A stretch of DNA of 64,000 bases from Carcharhinus amblyrhynchos (Eukaryota): NCBI GenBank assembly GCA_965287045.1, contig OZ336889.1, positions 16,554,001-16,618,000 on the forward strand. Direction: 5' to 3'. The position numbers and the translations under genes were made by a program. This document shows positions 1-64,000 of the stretch, one piece after another (within the stretch, counting starts at the first letter, position 1; the number at the start of each line of letters is the position of its first letter). The notes beneath the pieces are model-generated. The model had not been told where the DNA came from. It was given only the letters and a program-made list of their open reading frames with translations, and searched no databases.

Positions 1-219
1 TCCTTTTTAATACCCTAGGGCACAGGCCATTAGGTCCCAGAGACTTATTTGACTTTAGTTTATTCAATATTTTCTCCCTGATGATAGTTATTGCAGCATT
101 AACTAGTGTTTGAAAAATCTTCATTATTCTCTACCATGAAGACAGAGGCACACCACCCCTCCAGCTTTCCTCCAGCCCAAACCAATCCTCATGCAGAGTG
201 GAGGTCCCACCAGTGCACC

Positions 220-910
220 AAAAACCCTGTAGTTAGATGCACACAGAATAAGGTCAATCAGCTGACAGCACCGACAAATGGGTATGATTTGATAAGGATT
301 ACTGAAACAGGGGCAATTCTCCCATTGCAATCAGCAAATTTTTTGGCAGATCCATTCTGGAGAATCACTGCCCTTGTCCAGTGGGCACTTTGAGACACTT
401 CGCCTCATGGCAGTGCTGGGTGCATAGTGGCCATGCCCAAAGACCACTATCCCCCTGACGGCCCTGATTGCACCCCCCTGAAACACTCCAGTGGGGTTGG
501 GGAGCTATTCTCAACCTCACTGGAGTGAAGTACTCCTGGCAGGGTGAGATGCTGTTAGGCCTTGCAAGTTCCATGCTGGGCCCAGCAATCACATGGAAAA
601 TAAATTTAAACAGATTTAAATCACTTGCTCTCTTCTTGCCAGTTTCCAGCATAGTCCCAACTGCACCTGTTGCCTGGCTGTGGGAGATGTGCATTTGTCA
701 GGAATGCAATTGTTGGGAACACATGCATAAATCCTGCAATATGGCTGACACATGATTCTCCACAATGGACCCACCAAACAAATTTGCTGATCACAATGGG
801 AGAATTGCCCCTCTTATGTTTCAGTAATCCTTATCAAATCATACCCATTTGTCTCTTTGTGCTGTCAGCTCATTGTCCTTACTCTGCGTGCATCCAAGTA
901 CAGGGTTTTT
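220..910. repeat. Long inverted repeat (arms ~220-367 and ~753-910) containing Harbinger-MITE-like TIR
   Basis: gacaaatgggtatgatttgataaggattactgaaaca...ggggcaattctcccattg is mirrored by caatgggagaattgcccc...tgtttcagtaatccttatcaaatcatacccatttgtc; ORF track shows CFSNPYQIIPIC on both strands. Confidence 0.85.
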
Positions 911-1260
911 AAATATGTCCTCCTACTGCTTTGGCCTGCTCTTGCAGGATTTTATTGTGCACCATTTTTTCACACACTTCTCCCTCCTTTTCATTAATCT
1001 CTGATAGTAGCTATATTGGTCCTGCCTGTTCATCCTATGAATCTCTACTTGCATGCTAACCTGCTGGTTGGGTTCCCATTGACCATTACACTTGTTTTAC
1101 TCTTCCCTCTTCCTCCACAGAAACCCACACGCATGCACACTCCTTCTATGGCTTTGGTAGTAACCAAGAGATTATAACCCTTGGGGACGTGTTCTTTAAT
1201 TTGGTTTCTAATTGCTGATGATCCCCAAACAGATCCTCTTTCCTATTTTGCCTAGTTGCT

Positions 1261-1470
1261 TGTCCCAATAGAGTGCCAGGGATATGGGTTCACTTTCAGC
1301 CTCAGGTGACTGTCTGCGTGGAGTTTGCACTTTCTCCATGTCTGCATGGATTCCCTCTGGGTGCTCCAGTTTCCTCCCACAGTCCAAAGATGTGTGGGTT
1401 AGGTTGACTGGCCATGCTAAATTGACCCTAGTGTCAGGGGATTAGCAGGGTAAATATGTCAGGTTCTGCA
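1261..1470 (+). mobile_element. HE1/V-SINE-type tRNA-derived SINE, 5'-truncated
   Basis: Core ggagtttgcac...tgggtgctccagtttcctcccacagtccaaagatgtg...ggccatgctaaattg shared with other copies in the window. Confidence 0.85.
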
Positions 1471-2294
1471 TTATAGAAATTCTGATTAATCCTTGACAAC
1501 CATCACTAGTCTCTTTGCTCCTCCCTGTCTTAAATGGCCTCTGCACTACAGTGTAGTTTTCAGCCAGATCATCCTTCCTTCTGCCCTTTCCCTCATTCTC
1601 ACAGGGAGCAAGTACCTCATTCCTATTGAATAAGATCAAGAGCTGAGACCCCTCTGTCTGCCTCAGTCACACCCTGCTGTCCCTTAAAGCACATAAAGCC
1701 CCACTATATGGCCTGTGGAATGATTTTTGTACCAACATTTTCAATGTGTTGGCCATTTTCATCCCAGTCCATGAATTTTACAGAGGACTGCTACTCCAAT
1801 GGCAATCTGTTTTTCTCCCACATTTGCTGCAGTTAGGCAGCAAATAGGAGAAAACCTCCCCTTTTTGTCTTTGCTAGTCAGTAGCTGAATACCGCACTTC
1901 TGTCTGCAAGAACTCTGAATTGCAAATGGATGTCCAGTTGATTGAGACCATGAGGAACATCTTGGAAGCAATCTGGTCTTTGGCTACCAGTGTTTGCCAA
2001 CATTGCATCAACACAAATCCCTTGCAGCTAACACGACTCAACTGCTAGAAAAATATGGACTTGCCACTGGTAGATGACCTCAGCCACCCATCCAGTAAGT
2101 GCCTCCTCTCAATTAATGAACCTGCCCGAGCCAAGCAATTCTGCTGTAGACCTGTGGCATCAGACTAACAACCCAGAATTGGCTCCTAATTAATGATCTC
2201 ATGTTGGAAATCTCAGGCTTCAATCTTCCACATTATGAATAGGCCAAACTGAGCATGTTCTGCACTGGAGTCAGACACTGCTGCAACAACCCCA

Positions 2295-5113
2295 CAGGTG
2301 AAGGCTGGGATGAAGGCACTTTTATCTGAATGCACGAAGCATGTGGAATAAAGTGGATGAGCTGGTGGCGCAGATCAGGCACAAATGGATATGATCTGGT
2401 GGCCATTACAGAGACATGGCTGCAAGGTGACAGACTGGAAGCTGAATGTCCAGGGGTATCAAGTGGATAGGAAGGAGGAAAAAGTGGGGGGGGGGAACCA
2501 AAGAGCAGAACGTGGAATCATTGTGGGTGGAGATGAGGAACAGCAAAGGGAGGAAGATGCTGGTGGGTGTTGTTTATAGGCCCCCAAATAATGATCTGGA
2601 GGTGGGGTGGGCTGTTAACGTGCAAATAAATGCAGCATGCAGGAATGGAACGGCGGTAATTATGGGGGATTTCAATCTACATATTGATTGGTCGACCCGT
2701 GTTGGACACAGTGGGCTTGAGGAGGAGTTCTTGGAATGCTGCCGGGATAGTTTCCTCGAACAGTATGTGTTGGAGCCAACGAGGGAGTGAGCTATCTTGG
2801 ATCTGGTGTTATGTAATGAGGCGGGTAGAATTAGGGACCTTGTGGTGAAGGATCCTCTTGGGAAGAGTGATCATTGTATGGTGGAGTTTCTGATGCAGAT
2901 GGAGGAGGAGAAAGTGGGTTCCCGGACGTGTGTCCTTTGTTTGAACAGAGGGGAGTACGGTAGGATGAGAGGAATTGGCGAATGTTGATTGGGGGAGCAC
3001 GTTGGAAGGTAGGTCTGCTGAGGAACAGTGGAGGATCTTTAAGGAGATCTTTCTTGGTGCTCAGCAGAAATTTATTCCGATGGTTAAAAAGGATCGTAGG
3101 AGGAGAGGTAATAAGCCGTGGATAACGAAGGAGGTGAAGGAAAGTGTTAAATTAAAAGCGGATGCGTTTAGAGTAGCTCAGTAGTGGGTGAGAAGAGGAT
3201 TGGGAGAGGTTTAAATGTCAACAAAGAATGACAAAAGTTGATAAAGAAGGGTAGGAGAAACTGAAGCTGGGCTAGTGCTTAATATAAAAAAGATAGCAAG
3301 AGTTTTTATAAATACATAAAAAGGAAGAGGCTGGCTAGGGTGAACGTTGGACCCTTAGAGGATGAGAGGGGGGGACTTCGTGGTAGGGGATGGGGAAATG
3401 GCTGAGGCCCTGAACAACTTTTTTGTTTTGGTCTTCACGGAGAAGGACGTGAGTAATTTGCTGGGTGTTAGTGATGGAAAGATGGTAGGAGTGGAGGGCC
3501 TGAATGACATTATTGTTACTAGAGAGGCGGTGCTCGACAGACTGGAGGGACTGATTGTGGACAAGTCCCCAGGACCGGATGGAATGCATCCGAGGCTTCT
3601 GAAAGAAATGGCGGAGGTGATAGTGGATGCCTTGGTGGTTATTTTCCAAATGTCGCTGGATTCCAGGGAAGTGCCAGAAGATTGGAAAACGGCTAATGTT
3701 GTTTAAGAAGGGTGCCAGGCAAAAGGCAGGGAATTATAGGCCGGTTAGTTTAACGTCTGTTGTAGGAAAAAATGTTAGAATCTGTGATCAAGGAGAAAAT
3801 AGCGAGGCATCTTGAGAATTGTTTGGTAGAGCAGACGCAGCACGGTTTCGTTAAGGGGAAGTCGTGTCTGACAAATTTATTGGAGTTCTATGAGGATGTG
3901 TCTAGGGCGGTGGATAGAGGAGAGCCGGTGGATGTGGTCTTTCTGGATTTTCAGAAGGTGTTTGACAAGGTGCCTCACGAGGTTATTGCAGAAGGTCAGG
4001 GGGCATGGAGTTGGGGGTAGGGTGTTAGCATGGATAGAGGATTGGTTGTCAAATAGGAGGCAGAGAGTGGGGGTCAGTGGGTGCTATTTGGATTGGCGGT
4101 TGGTGACTAGTGGAGTGCCCCAGGGGCCTCAGCTATTCACCATTTTATATAGATGATCTGGAGGAGGGAACCGAGTGTATGGTGTCAAAATTTGCTGATG
4201 ACACCAAGACAATTGGTGGAATTGCAAATTGTGCGGAGGGTGTGGAGAGTCTGCAGAGGGATCTAGATAGGCTGGGCGAATGGGCCAGGAACTGGCAAAT
4301 GGAATTTAGTGTTGGCAAATGTGAGGTTGTCCACTTGGGTAGGAATAATGGTAGGAAGGACTATTACTTACGTGGCAAAACTGCAGCATGCGATGGTGCA
4401 GAGGGACCTTGGGGTCCTTGTGCATGAGTCGCAAAAACCCAGCCTGCAGGTGCAGCAGGTGGTCAGGAAGATGAATGGGATGCTGGCCTTAGCGAGGGGG
4501 ATTGAATATAAAAGTAGGGAGATCTTGCTGCAGCTGTATAGGGCATTGGTGAGGCCGCAGCTGGAGTACTGTGTGCAGTTTTGGTCGCCACACTTAGGCA
4601 AGGATATTTTGGCCTTGGAGGGAGTGCAGAGGAGGTTTACTAGGCTGATTCTGGAGTTGAGGGGGTTGAACTATGAGGAGGGGTTGAATAAACTAGGCTT
4701 GTACTTAGAGTTTAGAAGAATGAGGGGAGATCTCATTGAGATGTATAAGATGATGAATGGGATGGATAGGATAGAGGTGGAGAGACTCTTGCTGCTCAAA
4801 GGACAGTAGGACCAGAGGGCACAGCCTCAGGATAAAGGGGGTGCGGTTTAGAACGGAGTTGAGGAGGAACTTCTTCACTCAAAGGGTGGTGAATCTCTGG
4901 AATTCTCTGCCCGTTGAGTTGGTGGAGGCTGCCTCGCTCAATATTTTTAAGACGTGGATTGATAGGTTTTTGATAGGCAAGGGGATTAAGGGTTATGAGG
5001 AGAAGGCGGGAATGTGGAACTGAGCTACGACAGATCAGCCATGATCTTATTGAATGGTGGGGCAGGCTCGAGGGGCTAGATGGCCTACTTCTGCTCCTGT
5101 TTCTTATGTTCTT
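2295..5113 (+). mobile_element. CR1 LINE family A, ORF2 (APE endonuclease + RT), frameshifted
   Basis: [58 protein letters not shown] motifs; 3' end ttcttatgttctt; near-identical to 52518-55568. Confidence 0.95.
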
Positions 5114-7210
5114 CGGTTGGTGACACTGATTCACCCCTTTGCAACTGTGCAAACTGTAAAACATGCAGCCTGCGCTTCAGTGGTGGTCTCACTGCTCTAC
5201 ATCTGGCTGAATAGGCTGCCAACTGGCTGAAGAATTTCAATTTTGCCATCTAACTGTTCATTAGGGCATATGGTAGTAGTTTGAAAAACAACTATTAACC
5301 ACTAGTCTGGTTTCCTGTCACTCAGCCAATTTGAGATCTAACTTGGTTCACAAATTTTAAATTTGAGAGTTGTTTATATTTGGACAGAGTTTAACAGGGG
5401 GATAATTTAATTAGTCAGGGAGGTTGGCTGTGCTGCCTTACTGCCTCTGCCCCAGTTAAATGTGTAGTGGGAAGGCATTGACTCACCATGTGGACAGCTC
5501 ATCAGCAAATGCTGCTTTGGTTGCATATGGGTTTCGAGGAAGGGATGGGGCTGCAGAGGTGGGGTTTTCCTCATTCAAAGGCACTCTGTATCTGACTAAA
5601 GAATTTGACATGAAAAGTAGATAGGGTCTGCTGAGAGCCACTCTGTGTGCCCTTGCTGTTGACGTTCCCCTGCAGTTTTCTCTCCTGCCTTCACTTAGCA
5701 ATCCTGAACTTTGGGTGAGTGCATTACTGATAACTGCCACCCTTCCCTAGTTGCACTGCTGAATGATTAAGAAATGCTGAGCTCTGGCAGCTTTTGGTGG
5801 GCTGGCCTTCTGCCCCTTGTGGTCATTGATCCCAGATGAGGTCCATTGCTGGCCACATTGGCACTTAATGTGGCAGGCCTTTCTGAGACCTAATGCAGGG
5901 CTTATGCCAGCACTCCCAACTGTTGGGTAGACCCCCTTGTTGCCTACATTAACTTTCACCCTTTGACTCAGTTTGAACTTGACAAAAAGTATGAACTTGT
6001 TTGTATTGCACCTTTTTAACATCCACAGGATGCTCCAATGCTTCACAGCCAATTAATTGCATTTGAAGAGTAGTTGTTGTTCAGCACAGTAAAGATTAAA
6101 TTGATCTCAACCTTTTTTCACTAACTAGAGTCCAATATCTGCTGTTGTTTTTTCCTTGTATCTCTTTTGGGAATTTTAATTGTATTTTTGTTTTCTGACC
6201 TAAAAATTGACTGTAAACAATTTTTTTTTGAAGGGTACATAATGCTGGATTGACTAAACAAGAAATTCAAGATCTGGGATGTGCCATTGGAAGGGACACT
6301 AAGCCAAGGTTAAATACTGTATTTGTCACAAGGGAAAATTGGAAGGATAATTCTAAAAGCATCCTATTTCCTTCCAGTCCCTCCCCACTCCTCAAATTAA
6401 CACCACCCATTTCATGACTCTTGCTGCTTTGCATTCCAAACAGTTTAGTATTGCTAGAGGTTTTGTATACTGCAATTGGAATGAAAATTATGGGTGGTGT
6501 ACTATTTTTAACTACTTCATGCAAGTATTTTCCAGAGAGCCTGCTTAAGTCATTGTGCTTGTACACTCTTAGCTTTCCACTTAGTTTCCAGCTCCTAACC
6601 CCTTTTCCATATCCTTTAATTTTTTTAAGCATTTATTTTTTGTACTTCATTTTTTTTCTAGTAGGCATTTCCAGCAGCAATCCAGGTAAAATGATTTGGG
6701 TAAAAAATTCCAAAAAATGGAAGTGTTGGTTCCGGCACCAAAAAAAGGTGTTTCCTGCCAGTAGTACTTGAGCACTTGCAGCTGAATCTTATGCCTCATT
6801 TGTGGGCATAAAAATGATTGCTAGTTTCATGCCACTTCAATGTGTTAACTCTGTGCCTGCTGCACAATGACTTAACTTCTGCAAGTACTAGGGAAATCAT
6901 TATAAATGGCTTCCCTGCACTTGTTTCACAGCAGTTGAAGGAGATGGCAGACAAGAAGGCAGCACCAGCTTTGTTTGGAGGAAGCTCTCAGATGTGGATG
7001 GAGTGAAGCAGAGATGGGACATACTCTATGCCCACTCCAGGAGACTGCCTTCCAGCAGAGTCCTCGCCCCCTACCTGGGATGCAGCAGCAGCCATGATCA
7101 GCACAAGCACATTTCAGAAGAGGATGGAGCAAGTGTCAGAAGATGAATCATCTTATTTGCTAAGCCAGGGTAAATGAGCCATTCCCAGTTCCCCACCAGA
7201 CCACCTCACC

Positions 7211-7926
7211 TATTGAGACTCAGGCCAGAAACTCCAGGTGTTTTATGAAGCTAGCCTAGACCCTAGTTTTTTGCATCTGATTTTTGGCATTTGGCATAAG
7301 GTATTTCACTCCAAGTATAATTCAAGTGATCCACTAGGAAGCTTTCATCTAACAAAGTCAAAACAGAATATAACAAAAATAATAAGACTTAAACATGGCA
7401 CAGTATAATCTTAACAGCTCTAACTTCCAACATAAAGCAATATTCCACAGACATATGCCATTCTTTAGCATTAATTAGCACAAAAACAAGTATGCTCACA
7501 TGATGCTGGATTTCCAGCTTTAACACTTCCAAACAGCAAACCTGACAGCAGTTTTCAGAGAAAAGTATATCCTCCAATCCGTAAAACCAAGTAAATCCAG
7601 TCTCTAGTCGCTTCCAAAAACAGCCATCTCTAGATAACAGAGTCTCAAACTCTAAGGGGGGAAAAGGGACTGCTTTCTTTGTCAGCTTCAAGCAGCTTCC
7701 GTAAAAATGAAACTAAAACTGGACTTCTGCTTAAAAAAAAGTGTCCCCAGCTACCTGACCTGACTTCCAATCGCTGCCACCACCCCACCCGCCTCTCCAA
7801 TTGAGCTCTACTCAACACATCCCAGGGTAATGCTGAAACAACAGCGGGGGGGGGTCCCACCAACTACTAAAACATCCTGCAGTGAGACACGATTAAAATA
7901 TTTCGTAAAGACACAGTACTGTCACA
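7211..7926. mobile_element. Probable solo-LTR-like insertion inside the Harbinger element
   Basis: Compositionally distinct ~715-bp non-coding block ending in tgtcaca; 5' end degenerate; no clear TSD. Confidence 0.35.
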
Positions 7927-8946
7927 CTCTCTCAATCCTTTTCTCTCTCTCAGCCACCTTGGCCTCTGCTAATATCAGGCATTTGGTACCCCCCGGCAAC
8001 TTCTTCCCAGTAGCTGCTATGCTGTATCTCATACCCAAGCCCCATGCTTGCCACACCATCATTCTAAATGTCAGCACTCCCACCTACACTCCCTATCATG
8101 CACAGAGCTGAGAACCCTCCAGTTTTGTGGAGCAAGCTGTTGACCTGGCTGGGAAGGAGGAAGACTATGTCCATGCTGCTGGTGAAGTGGGGGCAGCAGA
8201 GAAACATGAGAATCCTCAACACATACTGTCATTGCTCTAGTTTCAAGTGAGTACCTGTGTCATCTTGCAGGCTGGATCATCCTCAGTGCTCTTGACCCAC
8301 TAGACTCCAGCAGTTGAAAGGGGGAATTCTCCAACCCCACTGGCATCACAGTTGTCATCCACATCAGGCACCAGCCCAAATACTCTCACCTTAGTGTGTT
8401 CAATAACTAGGCAGGCTTCTTGATCACTTGATGGTGAGCACCTCAGCTGAAAATCCACAGGATGTCCCAGGACCTAGCATTGTCAGGATACCAGAGGCCA
8501 GGACTCTGCGTCCCTTGCTGATGATGTGCCCTGGGGTCCCGTTGTGTCACAGTATTTGGGAAGGATCACAGCAATCCCTCCTGAATGCAAGGCTGACTGG
8601 AGGAATTGCATTGCCTTCTATCTGAGGAGATGGTGCCATCATTGCAGCGCATCAAGGCCAATGCTGCAAGATTGTCTGCAGTGGATACCTTTTGTACAGG
8701 ATGTGCACACATGGCAGAAGATGGCTGGACCATGGTGCAAGATGTTGACTGCATGGGGCAGGCACTAGTGGAAATCCAGAAGTATTATTGTCAGAGGATG
8801 GTGAGACTTTGCACATCAGCTGCCTTTGCATCCCAATTAGAAGCACAGGGAGGCACCCCAGGAACCTGATGAGAAGACGATAAGAGTACAGGCAAGGGAC
8901 TGTGAACATCTCCAGTCCCTGACACACCCATGAAGGAAACAGTTAC

Positions 8947-9270
8947 AAGTCTCTCAACACCAGGTTACAGTCCAAGTTTATTTGGTAGGGAAAGCCACTA
9001 GCTTTCAGAGCACTGCTCCTTCATCAGGTAAGGGGGTGTTCTGTTCACAAACATAGAACACTACAGTGCAGTACAGGCCCTTTGGCCTTCAATGGTTTCA
9101 CAAGTCAGTGCAACAATCTAAAGCCCTACACTATGCCAATATCATCCATATGTTTATCCAATGACCATTTAAATGCCCAGGGCATATGAAGACACCCATC
9201 AGTTTACAAAATAATGGTTGGAATGCAAGTCTTTACAAGTAATGAAGTCTTAAAGGTACACACAATGTCA
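8947..9270 (-). mobile_element. Penelope-like element terminal-repeat fragment, interrupted by a CR1 3' end (~9052-9177, minus)
   Basis: Matches 17723-17910 (caacaccaggtt...gccactagctttcagagc...catcaggtaag...gttcacaaac | cagggcatat...ggttggaatgcaagt). Confidence 0.85.
8995..9032 (-). ncRNA. Minimal type-I hammerhead ribozyme motif in PLE terminus
   Basis: Reverse complement reads ttac-CTGATGA-a-GGAGC agt GCTCT-GAAA-gc-TA-gtgg: conserved core, stem II, palindromic AGCU stem III. Confidence 0.65.
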
Positions 9271-11048
9271 CCTCAACCTCAGCTGGGGAACATCTTGGAG
9301 GGTCACAAAAATTTTGGAACTGTGGGTATGGGTGCATATTGGTGCCAATGTTGAGTCACCATTTTGATTTGAATGTTTGGCAGTAAATTTCACCTTGTTC
9401 ACCCACAGAGCCTCTACCCAACTGTTTTTGACCCCAAGTTTGGGGAATCACCAGGTGCCTCATCCCCTTTGAGTTTGAGAACAGCAGTGCATGTCCCTCC
9501 TCCCCTCTTGCTTGACCCCACTAAGGAAGGGCACTCCCTAAGCTGCAATATGGACAAGAATCCAGGAAAGTGGACATAGGAAGCACTACCTGCCTTCACA
9601 ACTCCTTTTAAAGCAAAGGGCACATCGCATAAAAGGCCTGCAAATAACCCCTCCTGACCACTCCCCAAAATGGTGATTCTGGGACACCTGCCCAGAGTTG
9701 AACATGTGTTGCCGGAGTCTGCTCCAGAGCACTGCATGCTGTGGAGAATGCTGGCTGCCTGAGTCCCAGACAAGTACTTGATGTATTAAAATGAGCTTTG
9801 TGCTCCTGTAGTGTGCTTCACATCACTCCTCCAGCAAGGGATTGGTAAGATCGGAAACATTCTGATGCAAATTATGCTCTCTGGATTTTGAGCATGTGCC
9901 ACCATTCTGCAGGCAGAGCGTGGGCTCAGTTGCCCCCATTATGTTTGTTTATGATGATTACCTTAACCCAAGCTCTCTCATTACTGACTTGGACAAGTGA
10001 AAATGTTGTTGCATGTGAATGTTTGTCCACTCACATCAGATCTCCTATCTGCAATTGCATGATTAAAAACACCTCTCCCTCAATTTTTCTTCTGTTATGG
10101 AAGACACTAGCACCAATATTTATAGGAGGGTTAAGGGGAGCCCAAGATGGCCAAAGAAATTAACAGGATCTCACCCTTTAGTTCCTCTTCCCATGGCTAT
10201 CAAAATTAATGGGAGATGGGCAGTTAACAAATGCAGCAAGGAGTTGATCACTAAGTTAGTTGGGGGTTGTTTTGGGACAGGAGCAATTGCTTCCCTGAGG
10301 GTCTGGGAACAGTACTATTGCTCCTGATCCACAAGGAATGCTGAAAGACACTTGTCAAGAGCTGCCTTGCAACTGTGAAAGCCTGATTTTAATGTTAATT
10401 AAATGTCACTCCACGCTGGACACTCTCCTGATAATGCTGCTATCTTTTGAGGTGTAACTAATAATTCTATAACTTTATTATATAAATAAACTTAAACTAA
10501 TTTCAATATTAATTTTGCTAAAATTGTACATTTTCTTGGCTATTTGCAGATTTGAAGATTTAGTTTTAACGCAATTGCCCAACTTTTAGTTTACCCTTGC
10601 ATAACTTACTGTGGTACTTTTGGTCTGAGCATAAGAACCTGAGTACCTGCTGATATGATATTTCTGACTGCTTTGAAGTATTGAGCTAATTTTATTACAT
10701 TAAATGCTGTTTAGTGAACTGTTTTTATAAAACAAATTCAATTATTGAGGCTCTTAATTTGCACTGTTCTTCAATATTTTAACACTGCTGGAAGGCTGTC
10801 TTAGTTTAATCCAGAGGGGGAATCGTTTTTCCTGGAAGGCTGGAACACTGGAAAGTGTAGTAAATACATCTGAAGGGGGGATATTTTACTAATCTGTTCA
10901 TGTGACTTGGGAATCTACCTCAGACAACCGAGAAAATATAGAATTAGTAACACTTTCACTGGTTTTGCTAAATCCACAACTTCTTGGCACTACAGCTACT
11001 TGATGACTGGCTTGGCTTAAATTTGATGTCTTATATAAAAATGTTTAT

Positions 11049-11058
11049 CCATATAAGG
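11049..11058. promoter_or_regulatory. CArG box (candidate SRF site) CCATATAAGG
   Basis: Exact CC(A/T)6GG in apparently non-repeat sequence; function inferred only. Confidence 0.35.
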
Positions 11059-11429
11059 TCATTGACTAAAAGACTGGCTCAGGATCTTGTGCAGATGTTT
11101 GCTCTCTCCTGGGACAGCTAAATGCTCAAATTTTTGACTTGCTCTCCTTTTACATTAGAAATTCTGAATCAAGTTGTGACACCCTGTCAATATGTAAGGA
11201 GGTGGAACAAAGATGAGTAAACATTCAAAAGAGAAGTTAAGGTATTGTACATAAGGGAAAAAGGATGACCAAATTCTCAATTTTTAATACATTTGATGTC
11301 AAAATTGTTGAGGATAAAGTTGAGCTCTAAGATTCTGAAGTTATCTTTTTAATCTGCCTCCCCTATCTCATGAGCAAGGGGTAAGGTTAATGATTTTAAA
11401 TACAGGGAACATGGCCTAAGCAAAAAGGG

Positions 11430-14400
11430 TGAGGCAAGGTAAGTTTGTAAGTTTTTTGTTTTATTACTTTTTTCTCTATTTCTTAAAGGGCAAGTATGAG
11501 TGTATGTTGTTGCCAATGCAATATGTGGGAGGTCCTGGAGGCTCCTGGTCTCCCAGACATCCATATCTGTTCTCGGTGTGTGGAGCTGCAGTCCCTAAGG
11601 GACCAGGTTAAGGAACTGGAACTGCAGCTCGAGGACCTTCGTCTCATTAGAGAGAATGAGGAGGTAACTGAAGGGAGCTACCAGCAAGTGGTCACACCAG
11701 GGCAATGGGAAGAAGGCAAGTGGGTAATGGTTAGGAAGGGGAAAGCTCATGTGATGGAGAGCATGCTGGTGGATGTGCCCCTTCAAAATAAGTACTCCTG
11801 TCTGAGTACTGCTGCAGGGGACAGGTCACCTGGGGGAGGAAGCAGTGGCCCGGTCTCTGGAGCTGAGCCTGACCCAGTACTTCAAAAAAGTAAGAAAGAG
11901 AACAGCAAGGCAGTGTTAATAGGGGACTCCACAGTAAGGGGATCAGACAGGTGTTTTTGCGGACACAGACGGGAGTCGCGGATGGTGGTTTGCCTCCCTG
12001 GAGCTGGGATCCGGGATGTCTCTGGACGCATCCCAGACATCCTGAAAGGGGAGGGTGAGGAGCTGGAGGTTGTGGTTCACATAGGTACTGCTGATATAGG
12101 CAGGAAGAGGGAAGGGGTCATGAAAAGGGATTATAGGGAATTAGGTAGACAGTTGAGAAAGAGGAATGCGAAGGTAGTAATCTCAGGATTGCTGCCTGTG
12201 CTGCAGGAGAGAGAGCAGAAATGGAATGAGGTGGAGGGTGAATGTGTGGCTGAGGGACTGGAGCAGGGGGCAGGGATTCCAGTTCCTGGATCATTGGGAC
12301 CTCTTTAGGGGCAGGTGTGACCTGTCCAATAAAGATGGGTGGCACTTGAATCCCAGGGGGACCAATATCTTGGTGGGAAGATTGGTTAGGGCTACGGGGG
12401 GGGGGGGCTTTAAACTAAAGGTTGGGGGGAGGGAACTGAGAGCGAGGATGTTAGCTCCCAAGTAGTGAAGGACTGTGGACAGTGAGAGGGAGGTTCGATG
12501 GGTTATGGAGAAGGGAAGCGCCCAGACCAAAGGTCTGAGGTGTCTATTTTAATGTCAGGAGTGTAGTGAACAAAGTATATGAGCTTAAGGTGTGGATTGC
12601 TGCTTGAGAATGTGATGTGGTGGCCATTACAGAGACTTGGATGTCTCAGGGACAGGACTGGGTGCTTCAGGAAGGACAGGGAGGGGGGGCAAAAGAGGTG
12701 GTGGAGTGGCACTGTTGATCAGGGACAGTGTCATGGCTGCAGAGAAGGTGGATGCTGTGGAGGGAAGTTAGGAACAGCAAAGGGTCGGTAACTTTGGATG
12801 TTTTCAATAGGCCGCCCAATTGTGACAGGGAAGTTGAGGTGTGGATAGGGAAACTGATCCAAGAGAGATGTAGTAATAGAGTTGTCATGATGGGAGACTT
12901 TAATTTCCCAAACACCGACTGGAATATCCCTAGGGTAAGGGGTTTGGATGGGGAGGAGTTTGTTAGGTGTGTTCAGGAGGGTTAGGTGGATAAGCCTACG
13001 AGAGGAGAGGCTGTACTTGACCTGGTGCTGGCTAGTGAACCAGGACAGGTGATGGATCTCTTGATGGGAGAGCATCTCGGGGATGGAGATCATAATTCTA
13101 TCTCCTTCAATAGCATTGGAAAGAGATAGGATCAGGCAAGCTAGGAAGGTGTTGTCTGGAGTAAGGGGAAATATGATGACATCAGGCAGACAATTGGACA
13201 AGCAAACTGGAAGGTGGTGTTCTTGGGGAAAAGTACTGAAGGAAGGTGGCGGATTTTCAGGGAATGTTTGACCGGAGCTATGCACGACAACGTTCCGATG
13301 AGACGAGGAGGTTTTGGTAGGTCGCAGGAGCCGTGGTGCACAAAGGTTGTGGTGAACCTGGTCAAGAAGAAAAGGGTGTATAAAAGGTTCAGAGCTAAGA
13401 TGTTAAGGATCTAGAGGAGTATAAGGCTTGTAGAAAGGAGCTTAAAAAGGAAATTAGGAGAGCCAGAAGGGAACATGAGAAGGCCTTGGCAGGTAAGATT
13501 AAGGAGAATCCCAAGGCGTTCTACAAATATGAAGAGAAAAAGGATGAGAAGTGAAGGAATAGGACCTATAAAAGGTGAAGGGGGAAAAGGTCTGTGGAAC
13601 CGGAAGAAATGGCAGAGGTGCTTAATGAGTACTTTGCCTCGGTATTCACGGTGGAAAGTGATCTGGGAGGTTGTACTACAGGTTTGTGGCAGACTGAAAA
13701 GTTTGAGTATGTGGATATTAAGAAAGACGATGTGTTGGAACTTCTATCAAGACAGGCAAGTCACCAGAACTGGATGGGATGTACCCCAGGTTATTGTGGG
13801 AGGTGAGGGAAGTGATTGCAGAGCCCCTGGCGATTTGATCTTTGCATCGTCAATGGAGGCAGGAGAGGTTCTGGAGGATTGCTGATGCGGTTCCTATTTT
13901 CAAAAGGGAACAGGGATAGCCCGGGAAATTACCGACCGGTGAGTCTGACCTCCGTGGTTGCTAAGTTGATGGAGAGGATTCTGAGGGATAAGATTTATGA
14001 GCATTTAGAGAAGTTTAGAATGATCAGGAATAGTCAGCACAGCTTTGTCAAGGGCAGGTTGTGCCTTAGGAGCCTAATTGAGTCCTTTGAAAATGTGACT
14101 GAACACATTGACGAAGAAAGAGCAGTGGATGTGGTTTAATGGACTTCAGCAAGGTGTTTGGTAAGGTCCTCCATGCAAGACTTTTTGAGAAGGTGAGAGG
14201 GCATGGGATCCAAGGGGCTTTGGCCTTGTGGATCCAGAACTGGCTTGCCTGCAGAAGGCAGAGTGGTTGTGGATGGGTCTTTTTCTGCGTGGAGGTCAGT
14301 CACCAGTGGAGTGCCCCAGGGATCAGTTCTGGGACCCTTGCTGTTTGTCATTTTCATAAATGACCTAGATGAGGATGTGGAGGGATGGGTTCGTAAGTTT

Positions 14401-15296
14401 GCTGACAATATGAAGGTTGGTGGTGTTGTGGATGGTGTGGAGGGATGTCAGAAGTTGCAGCGTGACATGATAGGATGCAAGACTGGGTTGGAGAAGTGGC
14501 AGATGGACTTCAACGTGGATAAATGTGTAGTGGTCCATTTTGGCAGGACCAACAGGATGCAGTAGTACAATATAAAGGGTAGGACTCTTAGCAGTGTTGA
14601 AGAGCAGAAGAATCTTGGGGTCCGGGTCCATCGGACTCTTAAATCGGCCTCGCAGGTGGAGGATGTGGTCAAGGCATATGGTGTGCTGGCCTTCGTTAAT
14701 CGAGGGATTGAGTTTAGGAGTCGGGAGGTAATGCTGCAATTTTATGGGACCCTTGTCAGACCCCACTTGGAGTACTGTGCGCAGTTCTGGTCGCCTCACT
14801 ACAGGAAGGATGTGGAAGCTATTGAGGGTGCAGAGGAGATTTACAAGGATGTTGCCTGGATTGGGAGGCATGCTTTATGAAGATAAGTTGAGGGAGCTAG
14901 GTCTCTTCTACCTGGAGAGACGAAGGTTGAGAGGTGACCTGATAGAGGTGTATAAAATGTTGAGAGGAATAGATAGGGTGGATTCTTGGAGGCTATTTCC
15001 CAGGGCTGAAATGGTTGCTACTAAAGGACACAGGTTTAAGGTGCTGGGAAGCAAGTAGAGGAGATGTTAGGGGTAAGTTTTTTTTTCACTCAGGGTGGTG
15101 AGTGAGTGGAATTGGCTGCAGTTGGTGGTGGTAGAGGTGAACTCACAGGGGTCTTTTAAAAGACTTCTGGATGAGTATATGGGATCTAATGGCATTGGAA
15201 GTTAGATTGTTCTATACCTTGGTAGGTATAGATGTGATTGGCACAACTTGTGGGCTGAGGGCCCGTTTGTGCTGTAGTGTTAAGTTCTGTGCTCTA
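11430..15296 (+). mobile_element. Near full-length CR1 LINE family B: ORF1 (zinc finger, coiled coil, SGNH esterase) + degraded ORF2
   Basis: ORF 11496..12308: CxxC..CxxC, VLIGDS, CLPGA, VVVHIGT; next frame DGWHLN; ORF2 motifs MGDFNFP, NYRPVSLTS, SGVPQGSVLGP, FADN. Confidence 0.95.
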
Positions 15297-15499
15297 AATC
15301 CTGAGATTCCTGTGCAAGCACCATCACCTTTTTTCAGTCCCTTGCTCCTCCAGATTGCCGAGGCCTTCTGCTTTGGCAATGTCAGCATCACAGACAAACA
15401 TCTGTATGCTAGTGCCACTTTAAAAAAAAATCTGAACGTCATTAACATTGAGATAATGGCCAGATAATTTAAAATAATGCCATGGAATCTTTGCATCCT

Positions 15500-15625
15500 G
15501 TTGAGGAGGCAGGTGCAAACTTGTTTAATGTCTCATTCAAAAGGTAGTGTGGTGCTCTCTTGGTCCTTAGGTGCCCAAGTACCAGAGTGGGACTGGAACC
15601 TGGGCTCTTCTGCTTCAGACATGCT
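15500..15625 (-). mobile_element. Old Deu-domain/SacSINE-like SINE fragment
   Basis: gtttaatgtctcattcaaaag and gagtgggactggaacctggg...ctgcttcaga resemble the reverse of a tRNA head plus Deu core; recalled similarity only. Confidence 0.4.
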
Positions 15626-16059
15626 GATCCTTGGCTTTCTCTAAGGGTAGCTGGCTTTTGTTTGCTCTTCCTATTGGTGTGCTCCCTCCTTGCTGCTGAC
15701 CAGGCCATTAATTTAGCTGCCTTTCAATTAGAAATGGAGCTAAAAATGCATTATTGAGATCATGCTGTTCATTTCAGCAGTCTTCTATAGCTCACCCTTG
15801 CTGTATTCCTGGGTTATTTTTCACCCTCACTTGCATCTTCCCAAGGGTTGTTTTCAGTCTTTCTTGTATCTATCCTGTAATTTCAGAGCCTGAGACTCAG
15901 TGCTGATCATGCTGAGTGCACATGTGTAGCTGTTCCTGCCAACTTTCCAGTGTTTGAAGGATCAGGCTCTTACAAAGTAATGAAAATGTCAATAAAACAG
16001 ACCTTCTACTCCCTGTGTGTGTGTGCCTACTGGCCTCAGTTTACGTATTCTTGCAGTTA

Positions 16060-16345
16060 CAAAGAAGAACAAAAACAGCCCAGGAAACAGGCCCTTCGGT
16101 CCAAGCCCGTGCCACCATCTTAACACCACCAGTTCCCCCCCTCCACCCATGACGCTTATCTAATGTTTTATGGCCATCCACATTGAGGGAAACTAATTTG
16201 GGGACAATTTATTACTGCCAGTCAGCCTAGTAGCACATCTTTGGGGTGTGGGAGGAAACCGGAGCACCCAGAGAAAACCCACGCAAGCATGGGGAGAATG
16301 CGCAAACTCCCACAGACACTGGCCTAAGTCCATGTGTCTGCACAG
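16060..16345 (-). mobile_element. HE1/V-SINE-type SINE
   Basis: gtgggaggaaaccggagcacccagagaaaacccacgc...ggggagaatgcgcaaactcc is the reverse of the SINE core. Confidence 0.8.
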
Positions 16346-17149
16346 CAATCAGTGATAGTCACTGAGCTGTCGTCTTGCCCAGTATCTGGTCCAGTTTAAG
16401 CACACACTAATGACATGAAGCACTAGGCCAATCTCAAACAACCAAGAGCAGAACCCATATGAAAAAAACATGTCTGACCAGATGTTCAACCTGCTTCTGT
16501 TGTGTGGTTGCCAAATGGCCAACTGGGGGATATCAGAGTATTGAGGGGTTATTTTTGTTTGGGGGTGTGGTGGTGGTGTGTGGAATGAGGGCTTAACAAA
16601 CCATGAATTCCAAACCATGGGCCAATATCCTGGTAAATAATAGGCCTTCTGGTGCCTGCCTCTGGAGATGATAGTGGGAATTTACTACCTTGCCACACCC
16701 AGTGATTAGCTTTGTGAGTTGGGGAAAATAGTGTGCAATGCTAAAAGTCTGATTCACATCTGGTGTGAAATGTTTTGAAATCTTCCTGCAGGTTTGGGGG
16801 TTGGTCTTATTTGTGATTCATCAGGGGACCCATTGGGGGGGCCCCGATGCCAATTGGCAATGTTCTTGAGCTGATAGAGAAGGCCCACAGATTTTAGTGC
16901 CTTTACACTCATTTAGAAATGATTCCAGTCATGCTGTTAGTCTATTTAAGGTAGCCCTCTGTTCCTGCTGCAACAAATGAATGAGTTGGCTGCCAGTATG
17001 TCTGCTTAAGTGTGATTGATTTTTTTTCTTGCATGTTGCAAGTCAAGTTGCTTTAGGTTTTCAAGTATCATTGGCACTTTTAATAAAGTAAATGGAAAAT
17101 GAGTGTAGTAATAAAACTCCATGTGGGGGGTGGAATTGTGGGCTGTGGC

Positions 17150-17500
17150 TTTCTGGAAAAAGGATTACTACAAGAAGACCTAATTAAATTTTTCAATATT
17201 ATGAAGGGGTTTGATGTGGAGCAACTGTTTAACTGAGTGAATCTAAAACACAGAAATTAAGCAGAGGATGGCCACTAAGACCACGTAGAGAATTTGAGAG
17301 GACTTTTTTTTTTGAGTGACAAAATGTGAAATTGTTGCCAGAGGAAGTGGTTGAAGCAGACTATGTTTAGGTGGGGGCTAGATGCACTTGACAGTAGGTG
17401 GTAGGAAGATGAGGGACAGGTTGGGAAGAGGGAGTGGTAATAGGGTTGTATGCAGTATGAACACAGTCCCAGACAAGTTAGGCTTCATAGATTTTTGTGC
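17150..17500 (+). mobile_element. Old CR1 3' fragment
   Basis: Decayed GDLI..F.IMKG and tgccagaggaagtggttgaagcag (LP..VVEA) motifs. Confidence 0.55.
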
Positions 17501-17722
17501 TGCAAGTTCAGTGGTTACTACAGTAATGTTCAGCCAATTCAATTCATTCCAAGTAATATCAAGAGACAGTTGTAAGCACTGGATATTGCAAAAGCTATGG
17601 GCCCTGACAATGTGTAGACAATAGTATGAAAGACTTGTGCTCCAGAACTAGCTGTGCCTCCAGTACACTTAGAACACTGGCATCTAACTGACAGTATAAA
17701 ATTGACCACTTATATCCTATCC

Positions 17723-18856
17723 AAGTCTCTCAGCACCAGGTTAAAGTCCAACAGGCTTATTTGGTAGCAAAAGCCACTAGCTTTCAGAGTGCTGCTCTTT
17801 CATCAGGTAAGTGGGAGTTCTGTTCACAAACAGGGCATATAAAGGCACAAACTCAATTCCCAAAATGGTTGGAATGCAAGTTGTGACAGGTAGTCAAGTC
17901 TTAAAGGTACAGTGGAGAGAAGGTTTAGCACAAGTTAAAGAGATGTGTATTGTCTCCAACCAGGACGGTTAGTGGGATTTTGCAAGCCCAAGCAAGTTCT
18001 TAGAGTGTGATATGACCTAGCTCCCAGTTAAGGCCATCCTCGTGTGGGGAACTTGACTCAGTCTCTGCTCAGCGACTGTTGTATGTTGTGAAGGCCACTT
18101 TGGAGAACACTCACCCAAAGATCAGAGGCTGAATGCCTGTGACTGCTGAAGTATTCCCTAACAGAAAGAGAACACTGTGCCAGGTGATTGTTGCATGGTG
18201 TTCATTCATCTGTTGTCATAGTGTCTGCATGGTCTCCCCAATGTACCTTGCCTTGACATCCTTTGCTCAGTGTATCAGGTAGACAACATTGGCCAAGCTG
18301 CAAGCATATGTACCATGTATCTGGTGGATGGTGTTCTTACATGGCATCCATGTCAGTGATCCAGCATGTCTTGCAGAGGTTGCTGTGGCAGGGTTGTGGT
18401 GTCATGGTTACTGTTCTCCCTAAGGATGGGTAGTTTGCTGTGGACAGTGGTCTGTTTGAGGTTGTGCAGTTGTTTGAAGGCAAGAAGTGGGGGTGTAGGG
18501 ATGGCCTTGGCGAGATGTTTGTCTTCAATGACATGTTTGAAGGCCTTGGGTTTGCAAAAAATCTCACCCAACTGTACTGGCTGGAGACAAGACAAATCTC
18601 TTTAACCTGTGCTTAACCTTCTCTCCACTCACATCTTTAAGACTCTTTTACTTGTAAAGACTTGCATTCCAATCATTATTTTGTAAATTGAGTTTGTCTA
18701 TGTATGCCCTATTTGTGAACAGAGCTCCCACTTGCCTGATGAAGGAGCAGTGCTCCAAATGCTAGTGGCTTTTGCTACCAAATAAATCTGGATTTATCTT
18801 GGTGTTGAGACACTTCTTACTGTGTTTACCCCAGTCCAACACTGACATCTCCACAT
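17723..18856 (-). mobile_element. Penelope-like element, 5'-truncated, GIY-YIG endonuclease end with inverted terminal repeat
   Basis: Minus strand encodes PLLAFKQ..NLKQ..V.SKLP, PCHSNLCKTC, NVVYLI...YIGET...NEH; inverted arms ~17723-17990 and ~18547-18815; TSD-like ctatcca/ctgtcca. Confidence 0.9.
17774..17814 (-). ncRNA. Minimal type-I hammerhead ribozyme motif in PLE terminus
   Basis: Reverse complement ccacttac-CTGATGA-a-AGAG cagca CTCT-GAAA-gc-TA-gtgg. Confidence 0.6.
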
Positions 18857-19995
18857 AACTGTCCACATAAAAAGGACAAATCCAACCTGGCCTATTAGTC
18901 TCTGCTCAATCATCAGCAATAAAGTGTCAAATGTGCTATGAAGCAGCACTTGTGCAACAATAACATGCTCAGTTTGGGTTTTGCCAGGGCCATTTGATTC
19001 ATGATGTAATTATAGCCTTGGTCCAAATATGGACAAGAGTGGAATTCCAGAGAGGAAGTGAGGCAGAGATAGAACTTGACCTAGTCTGGCCTTGCAAAAC
19101 TGGACCTAACAGAAATCAGGGTGGTATAAAACTAGCACAAAGAAAGATGGTTGTGCTTATTAAAGATCAATCATATCATTCCCAGGACATCACAACAGGA
19201 GCTTCTCAAGGTAAAAACCATCTGCAGCTGTATTTTAGAAGTGAAGACCACACTGGGGGCAAGTAAGCATAATGCTCAGTTGGTGCCCTCTGTGTATAGC
19301 CCCATTTTGGGAAGGGGGGTGCTTTTTAAATCTAAGATCAGGGTGTCATTTGACTTCTTAGGCCCCTTCCCTCCAGCTGATTGTTCAAAGGGGAAGCAGG
19401 AATCACATTGTGCAATTTCAATGTTGCGAGAAAGCACTGCCTACAAGGCTTCACACCAATTTTCTCAACTTGGTCAGCATTGTGTGTATTTGAGAAGATT
19501 GCACTTATAGACTTGGAATTACATTGTTCCTTTTGCTGGATCAAAATCCTGAACTCACTCCCCAACAGCACTGTATGGATGTACTTACAATTCATGAAAT
19601 GTAGCAGTCCAAGAGGTGGCTGACCAGCACCTTCAAAGATAATTGGGGATGGGCAATAAGTGCTGGCTTTGACAGCAATGCCCAATCCCAAGAAGGAATT
19701 TAAACTTAGATTAGGAAGATCTAAACTCCAGGATTTGAAGTGAGTGACTGCCTTTGATGATAAGGTCACATTTAACTGAGGTGTGGCATCAAGTCACCCT
19801 ACCAAAACTGGAGTCAATTGGAATTGGGTGGGGGGATGGGTTGTTTGGTGATTCTGGAGCAAGTCACTGCTTCTGGCCAAATAAGTGTGGCCTTTGTTTA
19901 TTATTGAATAAAAGTTCACTATCCAATGCAGCAATCTAGATTGCATTTGCAAAAGTATGGTAATAGTGAGATCCTGTGCTGCTTTGAACTACACC

Positions 19996-20110
19996 AAAAG
20001 AACATAAGAAATAGGAGCAGGAGTAGGCCGTCTAGTCCCTTGAGCCTGCCCCACCATTCAATAAGATCATTGCTGATCTAAAGAACATCCTATTTTCTTA
20101 TTAAAAGAAC
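19996..20110 (-). mobile_element. Very short CR1 family A 3'-end insertion with aaaagaac direct repeats
   Basis: aagaacataagaaataggagcaggagtaggcc...ataagatcattgctgatct is the reverse complement of the 3' UTR at 46820-46899. Confidence 0.85.
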
Positions 20111-20180
20111 CTCTGCTGCCAAATGGACAATTGTAGAATTCCGCTACCATTATTATCAAATTATTTGCACAGTATTTCTT

Positions 20181-20500
20181 GTCAGCTTGGCTCAGTTGGC
20201 TCTTTTTGTTGGAAGGCCAAGTTCAGTGCAAGTTCTGTGTGTGTAATAATCAATGCTGACGCTCAAATGAATGGATGACAAGTGCAATGCTTTAGATGAG
20301 CTGCAATAAACCATGGCAGTTCATATTTATGTTAAAATTTAGATGTTCAAACATTCCTTCATCACAACAACCAAAAATAGATTCAACTAGTATTTGTCTC
20401 AAGAAGCCTAGTAACTAGATCATTTCCTTATGCACTTGAAAATAATGCATTGGTGAAGTGTTTTTGGATGTTTGAAATAAATAAGATACTTTATCACTTT
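20181..20500 (+). mobile_element. Very old SacSINE/Deu-type SINE
   Basis: tRNA-like head gtcagcttggctcagttgg, ctttagatgag...taaacc core, L2-like tail; heavily decayed. Confidence 0.4.
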
Positions 20501-20539
20501 TTTTTCACTTTTCTAAGGGTGGCAATATTTTTCCCCCTC

Positions 20540-20700
20540 AAATAAGAGCTGGAAATCTGAAACAAAAACAATGCTGAAAAAAAAAGCCTGTCTGGCAGTA
20601 TCCACAGAGCGAGCCAATGTTTCAAGTTCATAGACTCTGCAGTTCCAAAGAAGAGTCATAGTATTTTGTTTTGTTTTAAACATCCCTTCTTTGCTGCTTT
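20540..20700. mobile_element. Second Penelope-type terminal-repeat family fragment
   Basis: gctggaaatctgaaacaaaaacaatgctgaaa...ctggcagtatc; related copy at 27781-28220. Confidence 0.55.
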
Positions 20701-20749
20701 CCTCCTTTTTTTTCAAATATCTTGTGACTATTTTTTCATGTAATTCTTA

Positions 20750-21003
20750 GTTTACAGAAGAAGGCCCTTCAGCCCATTGAACTCCAGCTATCCAAAAGAG
20801 CTTCTCCTATCCCTGTAACTATGCATTTACCATAGCTAATCCACCTAACCTATGCATCTTGGGAGTGTGGGAGGAAATTGGAGCACCCGGCAAAAACCCA
20901 TACAGACCTGCAGGGAACATACAAACTCCACACACCCACTTGAGGCTAGAATCAAACTATGTCCCTGGTGCTGTGAGGTAGTATTACTAACCACTATGCT
21001 GTC
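20750..21003 (-). mobile_element. HE1/V-SINE-type SINE
   Basis: gtgggaggaaattggagcaccc...caaactccacac...ccctggtgctgtgaggtag...ctaaccact. Confidence 0.85.
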
Positions 21004-21074
21004 CCAATTTTAATTCTGATTTTGATGGTTCTGACACCTTTCAGTTCTCCTGCATCTGAGGAGAATGTTGGCTG

Positions 21075-21206
21075 TTTTATCTCTGACTTGTGCTAGCCAC
21101 TTCCTGTCATAGTGTAGCTGAGATTGGATCATAGTGTGGTGGGTTGAATTTGCATTACATAGCCTTTTAATTTCTGGTGTCTCAATCACCATACAAACAG
21201 GAAGTG
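21075..21206. promoter_or_regulatory. Candidate enhancer: GATA + ETS + octamer + FOX:ETS-like motifs
   Basis: TTATCT ~21077, CACTTCCTGT 21098-21107, ATTTGCAT 21148-21155, ACAAACAGGAAGTG 21193-21206. Confidence 0.35.
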
Positions 21207-23539
21207 TTTTTTCTCCCTGGAAAATATACAAGAGTTTAAAAAAAAACTGCTCTGTCCATTCAATGAGTCCATGGTATTGTAATGCACTCCCAACACAAGT
21301 CAGATGCACACCATTGGATTGTAAGATTGAGACTGGGTGGATGTGATTTATTTGTTTGAATTTTTTTCTACCTATTTCCTTAAGACATTAGTTCCTGTGA
21401 TACAGTTTCATTGGTGTTGGCCACCCTCCAGTGCCTTGTCAAGATGACAATTCTCTATGCATGAATTTTGACTATATATTTTGGCAGCTAGGCTACTGGG
21501 GAAAAATGTACAATTATTTCTTGTATTCCTGAAAAATGCAGCTTTTAAATGAATCAGATTTTCCCTTTACATTCAATGTAAAAACTTTAGTTAAGTTCTA
21601 TAATACCTTTTCCTTTCAGGAAAATAACATTGTACCCTGCATTGCCAAATTACAGCATTCATAAACAAAAGTTTTACTCCCACTTTTTTCTCATCTCCTG
21701 CTCACCACCTTTTTCCTGCTGCTGATTATGCTCCCCATCATGCTGGACCCCTTCCTACTTGTCAACCCTCCCACAGGTTGTTCCTCCCACTCACCACTTC
21801 CTTTTCTTGAATCCTTGCTGCACAGTGGGTAATGGGAACGGCTTCTCCAAAATGGATCTGATTGTTCACACAACTCTATCACACATAGCACAAGCATGAG
21901 TTTTTGCAAAACCACAAGTACTAGCTCCATTTAAAACAGACACATGAAATCAAAATAACTTACAATGGGGCAACTTAAAGTGAGAACTTGCATCTGTCTT
22001 GTCCTTGACTTGTATTGATACTCCTATTCCAGTAGGAGTCACTGGTGAGTGATTAATTGCAACTGAGTACCTTCTTCCATCCTAAGCTCAAGTGCTGTGG
22101 TCACATTGACAAATTCAGTGCAGACTGAAAATCAAAACAATCCTGTATAAATTACAGGAATATAAATTATCCAGTTTCAACTTGCCAACTTGGTCTATTT
22201 TGTATGTTATTTAAATGTGCAAAAGTTATTCTATAATTTTGTTCGATTATGATTAGGCATCATTTTGGACTCCACAAACCGCCATTTCAAAACAACTTTT
22301 TTTTAAAAAAACATCCAATTAATGTCTAACACTTAACTAGTACATTCCTTTTTTAACCTGTCTTGTTTTTAACCTTTGCCTGATCAAGTGCTGTTGTGCA
22401 GTCCTGTCCTCGTGACTGTCGCATGGTTGGTGGAAAGATGCTGATGGCCCTACAGGACAACCTTGAGTGGCTCTAGTCTGAGGGTTCAGTTTCAGACTAT
22501 ACCACCTGCATAGATAACTTGGATTGGCTGCTGACAGGCAACAACAAGAGCATTGGTGGGAGGAGGAAGGCTGTCATCATGAAAGATAACAGCAGTGTTC
22601 TCGGGAGCCACTGTCACTCCCCTGGCACCTTGGAAATCTACTCTCAGAATATTGACTTCAGTGAGACCCTGCTAGCCCCTTTGATCACCTGATACCTGCA
22701 GTTATGATGGCAGCAATTGGCAACTGGGTGTCAGAGCTGACTTAGTCTGTGCTTCCACTACAGCACTTGGGCACTTTGTGACTTCTGCTTGTGTTGCAGT
22801 GGGAGTTGAGATGTCAGCCATTAGCCACATGGTTGGGTGTCCAAGAATTCTCATGGAGTTGAGCATTGTTATGGATGAGTTTGATTTTAAGCAGCACTAA
22901 TTGCTTCTCATCTGTTCATAAACAAGAGTGCTTTGATTTGTTTCCTTCTTTATAAACAGTATTTTCCAGCACCTTTTTAGATGCAATCAGATTTCTATGA
23001 ATAACCCCACTGCAAATTCAATAGGGTGAAATCAAAGGGTTAGTTTATTTGCTTACATGCAAAATATGGAGAAGTTTTGCAACATCTCCTTTGCAAACAG
23101 AAAAGATCTACAGAAGAAAGTGTTGCAAGTAGGTTCCATAGTTTAATATCAAGGAGGTTGGTAGGATCAAAACAGAAGCTGGATAATCACTTTAGTGTTG
23201 ACTTTACACAATGTATAGATATACAGATGAATCAGTCTTTTAGGTGATAGACAGAACTTCCAACAGAAGCAGGATACATGAGTCCATTTGTCCAACCTGG
23301 ATCAGTTCTTTTGGTGTAGCCTGGTTTGCTAATCAAACAGACTGAATTATGCAGTTCAAGTCACATGACATTACCTCATGGCAAGGTCTTCAACAAAGGA
23401 TGTTTATTCAGGACCTGTAATTCTGCTTGGTTTCAAGACTGCTGTTATGAGTTAAGGAATGTTTTAAGAGGCCACTGCCTTAGTGGACATTCTGTCTCTG
23501 CCAGCAAACCTGGGTTATCAAATACAAAAAGACTTTAAT

Positions 23540-24265
23540 GCAGCTCCCTTTGATGTTGGGCTGTGTAGTCCCAGGTGAGCATTAGTAACTCTTCAGCAAT
23601 TTGAGATTTTTTGAATCCACAGTTAAGCTATTTTTAAGGATCTTTTGTTCAGCTTTTAAAAGAGATCTTTGTCCATCATTTCCACACTGGAAAGAAGAGA
23701 TGCCAAGTTGGTGCTGGACTCTTCCATGTTCCTTGCCAATGATGTCAAACTTTCTGGCAGGTCTGCAAATACATCATGCATTTCATTTTGGATTAGCCCG
23801 TTTCTGTATACTGACCTGTTGAAGGCCTCTGTGGCAGAGGCATTCAGTGACCTTGATCATTTGTATGAGGTTGAGGTTTTCTTTCTTTGCAGTGCTGCAT
23901 CTAGGTCCTTGGGGCAACACTGCTGGCATTGACTGATGGCTATCTGCTCCTGCTGGCTTCTTGTTGTTGTATGTCTGGTCTCCTTGGCTGGAGGATCTCT
24001 TTTCCTGACCATTTCCTAAAGTATGTTTTGCAGTGTTGTATTAGAACCTGGAACAATCCTGCTGCAATCAAAATACACCTCATGAAGAAATGGAGTCTAA
24101 CTTTAATGAGCAGTGTGGCCAAGTGATGGTAGCCCTGTGTGAGCTTGGGTGTCCTGCTGAATACTATTTAATACTGTTCTTCAGATGACAAGGCAGCAGA
24201 AAGTTCATGTCCATCGCATATAGTGATCCCTGTACCAATTTTATGGTCCTTATCCAATTTTCCTT
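23540..24265 (-). mobile_element. Decayed LINE (possibly RTE-like), endonuclease/linker region
   Basis: Minus-strand (D)HHLATLLIKVRL resembles the APE C-terminal SDH strand; weak. Confidence 0.35.
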
Positions 24266-26367
24266 CATAATGGCCCTTAGGAAACAGGAAACTGTGTTTG
24301 GGGGGGGGGGAGCTTGATTAAAATTGTGGAGGGCTAGTTTAGATTGCCAATGTTATCTTGCCTCTGGGATTGAAGTGGACATGCTACCTTCCCCAGTGAA
24401 ATGGGTAGCCAATTTACATGAAGTGCAGATTGCTGATAATAGGATAACTTCCCACTGTTTGGGAAGAAGCAAAGAACAGCTCAGAGAAGGAATCCTCTCA
24501 GGTCAAAAAAAGGCTGTGGGTAGGAAAGCAGTACCACTGGTTTCAATCCTGGACCAGGGCATGAGTTGGCCTGGGAGGTGGTAGAAGACACCATGGAGAG
24601 TGGTGTGGGCTGGAGGGCCTAATTTGCTTATGAAGCAACTGGAACCAAGTCCAGAGAACAAGGTGGACTTTCTTGCCAGCTTGCCTCAATGCTGCCCTGC
24701 CTTGTGGCCACCTTTTGCCTCCAAGGTCAGTGGGCTTGAGGCCAAAACTGAACCTGGTCCCTGGAGCTATGAGGCAGCAACACTAACCCCTGCACCACCA
24801 TGCCATTGTACAGACACAGTGCTAATTTTAGGTGGTTTAAGTGTTGCTTTGTGATTGACCTTTCCATATACATTACAAACACTGTATAGTCAAATACAGT
24901 TGAATTTATAATACAGCTCCATGTTTTTGCCTATATTTGATGTAAATTTACATCAGGTTTTTGATTCTATTGATCCCAATGAAAGAAACCAGCTCTAAAT
25001 GTTTTGTCATATCTGTTGCAGGTAATTTACTTTGAATAAAAATAAATCAATACTCCATTTTCACTGTCCACAAATTCATTAATGTTTATTAAAGGGTAGC
25101 TATAAATGAACAGTCATTAAAAAGAATCAAAGGTTTAACTTGAACTGTATGTAAAATTATTACAGTGCATTAAAATCAGTCAGCAAATCCTCCATGAATG
25201 TGTATCCTCATCCATCCAACAAAGTTCTTAGAAAAGGCACAAATGAGTTCTGAACTAACTTTTATCCTGCATCACCTGTAGCCTTTTTGCTAAACTCAAC
25301 TCTCAGTAATACTGAGACAAGGCATGCTTCTCATTGTTTGTGACAATCATTTACCTCTCTGTCTAAATTCTTCCAGAGAGCCAAGAAAGATCTGTTCTTC
25401 AGTTAACCTCCTGCATGGTTCACTAATCTTTGTACCATTTTGGAGGATCTATTTTAAGACAACAGTACCAGGCAAGACATCCAAAAATAATAGCACCTGT
25501 AACTTTAAGCAGTTTTGTGATTTGTGGGATCTACTAGAAAAGATATTAACTTTCTGAAGTAGTATAATCATGTATGTGCCTTGGGCACCATCTGTATACT
25601 GTCCACTTTGCTTCAGGTTATCGGGTGGAACTTACTGGTTTGCTCAATACGTTGAAATGTTTATTCACACGTTTTAGTGGGCTCCCTTGCCCACAAGGAG
25701 AGGTTCTCTCCAAGGAAAACACCTGTTCCTCATGAATGGGAACCATGTTGGCCTTCCAGTGGAATTGGAGGCTATTCAGGGATGTGGGAAGCACCCCTTA
25801 GGCAGTGCTAGATGGTACCCTGGTACTGCCCACCAGGTGGGGCCAGGGCAGACACCTGCCACTTTGCAGCACTGATTGGTGGGTGAGGGGGGGGGGGGGG
25901 GGCCTGTTGCCACTCTGCAGTTCTGACCGTTGGAGCTTGGTGCAATCTGTCTGGGTGGCAGAGGTTACATTTTCAGGTGGCGTGGGGCTTAAGTTATGGC
26001 CCTGCAATTGCAGGTGGGGCTAATAGGGCTCTCTCTCTCCCTCTATCAGGCCTCTGCTATTGCACACATTTGCAATAGCTCTCTTTGTTGTGGGCTGGCA
26101 AATCAAGTCCTGCCTACTGCCTATAATATCTAGAAATGGCCTTGGCTGTTATGTATACAAATCTGCAAAAAAAAAACTGCAACTCTTGCATTTTCACAGT
26201 AGCTGGAAACATTGAATTTTTCTCAAGTCCAGCTATCAGGTACTTTGATACCAGATACACGTAAAGTTAGTCACTATTTCATTGTCCATATCGTGAATCT
26301 TTATGTGAAAAATATTATTAACTGGCTACACTTAATTGTTTTGTTTGAGGAATTATCATACTGCTAC

Positions 26368-27312
26368 GAACTTCTTAACCCACAGACCACAATCAGTAAG
26401 GATAGGCAACAATATTGCCTCCACAATCATCCTCAACATGATGCCCCACAAAGTTGTGTCCTCAGCCCCCTACTATATTCCTTATACACCTGAGTATGTT
26501 AACAAACATTTCAAGTTAACAACTTGAAAATCAAGTTTTCTGACACCACCATAGTGGATCGGATCTCAAATAATGATGAGACGGAGTACAGGAATGAGAG
26601 AGAAACAACAATAAAGTCTCCCTCAGTGTCACCAAAACAAAGGAGATCATCATCAACTTCAGGAAGCGTAGTGGAGAATGTGTCCCTGTCTACATCAATG
26701 GGGACAAAGTAGAAATGGTTGAGGCCTTCAAGGTTTTAGCACCTGTCCTGGTTTTCCCCCATGCCAACACAATAGTTAAGAAAGCCCATCAACATCTCTA
26801 CTTTCTCAGAAGACTAAGGGAAATTTGGCATGTTCACTTTGACTCTCTCCAACTTTTACAGATGCACCATAGAAGGCTTTTTTTTCCTGGTTGTGTCGCA
26901 GCTTGCTATGCCCAGGACTGCAAGAAACTGTAAGAGGTCATAATTGTGGCCCAATCCATCACAACAACTAGCCTCCCATTCACTGACTCTCTACACTTTC
27001 TGCTGTCTGGGAAAAGCTGCCAACATAATCAAGGATCCCTTGGACAGACACTCTCCCACCTTCTTCCGAAGGAAAAAGATATAAAAGTCTAACATCATGT
27101 ACCAACCAACTCAAGGACAGCTTCTTCCCTGCTACCATCAGACTTTTGAAATGGATCTACCTCACACTAAATTGATCTTCCTCTACATCCTAGCTATGAC
27201 TAACACTGCATTCTGCACTCTTGTTTCCTTCCCTATGAATGGTATGTTTTGTCTATTGCGCACAAGAAACAACTTTTTGCTGTTTTACAAATACAAATGA
27301 GAATAAATCAAA
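26368..27312 (+). mobile_element. Rex1/Babar-type LINE 3' portion
   Basis: APQSCVLSPLLYSLYT, KFSDTTIVDRISNNDETEYRNE, IVKKAHQHLYFLRRL motifs typical of Rex1/Babar RT. Confidence 0.8.
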
Positions 27313-27780
27313 ACACTACTTTCTCAGGAAATAAACAAGGAGTCCATTGTCTCAAAATGTGACCAATATTTCAAACTGGGGACTTTTCTCATCCACAACA
27401 CACACATGGCCATCTCAACTATCACCATACCGAACCACGCACTCCCCATCTTGGTGTGGCTCTATTTATTTTACATTTTTTTAAAAAAAAGTGTAGGGTA
27501 CTGAAATTGTACCCCCCACCCCCAATTTTTAAATGCAAGAATTAAAACAAGTAAAAAAAAATGACAAACCTGATAAATGCTGCACAACCCTCATGTCATC
27601 TGGAATCCTGCCTATGAGGATCTGGAACCTCTAGTAAGGATTGTAAAATTATCCTCTGCATCTGCTTTTTTCGGCTGTGGATTCCTTCAACAGCCAGGGA
27701 TACAATCCATCTCACCCTAGGGATTTATCCATCTTCAAGAATGCCAGTTCTTCCAGTACTACTTTTTTCACCTGAAATAA

Positions 27781-28220
27781 GCAAAATACTGTGGATGCTG
27801 GAATCTGAAACCAGAACAGAGGATCCTGGAAAAAACTTAGCAGGTTTTCCAGCATCTATTAAGAGAAATATTGTTACAAGTGCTTTGACTCTTTGTAAGA
27901 ACTGTGGGGAGGGAGAAAGTGTTGGAGCTGTTGAAACTGCAACAAAAGTAGCAACTTTAAGAACAAAAGACAGATGGCCTGGTGTGAGAGGAGAGGGTGT
28001 TTGCATTGAGGCAACAAAATATACAAAGGCTTTTTTTTAAAGGCATTTAAATTGGAGGTGAAAGGTCAATATCTAAAATTGACCTCAACTTTGAACCCAG
28101 AGGGCTGCAACATGCCCAACCAGAAGATAAGATGCTGCTCCTCCAGCTTGCGCCAGGCTTCTGTGTGACTTCCTATTCCACTGGCAGACCTGCTGAGCTT
28201 TCTCTCTATCCTCATTTCTT
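27781..28220. mobile_element. Second Penelope-type family fragment with partial inverted end
   Basis: gcaaaatactgtggatgctggaatctgaaa...cttagcaggt mirrored by gacctgctgagctt; related to 20540-20700. Confidence 0.55.
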
Positions 28221-29770
28221 GCTATGTTTGTTGTATCAAATATTTCACACTCCTCTTAACTAGAATGTCCGAATTATACCTCCTCATTAATGAGCTGTGT
28301 CTACAATGAGAACTGTGACCACATCTTCTGGATCAACCCACCAGTTACCATGTAGATCTCTGATATGCTGTCCTTTCCTTAGTTATTCTCTTTGTTTTAA
28401 TGTATTGGTAAAGCATTTTTAGGATTTTTTTTGTCCTGTTGTCTTTTTGCTTTCTTAATTTCCATATTTATTTACACCCCTGTGTTTGGTTAAATAATTC
28501 CCACTTCAGCTGCTGCAGGAGTATTAACCCTGTGGAAAACATGAGAAGCTAACCCTGACATATTTGCATGTGAGCTCTCGAGAGGGGTTGCTCTTTCCAA
28601 GACACTTGGGTCCCATCAGGCACTACCTGATGGGACCCAACATCAGCAAGAGGGGGTGGCTGAATATCACTTCCCTGACTTTGCTACCCACCCTGTTTCC
28701 TACCCTTCCCTCTCATTTTCCCCCTGTTGCCACCATTAACCTGTGATCTGGGATCCACTGATGATCTTTGGCCTTGGGTGGATGTTAGAACGGGTGTACT
28801 TCAGCGGGACTGGAAGATCCCATTGGCAGCTGTTGGCGAACCACCTCTGCCATAGGAAAACCTGCCATGGAAGCTGGAGAATTTCTCAACCTGAGGTTTT
28901 TGCAGTAAGATTTGTTTCAGAGAAAGAGTTAGGACCAGTTAATACTACTTCCATTTGGCTTGGCAGCTCTCAGCGGGTGGGATTTCTGCCCCTTATCTCT
29001 GTGATGGCCAGCTGTTGTCCAATCAAATGCCTGATTGCAAGCCTTCTCAAAGAAGAATGCAGGGCTCACATCAGCTTTCCAGCTGGAGGTCCTGTTGCCT
29101 TTATTAAATCCAACCTAGTGTATGGGCCAGCAAGTAACTGTATGATCATGGGGATTGATTTTCAAAAAAGTGAGCTATTGTATTATGTGCCATTTTCAAC
29201 AGCCTTGTTGAGAACGAGACAAATTTACTGTTTTCTGTTTTGAAAATGATTTTTGGGATTATACAAATGCTTCGATTGAAGCAAAGAAAATACTTGAACA
29301 TAGTTATAACTACAGCCATCAAATACAGAGGCATGGTCTAAATTTAGTTGATTGCTATCTGTACACACGATTACAGATAATTCTTAGTAGACTGGCTCAG
29401 CTGCTTCACAGTGGGTGAATATATTTGACTAAAGTGAGGTATTAAGCATTTCAATATTATTAGCTGATATAAAACTATAATATATAAAGTCTGAATAAAT
29501 TGCTTACGGGGTGATATTAGAATTAGGATTTGAGATTGCTTTCCTTTCACAGCCAGAAATCTTTTATGGTGTGTATTGACTGACGATTGTGCTAACAAGT
29601 GACTGGTTTCTCGCTATTGTTTGTATAGACACTCCACCCATTTCAAATTCCATCCCTACCCCTAAAGGAAACAAAATAATGCTTAACCTGTAAAGTGCCT
29701 CCAGCCTGCCGTTGATTTACAACTAATTTCTAAAATAATGAAATGAGCCAGGTTATTTGGGATCAGTAAA

Positions 29771-30922
29771 GGTTTATATGGACTTTAGTAAGGTGTTTGA
29801 CAAGGTCCCACATGGCAGACTGGTACAAAAATGAAAATCATATGGGATTCGGTGTGGGCTGGCTAGATAAATACAGCACTGGCTTGGTTATAGGAGTGGT
29901 GGTGGAAGGGTGTTTTTCAGAATGGACATCTGTAACTAGTGGTGTTCTGCAGAGATCAATGCTGGGATCCCTGTTGTTTGTAGTGTATATATAAATGATC
30001 TGGAGGAAGATGTGGGCGGTCTGACTAGTAAGTTTGCAGGCAACACAAAGATTGGTGGAGTTGTTGATAGTGCCAGGGATTGTCACAGGATACAACAAGA
30101 TATAGATAGATTGGAGACTTCAGTGCACAGAATGGTAGATAGAATATAATCTAGAGAAATATGAGTTGATGCATTTTGGAGGGTCAAGTTTAGGTGTGAA
30201 TTATCTTGTAGATGGCAGAACCCTTGGGAACATTAACATGCAGAGGTTGCAGGTTCATGGTTCTCAAAAGAGGCAACACAAGTGACCAAGATGATTAAGA
30301 AGGCATATGGCATGCTTGCCTTCAAGCATCCGCCAGGGCATTGAGTGGAAGAGTTGGGAAATCATGTTGCAGCTACTTAAAACCTGATTAGGCCTCATTT
30401 GGAGTATTGCGTGCAGTTCTGGTCACCACACAACCAGAAGTTAGTGGAAGCTTTGGAGAGAGTGCAAAGACGGTTCACTGGGTGTTGCTTAAGAGGTGAG
30501 GTTGAATAAACGAGGATTGTTTTCACTAGAAAGACAGAGGCTGAGGGAAGATCTGACAGAGTTCTACAAAATTTATGGGAGGCATAGACAGGTAGATAGT
30601 CAAAGGCTTTTTCCTTTGGGGGGGGGGGGGCGGGGGGAGGAGTGTCAATTATAAGGGGACACAGATTTAAGGTGAGAGGGGGAAGTTTTAAGGGAGATGC
30701 ACAGGGGAAGTTTTTCATGCATAGAGTGCTGGGTGCTTGGAACCCGCTGCTAGAGGATGTGGGGGAAGTAGGCACATTGGCAACATTTAAGAGGCATCTG
30801 GATGGGTACATGAACAGAAGGATATAGACTGAGTATGGTTTTTTTTTAGTTTGGTTAGGGCATCATGATCAGCACAGACTTGGAGGGGCAAAGGGTCTGT
30901 TCCTGTGCTAATCTGCTCTTTG
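29771..30922 (+). mobile_element. CR1 LINE 3' fragment
   Basis: YMDFSKVFDKVPH, VTSGVLQRSMLGSLLF, RGHRFKV, KFFMHRVLGAWN motifs. Confidence 0.9.
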
Positions 30923-31769
30923 AGGCAATGAGTGCAAAAGGTTGTTCTATTAAGGGATTAAATACTTGAAGAAAATGTTATGAAGGATTGAGTCATTGAA
31001 GGAATTTAAATGTACTGAATTTTTAATCAATAAATGCTATTTTAAATAATTAAGTCATCAATAGACAATTAGAACTTTATTTAATTTTGTCTGTGCATTG
31101 TTCCCCAGATCTGCCCTGGTGTGAGGGCATGGTTTCGTGCAAAGTTGACAGAGGCTATTAAGTGTCATGGTGGGTAATGGGGTATAAACTGGCGTGGAAG
31201 ATGAGACTCCATAGAGGTGGGTTGGGGGGGGGTCATACAGTGGCTTGAGCTGGCATGGATGGGACATGGGATTAGCTGAAGATTTCATTCTCTTTCTTAC
31301 AAGTCATGGCAAACCAAGGCTGATCTTTCACACTGCAACTGGTACCTCCTGTGGTTGCCTCTGCACTGTTTCTGGGAGTAGCAGGCAGATGCTGAACCCC
31401 CACATGAAAATTAGAACATCTTGGTACACCTTTCCCAAGTTGGGTTTGTGGAATCTGTAATTTTCCTGACTCAGCACTCCCTACTTGGAAGCAAAAATCC
31501 TCCCTTAATCTGAGGGCATTATTATAATTTCACTTAAGAATAAAAAGATTTCCACTGAAGTGGCATAAAATGTTCGGAGTAATGCACCATGTTGCAATCT
31601 AGGCAGAATCTTGAATGAATACATGTAAAATCAAGTACCTGAACAATAATAATTTTTCATGATCTTCAAAACTTTGAGACTGATACCAGGACTTCATTTC
31701 ACAGCTGTAAAACAAGAATTGGATGATTCCAGAAATATATTGCGGCATATTCCAGTTGCAGCTCCTTGA

Positions 31770-33160
31770 AGCTCTGGTTTGAGCTGGAAAGACAGCTGGG
31801 GACACTGAAGAGCATCCACAAGTCTGAGAGCAATGTGGATAGCACTTTTTTAAAGAGGTAGTCAACCACAGCTGATTTGACCTGGGGAAGAAAGGGAATG
31901 GGTGACCACCAGGCAGTCCAAGAGATACAGGCAGGTCGTTCAAGAGTCCCTCAAGGTCCCATTTGCAAATTGTACAAAATTTCTGGTACAACATGCAGCC
32001 CCTCTTTACACGAGGGAAGGAAGAGCTATGTAATGGAGGATTCACTGTGGCCACAAATGTGATTCCAGGAAGATGTGTTGCCCTGCTGCTGCCAGGCACC
32101 AGGGATGTCACTGAATGGCTGCAGGGCATCCTGAAGAGGAAGGCAGAGGCCATAGAGCTAGTATTTCAAATCTGGATGACCCTTTGTCAGAGGTACATGG
32201 GTAGAAAGTGGGATGAGATCTTGCATTAAGGATTCAAGGGACTAGGCAGTAGATATAAAAAGTGGGACATCTTGGGTTATAACCTCTGGATTACTCCCAG
32301 TGTCACATGTTGCAAACATAGTAATAAGAGAATAGAACAGCTGAATGCATAGATTAAGGATTGGTGCAGGAGGGAGGGTTATAAATTCCTGGATCACTGG
32401 GAAAATTTCTGGGGAAGGTGGGACCTATCCAAGCAGGACAGTCTACATTTGAACCAGAGTGGGACTAATATTTTTGCAGGCAGGCTTGCTAATGTTGTTG
32501 GAAGGAATTTAAAGTAATTTGGCAGGGGGAGGGGACATAGACTGTTAGCAAAATTAGGGACACAACATAATACAGTAAAACAATAAAGAATGAGGGAGTA
32601 CAGATGTATTAGGTTTCAAGGGATTAAGGCAAGGTTACATTAATGCTTGGGATATTAGAGGTAAAACGGATGAGATAAGGGCAAGGATTGACTCATGGAA
32701 TTGCGATATAATAGCCATCATAGATACATGGTTGTGGGAGGGCTAGGATTAGTAGCTCAACGTTCCAGGGTACAGAATGAGACATGGGAGGGGGTAACAG
32801 AGGAGGAGGTACTGCCTTATTACTGGGTGGTATGGTGGCAGTGGTTAGCACTGCTGCCTCACAGCACCAGAGATCCGGGTTCGATTCTGGCCTTGGGTGA
32901 CTGTCTATGTGGAATTTGCACATTCTCTTCATGTCTGCGTGGGTTTCCTCAGGGTGCCCTGGTTTCCCCTCAGTCCAGAGATGTGCAGGTTAGGTGGATT
33001 GGCCATGCTAATGTCAGAGGAACTAGCTAGGGTAAATTGATGGGGTTATGGAGATGGGGATTGTGGTTGGTGCAGACTCGATGGGCTGAATGGTCTCCTG
33101 CACTGTAGGGATTCTTTGATTATTAGTTAGTCAGTTACTGCAGTAAGGAGAGATGATGGA
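31770..33160 (+). mobile_element. Decayed CR1 ORF1 (esterase) and ORF2 start, interrupted by a SINE
   Basis: LPGTRDVTEWLQGILK, KFLDHWENFWG..D.LHLN.SGTNI motifs, homologous to 11990-12420. Confidence 0.75.
32825..33120 (+). mobile_element. Full-length HE1-type SINE with CR1-like tail
   Basis: A-box tggcagtggttag, B-box ggttcgattct, V-core, tail gggctgaatggtctcctgcactgtagggattct. Confidence 0.9.
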
Positions 33161-33830
33161 GGTGGTCTTACCATCTTGTCCCACTGGTCAATCCACGTAG
33201 TGAGCTGGTAAGATCTCGAAAGAGGTGAAAAACTGGCTTTCAGCCTGTTTCTTGCCTCTCATGATACTACTGGTACTATGAAGCCAGTGCAAGCCCTGGT
33301 GGCAAAGCTGATTATAATATTTAAATCTTAATTAAAGTATTAATGAGCCTGGGTGGAATCGTCCAGTGGAATCATCTAGGCTCACTTGCCTTCAAGGTGA
33401 ATATTATGTATGGTCCTCATCACGTTTGGTCCCTAGTAATGGGGTCTTGTCATGATGGTCCTGTTAGTAAGACCAGAGACATTGAGGGGGCAGCCTGGCA
33501 CAACTCACTGGTCACCCTAGTGCTGCTCACCAGGCATTGGGCACTGCCAAGGAGTGAGGCCTAAGGGAGGGGTTATGACCTAAAGTGGTTGGAAGTTTGG
33601 GGTGGGGGGGACACACACTCTGAAATTGTGGATCACAGGCGGTGATGGATTATGGGACGGTGGGTGGGGAATGGAGGCTGCAATTGGCAGGCGTTGGAGA
33701 ATGGGGGTGGCAGTTGATGGGAATGGGAGGATTCGGAATGTGCCGTGATTGGTGCAGACTTGATAGGCCGGAGGGCCTCTTCTGCACTGTGAGATTCTGT
33801 GATGTTCTCTGAAAGCATGCTTGTAAATAG
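33160..33830. mobile_element. Harbinger-type non-autonomous element remnant plus CR1 3' tail (~33700-33810)
   Basis: ggtcttacc...gagctggtaagat motif also at 55645-55660 and 59220-59239. Confidence 0.45.
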
Positions 33831-34884
33831 GGGACTCTTTGGTGGCCTGATTTTCTTAAAAACTTAGTTACTTAAAAATTAAACTCGCAAAGGCAAGGCC
33901 TCTGCTTGAGACGTAACTAAAAAATTTAGTTAAAAACATAAAATCATAAGACAAACAAAACATTAACTTTCAGCTGTCGGGAGGCTTTTGGATGGTGGAA
34001 AAGCTCTGAGTCAATGCTACAAGAACCCTCTAAAGATCTAAGGCATTGAGCCAAGTTACAGTACAGTTACACCTTCCACTATCTAGGATACTCCTAATTA
34101 GGTTAGATTCAGTTTAATTTCATATTAACATGTCAATCCAAAACATGACAGACCAGCTCAGCCAATATGTTACTGAATGATATTTCATTTGTCTATCTTG
34201 ATGCTGGATTTCTTCCATCTGGCAAGACTAATTTCTTTGTTGCTAAGGATGCCTCTGTCCTAATACTATTCCCTTATTTCAAAAAAAAATCCGAGTGAGA
34301 CTCTTTTGGGCCCATAAAAAGACACCTGGAAGCTTTATTATTTCACTGTTTCAATAACTGTCCAGGACTCAACTATGATGTATATTCTGCTGACTAATAG
34401 ATTTTAGCTACTAAATGTTTGAACTCCTATCATTATTTCTGCAGTGCTCGCATTTTGACTGAGGCAAACAAATATATAAAAAATATACATATGTTAAAGT
34501 ACATCACTTAATATTTAAATATGAATAGTTAATTTAAAAATCATTTTAGTTTTGTCATTGCACTCACATATGAGCAAACTGTTAACATTATCTTGTTAGG
34601 TAAAAATGACCTTAACCCTTTCCCTCCAAGCTATCACTAAAAACTAAAAATCTGCCTGTGGATCTGCTGGCTGATTCAAAACCCCCTTCCACAACTCTAA
34701 GGGGAGCGAATTGAGGGAATGACCTGAAATGCATTACTAATGATTAAGCTAATATGCTCCAATTGCATTTTCTCTCCTGTTTTAATGATCTGCACAAAGT
34801 AAATGAAACTGCAGGTGCAGCCAAAAGGATCTTTGTAGATGACTGACAAAGCTGGATTCTGAGCAACGGTTCACTCAGAGGATG

Positions 34885-34894
34885 TTATAAATAG
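34885..34894. promoter_or_regulatory. MEF2 consensus site TTATAAATAG in a repeat-poor block
   Basis: Matches YTAWWWWTAR; nearby E-boxes CAGGTG and CAGCTG. Confidence 0.3.
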
Positions 34895-37189
34895 CCATGA
34901 ATTGAAATAACAACAGCCCTAATATAACGCTTGTAATACTCTCATTTCATTCTGCAGAAGAGAAAATTCTAGCAGCATTTTAAATTTTCAACATTCCTGA
35001 AGTGTGCCATGATGTGATTTAATGGCTTGTGCTAAAGTAAGGGATAATATTGCAGCTGTTCAACTTTTATAATATTTTATACTTCTCTTTCATCATTTTT
35101 ATTAATGTCTTGGCAGCTGTTGAAATGCTGCCCAAGATTCTGTTCTGCTGGCACACAGTAAGGTATCATAGTTGAAACAGTTCAATAAAATAATGGACTG
35201 AAGGATCAAGCAGATTTTAAAAAATCCAGTAATAGTAAACCCGTGCTCTAATTTGAGAGTGATATATTCAAAAGGTTGTTTTCTTAGTCACATGGAACAC
35301 TTGCCAATATCAAGTTTTCCTATTTACAAGGATATGAGGTCAAAAAGACAACACACATGTCACTCGAGGTTTCATTCACCACTATTTCCCAGTTCTGATG
35401 CTGACTGCCCAACAAATTTAAACTATTTATATAACCACTGCTTATATTTTAAAACCATGAAAAAAAATCAATATAACTATTTTTTGTCCAGCAACTGGAA
35501 ATAATGAGTGCCTTGAGTATTAAAAAAACACCAGCCTTTCCTATATATAACTTCTAGAAAGAGGCACTGCAGAGTGAAGCAGAAATTAATGATCTCATTG
35601 TTATGGAATATATTTATTCTGATTGGAATACAAGTGAAACTCAATTTTTCTTGTCTCCTTCCATTACCATCCACCTCAAACAATTCTAATAGTTTGTGAT
35701 TTCTGGCATCCGTGGGGTATCTCAATCTTTGAATGAGGAATGGATACTGATGCACTCATGTTCTTGATTTGGATACTGGTTGTTTAAAAGAAAAAGGGAG
35801 CTGTTTTCATCCAGAATGTGATTTTTGGTTCAAATGTGTCACTGTTATTTAGATTAGATAATCCTCACATTTATACCTTTTATAGTTGCTCAATTATTGG
35901 CTGCTGATTCAGACTATCATTAAACAGTGCCACACTCCTGCTATGTCCCATATGTGACATGATTGAGTTCTATTCAGGATGTTATTTTACATGAGAAGGG
36001 TAAGCTAAGTTTACCAAATGATTAGATACATAAATATTGTATGATTAACATGTATTTCAGCAAACTTAAACATGTGAATTCCATGTATATATTGGACTTA
36101 CTGAATGCAAAATAAAAAAAATACATTACCCTAATCACCCTCCCATGCCAGTTGTGCAGAAGCTTGCGTCATTGTATCACAAACTCTTTATAACGCCACC
36201 CTAATATTTAGCTTTTGTACATAAAATAGGGTTAAATCTTACCAAAGATTGGCAGAGCATTGATCCTGGCACAAAAACGAGGTGTTTCCCACCAATGATG
36301 CTAGTGTTTTCGGGTCAAATCTTACACCCCTCTAGAGATGACTTATATGCTCACAAGCATCACACCAAACTTGCACGTGTTCCATCTGATTCACCCACTC
36401 CTCAATGAGTGAACTGGTGCAACCACTGAAGAGCTTCCTATAAATGGCTCCCAGTACTTATTTTACAATGACTGCAGGGATTGGCATTCAAGAAGGGGCC
36501 CTCCGCATGATACTGGATGCTTCATGCGTTGGAACTGCAGGCATTGACATCTAAGAAGGGGCCCTCCGGATGATGATACACCACCTGAAGACGCCCCATC
36601 ACCATCTTAAGTGTTGACGCTCTCCCGATCTGTCACTGCAGGACAAGCTAACCACGACAGGCGTGAGTGGGCACAGCGAGCTGGAGTCATGCCTGAGCCT
36701 GAAAACCCAAGCAATCCCTCAAGCTGGCTGGGGAGAAGGAAGACTGTACCTGCGCTGCTAGTGAAGTGGGTAGCAGAAGAACATGAAAGTCTACAACACA
36801 TATACTGTCATTCCTCAAGTCTCAAATATGTAATCAGTGCTTCCCTATATCCTCCATGTCCCTGCTTTTGTAGGTTGGCCAGCAGAACAGACTGCATCAT
36901 CCTTGGGCCACTGGTCCCATGGATTCTAGCCAGAGGGGGACTTTGCCAACCCCATCATTGATGAGGTGTCACAGCTGTCACCCACACCTGGCACCCAGTG
37001 CAGATACTTGCACTTTGGTGGGATTATTAAGTAGACAGGCTTCTGGGACACTCACTGGTGTGAACCTCACAGCTAAAAATCCACAGCATTTAGAGACAGT
37101 GATGATCCAGGGAACTGATACTTGGAAGGATGTAGAGCTAGGACTCTGCTGACCCCTTGCCAATGATGTGCCCCTGGGCCTGGTTCTGC

Positions 37190-37710
37190 CACAGACAAGC
37201 TGCAAATTGAAAGATGAGTATCCCTTGTGGTTCATGAATGATGCAACCTGATGCCATGGAGTGTGCAGGGCCACGGAGGTGAAGTCAATCAGTCTTTGCA
37301 CCTAGGGCAGTCCTACCTGGAGATGCCCATAGCCCCGGCATCTTACTTAGCCTGGTCCTGGTCCAAGTTGATATACGTGTAACCTCTTGCAAAAAGAGCA
37401 TCTGAGACCTCCCAGAAGCATTCAGGTCACCCGTGCTGCCCTGGAATGAGCCAGTCACATGGAAGTTCTCAGAGTTGTTGAGAGTTTAAGGGCCACAGGA
37501 GTGGGTCCTCCTAATCCATGTGGTGCCAGCTCTTGCAGGGTCTGATAGAGGTACACCATCCTCCTGGGACAGATGCAACCTTCTACAGGTCTGCATCTCT
37601 GACATATGCCAGTATGATGATCGATGTTGGAATACCCTTGGCCAATATCCACACATCTGTGATGCTGCTCCTTGAATAGCAATAGGCCCAATCTCTTTCT
37701 CCTTGGCACG
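37190..37710 (-). pseudogene. Harbinger transposase pseudogene fragment
   Basis: ORFs 37455..37709 and 36978..37301 (N-terminal part) carry HARBI1-like motifs with frameshifts. Confidence 0.75.
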
Positions 37711-38758
37711 GCGCTAAGGAGGCGAGGTGCTGCAATGTTTTGGTGTCACTGCCACTGCTTTATGCCAATAATTAGGATAGACAACTCGACAGGCTCCATG
37801 ATCTTCCAGACCACGCACTTCAAACAAGAGAAAACCACAATGAGCTACAAGGGTTTATGAGGCCCACCCCCACCCACCTGCCTGCCCAAAAAGAAACCTG
37901 ACATCATCACGTCAGAGGGCAGTTGAATGGTGACCACCAATGTTTGCATCCTGAAGAGGGATGCTGCCGATGCACCCTGTCATGACCTTGAGTACGTTGC
38001 ATGATGATAGACGTCACCATCACATCTTGCATTGGTGGCGGGGAGACAGTTATCTGTGCGATATTGCAGCTCTTTTGAGAATGTCAGTACAATGACTGGG
38101 ACGTTGGCTTGTGACGGATAAACAGTTGGCCTCCACTAAATGGCAGTGCTTTTTGGCTGCACGCCATTTAATGGCATGATCAGCCAGGGGAGGCTGAGGG
38201 TATCTGTTCAGCCAAGTGTCTACCTGTTGTGGTAGATGAGGCACAGCTGCAACATGAGGCCATCAATTAGCCTATGCAGTTCATTCCTGGAGGGCACACA
38301 CTTGTTTCTCCCAGGCGACAAGAGGTGCAGAGTTGAGCAGACTTCCGTGATCCATTGAGATCTACTATTGTACACAAGCACCCTCTAACAACTGATTTTT
38401 GGCTTTCTGGGCGACTTCTCCCCTTTGCCCTCACACCATTGCCTGTGTGGGTTCCAATAATACTGCAGTCATCCTCCCTTGAGTGAGAGACCCCTCAGGC
38501 TGCATGAAGAGTGATGCAACCCATTTTTGATTCCCCTACAGTGCCCTAACAGCCTGACCTCTCATGGGACCCCAACTGGTAACTCAAAGTTGCCACCAGT
38601 GCTGAGCCGTCTCGCCTTCTGGCTAGCCCATGACAGGAACCCAGAGAGGAGATCATGGAAAGTACTGGCTTGCATACCAGTCTGCACAATGCTTTTAAAG
38701 CAAGAGACACCCCAAAATAAAAGGAAGGCCTGCAAGTGACCCCTGCGGATTCCTTCCC

Positions 38759-41457
38759 TGGGTTTCAAATGTTTCAGAAGGGACGGGGAGGGAGGAAAAA
38801 GATGGGGGAGTGGCACTGTTGATCAGAACTAGTGACACAGCTGTAGAAAAGATGGATGCCATGGAGGGATTGTCTACGGAGTCTGTAGGTGGAGGTTCAG
38901 AACAGGAAGGAGTCACTAACTTTACTGGGTGTTTTCTATAGGCCGCCCAATATTAACAGGGATGTTGAAGAGCAGATAGGGAAACAGATCCTGGAAAGAT
39001 GTAATAATAACAGTTGTCATGATGGGAGATTTTAATTTCCCAAATATCAATTGGAATCTCCCTAAGGCAAGGGGTTTAGATGGGGAGAAGTTTGTTAGGT
39101 GTGTTCAGGAAGGTTTCCTGACACAATGTGGATAAGCCCACAAGATGAGAAGCTGTACTTGATTTGATATTGGGAAATGAACCTGGACAGGTGTCTGATC
39201 TCTCAGTGGGGGAGCATTTTGGGGATAGTGATCATAACTCTATCTCCTTTGGCTTTGGAGGGAGATAGGATCAGACAAACTAGGAAAGTGTTTAATTGGA
39301 GTAAGGGGAATTATGAAGCTATCAGGCAGGAAATTACAGGCATAAATTGGAAAGAGGTTTTCTCAGGGAAATGTACAGAAGAAATGTGGCAAATTTTCAA
39401 GGAATATTGTCTAGAGTTCTGTACAGCAACTTTCCAATGAGACAGGGAAGTTATGGTAGGCTAAAGGAACCGTGGTGCACGAAAGCTGTAATGAATTTAG
39501 CAAATAAGAAAAGGAAAGCTTACAAAAGGTTCAGGGAGTTAGGTAATACTGGAGATCTAGAAGAATATATGGCTAGTAGGAAGGAACTTAAGAAGGAAAT
39601 TAGGAGAGCCAGAAGGGGACATGAGAAGGCCTTGGCAGGTAGGATTAAGGAAAACCCCAAGGCATTCTACAAGTATGTGAAGAGCAAGAGGATAAGACGT
39701 GAAGGAATAAGACCTATCAGGTGTGACGGTGGGAAGATTTGTATAGAACCGCTAGAAATTGCAGAGGTGCACAATGAATATTTTACTTCAGTATTCACAG
39801 TGGAAAAGGATCTTGGTGGTTGTAGTACAGATTTGCAGCGGACTGAAAAGCTTGGACATGTAGACATTAAGAAAGAGGATGTGTTGGAGCTTTTGAAAAG
39901 CATCAATTTGGGTAAGTCTCCAGGACTGGATGGGATGTACCCCAGGTTACTGTGGGAGGGGAGGAGATTGCTGAGCCTCTTGAGCAATGATCTTTGTGTC
40001 ATCAGTGGAGATGGGAGCGGTTCTGGAGGATTGTGGATGTGGTTCCTTTATTCAAGAAAGGGAGAAGAGATAGCCCAGGAAATTACAGACCAGTGAGGCT
40101 AACCTCAGTGGTTGGTAAGTTGATGGAGAAGATCCTGAGAGATAGGATTTATGAACATCTGGAGAGGTATAGCATGATCAAGAATAGTCAGCACGGCTTT
40201 GTCAAAAGCAGATCATGCCTGACGAGCCTGATTGAATTTTGAGGATGTCTCTAAACACATTGACAAAGGAAGAGCAGTAAATGTGGTTTATATGGACTTC
40301 AGCAAGGCATTTGATAAGGTGCCCTATGCAAGGCTTATTGAGAAAGTGAGGAGGTATGGGATCCAAGGGGAGATTGCTCTGTGAATTCAGAACTGGCTTG
40401 CCCACAGAAGGCAAAGAATGGTTGTAGATGGGTGGTCTTCTGCATGGAGGTCTGTCACCAGTGGACACTGGTCTGTCACCAGTGGATCTGTTCTGGGACC
40501 CTTGCTCTTTGTGTCATCAGCAAACTTGCCAACCCATTCCTCCACTCCTTCATCCAGGTCATTTATAAAAAAATCACAAAGGTTGGAGGTGTTGTGGATA
40601 GTGTGGAGGGATGTCAGAAGTTGCAGTGAGAGCTTGATAAGATGCATGACTGGGCAGAGAAGTGGCAGGTGGACTTCAACCCAGATAAGTGTGTGATGAT
40701 TCATTTTGGCAGGTCAAATATGATGACAGATTATAATATTAAGGGTAAGAGTCTTGGCAGTGTGGAAGATCAGAACGATCTTGGGGTCTGGGTTCATAGG
40801 ACGCTCAAAGCAGCTTTGCAGGTTGAGGCTGTGGTTAAGAAAGTGTATGGTGTACTGGCATTCAACAATTGAGGAATTGAGTTTAGGAATGGGGAGATAA
40901 TGCTGCAGCTGTATAAGACCCTGGTCAGACCCCACTTGGAGTACTGTGCTCAGTTCTGGTCGCCTCATTACAGAAAGGATGTGGAAGCCGTCGAAAGGGT
41001 GCAGAGCAGATTTACAAGAATGTTGCCTGGATTGGTGGCATGCCTTATGAGGATAGGTTGAGAGAGCTCAGTCTTTTCTCCTTGGAGAGACGAAGGATGA
41101 GGGGTGACCTGATAGAGGTGTCTTAGATGATGAGGGGTATTGATTGAGTGAATTCTCAGAGGCTTTTTTCCAGGGCTGAAATTGTTGCCACAAGAGGACA
41201 CAGGTTTAGGCTGCTGGGGAGTAGGTACAGAGGAGATGCCGGGGTAAGTTTTTCACTCGGTGTGGTGGGTGCACATGAAATCGTCTGCCAGTGGTGGTGG
41301 TGGAGGTGGATTCGATAGGGTCTTTTAAGAGACATTTGGATAAGTACGTGGAACTTAGTAAGATGGAGGGTTATAGGTATGCCTAGTGGGTAGAGACATG
41401 TTCGGTGCAACTTGTGGGCCGAAGGGCCTGTTTGAGCTGTAGTTTTTCTATGTTTCA
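38759..41457 (+). mobile_element. CR1 LINE family B ORF2, 5'-truncated, with internal micro-inversion
   Basis: Colinear with 12590-15296; ENPKAFYKYV, KSPGLDG, NYRPV, QHGFV; tail tttctatgtttc. Confidence 0.95.
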
Positions 41458-44400
41458 ATACAGCGATTTATGGGATGCCCCAGTGCTGCGTGTCACTCAT
41501 CTGTATCCTGTGTCCTCTCTGATGCTCCATAAGCAGTGAACACCCCTGTGGTGCTGGCTGCTTATGCTGGCACCCCTTGAATGTTCAGTGAGAGGGTAAA
41601 TTCTGGATAGAGTCCTCGCTAATGTATTAAAATGAGCTTCCTGCAGTCCTGCGATGTTTCATGCCACTCTGCTGACGAAGGTGGGAAGATTGGAATTTGG
41701 AAACTTACTGGTATGAGTCTCACTTTCCAGATTTGAGCAGCCACCATTCCCATAGACAAGGAATGCAGAGGCTCAAAGATTCAGCTTCAGGCGTAGGTAT
41801 AATGCACTTGGTGAGGTGACAAAAGTTAACTGATGCTAATGCAATTGTCATAATACATACTTTGAGATAACATTTAAGATGGAGAGAAAGTGGAAGTCCT
41901 ATCCACCTTGGCTAGGCTTGATAAAATCATCCATGTTTCTTCATACAGTAATCCAATGAAATTTTCATTTGTATTGTTGAATGAGACTTAGCTTGAATTT
42001 AACTATGATACCCTATATTCAATAGTCAGTTTTAGGTAGGGATTCATGAAGTGACTTTTAGCAAAGTAATATTTCTGTTTATTAAAACTATTTCAGGTGC
42101 TTTGTACTGTACATGTTTGTTCATTAAATTTTACAACAGAATTCAACCTCCTGTTAACAAGGCTCATTTCTCATACCCCTTGTTTAGTGGTCAATTTGAT
42201 TACTTAATTGGCACATTTTTAGAACTAAATATTGAAGGAACATATTTTGGATTACTGTGGCTAATGAGTTACTTTCTATATTTGTTCCTGGTTAGCTCCT
42301 GAGAAGACCACTTTCGGGACAAACCCGTGGCAATTGTGCTTACTTCAACAATAATGTTAGATTTGGAATTCAATAATTTGATCCAACAATGATGAAGGAA
42401 TGCTGATGTTTCCACACTGGGCAGGAAAGATAGGGCTATGGCATCAGATAGAAAAATGTTATAAATAATTCTGTAAAAAATAGAGGATTACCCAGTGTTA
42501 GGACTACAGCTGATATTGCTGAGCAAGCCAGATCCCGGAGGGAAATTTGTTTTGTTGATCATTTAACTTTTGCACTCGGATGTGGAAATCCAAAAAGATT
42601 CAGAAACAAACTGCTTTCTGAAAAACAAATATTTTGCTGGCTTGAAACTGGATCACTGCTTCAAATTCAAAACTTCTACACCTTCCCAGCTCACAGATCT
42701 AATCTTCAGGACATTTCGCTCACAGCCACACACAACTCAGTTGAATATTTTGCCTTAAATATCTTTTTCCTCTTCATCTCAGATTCCATTATACTTAAAC
42801 ACCTCTTTGACCAATCTTTGCAAATATAAAATCTGTAATGTTTTCCGATTGCATCAACTTCCAGGTCAATACAATTCAATAAACCTTCCCATGTAAGTTG
42901 TAAAAAAAAAAAAATTCCTCATCAGTTCAGAAATTCTCTTTGAAATTCAACAGCTGAAACTCCAATTCCTCTACTTAATTTATAATACAAATTTTTGATT
43001 GCACCTACTTAGTTGTAACTTAACCACACCATAATCTGTCATTACAAATGCATGAACTAACACTGTTGCCCTTTTATCTCTTTGTTCTCACAAAGAAGTC
43101 ATCTCTATTAACCTCCCCCAGATTATTTAGTTATAGGCGCTTTTTTGTACAGAATATACCATAATTCCAAAAGTATTTTTAAAAATCCATCGTCACAACA
43201 TAACAAATTGTGCAGTAGACAAAAGCAAAGGGAAAGCTATAAGATGTGAATTAATTAAATCAGAAAAGTAGTGAGAAATGTATGAGGAAAATTAACATTA
43301 GAGCTGAAGTACAAGTTTGTGCGCCCCACATAGGTTCCCCTTACAATTAATAAGACACAATGATCTACCTACCTACCTTTAGGTTGAGATGTTTGGCATT
43401 AACAGTAACTTGTCCAGATCTCATTCGAATACTTTAGGAAATTTTTTACGCTCACTGTACATGCTATTTTTTTTCCAGGGCAAGTTCTTGTCTGTCTTGA
43501 GTTGCAGTTGCGACTTTCTGAATGGTCATTAGTCCGGTGTAGTTGATAGAGTCTTACAGCATACAAACAAGGACAGCAACATGTGAAACTGGGCAGAGTG
43601 CAAGCACTTTGTGTCCACAAGTTGGTAAACTTTGCAAACAAGATTCCTTCTATTGATCAGTAATCCATTGCCACTGGCAGAGCGATTGAACATATAAATA
43701 ACAGCTAATCAATTAAAGTATGACTTAACTTGCACACACCATAACTTATATCCCTTTTCTTTCCCAATACCTTGTTTGAAATTTTATCCTGTCTTTAGTT
43801 CGTGTGTGTTTTTGTCCCCCGTGTCATGCATTACAACATCAATTTTTTTCCCTCATTTTCTAACACTATATACATTGCATTTGTTCAAGTTTCTCAAAGC
43901 TACTGCTACAAACTTTGTACTGTTACTCATGGTATTTTATGCAATCATTTCCACGACTAGTGCTGATCAAACAAACCTCAGAATTCATCCTAATTTCCCA
44001 TGCTGTTAGTTTCTCTTTGGAGGTTACAATGTATTGTTCATTGGCATGACCTGATTTGCAAACTGTGGCTGATGTTTATAGACTGCATTCTTCTGTGCAG
44101 TACAAGTTTATTTGGATAATTTTATTAAAGATACCCTTGTTTGGTTAATAAAACCAAAGCTTATTCATATTTTCCTTCTTTCTGTGGAGTTCTGTCTCTT
44201 GCTTGATGCTGAGGTCAGGGTAAAGATATGACATTTAGAACAGTCTGTGTAAGGTCACCATTACTTGACACAAGTAGTGAGTAAATTCTAGTAGCTCATT
44301 TCACATAATCCTGTAAGAACACCAATACTAAATCTTTAAAATGTTATTTTTCTATACTGATTATCAGTCTGGTGGCTGAATAATAAAAATTTCAAGTTCG

Positions 44401-44849
44401 TTGCTTAAATTCTTGGAGCTTTGGTAAAGAATTTTTACTCCTGAATCAGTGTTGCTATTCAGTGTTTCTCAATTTCAGGGTTGTTTCCAGTCATATATCT
44501 GCCAAGAGATTTGTTTTGCATTGTAGCATCCTAAAAATTAAACACCTAAAGATCCTAATTATAAGGAATAAGGAATTTGATTTTTTTTAAAAAAGAACAT
44601 TATCAACTAAACAGCACAAGGAGCAGAATAACTGATTAGCATACTATTTTCAAACTGCTCCTTGTTGCTGTTTCACTTATTGAATTTGGTTTGGCTTTGT
44701 AATGCTATTAAAGTACTGCAATGATTATTGGCACAAGGAACAAATCACAATCTTAATGCATGCAAACTGACCATTCTGTCCATCATATCCTATAATCACA
44801 GATTTTTCCTCCAAAAACCAGGAAATTAGCCCTCCTGTTTAATAAGAAC

Positions 44850-45460
44850 AACATTTTTGCATTTTAATGCAATAAAAATCCTTAGTTGCATTATTAAATA
44901 AAATGTGACAGATGGGGAGATATTAGGCCAGATGACCAAAAGACCAAAGTAGTAGGTTTTAGGGAGTGTCTTAAAAAGAAAGGAAGTGTCTTAAGACAAA
45001 AGCAAGATTGAGATGGAGAGAATCCAAGGGATCCAAAGGAATTTCCAAGATTTACTGCCAAGGCAGCAGGGGGCACAGCCACCCAATAGCTGAGCAATTA
45101 AAATCAGGGATTATCAGAAACTGATCAATATTATTGAGATAGGAAACATGTGACTTTGGTGATGATAATGAATGTGGTTAGTAGCTCATCCCTGAGTCAA
45201 ATAAAACACCAAGATTGTTAATCTAGACTTGGTTTAGTCTCAATGTTGCCGAGAGAGACATGAAGTTGATACCTAGGGAATGGAGTTCGGAGTGTGAGCA
45301 GTGGCTTCAGTCCTCCCAGTATTTAATTTGAAGGAAATTTCTGCTTCCACAATACTGGCTGTCAGATAAGTTAGCAGATAATTTAACAATAATGGAGAAG
45401 TCAAAATGGTGAAAGCTAACACCTGTAACATTGGCAAGAGGTAACAAGAGTCCAATTGTC
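44850..45460 (-). mobile_element. L2-type LINE 3' fragment
   Basis: Minus strand LSDSQYCGSRNFLQ + LNTGRTEA (L2 motif W...NFLQLN..KTE). Confidence 0.7.
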
Positions 45461-45689
45461 CTTAAAGTAGCTGTAGAGTTCACCATCCTTTTAACTAGTG
45501 CATCCTCAAACTGAACAACGCCCTGGCATGAAGACATTTCTGTATTCCTCACCTTATTCTTTTGTCAGTTATTTTAAATCTATGATCTCTGGTTATCAAC
45601 ATATTTGCTAGAACCGTAGCTTCTTTCAGCACTGTAGGAATTCTATCTGGCATATTGAATCTGCAGCAGTTTTCTGAAAGAACATCACT

Positions 45690-45935
45690 TGGGCCCTCCT
45701 CCCTGCCCTATTCCCATAATTCCTTGCATTTATTATGGCTAATCCACCCATACATATTCTTTGGACACACTTAAGGGACAACTTAGTTTAGCCAATCTAC
45801 TTAAACTGCACATCTTTGGATTCTGGGAGGAAATCAGACCACTGGCAGAAACCCATGCAGAGATGGGGAAGAACATGCAGACTCTACATAGTAACCCAAG
45901 GTTGGAATCAAACCAGGATCCCTGGTGCTGTGGAA
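45690..45935 (-). mobile_element. HE1/V-SINE-type SINE
   Basis: cacatctttggattctgggaggaaa...gaaacccatgcag...aaccaggatccctggtgctgtg. Confidence 0.8.
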
Positions 45936-46246
45936 ATGTTTTATATTCAGGAAAGAATGAATCAAAAGCCAGGTTTCTGTCCAAGACAACAGAGCAAGAA
46001 CACATTTCTTCTTCTTCTTCCTCCCAACAGCCAGTGTGAACTGTTTTTTATATATACTGTTGCAATGAGTCGCTAATCCTTCCCAATTGGGGACAGCTGC
46101 TCTTAATAATCAACTTAAAACATATACTCTCTGGCAGCATAATTTCAACATTAACATTGAGGTTCCTCTGTTCTTGCATCCAACTCAAAATTTAGATTAT
46201 ATTGCTGCTGCATGTTGTTTCTTCCAAAGCACATCACATTTATTAT

Positions 46247-46899
46247 AGGCGAATGGGATGCTGGCCTTCATAGCGAGGGGGATTGAATATGGAAGTAGGG
46301 AGGTCTTGCTGCAGCTGTATAGGGCATTGGTGAGGCCGCAGCTGGAGTACTGTGTGCAGTTTTGGGCGCCGCACCTGCGCAAAGATATTTTGGCCTTGGA
46401 GGGAGTGCAGAGGAGGTTTACTAGGCTGATACCGGAGTTGAGGGGGTTGAGCTATGAGGAGAGGCTGAATAAACTAGGCTTGTACTCGTTAGAGTTTAGA
46501 AGAATGAGGGGAGATCTCATTGAGATGTATAAGATGATGAATGGGATGGATAGGATAGAGGTGGAGAGACTCTTCCTGCTCAAAAAAGACAGTAGGACTA
46601 GGGGGCACAGCCTCAAGATAAAAGGGGGGCGGTTTAGAACAGAGTTGAGGAGGAACTTCTTCACTCAAAGGGTGGTGAATCTCTGGAATTCTCTGCCCGT
46701 TGAAGTGGTGGAGGCTGCCTCGCTAAATATTTTTAAGACGCGGGTTGATGGGTTTTTGATAAGAGAGGGGATTAAGGGTTATGGGGAGAAAGCGGGAAAG
46801 TGGAACTGAGCAGCGACAGATCAGCCATGATCTTATTGAATGGCGGGGCAGGCTCGAAGGGCTAGATGGCCTACTCCTGCTCCTATTTCTTATGTTCTT
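46247..46899 (+). mobile_element. Young 5'-truncated CR1 family A copy
   Basis: Uninterrupted 183-aa ORF2 C-terminus nearly identical to 54907..55479; same 3' UTR. Confidence 0.95.
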
Positions 46900-46968
46900 A
46901 TATTCAGTTGTATCTGCCATATGAGTTCCCATTTTCCCAGCCTGGTCTCCTGACATATATTACCATCA

Positions 46969-47270
46969 GTGTGGGGAAGCACAGGGGTTAGCACTTCTTT
47001 CTCACAGCTCCAGAGACCAGGTTTGATTCCCAGTTTGGGTCTCTGTCTGCGTGAAGTCTGCATGTTCTCCCCATGTCTGTGTGGGTTTGCTGTGGGTGCT
47101 CTGGTTTCCTCCCACAAGCTGAAAGATGTGCTGGTTGGGTACATTGCCATGTTAAATTCTCCCTCAGTGTGCCTGAGCAGGCACCAGTGTATGGCGACAA
47201 GGGAATTCTCACAGTAACTTCATTGCAATGTTAATGTAAGCCTACTTGTAACTAAGAGACTTTAACTTTA
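46969..47270 (+). mobile_element. HE1-like SINE subfamily with alternative tail
   Basis: V-core followed by aaattctccctcagtg...cagtaacttcattgcaatgttaatgtaagcctacttgt tail, shared with the 59287 and 61606 copies. Confidence 0.85.
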
Positions 47271-49553
47271 TTTGCAGTGTTTCTAAGTTTTGTACTGTCT
47301 GCAAACTTCAAAATTGTAATCCTGATACCCAAGTTCAAATTATTAATATATAACAAGTAAAGTAATAGTTCTAATTCTGGAGGCACTCCATTGCACACTT
47401 CTATCAGAAAAACACTTGTTCACCACCACTTCCACTTCCATCCCTTAGTCAATTTCAGACCCCATCTATGGTCATCCCTTTTTAATATCATGTGTAGCTA
47501 CTTTCTGAATAAATTTGTTAGGTTAGTTGCATATGATTTTCCTTTTAACTAATCAGTATTTGATGTAACCCATCCTTCTCCAAGTGAAAATTAATGCTTT
47601 CAATTTTAAAAAGTATATTTTATTTTTGTGAGTTAAGGAAACTAGGCCAAACTCTTGTGAATGTTCACTGCAAAAACATTAATGCATTTGCTTCTTTGCA
47701 TGATTTGTCCTTCCCCATGCATGCGAATGCATGCCAATTTTTATCCTTCGGACAAACGTTCTCTGACTCTATCCTGGCCATGGCACTTTTTTATTTAACT
47801 GGTTCTTAAAGTGACAGATTAGCATAGTGTTGTGTGATATGACCACTGTAGTAAATGAGATGGATTTCAGACCGATTTAGCAATGAAGAAACTGGGTACT
47901 GTGGATCATCAGCAGCAGCAAAATTGTATTCAACCCCAATCTGTAACTTCATGGCCCGGCATATCCCTGCTCTACCATTACTTTCAAGCTAGGATCAACC
48001 TTCCTTCAATAAAGAGTGCAGGAAGGCACGCCATGAGCAGCACAAGGCATACCTAAAAATGAGTTCACCTCCCCTTGTGTATCTCTGCACAAGCGCATCT
48101 GTGCACACACGCACCACTGCACCTGCACACATTTACCTCTGCACCTACACACATATACACACACCTTGGTTTTGTGAGAAATTCAACTCACCGTTAGGAG
48201 TCCTTCAGTTAACAGAGTTTTATTTTCTTTTAGCCAAAGCATGTTTCAATTTGAGATAACTATTTTTCTTCTGCAACCAGTTTGTTCCAAAACTTTTAAT
48301 GCCTATAATTAGTATGTATTGATTTTTTTTTGTATTATTTGTTTCGTAGGCAACGTTGTTGCATGATCAGTTATTGGGAGCTAGCTGCTTTGTCATAACC
48401 CCCCTTTCAGAAAAACCTAGTTCTTAAAAGGACTCATTACCCACCTAAAATAGAAGTCTCCCCACCCCCAAGTACATGAGCCATCACACAAGGAAAAGAT
48501 GACGTGTCCACTTGAGCATAACTTCAATGTTGATAACCATGAAAAATTGAACAGATCATATGAGCTGATGGGCTTTAAAACATGGTTGTGACAGGCAATT
48601 CAAGCACCTCTGATAGAGAAACCTGAATGGCAGTGACGTTTCAAAACTGTTAGTTATTTCTCATTTTTGACATACTCCTCATGAACAAATTCAGGATTTT
48701 TGTCATATTTTACTGCAAAGGACTGAAAAAAAATCAGCTATACTATATAAGTTCATTAGATAAATAAATAGTAAAAGAAAATCCACCTTAACATAAAAGG
48801 TGGGGACATGCTCTTAAGTTGTAGAGCTTTCATCTGAAATTGTGCTGTGCTATGAGAACTTATACCTAAAAATTGTTAGAAAAAAAATGGCCACAGAAAT
48901 AAAATCGTGCAGTGGCCAAGCTGCCTATATGTTCTTATAGTAAGACCTGGATTCATTTTGAGTTTGAAAAACTGTTGATTTTATTAGTAATTAATAGCAA
49001 TCATTCCTTTATTTTTCTCCCACTGGTGCTGTATCTGTGCAAATGAAGATTGGAATTTTTGTTGGAAGCCAGTCATTATAGTTCCAGGGCATGACTGCAA
49101 GAATTGCTCTGAGGTATCCTTGGCCCATTCAGCTCCAGCTGCTTCATCAAAGACTTTACATCCATCATATGTCTTTCTTATCAGGAATAAGCTTCTTGTT
49201 GACAATTTCAGACAATTATTATGGTAAAACAACCAGCTGGCAATCTAGATAATATCCAGATATTAGCGCTGCATAAGTGCCAGCTTTCGACCATTTGAAA
49301 TGAGTAAAAGCCCAACCATTATGCCTTGACCTTCAAGGTACCACCATTGCTGAGTTCAACAGTGACCAGAAACACATTGACCAGGCATATCAACATTATG
49401 GCATCAAGGCTGGATGGGGTCTGTACATGTGTTGCACAGGGATATCCTACAGCAACTCACCATGTGTCTTGTATATTATCTTCCTTCTTTCTTCCTTTCT
49501 TGTGACCTCTGTCGTCAAGAAGTACAAGTGTGTTAGGTCATGGGAACACCATT

Positions 49554-50590
49554 CACAGAATCACAAAGTCTCACAGTGCAGAAGAGACCCTTTGGCCTGT
49601 TGACTCTGCAGCGACACAGAAGAAATACCGTACTTACCTATCTAATCCAATTTATCAGAGCTTGGCCCACAGCCTTGAATGTTACGATCTGGCAAGTGCT
49701 CATCCAGGCACTTTTTAAAGGATATCAGGCAACCTGCCTCTACCACCCTCTGAGGTAGTGCATTCCAGACCATCACCACCCTCTGAATATAAAAGGTTTT
49801 CCTCACATCCCCTATCATCTCCAGCCCTTCATCTTGAAATTGTGTCCCTTTGTAACTGACCCTTCCAACAGTGCTCTCTATCCATCATGTCCATGCCCCT
49901 CATTATCTTGTACACCTTGATCAGGTTGTCCCTCAGTCTTCTCTGCTTCAACGAAAGCAACCAAATCTATCCAATCTCTCTTCATAATCTAAATGTTTCA
50001 TCCAAAGCAACATCTTGGTGAATCTCCTCTGCACACCCTCTAGTGCAATCACATTCTTCCTATAATTTGGTGACCAGAACTGCACACAGTATTCCAGCTG
50101 TGGCTTGACCAAAGTTCTATATAACTCCAACTTGACCTGTGCTTTTGCAATCTATGTCTCAATTGACAAAGACAAAGACAAATGTCCCAAATGCCCTTTT
50201 CACCGCCTTATTAACATACCCTCCTGCCTTGGACAAACATATCAAAGTTCTTTTGTACCAGAACTTCCTAGTGTCATGCCATTCATTGAATATTTCCTTG
50301 TCAAATGACTCCCTTTGAAAGTGTATCACCTCTCACTTTTCAGCGTTAAATTCCATCTGTCACTTAACTTCCCATTTGACCATCCTGTTTATATCCTCCT
50401 GGACCCCAAGACACTGACTCTCCACTGTTAACTGTTTGGCCAATCTTTATGTAATCTGCAAATTTACTAATCCTACCCCCATAATCATCTATGTTGTTTA
50501 TATAATTGATGAATAACAGGGGACCTAGCACAAATCCCTGTGGCATGATTGTGGAAACTGGCTTTCAGTCACTAAAACAGCCTTTCCCTC
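49554..50590 (-). mobile_element. CR1 LINE 3' fragment
   Basis: Minus ORFs MPQGFVLGPLLFINYIN..SKFAD and [19 protein letters not shown]. Confidence 0.9.
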
Positions 50591-52517
50591 CAGGTAATAT
50601 GCTAACTTGTGACGGACATAATCCTGGATTTCCATATATAACATTGTGGGACACGGTCACCACAAGGACAGCAACAATTTAATGAATGGGTCCATTGTGA
50701 CCTTGACAGTATCACCCAATCCCATGAGCTTTCTTCAAAAAAGGAATTCCATGATGTGGAATAAAATTGCTATGTTAGTGTCCTTGGTGTGTATTGCGAT
50801 CCATTTGAGTTGTGGAAAGATGACAGCATTTACTACATTCTACATGAACTAATACTTTTGTGTTTTCAAGGGGACAATATGTTGGCTTTTTATTTGAAAA
50901 CTAATTGTATTTAATCAATGGGCTGTTGAACTTCCTTGCTTTCAATGGGAGTCTATCGAATAGAAATAAGATTTTAATTGAGAGACAACAGATCTGAAGA
51001 TTGACATTGTAGATTCCATTATAATAGAAAAAACAAAATTGTTCTGAACAAGTTTCTAGAAGGCAATGACTAAAACAAATTATAAATTGGGTTTTCTTCA
51101 CTGAGTTCTTGATCTCACTTTTGTGGCTATGGTGAGGTGTGATTTGGAGTACAAACATCTTCTCATGGGAGAGGAATGAAAACTCTTGGTTGCAAGCCAA
51201 AGAGGACATTGTGGTGGCATGCTCACCTGAAACCATTATGGGTGTATGATTCTAGAGGTGCCCCAGGAATTAGGTGAAACTGGGGAGAAGGTTAATATCC
51301 TAATGTTGTGTAAGTGCTGAAAAACAGTTGCAAAATTCAGTTCAGTTTTATTATTGTTAAATCAAGCATTGGAAGTTCTTCTGATTACTTTAATGGATTG
51401 TACGGTGAGTAGCTGAATTATTAATATAGTAGAGAATCCAAGGTTTGATCCATAGTTGGTGCTTGGTTAACTAAATTCAACTTGTGATGGGAAGAACATT
51501 GCAATTCAAGGACACCATCAACAATTTCTCCCATTCCTGATCTGGTGATTATTGCTGCAAGTGTACATGTGTGGACATTGGATGCAAACAGAGTTAGGTT
51601 TGGGTATTATGCCTTCAGTTGAATTGCTTGCATTGTCAAGGGTTATGTGAATAATAACCACTTTGTCAAAGTAACAGGCAATTGAATGGAGATTCAGGAA
51701 CCACACGAAAGCCATTATCTACAGCAGAAGATGGGAGAAAATTGGAGTGGGGAGGAAGGAACTAAACAGGCTCTGTTGCTCGAAATCTATGGCATTGTGG
51801 CATTGATGTTTCTGTCAGCCACACAATTAGAACTGCTGGATGTTCATTTCCAGAGATTGAGGGAGAAGAGGAACTTGAGGGTGAGCCATTTTCTTACCTG
51901 AGATCAACTAATTCAGTACAAACCAGAGAGTGAACCTTGGATGTTCCTCGACTGTGGGGTTGATTTGGAAACTCAGAAGGCAAGAGTCAACAAGTAGAGA
52001 TTTTGGTGTGTTGCACGTTCTCTTCAAGGTTGCCAATAATTCTTGGCTACAATTCAATTTTTCATACACAATTCATCAAAAAAGATTTATGACATTAATT
52101 CTGAAATGACATTGCTCAGTTCATATAAACCAAGATCATGACTCGTGTTTTAAATTTTTTTTAACGATATTGACAATACTTGTCAAGTAACAGTTGATAA
52201 ATTGTGGACATTATTAAACACAATTTTATTCAGATCCATTTCCTTCTTCCAAAAGACAAAGTTGTTACTAATATTGGTCCAGTAACATTTGTTTCCATTC
52301 AGTTGTCAAAAAAGTACTTGGAGAAAGATTCTGTGGGGTGGGGGAAGTGAAATACGTTGGTGAAACTAGCCATTGTGCAGGGCACCCCAATTTTTTTTGG
52401 GGGGGGCCTCTACCCTGACCATGGGCATTGACCCCAGCCCCGCATCATCAACAGCATTGTCATACCTCCCCCTCCAACAACACTTGCATAGGCTGCCTCC
52501 CCTGCATAATATAAGGG

Positions 52518-55500
52518 GGGAGGGTGTGAGGGTAGGTGACATTACGGGGTCTAAAGTTAAGGAGACGGTACAAGTAAGGATAGAGGCCGAGGATGTCCCA
52601 ATAATAGAGGGAGTAAGGGGCATGAGTATGGTTGGTGGCGTTCCGGCAAATAAGGTCCAGGTGAAGGCTGGGATGAAGGCGCTTTATCTGAATGCGCGAA
52701 GCATTAGGAATAAAGTGGATGAGTTGGTGGCGCAGGTCGACACAAATGGATATGATCTGGTGGCCATTACAGAGACGTGGCTGCAAGGTGACAGGGACTG
52801 GGAGCTGAATGTCCAGGGGTATCAAGTGTTTAGGAAGGATAGGCGGGAGGAAAAAGGGGGGGGCGTAGCTCTGCTGATTAAGGATAGCATCAGGGTGGTA
52901 GCAAGGGATGATATTGGAGCCAAGGAGCAGAACGTGGAATCGTTGTGGGTAGAGATTAGGAACAGCAAAGGGAGGAAGACACTGGTGGATGTCGTCTGTA
53001 GACCCCGAATAATGATCTGGAGGTGGGGCGGGCTGTTAACGCACAAATAAGTGCGGCGTGCAGGAATGGGACGGCCGTAGTTATGGGGGATTTCAATCTG
53101 CACGTTGATTGGTCGACCCATGTTGGACGCGATGGGCTCGAGGAGGAGTTCTTGGAATGCTGCCGGGATAGTTTCCTGGAACAGTGTGTGTTGGAGCCGA
53201 CGAGGGAGCGAGCTATCTTGGATCTGGTGCTATGTAATGAGGCGGGTAGAATTAGGGAACTTGTGGTGAAGGATCCTCTTGGGGAGAGTGATCATTGTAT
53301 GGTGGAGTTTCTGGTGCAGATGGAGGAGGAGAAAGTGGGTTCCCGGACACGCGTCCTTTGTTTGAACAGAGGGGAGTACGGTAGGATGAGAGAGGAATTG
53401 GCGAATGTGGACTGGGGGAGCGCGTTGGAAGGTAGGTCTGCTGAGGAGCAGTGGAGGATCTTTAAGGAGATCTTTCTTGGTGCTCAGCAGAAATTTATTC
53501 CGATGGTCAAAAAGGATCGTAGGAGGAGAGGTAATAAGCCGTGGATAACGAAGGAGGTGAAGGAAAGTGTTAAATTAAAAGCGGAGGCGTTTAGAGTAGC
53601 TAAGAGTAGTGGGCGAGAAGAGGATTGAGAGAGGTTTAAATGTCAACAAAGATTGACAAAGAAGTTGATAAAGAAGGGTAGGAGAAACTATGAAGCTGGG
53701 CTAGCGCTTAATGTAAAAAAGATAGCAAGAGTTTTTATAAATATATAAAAAGGAAGAGGCTGGCTAGGGTGAACGTTAGACCCTTAGAGGATGAGAAGGG
53801 GGTCTTAGTGGTAGGGGGTGGGGAAATGGCTGAGGTCTTGAATAACTTTTTTGCTTCTGTCTTCACGGAGGAGGACGTGAATAATTTGCCGGATGTTAGA
53901 GATGGAAAGGTGGTAGGACTGGAAGGTCTCGATGACATTACTGTTACTAGAGAGGTGGTGCTCGGCAGACTGGAGGGGCTGATTGTGGACAAGTCCCCAG
54001 GACCGGATGGAATGCATCCGAGGGTCCTGAAAGAAATGGCGGAGGTGATAGTGGATGCCTTGGTGGTTATTTTCCAGACGTCACTGGATTCCGGGGAAGT
54101 GCCGGAAGATTGGAAAACGGCTAATGTTACGCCGTTGTTTAAGAAGGGTGCCAGGCAAAAGGCGGGGAATTATAGGCCTGTTAGTTTAACGTCTGTTGTA
54201 GGTAAAATGTTAGAATCCGTCATCAAGGAGGAAATAGCGAGGCAACTTGAGGGGAACTGCTTGATAGAGCAGACGCAGCACGGTTTCGTTAAAGGGAAGT
54301 CGTGTCTGACAAATTTACTGGAGTTCTATGAGGATGTGTCTAGGGCGGTGGATAGAGGAGAGCCGGTGGATGTGGTCTTTCTTGATTTTCAGAAGGCGTT
54401 TGACAAGGTACCTCACAAGAGGTTATTGCAGAAGGTCAGGGGGCATGGAGTTGGGGGTAGGGTGTTAGCGTGGATAGAGGACTGGTTGTCAAATCGGAGG
54501 CAGAGTGGGGGTCAATGGGTGCTATTCGGATTGGCGGATGGTGACTAGTGGAGTGCCCCAGGGGTCAGTGCTGGGGCCTCAGCTATTTACCATTTATATA
54601 GATGATCTGGAAGAGGGAACTGAGTGTAGGGTGTCGAAATTTGCTGATGACACCAAAATTGGTGGAAAGGCAAATTGTGCGGAGGGTGGGGAGAGTCTGC
54701 AGAAGGATCTAGATAGGCTGGGCGAATGGGCCAGGAAATGGCAGATGGAATTTAATGTTGGCAAGTGCAAGGTGGTCCACTTTGGTAGGAATAATGGTAG
54801 GAAGGATTATTGCTTGCGTGGAGAAAAACTGCAGCAGGTGACGGTGCAGAGGGACCTCGGGGTCCTTGTGCATGAGTTGCAAAAACCCAGCTTGCAGGTA
54901 TAGCTGGTGGTCAGGAAGGCGAATGGGATGCTGGACTTCATCGCGAGGGGGATTGAATATAAAAGTAGGGAGGTCTTGCTGCGGCTGTATAGGGCATTGG
55001 TGAGGCCGCAGCTGGAGTACTGTGTGCAGTTTTGGGCGCCGTACTTACGCAAGGATATTTTGGCCTTGGAGGGAGTGCAGAGGAGGTTTACTAGGCTGAT
55101 GCCGGAGTTGAGGGGGTTGAGCTATGAGGAGAGGCTGAATAAATTAGGCTTGTACTCGTTAGAGTTTAGAAGAATGAGGGGAGATCTCATTGAGATGTAT
55201 AAGATGATGAATGGGATGGATAGGATAGAGGTGGAGAGACTCTTCCCGCTCAGAAAGGATAGTAGGACTAGGGGGCACAGCCTCAAGATAAAGGGGGTGC
55301 GGTTTAGAACGGAGTTGAGGAGGAACTTCTTCACTCAAAGGGTGGTGAATCTCTGGAATTCTCTGCCCGTTGAAGTGGTGGAGGCTACCTCGCTAAATAT
55401 TTTTACGACGCGGGTTGATGGGTTTTTGATAAGAGAGGGGATTAAGGGTTATGGGGAGAGGGTGGGAATGTGGAACTGAACCACGACAGATCAGCCATGA

Positions 55501-55568
55501 TCTTATTGAATGGCGGGGCAGGCTCGAAGGGCTAGTTGGCCTACTCCTGCTCCTATTTCTTATGCTCT
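52518..55568 (+). mobile_element. Young CR1 family A copy with nearly intact ORF2
   Basis: Complete APE (YLNARSIRNK, AITETW, MGDFN, SDH) and RT (FADDTK); few lesions (frameshifts near 53005, 53720, 54500; stops at 53626 and 54901); CpG-rich. Confidence 0.97.
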
Positions 55569-57014
55569 TGTGTCATTGTGCACAGCTGCACCCTGACTCA
55601 GCCCTCACCCCACCCCTTGGCGCACTGATTGACTGGCTCGGCAAGCTGGTAAGATCGCGCTCTTAATCTTTTAATACGTTTGTGATGTTTTCCTCACTTC
55701 TCATGACTTGCCTTCTGTTTTGTTTAAACCACTTGTGTATGAAGATTTACCTTGCATGTCTCCAGACTTGCTTGACATTAGTTAGTTAACCACCCCAACC
55801 CATCTTGTGTGTAGCAGAGATTAATGCAGGGTTCTTCATTCAACTGCCTATTCTTGAAATGCAATCCAACCATGATTTTTTAGGCTATTAACAGTGTGTG
55901 CATTACTACTTAGCCCTTGCCTGTCTTTATGTCCACATACATGCAAATGAATGCATGAAGTTTCTAGCAGTAGTTGCTGGATTGTGATTAGGAGTACATA
56001 ACAGAGAGGTTAATTTTATAGTTTTTACCATTACGTTAACAAACCTGAGTTCTTCCTGTTCTGCATGAGGCTCTAATAAAGTGCTTTTTATAATGAGTCA
56101 TGAGGAGGAGAATGAGTTGGAAGAGAAATGGGGGTGGGAGGAATCTACCAGCCATAAGCCAGCATTTAATAGGTTTCATTTCTTAAGTTATAAAGTGATT
56201 TTGAGGGAGGAGCTTCAACTAGTTGTAGATCCAAAATATTATGTGAAAGTATAATTGGGATCTTACCAATTGTTAGTTGTGGAAAGTAATAGTGGAAATT
56301 AGACATATCTGTAAATAGGGAAGTTAGATGACCAATTTGGCTGTTTATGATCTTTAATACTTAGCAAGAGCATAAAGGGGTTTACGAGAAGGTTGTCTAC
56401 CTTTTCATTTTGTTGATGAATGGAGTGTGGTATTCAGAGGAAATAAATTAAATGTTTTTTATTTAGTGTAAATAAAAAGTGTAAAAGGATGACAGTATTG
56501 TTTGATATCTAGTTTTAAGTCAAACTTTTTTTTTAAAAAAAGTCCCTCAACTAGCGTCTCTGAAACAGAGGGGGTGATTTTCTGGCCTTGCTGCACCTGG
56601 CGCAGATCAGGTCTATTCTGGAAAATTGTATGGAAGCTCTTGGGTGGCTGGGGACATGGCTGGCAATGCCCATCTGGTAGTTCCCACCTGGCATTTTGGC
56701 AGTGCCTGCCTGTGTACCAAGGCAGTGCCAAGGGGGTGGAGCCTGAGCAGGTGCTATGACATAGAATATGCAGGGAGAATCATGCAGGTGTGGAGCATGA
56801 AGAGGGGCCATATCAGGGTTCATGAAAGGGGCGTGATATCAGGAAGGAGGGGCATATCGGGGGGGCTCACTTGGAGGGCCCCAATGGCCTGATGCCGACA
56901 ATCCATGTTGGGAAGTAGGTAGGGAAGCACAATGCTGGTGATGGTGGTGGGGGGATGGGGGATGGTTTATGCCAGTGCGCTGAGAGATTGGAGCGCCTGT
57001 TAGAATTTAAGTTT

Positions 57015-57845
57015 CTTTGAGATCTCCTCTCTCGCTTCTAAACTCAAATGAATATGATTCTAACTGACTTAGTCTCTTCTCATATGACAACCCTGCCATC
57101 CCAGAATCAGCCTGGTAAACCTTTGCTGGACTCCCTCTATAGCAAGGACATCCTTCCTCAGATAAGGACACCAAAATTGCACACAATACTCCAGGTGTGA
57201 CCTCAGCAACACTCTATATACAATTGCAGTAAAACATTTCTATTCCAATATTCAAACCCTCTAGCTATGAAGGCCACAATACGATTAGCCTTCTTTGCCT
57301 GCTGACATGCACACTCACTTTTAGCAACTAGTGCATGAGGATACCAAAGTCTCGCTGAATATCCACCTCTCTCAATTTACCCTCATTCAAGTAATAATTT
57401 GTCTCCTATAATCTATCTTTCTATTATTGCTAACTGGACAATGTTACATTTGTCCACATTATACTGTATCTGTCATGCATATGCCCATTCAATCTGTCCA
57501 AATCATGTAGTAGCATCTCTGCGTCCTCCTCACAGTTCACCCTCTCACCCAACTTTGTATATTCTGCAGATCTGGAGATAATATCTTTAGTTCCCTCTTC
57601 CAAATCATGAATATGTAATGTGAACAGTTGGGGAACAGCATAGATCCCTGTGGTACCCCACTAGTCACTGTCATAGTCAGAAAAAGATAATTTATGCCAA
57701 CCCTTTGCTTTCTATTTGCTAACCAGCTTTCTATCCATCTCAAGACATCGCCTGCAATTCCATACTGTTTAACTTTATGTTGTAGTCTGCTGTGTGAGAC
57801 TTTGTCAAAAGCCTTCTGAAAGTCTAAATATAACACATCCACAGG
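57015..57845 (-). mobile_element. CR1 LINE RT fragment
   Basis: Minus ORF DVLYLDFQKAFDKVSH...WIESWLANRKQRVGIN...SGVPQGS. Confidence 0.9.
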
Positions 57846-58407
57846 ACCGGTAATATCAGGGGAAGCGAAAAACCAGTTGTGATCCTGCCTAATCTCACCA
57901 CCTCACCTCGCTGAAAGTCGGTGGGATGAAGTCATGATTATTTATGGGACATCACTATGCCCATTTCTTTCCACCAAAACAATGACTATGCATTGCAGCT
58001 ATTTCATAGGTTATAAAATATTTTGGGATATCATGAGGTCGTGAAAGATACTAGATGGATGAAATTCATTCTTTCCTTTATCTTGCCCTTATCAAAAGTT
58101 TGTAAAATGTATATGGGACATTATAAAAGATAAAAGTTATTTTTTCTATTTCCATGTCATATGATGTGGAAGCAACAATCAATTCATTTTAGTTTTTAAT
58201 TTCTTTTCATCAGCCATAAAGAAGATTTCAGAACTTGAGGCATGATTTTCCTCGTTTCTGATGAAAGGCTTGTAACATGAAGGGAGCGATCTTTCCAAAA
58301 AATTTCAAAGCGCTGAACAAGCTTGAAAACAGGAGAGAATCGCATTCTTGGCTGAGCTCCCAGAAGCAACCGTATGGCACTTAGAGAGCCCTGATGTGAC
58401 TCTTGCC

Positions 58408-58636
58408 GTAAAAAGTCTGACAACACCAGGTTTTAGTCCAACCTATTTATTTGATAATATTCTCACTAGCTTTCGAGGGGACAGCCTCTTCGTCAGGTGA
58501 ATGGAGAGTTCTGGCGAAGAGGCTGTCCCCTCGAAAGCTAGTGAGAATATTATCAAATAAATAGGTTGGACTAAAACCTGGTGTTGTCAGACTTTTTACT
58601 GTGTTTACGCCAGTCCAACGCCGGCATACCCACATC
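58408..58636. mobile_element. Short Penelope-like inverted-terminal-repeat insertion (hairpin) with 12-bp TSD
   Basis: Arms 58408-58496 and 58511-58599 (one mismatch), 37-nt PLE tail, flanked by gtgactcttgcc at 58396-58407 and 58637-58648. Confidence 0.92.
58462..58503 (-). ncRNA. Minimal type-I hammerhead ribozyme motif in PLE terminus
   Basis: Reverse complement ttcac-CTGACGA-a-GAGG ctgtcc CCTC-GAAA-gc-TA-gtgag; stem I tcac/gtga. Confidence 0.7.
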
Positions 58637-58704
58637 GTGACTCTTGCCAGCAGGAGGAGGGATGGAGCCTATTTACACCAGGAAGCCAGCTGCTAGGCTC
58701 CAGG

Positions 58705-58928
58705 GATATGCGTATATGGAATGAGCTGCCAGAGTGGTTGAGGCAGGTTCAAAAGCAACTTTTAAAAAGCATTTGGATATTTACATAGATGGAAAAGATA
58801 TAAAGGATTCGAGGGATATGGGCCAAATGCGGACAATTGGGACTAGCTGGGAGGGCACCATGGTTGGCATGGACTGGTTGGGCCGATGGACCTGTTTCTG
58901 TGCTGTATTGCTCTACGACTATATGACA
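58705..58928 (+). mobile_element. CR1 3' end fragment
   Basis: WNELP.VVEAGSKATFKKHLD motif and gggccgatggacctgtttctgtgctgta...ctatatgac tail. Confidence 0.8.
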
Positions 58929-59286
58929 CCATTGCGCAGGTACCCCAATCTCCCACATTGTGTACAATGTCTATGCAGTGCACTGGGAGATCTGTCAGTC
59001 CCCCGCCCTGGACATCACCCCAGCTGATTCCACCCCTCCTGCTTTGCTCCCTTTGCTGCCCTGGCTGGTCCCCTCCCCTGCTGCCTTGGCAGTGCCTGGA
59101 GCCTGATGGGCAGTGTCAGGGTGTCCAGTGGGCACTGACAGGGTGCCAGGCTGGCATTTCCTGGTCCTGCCCCCAATCACTAGGGAGGCTGTAAAGGCCT
59201 CCGGTCCCACCAGTGAAGCGAGCTGGTAAGATTGCCCCCTCAGCATTTCCACAAATATTGCCTAACCTCTTGGTTATGTCCAGCTA

Positions 59287-59583
59287 GGGTGGTGTGGTGG
59301 CACAGTGATTAGCACTGCTGCCTGAGAGTGCCAGGGACCAGGGTTTGATTCCTGGCATGGGTCACTGTGTAGAGTTTGCATGTTCTCCGTGTGTCTGCAT
59401 GGGTTTTCTCTGGGTTCTCTAGTTTCTTTCCATGGTCCAAAAGACTTGTTGCTTAGGTGCAGTGGCATGCTAAATTCTCCCTCTATACCGGAACAGGTGC
59501 TGGAGTGTGGCGACTAGGGGATTTCCACGGTAACTTCATTGCATTGTTAACATAAGTCTACTTGTGACAATAATGAATAATGA
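59287..59583 (+). mobile_element. HE1-like SINE (alternative-tail subfamily)
   Basis: tggcacagtgattagcactgctgcc, gggtttgattcc, V-core and shared tail. Confidence 0.9.
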
Positions 59584-59726
59584 TAAAGCTATTTTTTATT
59601 TAATGTTTTCAACGTCTGTAGAATTTTGCTTTTGCATTATGTTCTCTGTCTGGTTTAGAATTGGCATACAATAATTTTATCCGAATCTAACTTAATTTTT
59701 TTTCCTTTTTTTCTCCCCTGAAACAG

Positions 59727-59887
59727 CTTGAGGTGACTGATGACCTAGATGAACGCAGACTTATTCGTTCCACTATATGTGAACTGAGAAGGAAGGAGCT
59801 GAAAGGAATGGAGGAAGCGCTATCCTCCAAACGCTTTCGTTCTGAAAGAACAAATGAACGCCTTGAAAACAAAGAGAATCGTCTACG
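59727..59887 (+). CDS. SMTN: Smoothelin internal coding exon (N-terminal smoothelin repeat region, long/B-type isoform)
   Basis: Polypyrimidine tract and acceptor (ttttttctcccctgaaacag|CTT), donor CG|GTAAGG at 59888. Open frame LEVTDDLDERRLIRSTICELRRKELKGMEEALSSKRFRSERTNERLENKENRL(R) matches recalled human smoothelin LEVTADLAERRRIRSAIRELQRQELEREEEALASKRFRAERQDNKENWL. Phase 0 start, phase 2 end. Confidence 0.93.
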
Positions 59888-60344
59888 GTAAGGCTATGTG
59901 CAGTATGTGAGTTTAAATAATCTTAAGTAAAAACTGATGCACGTCTTGTATGTAAACTTCCCTCCTGGTCTCTCTGGTACAAAAAAAATGTATACCTCAT
60001 CAGTAGATTTTCTGATAGCTCAGCAGGGAAATGTACTGCTGATGTTGACCTGGGCCATGCAGATAAGCAATTCCAAAGGATTAAATAATGATCTATGCCT
60101 TGTGCTTGTTATCTCAGCTGAGGCATTATTGGAAGCGCCACTTCATACACGTGTGTCTCCAGGTTAGGGTGAGAGAAAGGCAGTTTGTAATCATTGCTGA
60201 AAAGTGCACTGTGTGGTTGTTGTGTGAGGACAGAATTGGACTCTATAGTTTGTCTGGTCAAGCTACTTACCCACATGGCTTTTGCATAAAAGAATGACCA
60301 TTCAAATTAGAGCTGGAAATAGTTGATACTGTTCATAACACCTT

Positions 60345-60890
60345 GAGTGGAATTCTAACATATCATGGCAAGGGGGTGGGAATGTGGAGTGTTTTCCACT
60401 GAGGTGGAAAAACACACCAAATTTTCTGGCTCCAATCTCATGAATTGTGCACCCATCAGTTTCATGCTGTATTCAGTGGTGGGACAGGCTTGGATAGCAT
60501 GTAGAGCACCGTCATGTCCAGATGCCATACTGGCTGCTGGCATGTTCCAGGGTCCAGGGTTGCCTTCGGTCTCCATCCAGAGCTCCAGTGGCAGCCTCAG
60601 GCATTGTTCATGTGAGTCTTAACATCTGCGCGCCACATTGTTTAAAATGTGTTTCATACCGGCATGGTTTCCTGCTGGCATTGCAGAGAATCTGACATGG
60701 GGGAAGGGAGTTAAGGCCTTCAATTACAGGTTCATGTTGATCTCTGGTGGTTTTTATGACTTGCCATGGTGGGTTCCAGTGGAAGATCCCACCGTAAAGT
60801 CACACTGGAGTGAAACTGATCTTTGGGCTTCTCGTCTGCCCCATGCCTGCCATTAAACTCGCCAGCACAGAGTTGGGAGAATTCTGCCTC
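60345..60890. mobile_element. Harbinger-type MITE
   Basis: Imperfect TIRs gagtggaattct / gggagaattctgcc, similar to the TIR at 310/810. Confidence 0.45.
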
Positions 60891-61575
60891 TTGTTGAAGG
60901 TTGTTAACAATTATGATGCATAGACTTCAAATGTAAAATGACTGGAGCAAAGAAAAGCAGAGGTACCAATTGATCCTTGATTCAAACATCAGCTCTCATT
61001 TGTTACAAAAAAAATTAAACCTGTGTTTGGGACACAATGAGAAGTCCATGAATCTTGACTAAGACAGAATCACACACTCTGATAACACGCTTTTCAACAC
61101 GCTAAAAATAAGTTCGCGAAGAATAAAAGCAGTGCCAATGTTTTAAGAGTGACCAGCTGTAACGAGCTGAACTCAAATTGTTTCCTTATTAATTCCAGAG
61201 AAATATTGCTGCAGTGTGAATTAGTACAGAGATTCATGAGAGTGTACAACAGTTGTAACTTTGAAAACATTATATCATCTTTCTATTTCCGGAAAACTTA
61301 AATGTATGTCCCATTTGAATAAACTCAGAGGGGTGGAGTAAAGCTCCCCTGCAGGTGGATTTGAACATGGTGGGGGGCGGGCTTTTAAATCCAGCAGGTA
61401 GCCTGTCCACCACCTTCCACCACCCCGTGCCATTGTAGTTTCTGTGCCTGGGGGCAGGATCAGCTAGGCCACCTTTCAGTGGGCAATTGAAGCCCTTAAA
61501 TGAGCAATTAATGCCTACTTAAATATTATGTTACTTTGTTCTCTATCAATACAGACAAAGCTGAAAATGGATGTG

Positions 61576-61595
61576 ATGACCCTCATGAGGGTCAT
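61576..61595. repeat. Perfect 20-bp palindrome atgaccctcatgagggtcat (ER6-like nuclear receptor element)
   Basis: Self-reverse-complementary; TGACCC-N6-GGGTCA. Confidence 0.8.
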
Positions 61596-61605
61596 TGGGA
61601 ATCAC

Positions 61606-61933
61606 TTATTTTTTTATTTATTAGCATTATGAGTAAGCTTACATTAACATTGCAATGAAGGTACTGTGAAAATACCCTCGTTGCCATACTCCGGCGCCTA
61701 TTCAGGTACGCTGAGGGAGAATTTAGCATGGCCAGTGCACCTAACCAGCCAGTCTTTCAGACTGTGGGAGGAAACCGGAGTACCTGGAGGAAACCCATGC
61801 AGACATGGGGAGAACATGCAGACTCTGCATGGGCAGTGACATAAGCCAGGATTCAAACCCAGGTCCCTGGCACTATGTGGCAACAGTGCTAACCATTGTG
61901 TCACCCCTGTGCCACTGTGCCACCCTGCCACCC
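61606..61933 (-). mobile_element. HE1-like SINE (alternative-tail subfamily), inverted relative to the 59287 copy
   Basis: Reverse complement contains tggttagcactg, gggtttgaatcc, V-core and the same tail with poly-A. Confidence 0.9.
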
Positions 61934-62387
61934 CAATTGATCTCCCTAAGAGCCTCACTGAGTTCCACTGGTAACAGGTAATAAGTTGCCCAGCTGGAAT
62001 TCATTACATAAGCCTTTTATAAGGCAGACTCAGGATTGGACCTGCAGAATTGCAGTCCCAGGCTGGGTCTGGTGGATATACACCACAGTAGTGGGCTTTT
62101 GGAATTATTGCATTGTCTAATTTGTTTTTACATGGAGGAGGGGAAAGAAAAAGCAGCCGCTGAGGAGTTACTGCTCTATATTACCTGCCTGCAACTTGTG
62201 CTGCGGGGCCCAGAACATTTCACCTGGAGAAAAGGATGTGTCCTGCAACTGCTTTTGGAGCTACTGCAGTGAGCTGCTCCTAGTTGGGGAGAGAGAGACT
62301 AGGATTGCAAAAGCCTGAGGCTGCACAACCTGCAACGAGAGAGAGGAGCTGTAAAACTGCATCTGGACTTGCTGCCACCATCTAAAT

Positions 62388-62422
62388 AGTCTCACAATAC
62401 CAGGTTAATGTCCTACAGGTTT
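62388..62422 (-). mobile_element. Penelope terminal-repeat stub cut by RTE insertion
   Basis: agtctcacaataccaggttaatgtcctacaggttt matches the starts of the 17723 and 58408 elements. Confidence 0.6.
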
Positions 62423-62423
62423 C

Positions 62424-64000
62424 TGTTGTTGTTCGCCCATCGTCTTTGATGAGGACCTTGACACCATCAGTTGCGTTGTGTCCGAAGATGACTGATCAGG
62501 CCAATTTGGGCATGGAATATCCTAGCACATATTGGACAGACTTGTGTAGGCATTGTAGTTGTTGCGTTGGTGGTTCTGGACTTGTGCAGCTCATGCTTAA
62601 GTTGTGCTTCAGCGATGCAGCTTACTTCATAAGCTTGACAGCCCTTGTGGATGAGGCAGCGCCAGGTAGGGTGGTTTTATGCCAGCATTTCCTAGGTGGT
62701 CGTGTCTATGTCCAGCGACTTCAGGGAGGCCTTGAGTGTGTCTTTGAAATGTTTCTTCTGCCCTCCATGTGAGCGTCTTCCAGCAGAGAGTTCTCCAAAA
62801 AGGAGCTGCTTGGGTATGTGCTCGTCTGACATACGGATGACATGATCTGCCCACTGGGTCTGTGCTGTCATCACAGTGTGTGGATTGATGGTAGGCTTGC
62901 TCTAGAGAGAACTTCAGTGTCTGGTACTTTGTTTTGCTATCTGATGCATTATATTCTGCAAATATGTCATATTTCATGTCATATTACAAATCATGTGGAA
63001 ATGATTGAGCTGTCTTGCATACCTTTGATACACAGTCCACGTTTCACAAACATTCAGGAGGGTAGTGAGTACCATGGCGCTATAGACCTTCAGTTTTGTT
63101 GCTGGGCTGATTCCTCGACGTTCCTGTATAGTGGACTGCAGTCTACCGAAAGCAGAACTTGACTTTGCTATTCTGCAGTTAACTTCTGTATCAATAGTCA
63201 CTGCTTGGGAAAGGGTGCTGCCAAGATAAGTGAACTGGTCCACTGCCTGTAGTTTCTGCCCTTTGATTATGATTATGGGTTCTGTGTATGATAAATGAGG
63301 AGCAGGCTGGTGCATGACTTTGGTTTTTTTAATGTTGATGAGTCCAAAGTTGCCACAAGCCACGGAAAACTTGTCCATACTGACTTGCATCTTTGGCTGT
63401 GAGTCAGCATACAGGGCGCAGTCATTGGCAAAGAGGAAGTCTCTCAGAACAGTCTCCTTCACTTTGGTAATAGCTTGAAGTCTCCACAGGTTGAAGAGCT
63501 TCCCATCCACTCTGTACTTGAGGCTGATTCCAGCAACACTGCCCTGGAAGGCATCATTCAGCATGGCAGTAAACATCATGCTGAACAGTGCGGGTGCGAG
63601 CACACAGCCCTGTTTGACATCATTGGTGACTGGGAATGCCTCAGAGGATTCTCTGCCATCCAGTACTCTGGCTGTGATGCCATCATGGAACTGGTGTTCC
63701 ATCTGAATGAATTTGGGAGGGCAGCCGACCTTTGACATGATCCTCCGCAGGCCTTGTTGGCTTACAGTGTCGAAGGCTTTTGCGAGGTCAACAAAGGTTA
63801 TGTCGAGCTCGCGATTCTGCTCCTGACAGTTCTCCTGAAGTTAGCGCGCAGCAAAAATCATGTCATTAGTCCTGCGACCTTTGCAGAAGCCACACTGTGA
63901 CTCTGGAAGCGTGACCAGACGATCTAGCAAGACTCTTGCGAGGGTTTTTCCTGTTATGAGAGCAGTGAGATTCCTCGCTAGTTGTCGCATACTTGCCGAT
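62424..64000 (-). mobile_element. RTE (BovB-like clade) LINE, RT and 3' end, continuing beyond window
   Basis: ESQCGF, FVDLAKAFDTV, GCPPKFI, VKQGCVLAP, LFANDCAL, FTYLGS, WADHVIRM, PKQLLFGEL motifs; (AAC)n tail at 62424-62433. Confidence 0.93.

Follow-up and report, generated by a model that had tools for sequence, protein, structure and literature searches.

Minimal type-I hammerhead motifs in the terminal repeat of an abundant Neptune-type Penelope-like element of Carcharhinus amblyrhynchos

Three short motifs in a 64,000-nt stretch of the Carcharhinus amblyrhynchos genome (contig OZ336889.1, positions 16,554,001 to 16,618,000; hereafter, the window) are read here as minimal type-I hammerheads located in the end repeat of an abundant and recently active Neptune-type Penelope-like element (PLE). 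We consider it probable that this is what they are, that the window copies are by-products of insertion which likely do not cut, and that the family as a whole would show weak cutting of a minority of transcripts, with uncut RNA serving as the template.

RESULTS AND DISCUSSION

Hammerhead motifs in the window and across the genome

The initial annotation had described three hammerhead motifs at PLE termini, and their positions, their placement on the minus strand, and the stems as written were all confirmed. Sequence comparison within the window identified the three sites as homologous copies of one repeat family. The inventory itself was incomplete: the three listed sites stand, but a fourth copy (18736-18768, plus strand) and the mirror arm of site 3 had been overlooked. 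The copies are as follows.

8995-9031, minus strand: site 1, a minimal hammerhead of the older subfamily, decayed (G10.1-U11.1), within a short pLTR fragment; read from 9031 to 8995, stem I uuac 9031-9028, core 9027-9003, GC-UA, gugg 8998-8995
17774-17810, minus strand: site 2, a minimal hammerhead of the older subfamily, decayed (A10.1-U11.1), 3' of a GIY-YIG remnant; read from 17810 to 17774, uuac 17810-17807, core 17806-17782, gugg 17777-17774
18730-18768, plus strand: a degenerate fourth copy that has lost the GAAA of the core and pairs with site 2 as its inverted arm
58462-58501, minus strand: site 3, a young-subfamily minimal type-I hammerhead whose motif is intact; read from 58501 to 58462, (u)ucac 58501-58497, core 58496-58471, GC-UA, guga(g) 58466-58462

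Site 3 combines stem I UUCAC/GUGAG with CUGACGA, an extra A, stem II GAGG/CCUC, and GAAA-GC-UA, and its cut is predicted to fall between 58467 and 58466 on the minus strand. The 124-126 nt of sequence adjoining it are 100% identical in many genome copies. Within the window, the bare core pattern occurs at chance level (7 matches versus 6.3 expected from shuffles), and an Rfam covariance-model scan of the window, taken to an E value of 1, returned no hammerhead match; helix III is lacking in the minimal forms. The case therefore stands on homology and copy number. An Rfam match of mir-665 to the site 3 hairpin was rejected as a chance match, and a search of a phage collection gave no match.

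The genome-wide hammerhead search that had been proposed as a check was run as a strict pattern (core, extra A, GG, C11.1, UH, and G1.1) and bore out the reading, with 34,008 exact matches in the 2.92-Gb genome compared with 6 for the reversed control. Counting the young clade by a 20-nt anchor gave 39,692 exact matches. Features of the motif were then tallied in 216 copies of this family (family A) from fetched loci, a sample enriched for our own queries. The extra A between A9 and 10.1 is present in all 216 copies, and the AGCU palindrome in 198. Position 17 (H) is A, U, or C, a range restricted by the search pattern itself, and the core columns are invariant in the alignment, being partly fixed by that pattern. 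These sequence features uphold the earlier interpretation as minimal type-I hammerheads that have the AGCU palindrome, carry an additional A following A9, and are predicted to cut at CUA. Judged by sequence, the motifs are the minimal type-I hammerheads known from PLE ends (Cervera and de la Pena 2014).

Two other arrangements were observed in the genome. A repeated block with two different hammerhead variants recurs with a period of ~50-75 kb at 5.34-5.53 Mb of C1 in G000, and positions 58609778-58609952 of C11 hold a four-copy, 49-nt tandem of the post-cut fragment.

The element that carries the motifs

The PLE has a single ORF of 893 aa that is intact in young copies, and the full ORF, in two copies, contains DKG, YIDD, a CX4CXXC linker, and C,C,H,H endonuclease residues. 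Pfam analysis of a 501-aa ORF fragment matched RVT_1 (E 3.7e-10) and, below the Pfam cut-off, GIY-YIG (E 0.0014). The best-matching cluster in the atlas is most frequent in Chordata. On the strength of its linker and CCHH residues, the element is provisionally assigned to the EN+ Neptune-type PLEs; a CX2-5CxxC linker together with CCHH endonuclease residues marks Neptune, the linker being common to Nematis as well (Craig et al. 2021, PMC8557442). The proposed link of the motifs to a PLE thus held, given the intact ORF in young copies and the following remnant directly upstream of site 2.

18006-18547, minus strand: remnant of the 3' end of the PLE ORF, frameshifted, with linker and GIY-YIG, covering residues 701-890 of 893 (tblastn E 2e-31)

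Copies identical to the flank of site 3 likewise sit downstream of the long ORF. The order within a unit is ORF stop, a 3' UTR of ~220 nt, the hammerhead, 96 nt, and the ATG of the next unit, with tandem units spaced at ~3.03 kb. Among the best-scored RT matches, 39 others are 100% identical over 167 nt, which, together with the number of anchor matches, indicates that the family is very young. Site 2 and the fourth copy form a head-to-head pair, for which a target duplication was searched and not found.

Other repeats share the window with these copies. Positions 12674-13051 and 38900-39250 (minus strand) show 63% nucleotide matches to the PLE ORF region and probably represent ancient pieces of related elements. 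Several large RT fragments from two or more LINE-type families, which we take to be CR1/L2-like, lie at 2582-5097, 13746-15083, 29778-30458, 39902-41253, 46247-46883, and 53003-55553, with pairs 76-97% alike; elsewhere in the genome, young PLE copies are often inserted into such LINEs. A SINE-like dispersed repeat family is found at 16236, 20855, 45811, and 61752, along with inverted copies.

Site 3 as one arm of a fold-back insertion

Site 3 is one arm of a 229-bp fold-back insertion (58408-58636), which is composed and bordered as follows.

58396-58407, plus strand: left target-site duplication, 12 bp
58408-58515, minus strand: minus arm, a 5'-truncated pLTR fragment without a tail, ending 59 nt past the cut site
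58516-58636, plus strand: plus arm, a pLTR fragment that starts inside the catalytic core, lacks the 5' strand of stem I, and carries the tail
58637-58648, plus strand: right target-site duplication, 12 bp

The minus arm is 100% identical over 108 nt to the pLTR of a genomic copy (L101), the inverted repeat joining both arms measures 89 nt (99%), and the plus arm ends at the base before the position of the ORF ATG. The plus arm seems to begin with a core substitution, but this is simply where the two arms meet. Microhomology of a few bases is present at this arm junction (58497-58516), just upstream of the core, and a strand switch within ~25 nt of the 5' side of the core was also seen in L045, L046, L051, L053, L057, and L060, in a sample selected for intact motifs.

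Among the first 100 young copies listed, head-to-head pairs within 5 kb account for 70 and direct tandems for 2, the latter being full PLE units. The 3' ends of copies are bimodal, clustering ~+49 to +66 and ~+95 to +104 nt from the cut, and these two groups match the two internal RT starts described for the anole element (PMC11167929). The layout of site 3 in turn matches the inverted insertions of pLTR plus tail described for EN+ PLEs (Arkhipova et al. 2013, PMC3846280; Craig et al. 2021, PMC8557442), which also have head-to-head, 5'-truncated arms, a tail of 30-40 nt on one arm, and a short target duplication. Unlike those insertions, site 3 comprises only a 229-bp hairpin without an ORF.

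A transcript through the site 3 insertion is predicted to form a hairpin of -182 kcal/mol (z -24), in which the 89-bp hairpin encloses the motif. Activity of the window copies is unlikely, given the decay of sites 1 and 2 and of the fourth copy and the predicted locking of site 3 in this hairpin. The three window copies are truncated insertion by-products that likely do not cut. The alternative that one or more of them is a domesticated ribozyme, locally active on a host transcript, draws on the perfect state of site 3 as a young copy and on element fragments present in contigs of runs guessed to be RNA. It is opposed by the decay of sites 1 and 2 at G10.1-C11.1, by the predicted pairing of site 3 with its mirror arm, by the lack of an intact same-strand partner near any window copy, and by their all being unexceptional copies in a family that numbers tens of thousands. 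We regard domestication as highly improbable and retain the view of these copies as by-products.

Stem changes among subfamilies and a second family

The initial annotation had noted that the stems differ among the three copies while pairing is kept. The stems are correct as written, but the differences among the three copies do not amount to compensatory covariation. The stem II forms GGAGC/GCUCU and AGAG/CUCU, previously taken as subfamily variants, likely reflect decay of the G10.1-C11.1 pair, which is G-C in 182, G-U in 26, and A-U in 3 of the 216 family-A copies. This pair is kept at site 3, whereas it is G-U at site 1 and A-U at site 2; both are best read as decay, since G-C dominates and C11.1 precedes G12, forming a CpG. 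Similarly, uuac/gugg versus ucac/guga in stem I, also previously read as covariation, is accounted for by one-sided wobble changes (C-G/U-G and U-A/U-G).

Elsewhere in stem II, the second pair is A-U in 110 and G-C in 99 of the 216 copies, and the third is G-C in 162 and A-U in 42, each being paired in 98-99%, while the fifth position is paired in only 23% of copies. In stem I, a GCGAG variant has propagated that creates an A-C mismatch at pair 2 (20/216 copies); as it breaks the stem, selection on stem I is not strict. This variant, with GC in place of GT after the cut site (L066, L095, L106, L115, L116, and L122), occurs with several different stem II loops, which suggests recombination or conversion between subfamilies.

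A second, older family (family B; 19 copies sampled, e.g., L041:1452-1494, plus strand, with further copies in L186 and L190-L213) has an ACGU palindrome and a different stem I, AGCU/GGCU. The palindrome reads ACGU in 6 of the 19 copies, and the other 13 have CpG-decay forms. An ORF belonging to family B was not found: only two of its loci matched the family-A ORF, one of which is a family-A insertion. In 9 of the 19 copies, the motif runs directly into a pyrimidine tract, followed by CAG and either ATG or GTG, an arrangement that resembles a splice acceptor at the ORF start.

An alignment of 21 hand-picked rows (the 3 window copies, 17 of 38 listed variants, and 1 more), restricted to rows with G10.1, C11.1, and either GC or CG in the palindrome, showed two-sided change in 7 of 9 pairs, a result reached by 0 of 500 shuffles (slid controls were 21-46% paired), although relatedness among the sequences raises such scores. 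Nearly all of the stem I and palindrome signal is contributed by family B, and the decayed site 2 accounts for one of the stem II events. True two-sided stem changes exist, but only across subfamilies and relative to family B.

Cleavage and the insertion template

In silico, the motifs taken alone show no folding advantage over shuffled sequences (z -0.58 to +0.26), and for site 3 a competing dimer (-21.2 kcal/mol) outscores the double-hammerhead model (-16.5 kcal/mol). A thermodynamic signal was found for neither monomer nor dimer. Weak predicted folding fits the published picture, in which minimal hammerheads of PLEs show no activity as monomers and weak activity as dimers (PMC4209133). The anole PLE motif is reported to cut only with protein present (PMC11167929), and one of nine retrozyme dimers was active (bioRxiv 10.64898/2026.07.22.740005).

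In the model that we favor, the pLTR promoter would give rise to a tandem transcript with two motifs ~3 kb apart, and pairing of AGCU between two motifs, the partner lying ~3 kb away or on another RNA, would create a weak double hammerhead. Cleavage after CUA or CUU would be weak and probably assisted by the ORF protein, help of a kind demonstrated for the anole Poseidon. From start points downstream, at ~+60 and ~+96, reverse transcription would copy through the intact motif, and early template switching would leave short fold-back stumps like site 3. Cutting would likely trim, silence, or down-regulate a minority of RNAs instead of making the insertion template.

The ribozyme could instead routinely cut element RNA in vivo, with cut RNA as a main template and genomic 5' ends marking the cut site. 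A hand count was suggestive of this, as ~12 of ~52 truncated ends among the first 100 rows listed fell at -2 to 0, but the mild bump was overturned by whole-genome counts. Matched filters for the young clade found no excess of 5' ends at the cut site across the genome, with 184 breaks at 0/-1 versus 180 at +3/+4, the one control position, for which the filter was stricter. After correction for base composition and filter passing, the ratio was 0.71 (0.58-0.88), equivalent to ~1.2% versus ~1.6% of copies; the pattern omits the GCGAG variant (~1/10 of copies), an omission that does not close the gap. Inspection of individual loci showed that the upstream 5' half of the ribozyme is missing from 28 of the 30 test loci and from all 30 control loci, and both counts therefore consist mostly of true breaks. 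Moreover, none of 30 unselected young copies starts within 3 nt of the cut site, and at least 34,008 copies hold an uncut motif. Routine cutting is accordingly improbable, and inserted copies in this genome appear to come from uncut RNA.

A putative intron beside the ribozyme

Directly past the cut site, 189 of the 216 family-A copies read GT and 21 read GC, and in the young clade the sequence from the cut onward is GTGAGT, GTGAGA, or GCGAGT, which resembles a splice donor. An AG ends 71-74 nt past the cut in 100 of the 105 copies where this region was found, behind a U-rich stretch and 23 nt before the ATG, and AATAAA occurs between the cut site and the AG in 199 of 216 copies. In the fold-back insertion, the predicted interval is as follows.

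58541-58613, plus strand: putative 73-nt 5'-UTR intron, with GT at the predicted cut and AG at 58612-58613, holding AATAAA

AATAAA was located in the region of 58480-58485 (minus strand) and at ~58555-58560 (plus arm). Genomic 3' ends at ~+60 and ~+96 lack poly(A), despite the AATAAA just 3' of the ribozyme.

Among contigs aligned to a genomic copy (L110), one each in runs X2 and X9 skips 69 nt and rejoins at the same AG; the two runs have the same organism label, come from two studies, and are guessed to be RNA. The skip is consistent with loss of a GT..AG interval spanning +4 to +72 in a copy of the GTGGGT type, which would place the donor 4 nt past the cut rather than at it. The shorter side of this alignment is 27 nt, with a likeness of 85; as this length equals that to the tail end, the skip may derive from a fragment in a host transcript or from a DNA deletion. 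A joint at the predicted intron was absent in two further runs aligned to L110 and in contigs of X1, X2, X4, and X18. The older subfamily has GTGGCT after the cut, which is a poor donor, and family B is without GT there; in addition, the post-cut G and GUG are also required by stem I pairing. A pattern search for intron-less genomic copies returned 24 matches versus 27 for the control, and none of the 24 was precisely spliced (four were in element sequence, one of which is an imprecise internal deletion). The lack of a precisely spliced genomic copy is as expected for PLEs.

A 75-bp 5'-UTR intron is needed for expression of the Drosophila virilis Penelope (PMC2377424). The putative intron here would start at the 3' side of the motif, whereas the D. 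virilis intron has its end at the 5' side of helix I (PMC4209133). The odds that an intron ends at the AG are, in our estimation, about even. More tentatively, a spliceosomal 5'-UTR intron of ~70 nt could start at the scissile bond (or at +4) and end 23 nt before the ATG, with splicing, self-cleavage, and use of AATAAA competing on the same few nucleotides; spliced RNA would then lead to protein, and unspliced, uncut RNA would be the template. We hold this to be possible but doubtful. Searches of the literature outside subscription journals found neither a report of shark PLE hammerheads nor one of a splice donor at the hammerhead cut site.

The same region bears on another explanation, namely that what maintains the fold is chiefly a binding or regulatory role (in a promoter, splice-site, or RT-recognition region of the pLTR), with little or no cleavage function in this lineage. 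The donor-like post-cut sequence of the young clade, the AG ~73 nt further on, and the frequent AATAAA are in keeping with such a role, as is the GCGAG variant, which breaks stem I yet would keep a GC donor; ribozyme mutants of the anole element also had no effect on insertion in vitro (PMC11167929). Against this, the core, the NUH rule, two independent forms of the palindrome, and stem II compensation have been kept, all of which are needs of catalysis, and the anole motif does cut when protein is present (PMC11167929). A mainly regulatory fold is thus unlikely, and we continue to favor hammerheads that cut weakly.

Comparison with known elements

The minimal hammerheads described from PLEs (PMC4209133) share most properties of the motifs here. 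They are also of type I and without a real helix III, with an extra nucleotide between 9 and 10.1, G10.1-C11.1, a palindromic 15.2-16.2, a short stem I, and a location in the pLTR, and they likewise occur as many dispersed, truncated copies, with motifs close together on opposite strands. This host group is not named in the text and supplements of that study that were searched. It gives ~4,000 copies for coelacanth and ~9,000 for Xenopus, compared with at least 34,008 here, although the descriptors differ.

The PAc element of Anolis carolinensis, a Poseidon (Frangieh et al. 2024, PMC11167929), also has a pLTR hammerhead, two downstream internal RT starts, and both tailed and tail-less copies. 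Uncut RNA was its dominant template and no RNA ends were found at the cut site, a behavior to which we liken that of the element here. In contrast, PAc belongs to Penelope/Poseidon and its ORF starts inside stem II, whereas the present element has a Neptune-type Cys linker and an ATG 96 nt after the cut, at the tail end. Non-LTR retrozymes also carry PLE-derived type I hammerheads, and one cartilaginous fish in the sample of that study has them (bioRxiv 10.64898/2026.07.22.740005). Retrozymes form head-to-tail tandem arrays, whereas the window copies are single or head-to-head; as no head-to-tail array of hammerhead units is present, identity of the window copies as retrozymes was ruled out.

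Implications for PLE ribozymes

These results extend the PLE motif described in 2014 to a further host lineage, and at a very large copy number. The genome-wide count of 5' ends argues that insertion templates are uncut, in agreement with the one in vitro study. With a very young family, many intact 893-aa ORFs, and natural stem variants, this genome offers a good test system for PLE ribozyme function. If the overlap of splice donor and cut site holds, the role of the ribozyme and that of the retained 5'-UTR intron could be tested with one reporter, and, if true, a single switch would tie intron retention in PLEs to the role of their ribozyme.
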